Positions 1-6,561 of a stretch of DNA of 6,561 nt are shown in pieces; within the stretch, counting starts at the first letter, position 1; every line of letters starts with the position of its first letter. The stretch covers positions 1 through 6,561 of the IMG/VR virus record IMGVR_UViG_3300007790_001770; one strand, written 5' to 3'. The notes under the pieces were generated by a model. The model saw only the letters and a program-made list of their open reading frames with translations, was not told where the DNA came from and made no database searches. Both the position numbers and the translations under genes were made by a program. The DNA comes from a virus.

Positions 1-91
1 CAACTGGTCGACTGGCTCGCCCGGCAATTGCGAGCAGTTCATTCGTTATCTGCAAGGCTTCAAGTCGGGACGGCAGGAGCCGCGTTCGTAC
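1..91 (+). repeat. Terminal direct repeat, copy A (identical to 6471..6561)
   Basis: Base-by-base comparison shows that caactggtcgactggctcgcccggcaattgcgagcagttcattcgttatctgcaaggcttcaagtcgggacggcaggagccgcgttcgtac is present at both ends. Confidence 0.97.
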
Positions 92-619
92 AAGACGACC
101 GGCGTCGCTTGGGGCGAGGGGTCGAAATACTGGTACGCTAAGGTGTACGACAAGGCAGGCGAGTATTTTCGCCAGTGCGGCAAGCAGGCCAAGGGCTTCA
201 ATGCCGACCTGTTTGCATACATGACGACGAACGGCATAGCGCGCCACGAAATCAGCCTGAAAAGCCGTTACCTGAAACAGAACAACCTGTGGCGCTTCAC
301 TCATTGGGGTATGGGCATGCAAACCGAAGATCGCGTATATGCGCTGTTCAACGATGTGATCGGGGGCGAGACCCACGTAGATTCGTTCCTTGAGATTCCA
401 GGGCGAGCCGGAGAGCTGGCGGTCGCGTGGCGCGATGGTGCCGACCTGAAAAAGCGGCTCGCGCAAAACACGTACTACCGCTACCGGCGCGAGCTACTCA
501 AGTATGGTATCGATATTGCGGTGCCATCGAACGTGAAGCGGTTGCGCCAGCGGGTCGAGGTTATCGCGCTGTCTCCGGCCCCGGTGCCTGACTGGTACGT
601 CCTTCCAAAAGTCGCCTGA
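1..619 (+). CDS. Rolling-circle replication initiation protein (gpII-like), C-terminal part (codon phase starts at position 2; 1..91 duplicates 6471..6561)
   Basis: The frame is open from the window start to TGA at 617..619. It contains KYWYAKVYDKAGE (YDK..E at 146..163), which resembles the catalytic-Tyr motif of Rep_trans/Phage_CRI-type initiators. The M at 143 in the track is an internal GTG (Val) codon. The joined ORF 6058..6470 + 1..619 is 1032 nt (343 aa). Confidence 0.85.
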   Translation, partial: NWSTGSPGNCEQFIRYLQGFKSGRQEPRSYKTTGVAWGEGSKYWYAKVYDKAGEYFRQCGKQAKGFNADLFAYMTTNGIARHEISLKSRYLKQNNLWRFTHWGMGMQTEDRVYALFNDVIGGETHVDSFLEIPGRAGELAVAWRDGADLKKRLAQNTYYRYRRELLKYGIDIAVPSNVKRLRQRVEVIALSPAPVPDWYVLPKVA

Positions 620-758
620 CTTCCTCCGGCCTGCTCAGGCCCACTCTCAAGACGGCCTCGACGTATACGCCGAGGTGCGTCTCTTCCTTTACCGCTTGCA
701 GCTTTAGTTGAGCGTGCAAAGCCGGGTCGATGTTTAGAGTTTTAGTTGTTGGGGCCAT
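561..758 (-). CDS. Ribbon-helix-helix (Arc/CopG/ParG-like) transcriptional regulator, candidate phage repressor
   Basis: The 65-aa product TKTLNIDPALHAQLKLQAVKEETHLGVYVEAVLRVGL fits the beta-strand / helix / turn / helix RHH pattern. The fold-forming core is encoded in the rep-to-gpV-like gene gap (620..758). It is the only minus-strand gene. There is no obvious SD upstream of the ATG. Confidence 0.7.
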   Translation of the reverse strand: MAPTTKTLNIDPALHAQLKLQAVKEETHLGVYVEAVLRVGLSRPEEVRRLLEGRTSQAPGPETAR

Positions 759-768
759 GTAACAAGTG

Positions 769-783
769 ACGAAAGTATTTCGT
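769..783. promoter_or_regulatory. Palindrome ACGAAA-GTA-TTTCGT, candidate operator
   Basis: Perfect 6-bp arms (769..774 and 778..783) sit 11 nt from the RHH start codon and abut the candidate -35 box. Confidence 0.4.
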
Positions 784-812
784 TGACTTGTATCATTATT
801 GCCGCTTACTAT
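783..812 (+). promoter_or_regulatory. Candidate sigma70-type promoter for the structural operon (TTGACT-N18-TACTAT)
   Basis: TTGACT is at 783..788 and TACTAT at 807..812, in the most AT-rich stretch of the window, about 75 nt upstream of the gpV-like start. On the opposite strand, AATAAT (800..795) is a possible divergent -10 for the RHH gene. Confidence 0.35.
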
Positions 813-865
813 TGCTCCCGCTGTATTACTTTTTCCCTAAATCACTATTTCGCGTTTTTACTACA
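806..865 (+). repeat. Four direct copies of a T[TC]ACT-containing 8-mer (TTACTATT, TTACTTTT, TCACTATT, TTACTACA)
   Basis: Copies start at 806, 826, 842 and 858 (spacing 20/16/16 nt) inside the promoter/5' leader of the gpV-like gene. Confidence 0.35.
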
Positions 866-886
866 GTTCAATATCTCGGGGGTCAC

Positions 887-1186
887 ATGAAGTTCCAAGT
901 TGTATCACTCAAGCCGATGGAAGGTGTCGGCAAAGAAAGCAAGCGTCCTTACAAGATGCTGATTTGTTCGGGCATCTACACCAACGCCGATGGCACCGTC
1001 GAGCTGGGCGAAGTGGTTTTCATGGAGCGTGCTGGCCATCCGATCCCAACGCACTTGAAACCCGGACAGAGCTATGTTCCGGTTGTGTCCGCCTCGTCGC
1101 GTCAAGGTCGTCTCCAGTTCGAAATTGTCGAGCTGAAGGAAATGACCGTGGTGGGCGCAAAACAACCAGCTGCCGTAGCGGCCTGA
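887..1186 (+). CDS. ssDNA-binding protein (gpV-like)
   Basis: ATG at 887 is preceded by GGGGG (878..882). The 99-aa product shows spaced similarity to Ff gpV: KRPYKMLIC versus GKPYSLNEQLC, and LKPGQSYVPVVSASSRQGRLQFEIVELK versus APGLYTVHLSSFKVGQFGSLMIDRLRLV. It lies immediately after rep and before the coat genes. Confidence 0.75.
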   Translation: MKFQVVSLKPMEGVGKESKRPYKMLICSGIYTNADGTVELGEVVFMERAGHPIPTHLKPGQSYVPVVSASSRQGRLQFEIVELKEMTVVGAKQPAAVAA

Positions 1187-1189
1187 TTT

Positions 1190-1435
1190 ATGGCTGTCTG
1201 CGCTCGGGCGGTTCAGCAGGCCGACAGCACTTTGGTGCTTGCGCTCGACCCGACAGCCGCTGATTTGTCGGCGTGTCCCTACGTCGTGCAAAGTGGTGCG
1301 GAGCTTGGCGACACCTTGTTGACCATGTCCGCGCAGGATGGCGCGCTTGCTTCCGGAATGATCGTTTCGGTGTGGCTGGCCGCCTATTTCACCCGTGTCG
1401 TTATCGACATTTTTAAAGTTAGGAGTCCTGAATGA
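1190..1435 (+). CDS. Small membrane protein, positional analogue of minor coat proteins gpVII/gpIX
   Basis: The 81-aa ORF starts 3 nt after the gpV-like stop, and its stop overlaps the coat-protein start (ATGA at 1432..1435). It has a C-terminal hydrophobic segment GMIVSVWLAAYFTRVVIDIF. An internal ATG at 1325 would give a 36-aa product of gpVII/gpIX size. There is no clear SD. Confidence 0.55.
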   Translation: MAVCARAVQQADSTLVLALDPTAADLSACPYVVQSGAELGDTLLTMSAQDGALASGMIVSVWLAAYFTRVVIDIFKVRSPE

Positions 1436-1632
1436 AACGCTTCGCAAAAAAAATCGCTGCTGGTGTTGCCCTGGCCGGTGTTGTCGCAACGAACGCCATG
1501 GCCGCGCTGCCGCCTGAAGTCGAAACCGCTGCCACTGCGGCCAAGACCGATATCGCCGAGGCTGGCGGCATCATCATCGGCGTGGTCATCGCCATTGCTG
1601 CTGTCGGCTGGGTTCGTCGCGTGATTCGCTAA
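1432..1632 (+). CDS. Major coat protein (gpVIII-like) precursor
   Basis: AGGAG (1421..1425) lies 6 nt upstream of the ATG. The 66-aa product has a signal peptide MKRFAKKIAAGVALAGVVATNAMA with an A-x-A cleavage site. The 42-aa mature part has an acidic N-terminus (E,E,D,E), a hydrophobic core GGIIIGVVIAIAAVGW and a basic C-terminus RRVIR. Confidence 0.92.
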   Translation: MKRFAKKIAAGVALAGVVATNAMAALPPEVETAATAAKTDIAEAGGIIIGVVIAIAAVGWVRRVIR

Positions 1633-1655
1633 TCGCAGCGTCACGTAACGAAAAA

Positions 1656-1677
1656 GGGGCCGTGTGCCCCTTTTTTT
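1656..1677 (+). terminator. Rho-independent terminator after the major coat gene
   Basis: Stem GGGGC (1656..1660) pairs with GCCCC (1666..1670) around the loop CGTGT. It is followed by T7 (1671..1677) and preceded by A5. Confidence 0.85.
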
Positions 1678-1703
1678 CCGCTTATTTTTTCGGGGGGTGT
1701 CTC

Positions 1704-1772
1704 ATGGCTGGTGCTGGTTTGTTGGTGATTCTCGCTACGTGCGGGGCGTTCTGGATTTTGCTTCGTGAGTAA
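1704..1772 (+). CDS. 22-aa hydrophobic micro-ORF (MAGAGLLVILATCGAFWILLRE), candidate minor coat protein or coupling leader for the gpIII-like gene
   Basis: A GGGGGG SD (1692..1697) lies 6 nt upstream of the ATG at 1704. The TAA stop at 1770..1772 overlaps the GTG start (1765) of the next gene by 8 nt. The ORF is too short for the ORF track. Confidence 0.45.
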   Translation: MAGAGLLVILATCGAFWILLRE

Positions 1773-3225
1773 GTGGCTCGGTGCCCTGTTGCTGCTGCTG
1801 GCCGGGGGCCCAGCGTTTGCGTATGCGCCTGATTATCCGGCTGTGTTCAAGGAAGCGATGTTCAACAACAGCGGTGGCAAATACACGTATTGGCCCGATC
1901 CGCAGGAGGCGTGTATCTGGTCTACTGGTAGCAATCCAATCTCGAGTTCATCAAGCGTTGCAAGTGCGGTTTTCACGCTTGAGGGCGAGCGTAATTTGAG
2001 CGCTTCCTACGTGTGTACGTGGACGTACAAAACGGGTGGGACGAATGTCGTCAGCAGATCCATTCGGTTTCATTGTCCCTATGGCGGGACGCTGAATGGC
2101 AGCCTGTGCGTCAAGGTGCCGGACGGTCAGGGCGAGCCGAAGCTATGCGATGACAAAAACCCGTTTATCCGCCGTTGGAACTATCCAGGCGCAGGCCCGT
2201 ATCCAGCGCCCAGCCATTACAACGGTTGCGTGGTGGTTCCGCTAGAAATGATGGTGTGTCGCAAGGAGGGGACGGCCTCCTATTGCATGTGGATGGTGAA
2301 GCGAACTGGCGAGGTCTATACCGGAGCGCCCGACACGCCGGGTACTGGCGCCAGCGACACGCCGGATAACCCTGACGCTCCGCCGACCAAGTCGCCGCCG
2401 ATCGTCAATCCACCGGCGCCTGATGCGCCCCCCGGTTCGGCGCCGTGCCCGACCGGCACAGTGCATGCGGGTACGTCTGCCGATGGTGTGCCGATCTGCA
2501 TGGGGACCGGCAGTTCGCCGCAAAACCCGCCAGCGCCGCCGCCAAGGATCGAGTCGAGCAAGTCCGAGGACTTGCCGGATGGTTCGACCAAAAAGACGGA
2601 TACGGTAACGCAGACAAATTCGGATGGCTCGACCACGACCACGACAACGGTCACGATCACCCGGCCCGATGGAACCAAGGAAACTAGCGGTGGAACCGTT
2701 ACTTCGAAAACGCCGTCCGGCATGGCCGGGAGGACCGACACACCTGAGAACGATAAATACGACCTGTGCAAGACGAACCCGAATCTTTCGATTTGCCGCG
2801 AGAGTTCGGTTAGTGGTACGTGTGGGGAGGTTGTGTGTATGGGTGATGCCATCCAGTGCGCCACGTTGCGCGCCGCGGCTGCGATGGAATGCCGGCAGAA
2901 GCAGGACCGGGAGGAGCTGCAGGTGCGGCCCGAGGTGGCGTTGGGCGACCAGATTTTGGCCGGGGCCGATCCGATGAAAGGACAGATTGACGAGGCGTTG
3001 AACGGTGGGCCGGTTGCCGATTTCAGCGCACCAGGGCTTGACCAGAGCGGCTTTCTCGGTGCCGGGTCGTGCCTCGCTTCGAAGTCGTTTTCCGCGTTCG
3101 GGCGCACGGTCCAGCTTGATACGGCAGTCCTGTGCGCTGACATCGAACCCTTGAAATACGTGATCTTGGCCGTGTCGTTCCTTGCGGCTTACATGATCAT
3201 TTCCAAAGCTGTGTTGGAGGCATAA
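1765..3225 (+). CDS. Minor coat / host-adsorption protein (gpIII-like)
   Basis: The ORF has a GTG start and a signal peptide MSKWLGALLLLLAGGPAFA. I count 18 cysteines. Pro-rich and Thr/Ser-rich linkers lie at about 2323..2445 and 2500..2760. A C-terminal membrane anchor LKYVILAVSFLAAYMIISKAV is present. It sits between the major coat gene and the gpVI-like gene. Confidence 0.85.
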   Translation: MSKWLGALLLLLAGGPAFAYAPDYPAVFKEAMFNNSGGKYTYWPDPQEACIWSTGSNPISSSSSVASAVFTLEGERNLSASYVCTWTYKTGGTNVVSRSIRFHCPYGGTLNGSLCVKVPDGQGEPKLCDDKNPFIRRWNYPGAGPYPAPSHYNGCVVVPLEMMVCRKEGTASYCMWMVKRTGEVYTGAPDTPGTGASDTPDNPDAPPTKSPPIVNPPAPDAPPGSAPCPTGTVHAGTSADGVPICMGTGSSPQNPPAPPPRIESSKSEDLPDGSTKKTDTVTQTNSDGSTTTTTTVTITRPDGTKETSGGTVTSKTPSGMAGRTDTPENDKYDLCKTNPNLSICRESSVSGTCGEVVCMGDAIQCATLRAAAAMECRQKQDREELQVRPEVALGDQILAGADPMKGQIDEALNGGPVADFSAPGLDQSGFLGAGSCLASKSFSAFGRTVQLDTAVLCADIEPLKYVILAVSFLAAYMIISKAVLEA

Positions 3226-3522
3226 ATGGGTTTGTTCCTTTCGGGCTTGATTGGCGCGCTGGCGGCGTCCATGGGCACGTTGGCCGGGCGCGTGATGATT
3301 GCGCTTGGCTTCGGTGTCGCTACCTATTCGGGCATCACGGCGGGCGTCGAATCGCTCAAGCAGACCGCGATTTCGCAGCTTAGCGGCTTGCCTGCCGACA
3401 CCGTGTCCATGCTCGGTTTTCTGTGGGTTGACAAGGGGCTGACGGTGATTTTCTCGGCGTTCGCCACGGCGTTGACGATGCGGACGGTTGGCGGGTCGAT
3501 CAAAAAGATGGTGTTGAAGTGA
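3226..3522 (+). CDS. Small integral membrane minor coat protein (gpVI-like)
   Basis: GGAGG (3216..3220) lies upstream, and the ATG directly follows the gpIII-like TAA stop. The 98-aa product has several hydrophobic segments (LFLSGLIGALAASMGTLAG, VMIALGFGVATYSGI, LTVIFSAFATALTM). It lies immediately before the Zot-like gene. Confidence 0.75.
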   Translation: MGLFLSGLIGALAASMGTLAGRVMIALGFGVATYSGITAGVESLKQTAISQLSGLPADTVSMLGFLWVDKGLTVIFSAFATALTMRTVGGSIKKMVLK

Positions 3523-4721
3523 TTACGCTGTTCACTGGCCTGCCGGGGAACGGCAAAACGCTCTTTGCGCTTACGTACATCAAGGAGAAAGCGGAGCGTG
3601 AGAACAGGCAGGTGTTCTATCACGGCGTGAACGAATGTACGCTTCCCTGGACACCGTTCAAGGCCGAGGAGTGGATGGACCTGCCTTACGGCTCGATGGT
3701 CCTGATCGATGAATGCCAGTTCGTCTTTCCGCGCAAGCCGAACGGTTCGGTGCTGCCTGCGTTCTACGAGAAGCTTGCAACGCATCGGCATTACGGCTTC
3801 GATATTTTCTTGATCACTCAGCATCCGACGCTGATCGATAACTTCGTGCGGAAGCTGACCGGGCAGCACTTTCATTCGGTACGCAAGTTCGGTCTGAACC
3901 GGGCGACGATCTACGAATGGTCACAGGTGGCCCCAGCGCCGGAAACGGCTGCTGCGCAAAAAACGGCGGTTCCGCTGAAGTGGGCTTTCAACAAGGAGGC
4001 GTACAGCTGGTATAAGTCGGCGGAGGTGCACACGGTCAAGCGCGCGATTCCGGCGAAGTTGTACGTTGCAGTCGCTTTTGTGGTGCTGGTGCTCGCTGCG
4101 CTGTACTGGTTCGTTGACCGTTTCAATGAACGACGCGCGGCGGAGGAGGCCGGTCAATCCACTGTCGCCCAGGTTGCGCCGGTCGCATTGCCGGTTGCTG
4201 CGCCAGCTGGTGGTGCGTCTGGTCCTGTGCCGTTCGACCCGGTCGCTGACGCGAAACACTATGTCGCGATGCAGACGCCGCGCATCGAAGGCTTGCCGCA
4301 CACAGCGCCGAAGTACGACGCGATCACGGTGCCGGTGCGCGCTCCGGTGCCTGCCGCCTGTATCCAGATGGGCGACGTTCGACAGCCTGACGCGAATATT
4401 CGCTGCAAGTGCTTCTCGCAGCAAGGGACGCCGATGGCTGTCGAATTCAACATGTGTCTGGAGATTGCGCGCAATGGCTATTTCCGCGATTTCGACGCGG
4501 ACCGTGACAGTCGGCAGTCGCAGCGTGCGGAAAACGGCGTAGCGGTGCTCCAGAACCGGCAGGAGGCCGGACCTAGCCCTACCCGCGATGGACCCACGGT
4601 GCTGGCGTTTAACCACGTTCCTGACGCCCCCAGGGCGATTGCTGCGCCTTCGGTGATTGATGACGGCCCGCCGAATCCGAATGCTCGTGCACGACATGCG
4701 CAGGTCCCCTCGGCGCAGTAG
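3519..4721 (+). CDS. zot: Zot-family assembly ATPase (gpI-like)
   Basis: The GTG start overlaps the upstream stop (GTGA at 3519..3522). The N-terminus MITLFTGLPGNGKT is a Walker A motif and MVLIDECQ is a Walker B motif. YKSAEVHT is followed by a transmembrane helix LYVAVAFVVLVLAALYWFV. A Cys-containing periplasmic C-terminal domain follows. Confidence 0.93.
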   Translation: MITLFTGLPGNGKTLFALTYIKEKAERENRQVFYHGVNECTLPWTPFKAEEWMDLPYGSMVLIDECQFVFPRKPNGSVLPAFYEKLATHRHYGFDIFLITQHPTLIDNFVRKLTGQHFHSVRKFGLNRATIYEWSQVAPAPETAAAQKTAVPLKWAFNKEAYSWYKSAEVHTVKRAIPAKLYVAVAFVVLVLAALYWFVDRFNERRAAEEAGQSTVAQVAPVALPVAAPAGGASGPVPFDPVADAKHYVAMQTPRIEGLPHTAPKYDAITVPVRAPVPAACIQMGDVRQPDANIRCKCFSQQGTPMAVEFNMCLEIARNGYFRDFDADRDSRQSQRAENGVAVLQNRQEAGPSPTRDGPTVLAFNHVPDAPRAIAAPSVIDDGPPNPNARARHAQVPSAQ

Positions 4722-4727
4722 CGGAAG

Positions 4728-4763
4728 CCGACCGCAGACCGCGACCGACCCGGGCGCGGTCGG
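4728..4763 (+). other. GC-rich stem-loop with alternative pairings just after the gpI-like stop
   Basis: CCGACCGC (4728..4735) pairs with GCGGTCGG (4756..4763). An alternative stem is GACCGCG (4738..4744) with CGCGGTC (4755..4761). GACCG occurs three times (4730, 4738, 4743). The T-run at 4779..4784 is 15 nt away, so this is not a canonical terminator. Confidence 0.4.
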
Positions 4764-4785
4764 AGGGCGGCTAGTTCCTTTTTTA

Positions 4786-4874
4786 TTTATCGTCACCGTT
4801 ACGCAAAAGCCGCACTGAGCGGGATTTTCGTTGCCGTTACAAAAAATCATTTGGATTTATCGTTACGGTGACGG
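4786..4874 (+). repeat. Iteron-like direct repeats plus a 13-bp imperfect inverted repeat in the intergenic region upstream of the accessory cassette
   Basis: The direct repeats are TTTATCGTCACCGTTAC (4786..4802), TTTTCGTTGCCGTTAC (4825..4840) and TTTATCGTTAC (4856..4866). CGTCACCGTTACG (4791..4803) is the reverse complement of CGTTACGGTGACG (4861..4873) at 12 of 13 positions. An inner hairpin CCGC-actga-GCGG (4810..4822) is flanked by A4/T4. Confidence 0.5.
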
Positions 4875-4903
4875 AAAATACGTTTCATTGCTTGGGAGGA
4901 ATT

Positions 4904-5254
4904 ATGGCGCGTAAGGATAATGTGACGGTTGAATTGCCGGGATTGCCCCCGCGACGTGGGCGACCGGCTACGGGAAAGGCGAAGAGTGGCGCGGAACGGC
5001 AGCGGGCATACCGGAAGAAGTTGCGCGAGGCTCAGGTTAGCGGTGTCCAGATATCGCCAGGGTCGGGCTGGCGGTCTGAGAAGGAATACGAGGAATTGAG
5101 ACGAATGATGAATTTCAGTCGCAATTCCATGTTCAAGATGGAGCAGAACATTCTTGCGTATCAGAAGGAAATCGCGTTGCTGGTCGAGGAACGCAGAAAA
5201 CTGTTCGCCGAGGTCGAGCGGTTGCAGGCGGAATTGGCGCGGAGGGGCAAGTGA
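4904..5254 (+). CDS. Hypothetical basic-region plus coiled-coil protein (bZIP-like architecture), candidate DNA-binding regulator
   Basis: ATG at 4904 has a GGGAGGA SD at 4894..4900. The GTG at 4868 in the track has no SD. The 116-aa product has an N-terminal basic stretch PPRRGRPATGKAKSGAERQRAYRKKLRE. Its C-terminus EQNILAYQKEIALLVEERRKLFAEVERLQAELARR has heptad-like spacing of hydrophobic residues. Confidence 0.7.
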   Translation: MARKDNVTVELPGLPPRRGRPATGKAKSGAERQRAYRKKLREAQVSGVQISPGSGWRSEKEYEELRRMMNFSRNSMFKMEQNILAYQKEIALLVEERRKLFAEVERLQAELARRGK

Positions 5255-5349
5255 TGGAGCGGCTACTGTACTGGATCGCCTTGCTGGTGATGGCCCTGTT
5301 TGTGTTTGTGTTGGTGTTTGTGTTGTTCGGGTTGTATCGACTTAACTAA
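5254..5349 (+). CDS. 31-aa single-pass transmembrane micro-protein (MERLLYWIALLVMALFVFVLVFVLFGLYRLN)
   Basis: A GGAGGGG SD (5241..5247) lies 6 nt upstream. The ATG overlaps the upstream TGA (TGATG at 5252..5256). TAA is at 5347..5349. The ORF is not in the track, which instead lists an alternative-frame ORF 5154..5345 across the same G/T-rich tract. Confidence 0.5.
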   Translation: MERLLYWIALLVMALFVFVLVFVLFGLYRLN

Positions 5350-5364
5350 CGAAAGGATTCGTCA

Positions 5365-5811
5365 ATGAGTACACCGTATCAAGAGGCTATGCACTGGATC
5401 GAGGTCGAGGGCTATTCCACCGGCAGCGCGTTTAGCCTGGCGAAGCTGATCCTCTCCCTGTACAACGACCAGTGCGGATTTGCGATCAGCGAATGTATCG
5501 GCAACCTCGATCCCCGACTTACTCGTTTGGCCCTGGCGATGGTGGAGCATTACGCGCGTCACGGCGAGCACCCCGAGCTGCTTCGTGCGGGGAAGAAGAT
5601 CGCCGACGACCTGTATCCGCGCTTGTGGGAACAGGGCGTGGCAATGGCTGAAGTGCGCGCCGAGTTGCGCCGGCGATGGGAGCGCGAAGCCGAGGCTGAA
5701 AATCAGTGTGAGGATCCGGATATGTGCCTTTCCTGTAATGGCACCGGTCAGTTTGACGGCGAGGATTGTCTCCGTTGCCAAGGAACTGGTTTCTTGCCGG
5801 AAGGCGAATAG
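5365..5811 (+). CDS. Hypothetical protein with a C-terminal DnaJ-type zinc-knuckle pair (2 x CxxCxGxG)
   Basis: An AAAGGA SD (5352..5357) lies 7 nt upstream. The 148-aa product has GC-rich third codon positions. The C-terminus is CLSCNGTGQFDGEDCLRCQGTG. The N-terminal roughly 110 aa is helical-looking with no motif I can name confidently. Confidence 0.75.
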   Translation: MSTPYQEAMHWIEVEGYSTGSAFSLAKLILSLYNDQCGFAISECIGNLDPRLTRLALAMVEHYARHGEHPELLRAGKKIADDLYPRLWEQGVAMAEVRAELRRRWEREAEAENQCEDPDMCLSCNGTGQFDGEDCLRCQGTGFLPEGE

Positions 5812-5869
5812 GCCTTGTTGCAAAGCTCGCCCAACTAGCCGTTGAGTTCTCGAGGTGGGCGCGCCAGCG

Positions 5870-5950
5870 GGCCGGTTTTTCGCTTTAGCGGCCTGTCGCC
5901 CGTTGAGGGCGACACCCACCGTATCCCCGGCGGTCCTCCAGACCGTCCGG
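5870..5950 (+). other. Cluster of three consecutive stem-loops in the rep-upstream intergenic region (candidate ssDNA origin / packaging-signal structures)
   Basis: Stem-loop 1 is GGCCG/CGGCC (5870..5893, 14-nt loop). Stem-loop 2 is a perfect 7-bp stem GTCGCCC-gttga-GGGCGAC (5895..5913). Stem-loop 3 is CCGGCGG/CCG(T)CCGG, a 7-bp stem with one bulge (5927..5950). Confidence 0.5.
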
Positions 5951-5988
5951 CCACGTACAGTTGGGCTGAGGTAAAATGTTGCTCGCCC

Positions 5989-6028
5989 GGAAAGTTTCCA
6001 ACTTTACGTGCCTGTAACACGTAAAGTT
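5989..6028 (+). promoter_or_regulatory. Palindrome GGAAAgTTTCC followed by a perfect 11-bp inverted repeat AACTTTACGTG-N7-CACGTAAAGTT, 30 nt upstream of the rep start
   Basis: The palindrome is at 5989..5999. The IR arms are at 6000..6010 and 6018..6028 with loop cctgtaa. This is the longest perfect inverted repeat I found in the window. Confidence 0.55.
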
Positions 6029-6057
6029 ATTACCAAAATTGAGGAAGGAACCCGCGC

Positions 6058-6561
6058 ATGGGGGGGGTTTTCTGCGATTGGTTGTCGATCTATCAGGTGC
6101 ATCTGGGCGGTGTCCCGGTCGTCAATTCAGGACATGTGTTTTCGGTTGATCAGGATGGTGTCGTACAGTGGGATGTGCCGCAAAAACTGGTGCACAGAGG
6201 TTCGCATGACACGTCGATACGCATCCGTTCGGATGGCCACCGCGTTTCTCTGGAAGGGAACATCGGTCGGTTTGATCGTTCTGACAACTTGTTCGGTTAC
6301 TCGGTGCTAGAGTGCGTGAGGCTGGCAAATCGTTTGCTGGCACAGTTCGGCCTTCCTCCGTTCTCGGATGCTGCACCTATGCCGCTGGTCAAAAAGGTCG
6401 GGGCCAGTGGCGACGTCGACGGCGGCTTTCAAGCGGTCGGTGCCGTCATCACGCGCATCGACCTCACTTGCAACTGGTCGACTGGCTCGCCCGGCAATTG
6501 CGAGCAGTTCATTCGTTATCTGCAAGGCTTCAAGTCGGGACGGCAGGAGCCGCGTTCGTAC
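6058..6561 (+). CDS. Rolling-circle replication initiation protein (gpII-like), N-terminal part; the ORF runs off the window end and continues at position 92 via the circular junction
   Basis: ATG at 6058 is the first start after an in-frame TGA at 6040..6042. A GAGGAAGG Shine-Dalgarno sits at 6041..6048. 168 codons are open to the window end (MGGVFCDWLSIYQVHLGG...). The reading phase at 6471 matches the phase of the ORF ending at 619. The ORF has no stop inside the window, so it is absent from the ORF track. Confidence 0.85.
   Translation, partial: MGGVFCDWLSIYQVHLGGVPVVNSGHVFSVDQDGVVQWDVPQKLVHRGSHDTSIRIRSDGHRVSLEGNIGRFDRSDNLFGYSVLECVRLANRLLAQFGLPPFSDAAPMPLVKKVGASGDVDGGFQAVGAVITRIDLTCNWSTGSPGNCEQFIRYLQGFKSGRQEPRSY
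6471..6561 (+). repeat. Terminal direct repeat, copy B (identical to 1..91)
   Basis: This is the same 91-mer as 1..91. It is typical of a circular molecule linearised with an assembly overlap. Confidence 0.97.

Follow-up and report, generated by a model that had tools for sequence, protein, structure and literature searches.

Three small genes lie between zot and rep in the genome of a filamentous phage, and the question raised by this locus is whether they form a single functional system or combine unrelated parts. The original prediction regarded them as a three-gene accessory cassette representing one undescribed system. The window, which denotes the whole stretch of 6,561 nt that was analysed, is a complete circular inovirus genome of ~6.47 kb with a terminal overlap of ~90 nt, derived from soil metagenomes. 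The block is flanked on its 5′ side by zot (3519–4721) and on its 3′ side by rep, which starts at 6058 and, because of the circularity and the terminal overlap, continues at 92–619. The predicted location between a zot-like gene and rep is thus correct. The whole window gave no match to phages by megablast and nothing in Rfam at E ≤ 1. Four sibling contigs (L009–L012) each differ from it by one SNP and are therefore uninformative on selection; because these near-identical contigs are the only relatives that carry both ORFs B and C, selection on either gene cannot be read from them.

Three genes on one strand

ORF A (4904–5254, plus strand, 116 aa) is preceded by the Shine-Dalgarno (SD) sequence GGGAGG at 4894–4899, and ORF B (5254–5349, plus strand, 31 aa) has GGAGGGG upstream. 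ORF C (5365–5811, plus strand, 148 aa) has an AAGGA SD sequence and starts 15 nt past the stop codon of ORF B. The TGA codon of ORF A and the ATG codon of ORF B overlap by one base (TGATG). Independent gene calls on the siblings L009–L012 yielded the same three genes. The codon-usage log-odds, trained on the core genes of the phage, are positive for all three ORFs in the annotated frame only, and their GC3 values (0.69–0.75) are comparable with that of the core genes (0.70). ORFs A, B, and C are real genes, with the boundaries, SD sequences, and A/B coupling that had been predicted.

The non-coding regions on both sides are structured, as had also been proposed. The region 4722–4903 folds as single-stranded DNA far better than shuffled controls (z = −5.6), and the region 5812–6057 (plus strand), between ORF C and rep, behaves similarly (z = −5.1 versus shuffled). 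The former contains a putative terminator of the structural/assembly operon after zot (4726–4786, plus strand), consisting of a hairpin with 22-nt arms (4726–4747 and 4751–4772) followed by a T-run. A terminator-like layout 3′ of zot is also present in the relative L045.

The expected products, a basic/coiled-coil protein, a transmembrane (TM) micro-protein, and a zinc-knuckle protein, were all borne out by the motifs, the helix model, and the cysteine pattern described below. Profile searches with the three products revealed no homology to canonical coat, assembly, or replication proteins, in agreement with the prediction. Sequence and profile searches of the PDB with ORF A, ORF C, and the ORF C domain returned noise only. 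PADLOC-DB v2 gave no meaningful defence-system match to the three products; the marginal matches were PDC-M01B (7e-4) on the zinc knuckle of ORF C and a 2TM effector (0.08) on ORF B.

ORF A and the GTnAC dyads

The protein encoded by ORF A (gene A) consists of an N-terminal segment with an RRGRP AT-hook-like motif and a basic helix (residues ~4–45), a linker, and a long coiled-coil helix (residues 59–115). In the AlphaFold2 model, the basic helix spans residues 29–45, and the 57-residue helix 59–115, which includes a conserved SMWKME block, has pLDDT values above 90. A Foldseek search of the PDB with this model found nothing similar, which is unsurprising for one long helix. A bZIP-type regulator was considered as a candidate for ORF A. 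However, its basic and long helices are not continuous, being split by a low-confidence Gly/Pro-rich linker, and bZIP membership was therefore rejected.

The conserved N-terminal motif reads ELPG, followed by RGRP-x-TG-x-A and then A-x-RQ-x-x-YR-x-R. In an alignment of ORF A with 29 relatives, Gly19, Arg20, Ala26, and Arg32 are invariant, and Pro21, Gly24, Tyr36, and Arg37 are nearly so. The N-terminus also has matches in PHROG (PHROG 6334 at 1e-10), whereas Pfam AT_hook (PF02178) did not reach its threshold and gave no match at E ≤ 1. The motif probably serves as a DNA-binding head: 95 small-protein clusters have it in common (E ≤ 0.001), and the tails that follow it in the 29 aligned relatives vary among coiled-coil, RHH-like, and other types.

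Eight full-length relatives of gene A were found, with identities of 43–51%. All of those with a readable context (L042, L043/44, L045, L046/47, L057, and L058) are located directly 3′ of zot. The slot between zot and rep is occupied by a motif gene in the window, L042, L043, L045, L046, L057, L058, Ralstonia phage p12J, and Pseudomonas aeruginosa inovirus prophages, where it belongs to a regulatory module between rep and zot. Although the zot–rep slot of inoviruses does house regulators and cargo, as originally suggested, gene A does not belong to the variable cargo. Its presence and position are conserved throughout this inovirus group, and genes of its kind already appear in the literature: a putative AT-hook regulator downstream of pI was noted in filamentous prophages of Cupriavidus and Ralstonia (Front Microbiol 2023, PMC10011098). 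Proteins of this A3AADRAFT_00010 type (STM 6018), which we liken to ORF A by description, are likewise small and encoded immediately after zot and before rep (PMC10011098). The p12J ORF8 gene, which also lies between zot and rep, matches the motif HMM at 4.9e-17, and its product passes the Pfam AT_hook model (17.9 bits versus a cutoff of 17.4) and resembles ORF A in that the motif is followed by a coiled coil. No literature on the function of p12J ORF8 was found. In all three proteins, the RGRP-type motif is N-terminal, not C-terminal. ORF A differs from the other two in that it falls into a separate subfamily, related over the full length and marked by a conserved Y-E-M-F-R-SMWKME block, and this subfamily was found only in metagenome assemblies; pattern scans for this family found none in IMG/VR or in the GTDB species-representative genomes. 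Searches of phages and plasmids by tblastn with ORF A and with a paralogue carrying the motif and an RHH-like tail gave no match. At least the phage results are false negatives, since p12J and YO001_4 both contain the motif according to the HMM, and the low-complexity filter of BLAST may have caused them.

The same motif is joined to RHH-like tails in L013, L014, L042, L043, L057, P0108, and others, which recall the RHH regulators of rolling-circle replicons (PF10723, RepB-RCR_reg; CopG/Arc-like). The RHH assignment is borderline, as the PF10723 evidence consists of a score of 20.2 bits against a cutoff of 21 and precomputed matches. These relatives adjoin rep and lie downstream of the same GTnAC dyads as those described below. 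In ORF A, the coiled coil replaces the RHH fold, and there is no match to PF10723.

Between the terminator and gene A, we observed an operator-like array of three 22-nt repeats (4787–4808, 4825–4846, and 4857–4878, plus strand; four matches versus 0.47 expected). In each repeat, a T-rich flank precedes, and an A-rich flank follows, a GTnAC-N-GTnAC dyad. Two of the dyads are strict (GTCACCGTTAC at 4792–4802 and GTTACGGTGAC at 4862–4872), and the copy at 4830–4840 is degenerate. The third strict dyad of the genome (GTAACAAGTGAC, 759–770, plus strand) is located in the rep–ssb intergenic hub; a promoter-like site (TTGACT-18-TACTAT, 783–812) that would serve the structural operon follows 13 nt downstream. 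The last strict dyad of the array lies within the 17-nt spacer of a putative weak promoter, P_A (4851–4879, plus strand; TTGGAT and GAAAAT), which agrees with the consensus at seven of 12 positions by manual reading and falls under the threshold of the promoter scan. In the relatives, the dyads abut −10-like hexamers, with TATAAT or TAAAAT right after the dyad.

The dyads are associated with the motif gene. Strict dyads lie directly 5′ of it in 8 of 11 distinct phage lineages and in 11 of 13 scanned sequences (P. aeruginosa prophages account for two of the 13, and L057 has no defined upstream region), against a chance expectation of 0.04–0.5 per sequence. Dyads equivalent to those of the window precede the motif gene in L013, L042, L043, L046, L058, p12J, YO001_4, and the P. 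aeruginosa prophages, whereas those in L045 and L014 are degenerate. The dyad GTGACGCGTCAC is identical between L046 and the Pseudomonas prophages. Across nine regions lying 5′ of the motif gene, the density of GTnAC half-sites reaches 30.8 per kb, compared with 2.6–5.1 per kb genome-wide.

On the basis of these features, we infer that the product of gene A is a DNA-binding regulator that acts as a dimer and controls its own expression, and that the gene is the first of the rep operon. It is unlikely, by contrast, that the dyads are bound by another factor (an RHH-like protein, Rep, or a host protein) and that gene A is a replication/packaging accessory or a nucleoid-like silencer. An RHH-like ORF on the minus strand (561–758) has its start abutting the dyad at 759–770, and gene A of L042, L043, and L057 is preceded by a paralogue that combines the motif with an RHH-like tail and may be what actually binds the operators. 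The constant proximity of gene A to rep would also suit an accessory role. However, in L045 (with degenerate dyads), L046, L058, p12J, and the P. aeruginosa prophages, the dyads lie 5′ of a gene for the motif and a coiled coil, and no RHH paralogue was detected there. The sole element common to all dyad-associated genes is the N-terminal motif. This motif could conceivably be a portable reader of GTnAC dyads that inoviruses of several proteobacterial hosts have exchanged between coiled-coil and RHH scaffolds. Against the proposed role of gene A, we note that ORF A itself does not attain the AT_hook threshold and that P_A, missed by the promoter scan, is weak.

A Xer-related role for gene A was also considered. 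In a search for a dif-like attP site, the best matches equalled the shuffled expectation; because no site was above chance, this role is disfavoured.

ORFs B and C

The micro-protein encoded by ORF B (MERLLYWIALLVMALFVFVLVFVLFGLYRLN; 5254–5349, plus strand) is predicted to form a single-pass hydrophobic helix (maximum hydropathy 3.2) and is translationally coupled to gene A. Family searches with ORF B gave no match, its copies being confined to the near-identical siblings. No B-like ORF was found adjoining the relatives of ORF C. Small hydrophobic or TM ORFs adjoin gene A in L046 and L057, and they differ in position and sequence; some connection between gene A and a micro-protein may therefore exist. 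ORF B is thus classed, from its predicted features, as an orphan membrane micro-protein. PfsE (PA0721), the smallest protein that Pseudomonas phage Pf4 encodes, mediates superinfection exclusion and binds PilC (PMC8764522). Like ORF B, it is an inovirus-encoded, predicted inner-membrane protein of ~30 aa (PMC8764522). However, ORF B has no sequence similarity to PfsE and lacks its conserved aromatic cluster YAWGW. The position of PfsE on the Pf4 map presumably also differs from that of ORF B in the window.

With merely 31 codons, no relative or family match, and other copies only in near-identical siblings, ORF B might be a chance ORF in the spacer between genes A and C that is not expressed as a protein. 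We consider this improbable. The TGATG overlap with gene A is accompanied by the upstream GGAGGGG sequence, the codon score is positive in the annotated frame only, of six, with a GC3 of 0.75, the strongly hydrophobic helix is without interruption, and independent gene callers report the ORF.

ORF C consists of an all-helical, DUF7673-like N-terminal domain (residues 1–108; 5365–5688, plus strand) and a C-terminal zinc knuckle (5725–5790, plus strand). Residues 14–79 align to positions 10–77 of the 85-position DUF7673 model (PF24720), with 21.6 bits and E = 2.2e-4. Because this score is below the gathering cutoff of 27 bits, the domain is called DUF7673-like here and is not assigned to the family. 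Six of the ten family members tested match PF24720 in the same register, with scores of 16–23 bits that are all under the same cutoff. DUF7673 is absent from the searchable literature.

The domain is 59–62% identical to P0002–P0005. Hypothetical proteins encoded by 23 plasmids, most of them from Xanthomonas, share 47–53% identity with it, and 17 further metagenomic loci carry a domain of this type. A pattern scan of the GTDB representative genomes for the C family found none. Twenty-nine other loci with C-domain relatives are plasmids, ICE-like elements, and unclassified contigs. The domain also occurs on one 80-kb viral contig, and it often sits among runs of small genes of uncharacterised type close to those for relaxase, integrase, KfrA, or ParA. 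Gene A and inovirus core genes are missing from all 29 loci, as are zinc knuckles and B-like peptides, and no conserved neighbour of the C domain was found. The possibility that ORF C represents the plasmid domain fused to the small gene downstream of it was rejected, as these downstream genes are mutually unrelated and lack cysteines.

The zinc knuckle contains two CxxCxGxG motifs separated by six residues, of the DnaJ cysteine-rich or anti-TRAP type. Each of the CxxC pairs, Cys121/Cys124 and Cys135/Cys138, is followed by x-G-x-G. The tail matches NCBIfam RtpA (NF058604) at E = 1.7e-5, with 24.8 bits against a cutoff of 65; only a 23-residue motif is matched, residues 121–143 aligning to model positions 12–34. 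The score for Pfam DnaJ_CXXCXGXG is 15.7 bits against a cutoff of 32.7, the Pfam Anti-TRAP match is weak, and the PDB entry 3lcz is matched at E = 0.11. ORF C thus shares with anti-TRAP (RtpA) and the cysteine-rich knuckle of DnaJ the two motifs and their spacing, but its knuckle sits on an unrelated domain, and nothing points to TRAP or DnaK biology. The CxxCxGxG tail pattern occurs in no other fetched locus. Within the DUF7673-like set, the zinc-knuckle tail and the inovirus location are found in ORF C alone. The AlphaFold2 model of ORF C, built from a six-sequence alignment, had a pLDDT of 48.7 and was therefore not used for a fold search.

ORF C could have been captured from conjugative elements as an effector against host defence or against plasmids, in which the DUF7673-like domain targets a factor of the host or of a plasmid, with a chaperone- or inhibitor-like contact added by the zinc knuckle. 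The carriage of the domain by plasmids, ICE-like elements, metagenomic contigs, and the 80-kb viral contig near relaxase, integrase, KfrA, or ParA is compatible with this idea, as is the match of the knuckle geometry to anti-TRAP, a known protein inhibitor. However, we regard it as distinctly unlikely, since the domain has no conserved partner or literature, the anti-TRAP and DnaJ matches are limited to a short motif under the family thresholds, and the structure model is unusable.

Composition of the locus and a proposed mechanism

Genome comparison does not link the three genes. Six-frame HMM scans over 76 loci detected the A family in 20 and the C family in 34, and the window and its four siblings are the sole loci with both (0 of the 71 loci outside this lineage). 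The gene order in L045 is zot, A, rep, with ORFs B and C absent, and the relatives of ORF C lack gene A. Because A-, B-, and C-like genes do not recur together in diverged relatives, the three ORFs are not a co-inherited cassette, and the claim of a single undescribed system is not supported. The region is probably a mosaic, in which gene A is a conserved regulator and ORFs B and C are lineage-specific additions. A functional module would, however, also be compatible with the close coupling of ORF B to ORF A and with the compact arrangement of all three genes on one strand.

Two joint functions can be weighed against this reading. In one, P_A drives a lineage-specific payload: ORF B acts in the manner of PfsE and shuts off the receptor or the secretion route of the phage itself, ORF C binds a host or conjugative-plasmid factor through its plasmid-captured domain, and together they form an undescribed inovirus exclusion or plasmid-interference module. 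We consider this very unlikely. That all three products act together in an undescribed lysogeny or host-manipulation module, for example for superinfection exclusion, from DNA-binding, membrane, and zinc-finger parts, is highly improbable: the compact arrangement on one strand with A/B coupling and a 15-nt gap between B and C, the lack of a detected terminator inside the block, the small TM peptides beside gene A also in L046 and L057, and the precedent of PfsE as a very small inovirus protein that can mediate exclusion (PMC8764522) are opposed by the complete separation of the A and C families in all 71 outside loci, the presence of gene A without B or C in L045, the lack of a B-like partner for the C relatives, the absence of a meaningful PADLOC defence-model match, and the inconstant position and sequence of those TM peptides.

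For the mosaic, we propose the following mechanism. The product of gene A would carry an N-terminal head, composed of an RGRP minor-groove hook and a basic helix, on a coiled-coil dimerisation stalk. It would bind the A/T-flanked GTnAC dyads in its own promoter, P_A, and beside the structural-operon promoter, and would thereby be autoregulated and set the expression of the operon that it heads. This operon is predicted to read through into rep. No intrinsic terminator was found between ORF C and rep in the terminator scan. Just 5′ of the rep SD sequence, two 11-nt arms (6000–6010 and 6018–6028) form a perfect inverted repeat around a 7-nt spacer. The similarity of L045 to the window resumes only at 6001, so the inverted repeat is conserved in this relative. 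The region 5812–6057 is a candidate rep operator or origin. The structured region 3′ of ORF C could also terminate or attenuate transcription before rep.

ORFs B and C appear to have been inserted between gene A and this conserved control region upstream of rep, and they would therefore be co-expressed with A. ORF C would represent a plasmid- or ICE-borne domain that acquired a zinc-knuckle tail, probably for protein binding. For both additions, manipulation of the host or of competitors would be the most plausible general role.

A mysterious three-gene system is thus replaced by a testable picture, in which a regulator linked to predicted operators heads the replication operon and two lineage-specific cargo genes ride on it. 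This picture should not greatly surprise specialists. The filamentous phages concerned form a group that is widespread yet unstudied and includes phages of the plant pathogen Ralstonia and P. aeruginosa prophages. ORF C shows that an inovirus is able to pick up a plasmid- or ICE-borne domain, a small instance of genes moving between plasmids and filamentous phages. The association of the motif with the dyads provides an immediate experimental handle on the control of replication and virion production, which shapes the effect of these phages on host virulence.

Genome organisation and the three ORFs

The window is an inovirus with a complete circular genome of ~6.47 kb, because its two ends (1–91 and 6472–6561) are the same ~90 nt, a terminal overlap from assembly that encodes the peptide NWSTGSPGNCEQFIRYLQGFKSGRQEPRSY at either end, and a sibling contig (L009) contains the same sequence in rotated form. 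The rep gene spans the junction (6058–6561 and 92–619) and encodes a 343-aa protein with Phage_CRI and G2P_X_C domains. The remaining core genes encode an ssDNA-binding protein (887–1186), the major coat protein (1432–1632), a pIII-like protein (1765–3225), pVI (DUF2523; 3226–3522) and Zot/pI (3519–4721), and neither the window ORFs nor the family scans yielded a secretin gene. Between the major coat and pIII-like genes, a hydrophobic ORF of 36 aa (1662–1772) may encode a minor coat protein (pVII/pIX-like). The sequence originates from soil metagenomes (PRJNA281298). It is distant from every annotated phage: megablast gave no match, and its Zot is at most 42% identical to those of p12J and PE226, both Ralstonia phages.

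Three ORFs, each with its own Shine-Dalgarno sequence, lie between zot and rep: A (4904–5254, 116 aa), B (5254–5349, 31 aa) and C (5365–5811, 148 aa). The stop codon of A is overlapped by the ATG of B (TGATG), and C starts 15 nt past B. Independent gene calls on the four sibling contigs recover the same ORFs, and codon log-odds, trained on the core genes of the phage, are positive in the annotated frame only. The GC3 values are 0.69–0.75 (0.70 in the core genes). Both non-coding flanks are strongly structured as ssDNA (z = −5.6 and −5.1). The ORFs, their translation signals, the A/B coupling and the structured flanks of the original prediction were thus confirmed.

Gene A and its relatives

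An exhaustive HMMER search (E ≤ 0.001) matched gene A to 95 protein clusters which, except for a few long coiled-coil proteins, have in common its N-terminal ~45 residues, an AT-hook-like basic motif (MARKDN-T-ELPG-RRGRP-TGKAK-A-RQ-AYR-R). Full-length relatives numbered two in this search and eight after a profile search; they are 43–51% identical to gene A and have the same conserved central block (Y-E-M-F-R-SMWKME-I), with a coiled coil at the C-terminus. All those whose context could be read lie in an inovirus, a short distance downstream of zot. The order is zot, A and rep in contig L045, zot and A in L058, and zot, a 41-aa hydrophobic ORF and A in L046/L047. In L042 and L043, zot is followed by a small ORF, a paralogue combining the motif with an RHH-like tail, A and a 94-aa ORF, and in L043 also by rep; the short contig L057 covers part of this order, starting with the small ORF and ending at the beginning of the 94-aa ORF, and has a hydrophobic ORF of 42 aa immediately in front of A. 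Gene A is therefore a conserved, syntenic gene and not cargo. The 94-aa ORF (MQLELFPYDSLT...CCR-QCSRTKQPFNPC-YC), which has a Cys-rich C-terminus, is conserved in three relatives (L042, 2398–2682; L043, 6012–6296; L057, 1247–1432), where it separates gene A from rep; it gives no match in Pfam and is missing from the window.

The motif HMM also matched a 245-aa ORF of Ralstonia phage YO001_4 and ORF8 of p12J (4.9e-17), a 164-aa protein encoded between ORF7 (zot) and ORF9 (rep) that passes Pfam AT_hook and continues into a coiled coil. Although the HMM finds these two phages, tblastn gave no match for the motif proteins in the phage collection; such negatives are unreliable because the BLAST low-complexity filter may mask the basic motif. 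ORF8 of PE226 (L059, 4136–4318) shares its first 12 residues (MRDVTDNVTGEL) with p12J ORF8 before diverging into a hydrophobic tail, and appears to be what is left of the AT-hook gene after a frameshift or truncation.

In Pseudomonas aeruginosa, tandemly integrated inovirus prophages without an integrase encode proteins (139–151 aa) that combine the motif with a coiled coil; their genes belong to the divergent regulatory module that separates rep from zot. The small ORF upstream encodes a cI-type HTH repressor in the P0145 prophages and is an unannotated 63-aa ORF in the P0140 prophages. For an AT-hook protein encoded downstream of pI in Cupriavidus and Ralstonia filamentous prophages, a regulatory function has been postulated (PMC10011098).

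The AlphaFold2 model of gene A consists of a disordered N-terminus containing RRGRP, a basic helix (residues 29–45), a Gly/Pro linker and a 57-residue helix with pLDDT above 90. The predicted protein probably joins a DNA-binding head to a stalk that dimerises. Relatives carry RHH-like tails on the same head (borderline PF10723 in L013, precomputed PF10723 in several others and weak BrnA in some), which fits a portable DNA-contact module. L013, a 6.2-kb inovirus contig, also carries a T6SS Hcp tube protein gene (5587–6135; PF05638, E = 2.3e-40) directly after its motif/RHH-like regulator, cargo that is unusual among filamentous phages. An Hcp gene (6681–7172, minus strand) is present in L001, an ICE-like locus, as well.

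GTnAC dyads and candidate binders

Between the zot terminator hairpin (4726–4772) and gene A there are three 22-nt repeats (4787–4808, 4825–4846 and 4857–4878), each composed of a T-rich flank, a GTnAC-N-GTnAC dyad and an A-rich flank. Across nine diverged phages, the GTnAC density upstream of the motif gene is 30.8 per kb, compared with 2.6–5.1 per kb genome-wide. Strict dyads (GTnAC-N1-2-GTnAC), expected 0.04–0.5 times per sequence, immediately precede the gene for the motif protein in the window, L046, L058, L043, L042, p12J, YO001_4, L013 and the P. aeruginosa prophages, where GTGACGCGTCAC, 52 nt upstream of the gene, is identical to the dyad of L046; the versions in L045 and L014 are degenerate. 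In the tandem, integrase-free prophage arrays of P. aeruginosa, L052–L056 (GCA_025124795.1, GCA_046355205.1 and CP078009.1), each copy has the motif/coiled-coil gene, GTGACGCGTCAC before it and a second dyad ~300 nt downstream inside it. Hexamers resembling −10 elements adjoin the dyads: TATAAT (L042 and L043), TAAAAT (L046, L058 and p12J) and GAAAAT (window). The weak putative promoter of gene A, as read from the sequence, comprises TTGGAT (4851–4856), a 17-nt spacer with a dyad, and GAAAAT (4874–4879).

The sole remaining strict dyad of the genome (GTAACAAGTGAC, 759–770) lies next to a sequence resembling a promoter for the structural operon. As the parsimonious reading, we infer that a dimer of A would bind the dyads and autoregulate its own operon, which would continue to rep (no terminator was detected before rep), and would also act at the structural-operon promoter. 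A competing candidate for the dyad binder is a 65-aa RHH-like protein encoded on the minus strand (561–758), antisense to rep and overlapping its 3′ end. This ORF, whose start abuts the dyad at 759–770, gives weak FitA, HicB and Arc-like hits and is a candidate repressor; the gene calls of L045 include no gene at the corresponding place. A Xer-related role for gene A was dropped because no dif-like site was found.

ORFs B and C and their linkage to gene A

The rep genes of L045 and the window are ~75% identical in nucleotide sequence, and the similarity restarts exactly at 6001, at an inverted repeat with perfectly matching 11-nt arms around a 7-nt spacer (AACTTTACGTG CCTGTAA CACGTAAAGTT; window 6000–6028, L045 3053–3081). 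This conserved repeat, just upstream of the rep Shine-Dalgarno sequence, could be a rep operator or an origin/nick site. The distance from gene A to this point is 148 nt in L045 versus 747 nt in the window, so that B, C and 5812–6000 represent an indel of ~600 nt.

ORF B, a hydrophobic helix of 31 aa, is unconserved, with no relatives found, but is probably translated given its coupling to A, Shine-Dalgarno sequence and frame-specific codon score. In size and predicted location, the functional analogue closest to it is PfsE of Pf4, whose defining aromatic cluster is missing from ORF B. The hydrophobic ORFs directly upstream of gene A in L046 (2531–2656, 41 aa) and L057 (509–637, 42 aa) have no clear similarity to each other or to ORF B; membrane micro-proteins may recur as neighbours of gene A.

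Residues 1–108 of ORF C form an all-helical domain with sub-threshold DUF7673 matches in consistent register (21.6 bits, cutoff 27; hits in six of ten family members tested); its AlphaFold2 model was of too low quality for use. The domain occurs in four proteins of 222–235 aa, two of which (P0002 and P0003) provided contig context, ICE- or plasmid-like with DUF3701-type integrases near both and a relaxase/NikA near P0002. It also forms stand-alone hypothetical proteins (106–119 aa in three examined) on 23 plasmids, 20 from Xanthomonas (including pXCV183) and the others from Stenotrophomonas, Magnetospirillum and Rhodanobacter, and is found at 17 metagenomic loci; a single, distant copy is present on a viral contig of 80 kb. 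These loci have no gene A, zinc knuckle, B-like ORF or conserved neighbour, and no inovirus core genes were found near the relatives (searched directly at the 17 metagenomic loci only). The tail of ORF C, a predicted zinc knuckle, contains C121-x2-C124 and C135-x2-C138, each pair followed by x-G-x-G, a cysteine geometry whose resemblance to anti-TRAP/DnaJ is confined to this short motif. Judged from the loci of its domain relatives, ORF C is thus a unique fusion and the one representative of the domain family observed in an inovirus.

Among 76 loci, the A family is present in 20 and the C family in 34, and the two occur together in no locus but the window and its four siblings, which each differ from it by one SNP. 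In this set the families are therefore unlinked beyond this lineage, and the part of the original prediction that joined A, B and C into one undescribed system, and that named such a lack of linkage in relatives as its refutation, does not stand. Rather, the region appears to combine a conserved, predicted regulator gene and its candidate operators with two lineage-specific cargo genes on the same operon. Two modest leads emerge: the association of the motif with the dyads, and the fusion of a plasmid-derived domain to a zinc knuckle.

Follow-up and report, generated by a model that had tools for sequence, protein, structure and literature searches.

The gene described here encodes a chimera of two modules: an N-terminal head that belongs to the DUF7673 superfamily and a C-terminal Cys4 knuckle, joined via the long last helix of the head. 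It is carried by a complete inovirus of 6.47 kb, a small filamentous phage from soil, in a stretch of 6,561 nucleotides that was analyzed in full (the window) and that begins and ends with the same 91 nt, a terminal repeat. The gene is located in the variable region that separates the zot-like assembly gene from rep. Its parts are as follows.

5352 to 5357, plus strand: AAAGGA resembling a Shine-Dalgarno site, 7 nt upstream of the ATG, read off the sequence
5365 to 5811, plus strand: whole gene, ATG start to TAG stop, 148 aa
5365 to 5700, plus strand: head, residues 1 to 112, compact and all-helical, a divergent DUF7673/phrog_6694 superfamily member
5701 to 5724, plus strand: acidic lead-in, residues 113 to 120, ending in EDPDM (alignments with the inovirus proteins P0088 and P0128)
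5725 to 5748, plus strand: motif 1, CLSCNGTG (CxxCxGxG), residues 121 to 128
5767 to 5790, plus strand: motif 2, CLRCQGTG (CxxCxGxG), residues 135 to 142
5725 to 5793, plus strand: predicted single-zinc Cys4 knuckle, an anti-TRAP-like hairpin, residues 121 to 143 (alignment and model)

The target is a genuine accessory gene that looks expressed and non-essential. An exhaustive phmmer search found 133 homologues of the protein at E ≤ 1e-3, and a 99%-identical copy is present, with identical gene order, in an independently assembled soil-metagenome contig; thus, the plus-strand frame is a real gene. A minus-strand ORF of 185 aa (5362 to 5919) overlaps it, and the reading of the target as a spurious ORF was rejected because all homology lies in the plus-strand frame. 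Across all six frames of the window, the two motifs of this gene are the only matches to C..C.G.G. Among 500 dinucleotide-preserving shuffles, a single motif occurred on average 0.094 times per sequence, and the pair never occurred (0/500). The ORF reading and the shuffle test confirm what an earlier note on this DNA had described, a CxxCxGxG pair at the extreme C terminus with 14 residues from first Cys to first Cys; the last Gly is followed by 6 residues. The gene resembles the rest of the phage in GC (0.59) and GC3 (0.69), and recent acquisition was rejected on these grounds, since both values match the phage background. In 50,697 records of deposited phages, there was no match to the genome (megablast) or to the target protein (tblastn).

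The head is a divergent member of the DUF7673/phrog_6694 superfamily. The target itself scores 21.6 bits against Pfam DUF7673 (PF24720), below the cutoff of 27, over residues 14 to 79, and does not match phrog_6694 at E ≤ 1. Its relatives connect it to both families: 15 of 90 head-family members match PF24720 at E < 1e-3 (best E, 1.6e-25), and relative P0010 matches phrog_6694 with an E value of 4.8e-5, the canonical members reaching 1.9e-30. When a 54-sequence head profile was aligned by hhalign with the canonical DUF7673 segments of three relatives (P0076, P0084, and P0129), the probability was 97.7% and the E value 1.9e-12 over 80 columns. Head and superfamily share the motif pattern P-x-TG, L-S-x-Y/W-N, L-D, G-E, and P-x-L-W. 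In the AF2 model, the head has six helices, the last of them long (85 to 115), with pLDDT of 96 to 98, and it superimposes on a cluster of the ESM Atlas, 11% of whose members carry PF24720, with a TM score of 0.93 (by match) and an rmsd of 1.2 Å over 117 residues. All language-model neighbors of the head are DUF7673-bearing clusters (scores of 0.85 to 0.88). The earlier estimate of a roughly 110-aa domain holds well: homologues align to residues 3 to ∼112, and the high pLDDT extends to residue ∼110. Three features set the target apart from the known members of DUF7673 and phrog_6694: it falls in a divergent subfamily in which Cys44 is conserved, its CxxCxGxG knuckle is missing from most members, and its genome is that of an inovirus. 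In P0076 and P0084, a query-like head and a canonical DUF7673 domain stand in tandem, an arrangement that suggests that a dimeric head unit is plausible.

Polar positions conserved in the head are Y5, T19, K27, S31, N34, E43, C44, D49, and E68; among 87 family members, the counts are K27 75/87, S31 79/87, E43 66/87, C44 70/84, D49 76/86, and E68 67/87. With about ten polar positions kept across these members, the head might be a small enzyme or ligand-binding domain, with the knuckle only as a stabilizing cap. We give this idea a slim chance: C44 is not among the residues shared by the canonical DUF7673 segments, and the approximately 110 helical residues showed no recognizable cofactor motif. 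The structural searches did not point to an enzyme either. Foldseek found nothing in the PDB at E ≤ 1e-3, the best Z score of a wide VIA-align search (5.2) is within the common range for helical models and brought no enzyme fold match, and the head profile matched only a designed protein among PDB sequences, with no matched stretch passing alone. No new fold is claimed on this basis. As an observation in its own right, the conserved polar residues could mark an enzyme or ligand site instead of a protein interface, which counts against the protein-binding role discussed below.

The relatives of the head are mostly stand-alone acidic proteins of 100 to 125 aa (57 of 70 stand-alone members have a pI below 6), and their genes lie in arrays of small genes on conjugative plasmids and ICE-like elements. 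The family adjoins KfrA on 23 plasmids, mostly large plasmids of Xanthomonas and Stenotrophomonas. Elsewhere, a head relative adjoins a MOBP relaxase together with NikA, and one adjoins tyrosine-recombinase genes; in Massilia, the neighbors are UmuC-like, H-NS-like, and SNase genes. Among 401 sampled genomes of the order of Massilia, seven contain the family, and two scans of genome contigs found 0 loci and 3 loci, respectively. The head family thus travels on mobile elements and has a sporadic distribution, circulating among conjugative plasmids, ICE-like elements, and phages. A tentative suggestion in the earlier note, that the domain resembles uncharacterized proteins of plasmid and ICE accessory regions, is borne out by these loci. 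DUF7673/phrog_6694 is a widespread uncharacterized domain of such elements, and its presence in a 6.5-kb filamentous phage, a very small genetic background, makes it more testable, as do its ribbon-bearing and tandem forms.

The tail consists of one Cys4 knuckle, anti-TRAP/DnaJ-like in type, which, by alignment and model, should hold one Zn(II). Its closest structural counterpart is anti-TRAP (RtpA) of Bacillus (PDB 2bx9, 3lcz, and 3ld0), which has an adjacent CxxCxGxG pair with the same 14-residue spacing and aligns through its residues 11 to 35 with the tail over 25 residues, gapless (3lcz; E value of 0.011). In the predicted structure, pLDDT is 92 to 93 over the knuckle, and Foldseek superimposes it on the three anti-TRAP structures with an rmsd of 0.6 to 0.7 Å over 25 to 26 residues (probability of 0.99 to 1.00). 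The E values of these matches, 0.12 to 0.18, are weak because the knuckle module is only 25 residues long. At the profile level, the tail scores 24.8 bits against NCBIfam RtpA (NF058604), far below the cutoff of 65, and 14.8 bits against PF15777 (cutoff of 32); the match to the anti-TRAP profile is limited to positions 12 to 34 of 50. The adjacent pair of anti-TRAP binds one zinc; both assembly and function require zinc, and the protein exerts its effect by attaching to TRAP (PMC2896485). Beyond the knuckle the two proteins differ. Anti-TRAP has 53 residues and a C-terminal helix that builds trimers and dodecamers, whereas in the target no helix follows the knuckle, which lies at the very end of 148 residues and behind an unrelated head. 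The resemblance does not imply a TRAP system. The 32-residue tail has a net charge of about −6.

DnaJ has four CxxCxGxG repeats, which form two interleaved zinc centers, plus a J-domain, a G/F region, and C-terminal domains. The motif of the tail is identical to that of the DnaJ Cys-rich domain (PF00684; PDB 1exk), and the tail aligns without gaps to chain residues 52 to 75, which span a pair of successive repeats at its C-terminal end; we take these to be repeats 3 and 4, each of which contributes to a different zinc center. The DnaJ-type reading of the two motifs, made from the letters alone, is supported: in sequence and in predicted shape, they are of the DnaJ/anti-TRAP type. The precedent invoked with it, that such a pair forms one Zn(II) center in DnaJ, is not: the 14-spaced match falls on consecutive repeats, and the precedent for an adjacent pair is anti-TRAP. 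The suggested substrate contact fares no better. A DnaJ-like holdase or co-chaperone fragment, whose zinc center contacts unfolded substrates or DnaK, would account for the weak matches to PF00684 (E value of 0.019) and to TIGR02349 DnaJ_bact (E value of 0.068; the only NCBIfam DnaJ match) and for the DnaJ zinc-finger domains at ranks 4 and 9 of the Foldseek list. These matches score 15.7 bits against a cutoff of 32.7 and 12.6 bits against a cutoff of 377, respectively, and the TIGR02349 alignment places tail residues 118 to 143 on the Cys-rich region of the model, outside the J-domain. Pfam detected no J-domain in the target at E ≤ 10 and no G/F region or DnaJ_C domain; the protein ends 6 residues past motif 2, leaving no room for C-terminal substrate-binding domains, and it has two of the four repeats of a type I DnaJ and only one of the two zinc centers. 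The knuckle is also far closer to anti-TRAP than to the DnaJ domains, at which the rmsd is 4.6 to 4.7 Å. Nothing points to chaperone activity; in our reading, the target is not a co-chaperone, and a holdase or co-chaperone fragment is very improbable.

Similar knuckles are found in many other phage proteins. They occur in at least 79 viral ORFs of 52 to 850 aa, and among the matches listed, 40 of 79 have exactly two motifs. Carriers include DNA polymerase A, a 536-aa protein (three contigs), proteins of 584 and 1486 aa, and ORFs of 46 and 171 aa. The polymerase of HMO-2011-type phages has been described as containing a partial DnaJ domain with two CXXCXGXG motifs (PMC9038755); it resembles the target in having an isolated motif pair within a phage protein and differs in that the knuckle is inserted inside a replication enzyme, not placed as a C-terminal tail on a small protein. 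In an 858-aa polymerase-like ORF (L027), the knuckle is ∼50% identical to the target tail. The knuckle is thus a promiscuous phage module, present in many unrelated phage proteins, and an isolated pair is not unusual. For annotation, a lone CxxCxGxG pair in a phage protein is a common anti-TRAP-like zinc knuckle and no evidence of chaperone function.

The question of whether the Cys motifs are conserved in homologues, raised by the earlier note as a check, has a different answer for each half of the protein. None of the 8 Cys/Gly positions varies among 27 tail homologues, whereas the closest head homologues have no knuckle and carry a different C-terminal domain. Other heads bear ribbons of their own: plain CxxC pairs at the C terminus (P0029, P0030, P0072, and P0069), an N-terminal Cys4 ribbon (P0104), and, on a canonical DUF7673 protein (P0129), a C-terminal CxxCxGxG pair with 24-residue spacing. 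Ribbon-bearing members are scattered on the family tree, with 7 changes by parsimony, at least 2 of which are forced by well-supported branches. These repeated joinings of ribbons of differing kinds suggest that DUF7673 works with a small docking module.

What might the chimera do for the phage? Its immediate neighbors, taken from the ORF list and Pfam, are as follows.

4868 to 5254, plus strand: upstream gene of 128 aa, with a basic N terminus and a coiled coil
5251 to 5349, plus strand: upstream hydrophobic micro-ORF of 32 aa
6058 to 6561, plus strand: downstream, the 5′ part of the rolling-circle Rep gene (Phage_CRI and G2P_X_C)

The rep frame runs on at 1 to 619 across the terminal repeat, giving a joined ORF of 343 aa. 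A dif-like XerCD site was looked for in the window and not found. Where head homologues occur on plasmids or ICEs, no homologue of the 128-aa or 32-aa neighbor was found close by, and a conserved three-gene cassette was rejected for this reason. The nearest relatives by Zot, L041 and L042 (60% and 55%), have neither the target gene nor a knuckle ORF; they have only the o81/gpIII/gpVI/Zot block in common with this phage, to which L041 adds part of the coat protein. Because these nearest inovirus relatives lack it, the target is not a core inovirus gene, in agreement with the first impression that it is no standard gene of the group.

Two other inoviruses place the knuckle in a comparable position. 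Two of the four best tail-only matches among 1.8 billion proteins, P0088 of inovirus L018 and P0128 of inovirus L019, are encoded immediately upstream of a Rep_trans gene, and their ends overlap the rep start. They share with the target a homologous knuckle and an acidic ED-x-DM lead-in (53 to 62% identity over 29 to 37 residues), as well as the slot just before rep in a filamentous phage; they differ from it in N-terminal parts unrelated to DUF7673, in the type of Rep, and in overlapping the rep start. L019 also resembles this phage in gpIII (41%), gpVI (38%), and Zot (37%). In L018, the order of a helical 66-aa gene, a 33-aa hydrophobic ORF, the knuckle gene, and rep parallels that of the 128-aa gene, the 32-aa ORF, the target, and rep in the window; in L019, a helix like that of the 66-aa protein is fused to the knuckle. 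The 128-aa neighbor was compared with this helical partner of the knuckle in L018 and L019 and is unrelated.

These parallels, together with the knuckle in phage DNA polymerase A (PMC9038755), raise the idea that the target is a replication-linked cofactor that recurs in this inovirus group and assists rolling-circle replication or the expression of rep. It might do so by recruiting or holding a replication protein of the host, and the DUF7673 head might be one of several exchangeable N-terminal parts. We regard this idea as unlikely. The parallels comprise three cases only, and the Rep families differ (Phage_CRI here and Rep_trans in L018 and L019); the gap of 246 nt between the target gene and rep leaves no translational coupling; and the knuckle also occurs in proteins without a replication link. 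A knuckle ORF is absent not only from the two nearest Zot relatives but from all 28 Zot-related viral contigs. In a relaxed knuckle scan of viral contigs, none among the 80 loci listed matched the Zot or Rep of the window, L018, or L019, a result that weighs neither for nor against the pattern before rep. A more elaborate version combines both modules: a protein with a variable head and a constant zinc knuckle would be kept before rep, the knuckle docking a conserved host or phage component of replication or establishment and the head, shared with conjugative plasmids and ICEs, countering a host function that mobile elements of many kinds have to neutralize. Its chances seem fairly slim to us; if true, it would give the first functional handle on DUF7673 and a new accessory class in filamentous phages.

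Our preferred reading, to which we give a little under an even chance, is that the target may be an acidic, zinc-stabilized, protein-binding accessory factor, either an adaptor or an inhibitor. We infer this role from charge, architecture, and analogy: both modules are acidic (the whole protein has a pI of 4.65 and a net charge of about −13), there is no DNA-binding or enzymatic signature, and anti-TRAP, the sole well-studied structural analogue, binds and blocks another protein via the same knuckle. Acting in this way, the target would bind a host protein, or a protein of a co-resident mobile element, during establishment or maintenance of the phage. The head would give the main specificity, possibly as a dimer, and the knuckle would add a second contact or an oligomerization surface. 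None of this is surprising enough to alter current views unless a function comes to light.

The acidity of the protein also bears on whether it could regulate rep or late transcription as a DNA-binding zinc-finger protein of the Ogr/Delta or Q type. The gene does lie upstream of rep, the tail weakly matches PHROG families of "anti-termination protein Q-like" (E values of 0.08 to 0.14), and Foldseek places the zinc finger of lambda Q at ranks 5 to 8 (probability of 0.33 to 0.51). The Q matches, however, are motif level and not significant, Pfam and NCBIfam detected no DNA-binding family, helix-turn-helix included, ribbons are missing altogether from most head homologues, and both modules are strongly acidic. 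The target is probably not a DNA-binding regulator, and we rate the chances of one as small.

Two further observations concern the protein-binding role. Among PADLOC defense families, there was nothing for the head or its relatives and only a weak match at the level of the tail (PDC-M01B; E value of 7e-4); the lack of a convincing match to defense or anti-defense families counts against that role. The location just ahead of rep, which the knuckle proteins of L018 and L019 share, is no less natural for a replication-linked function than for one directed against the host.

The ORF at 5365-5811 (+) is a real gene, and its product is a chimera of a DUF7673-superfamily head (residues 1-112) and a predicted anti-TRAP-like Cys4 knuckle. 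Head and knuckle are each of a known kind; what is new is that they are combined, and in an inovirus. According to the IMG/VR record, the window spans the complete genome of a filamentous phage and has direct terminal repeats; 91 nt are identical at both ends, and joining the ends yields a 343-aa Rep. The Zot proteins of Ralstonia phages PE226 and p12J are 37-42% identical to that of the window, and an independent assembly from a soil metagenome contains an almost identical genome. The base composition of the target gene is like that of the remainder of the phage genome. No integrase gene is present in the window, and a search with the E. coli-type consensus found no dif-like XerCD site in 5812-6057 or in the rest of the window.

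Window features: Pfam matches and the target ORF
Rep: Phage_CRI and G2P_X_C
Major coat protein: Phage_Coat_B
gpVI-like protein: DUF2523
Zot-like assembly ATPase: Pfam match
5365-5811, +: target ORF, final gene ahead of the 246-nt gap preceding rep

The product has 148 residues, with CxxCxGxG motifs at residues 121-128 and 135-142; their first cysteines are spaced 14 residues apart, with another 6 residues between the second motif and the C-terminus. The pairing reported in the earlier note was confirmed: these are the only C..C.G.G matches in the six frames of the window, and none of 500 dinucleotide-preserving shuffles contained a pair (single motifs averaged 0.094 per sequence). Among 27 tail homologues, the eight Cys and Gly positions are all invariant. 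Named families match the tail at the motif level only.

Profile scores of the tail
PF00684 (DnaJ Cys-rich domain): 15.7 bits, cut-off 32.7
PF15777 (Anti-TRAP): 14.8 bits, cut-off 32
NCBIfam RtpA: 24.8 bits, cut-off 65

Anti-TRAP is the best solved match of the tail, gapless over 25 residues. The tail model from the 27-sequence alignment (pLDDT 92-93 across the knuckle) superposes on anti-TRAP at 0.6-0.7 Å, whereas DnaJ zinc-finger domains superpose at 4.6-4.7 Å. The 14-spaced match in DnaJ falls at the C-terminal end of the Cys-rich domain, on two repeats in succession, which we take to be repeats 3 and 4 (1EXK), belonging to different zinc centres; therefore, anti-TRAP is a better precedent for the knuckle than DnaJ. 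A DnaJ-like holdase, which would have the paired motifs in its favor, is highly improbable: the target contains no J-domain or other DnaJ part. The earlier interpretation is supported in part; its DnaJ-like role, with the PF00684 score below the cut-off as well, is not.

Isolated CxxCxGxG pairs are ordinary in phages, because they recur in our scans of IMG/VR and in published HMO-2011-type phage polymerases, which have two such motifs (PMC9038755). A relaxed scan returned at least 79 ORFs with a knuckle; among the matches listed, these ranged from 52 to 850 aa, and 40 of 79 had exactly two motifs. The exact-pattern scan used a more specific form of the motif.

Knuckle-bearing phage proteins (exact-pattern scan, IMG/VR)
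858 aa: DNA polymerase A-like ORF
536 aa: protein on three contigs
584 and 1486 aa: proteins
46 and 171 aa: ORFs

The nearly identical copies of the 536-aa protein (L023:3630-5240 oriented; L026; L029) carry the knuckle within a long Ala/Pro-rich linker in the C-terminal half.

When 1.84 billion representative proteins were searched exhaustively with phmmer, 133 matched the target at E ≤ 1e-3. Some 125 matches cover residues 3-115 only, and the majority of these are stand-alone proteins of 100-125 aa. The closest head homologues lack the knuckle and have an unrelated C-terminal domain of ∼120 residues instead. The query itself scores 21.6 bits against DUF7673, under the cut-off of 27 bits. Despite this score, the head belongs to the DUF7673 superfamily, because several independent lines agree: 15 of 90 relatives match PF24720 (best E, 1.6e-25), a profile from 54 relatives aligns with canonical DUF7673 segments at 97.7% probability, the AF2 head model (pLDDT 96-98) has a TM of 0.93 to a DUF7673-carrying cluster of the ESM Atlas, and all language-model neighbors are clusters bearing DUF7673. 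The head family is acidic (pI 4.65 for the query and <6 for 57 of 70 stand-alone members). In two longer homologues, P0076 (317 aa) and P0084 (354 aa), an N-terminal query-like head is followed in the same chain by a domain of canonical DUF7673 type, the type grouped in phrog_6694; these natural tandem forms hint that the working unit of the domain is a dimer.

The head family shows the distribution of a mobile-element-borne gene, a conclusion that follows from its plasmid, relaxase, and recombinase contexts and sparse occurrence (matches in 7 of the 401 genomes sampled from the Massilia order). These findings bear out the earlier suggestion that the head resembled plasmid/ICE accessory proteins. 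By tblastn, the family occurs on 23 plasmids, of which Xanthomonas accounts for 20. In both pXCV183 and a Stenotrophomonas plasmid, a ∼980-aa protein gene, the head gene, a 67-70-aa gene, and KfrA follow in conserved order. The closest head relatives (59% identity) lie in small same-strand gene arrays adjoining a MOBP relaxase and NikA; one canonical DUF7673 gene is preceded on its strand by two tyrosine-recombinase genes plus a 541-aa ORF; and a Massilia chromosomal copy has a UmuC-like polymerase gene on one side and H-NS-like and SNase genes on the other. Canonical DUF7673-type genes of a Desulfocapsa and a Trichlorobacter plasmid each lie on the same strand behind the gene for an AAA-family ATPase and a very small ORF (58-76 aa); these may form a recurrent three-gene unit.

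Gene orders on plasmids
L002:2958-7606 (Stenotrophomonas, MPF_I plasmid): four-gene order
L003:3029-7600 (Xanthomonas, MPF_I plasmid): four-gene order
L015:3754-5252 (Desulfocapsa): ATPase, tiny ORF, DUF7673-type gene
L016:3578-5357 (Trichlorobacter, unrelated plasmid): same three genes

The ∼980-aa plasmid protein is completely uncharacterised, with no Pfam or PADLOC match in L002 or L003.

Head and tail of the target are both strongly negative in charge, and we detected no DNA-binding, enzymatic, or chaperone signature in it. A DNA-binding zinc-finger regulator is quite improbable. We consider it similarly doubtful that the head is an enzyme or ligand-binding domain; its conserved positions include P4, Y5, T19, K27, L30 (invariant), S31, N34, E43, C44, D49, G67, E68, L72, and P85, and no solved structure is convincingly like it. 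The target might instead be a zinc-stabilised protein-binding factor, possibly acting as a dimer, with a host protein or a protein of another mobile element as its partner; as a whole, we hold this reading to be plausible but just short of probable.

Among the best four tail-only matches, two come from other inoviruses, where their genes lie directly upstream of a Rep_trans gene and at their ends overlap its start.

Loci with a knuckle gene overlapping a Rep_trans start
L018:1705-3309: knuckle protein of 81 aa, two pairs
L019:1353-2928: knuckle protein of 101 aa, one pair

L019 and the window phage have gpIII, gpVI, and Zot in common at 37-41%. In L018, a 66-aa helical gene and then a 33-aa hydrophobic ORF stand ahead of the knuckle gene and rep, an order echoed in the window by a 128-aa gene, a 32-aa ORF, the target, and rep; the window 128-aa protein, however, is unrelated to the helical partners of the knuckle in L018 and L019. 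In L019, the knuckle is fused to a homologue of the L018 66-aa protein (pairwise E, 2e-7). A position upstream of rep would suit a replication-linked cofactor, which we nonetheless judge unlikely.

The nearest relatives by Zot, L041 and L042, have only the structural block in common with the window (o81, gpIII, gpVI, and Zot, 42-62% identity; in L041, also part of the coat protein), whereas their Rep, ssDNA-binding protein, RHH gene, and accessory genes have no match. Thus, the half of the genome concerned with replication and regulation has been exchanged as a module. Because L041 and L042 lack the target gene and a knuckle ORF is absent from all 28 Zot-related contigs, the gene is accessory, in a region exchanged between phages, and, as the earlier note supposed, no standard inovirus gene. 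A basic segment of the 128-aa neighbor (residues 27-54, RGRP...ERQRAYRKK; window 4946-5029) is 71% identical to L041:5391-5474; L041 shares neither the remainder of the 128-aa protein nor the 32-aa ORF, the target, or rep.

Other Cys4 ribbons also occur on DUF7673-like heads. P0029, P0030, P0072, and P0069 carry C-terminal plain CxxC pairs, the canonical member P0129 has its CxxCxGxG pair spaced by 24 residues, and the ribbon of P0104 is N-terminal. Ribbon-bearing members are scattered over a quick, weakly resolved family tree, on which parsimony requires 7 changes, at least 2 of them forced by well-supported branches. Because of this weak resolution, the differences in ribbon position and type are the stronger argument, and they suggest that ribbons were joined to the head family independently.
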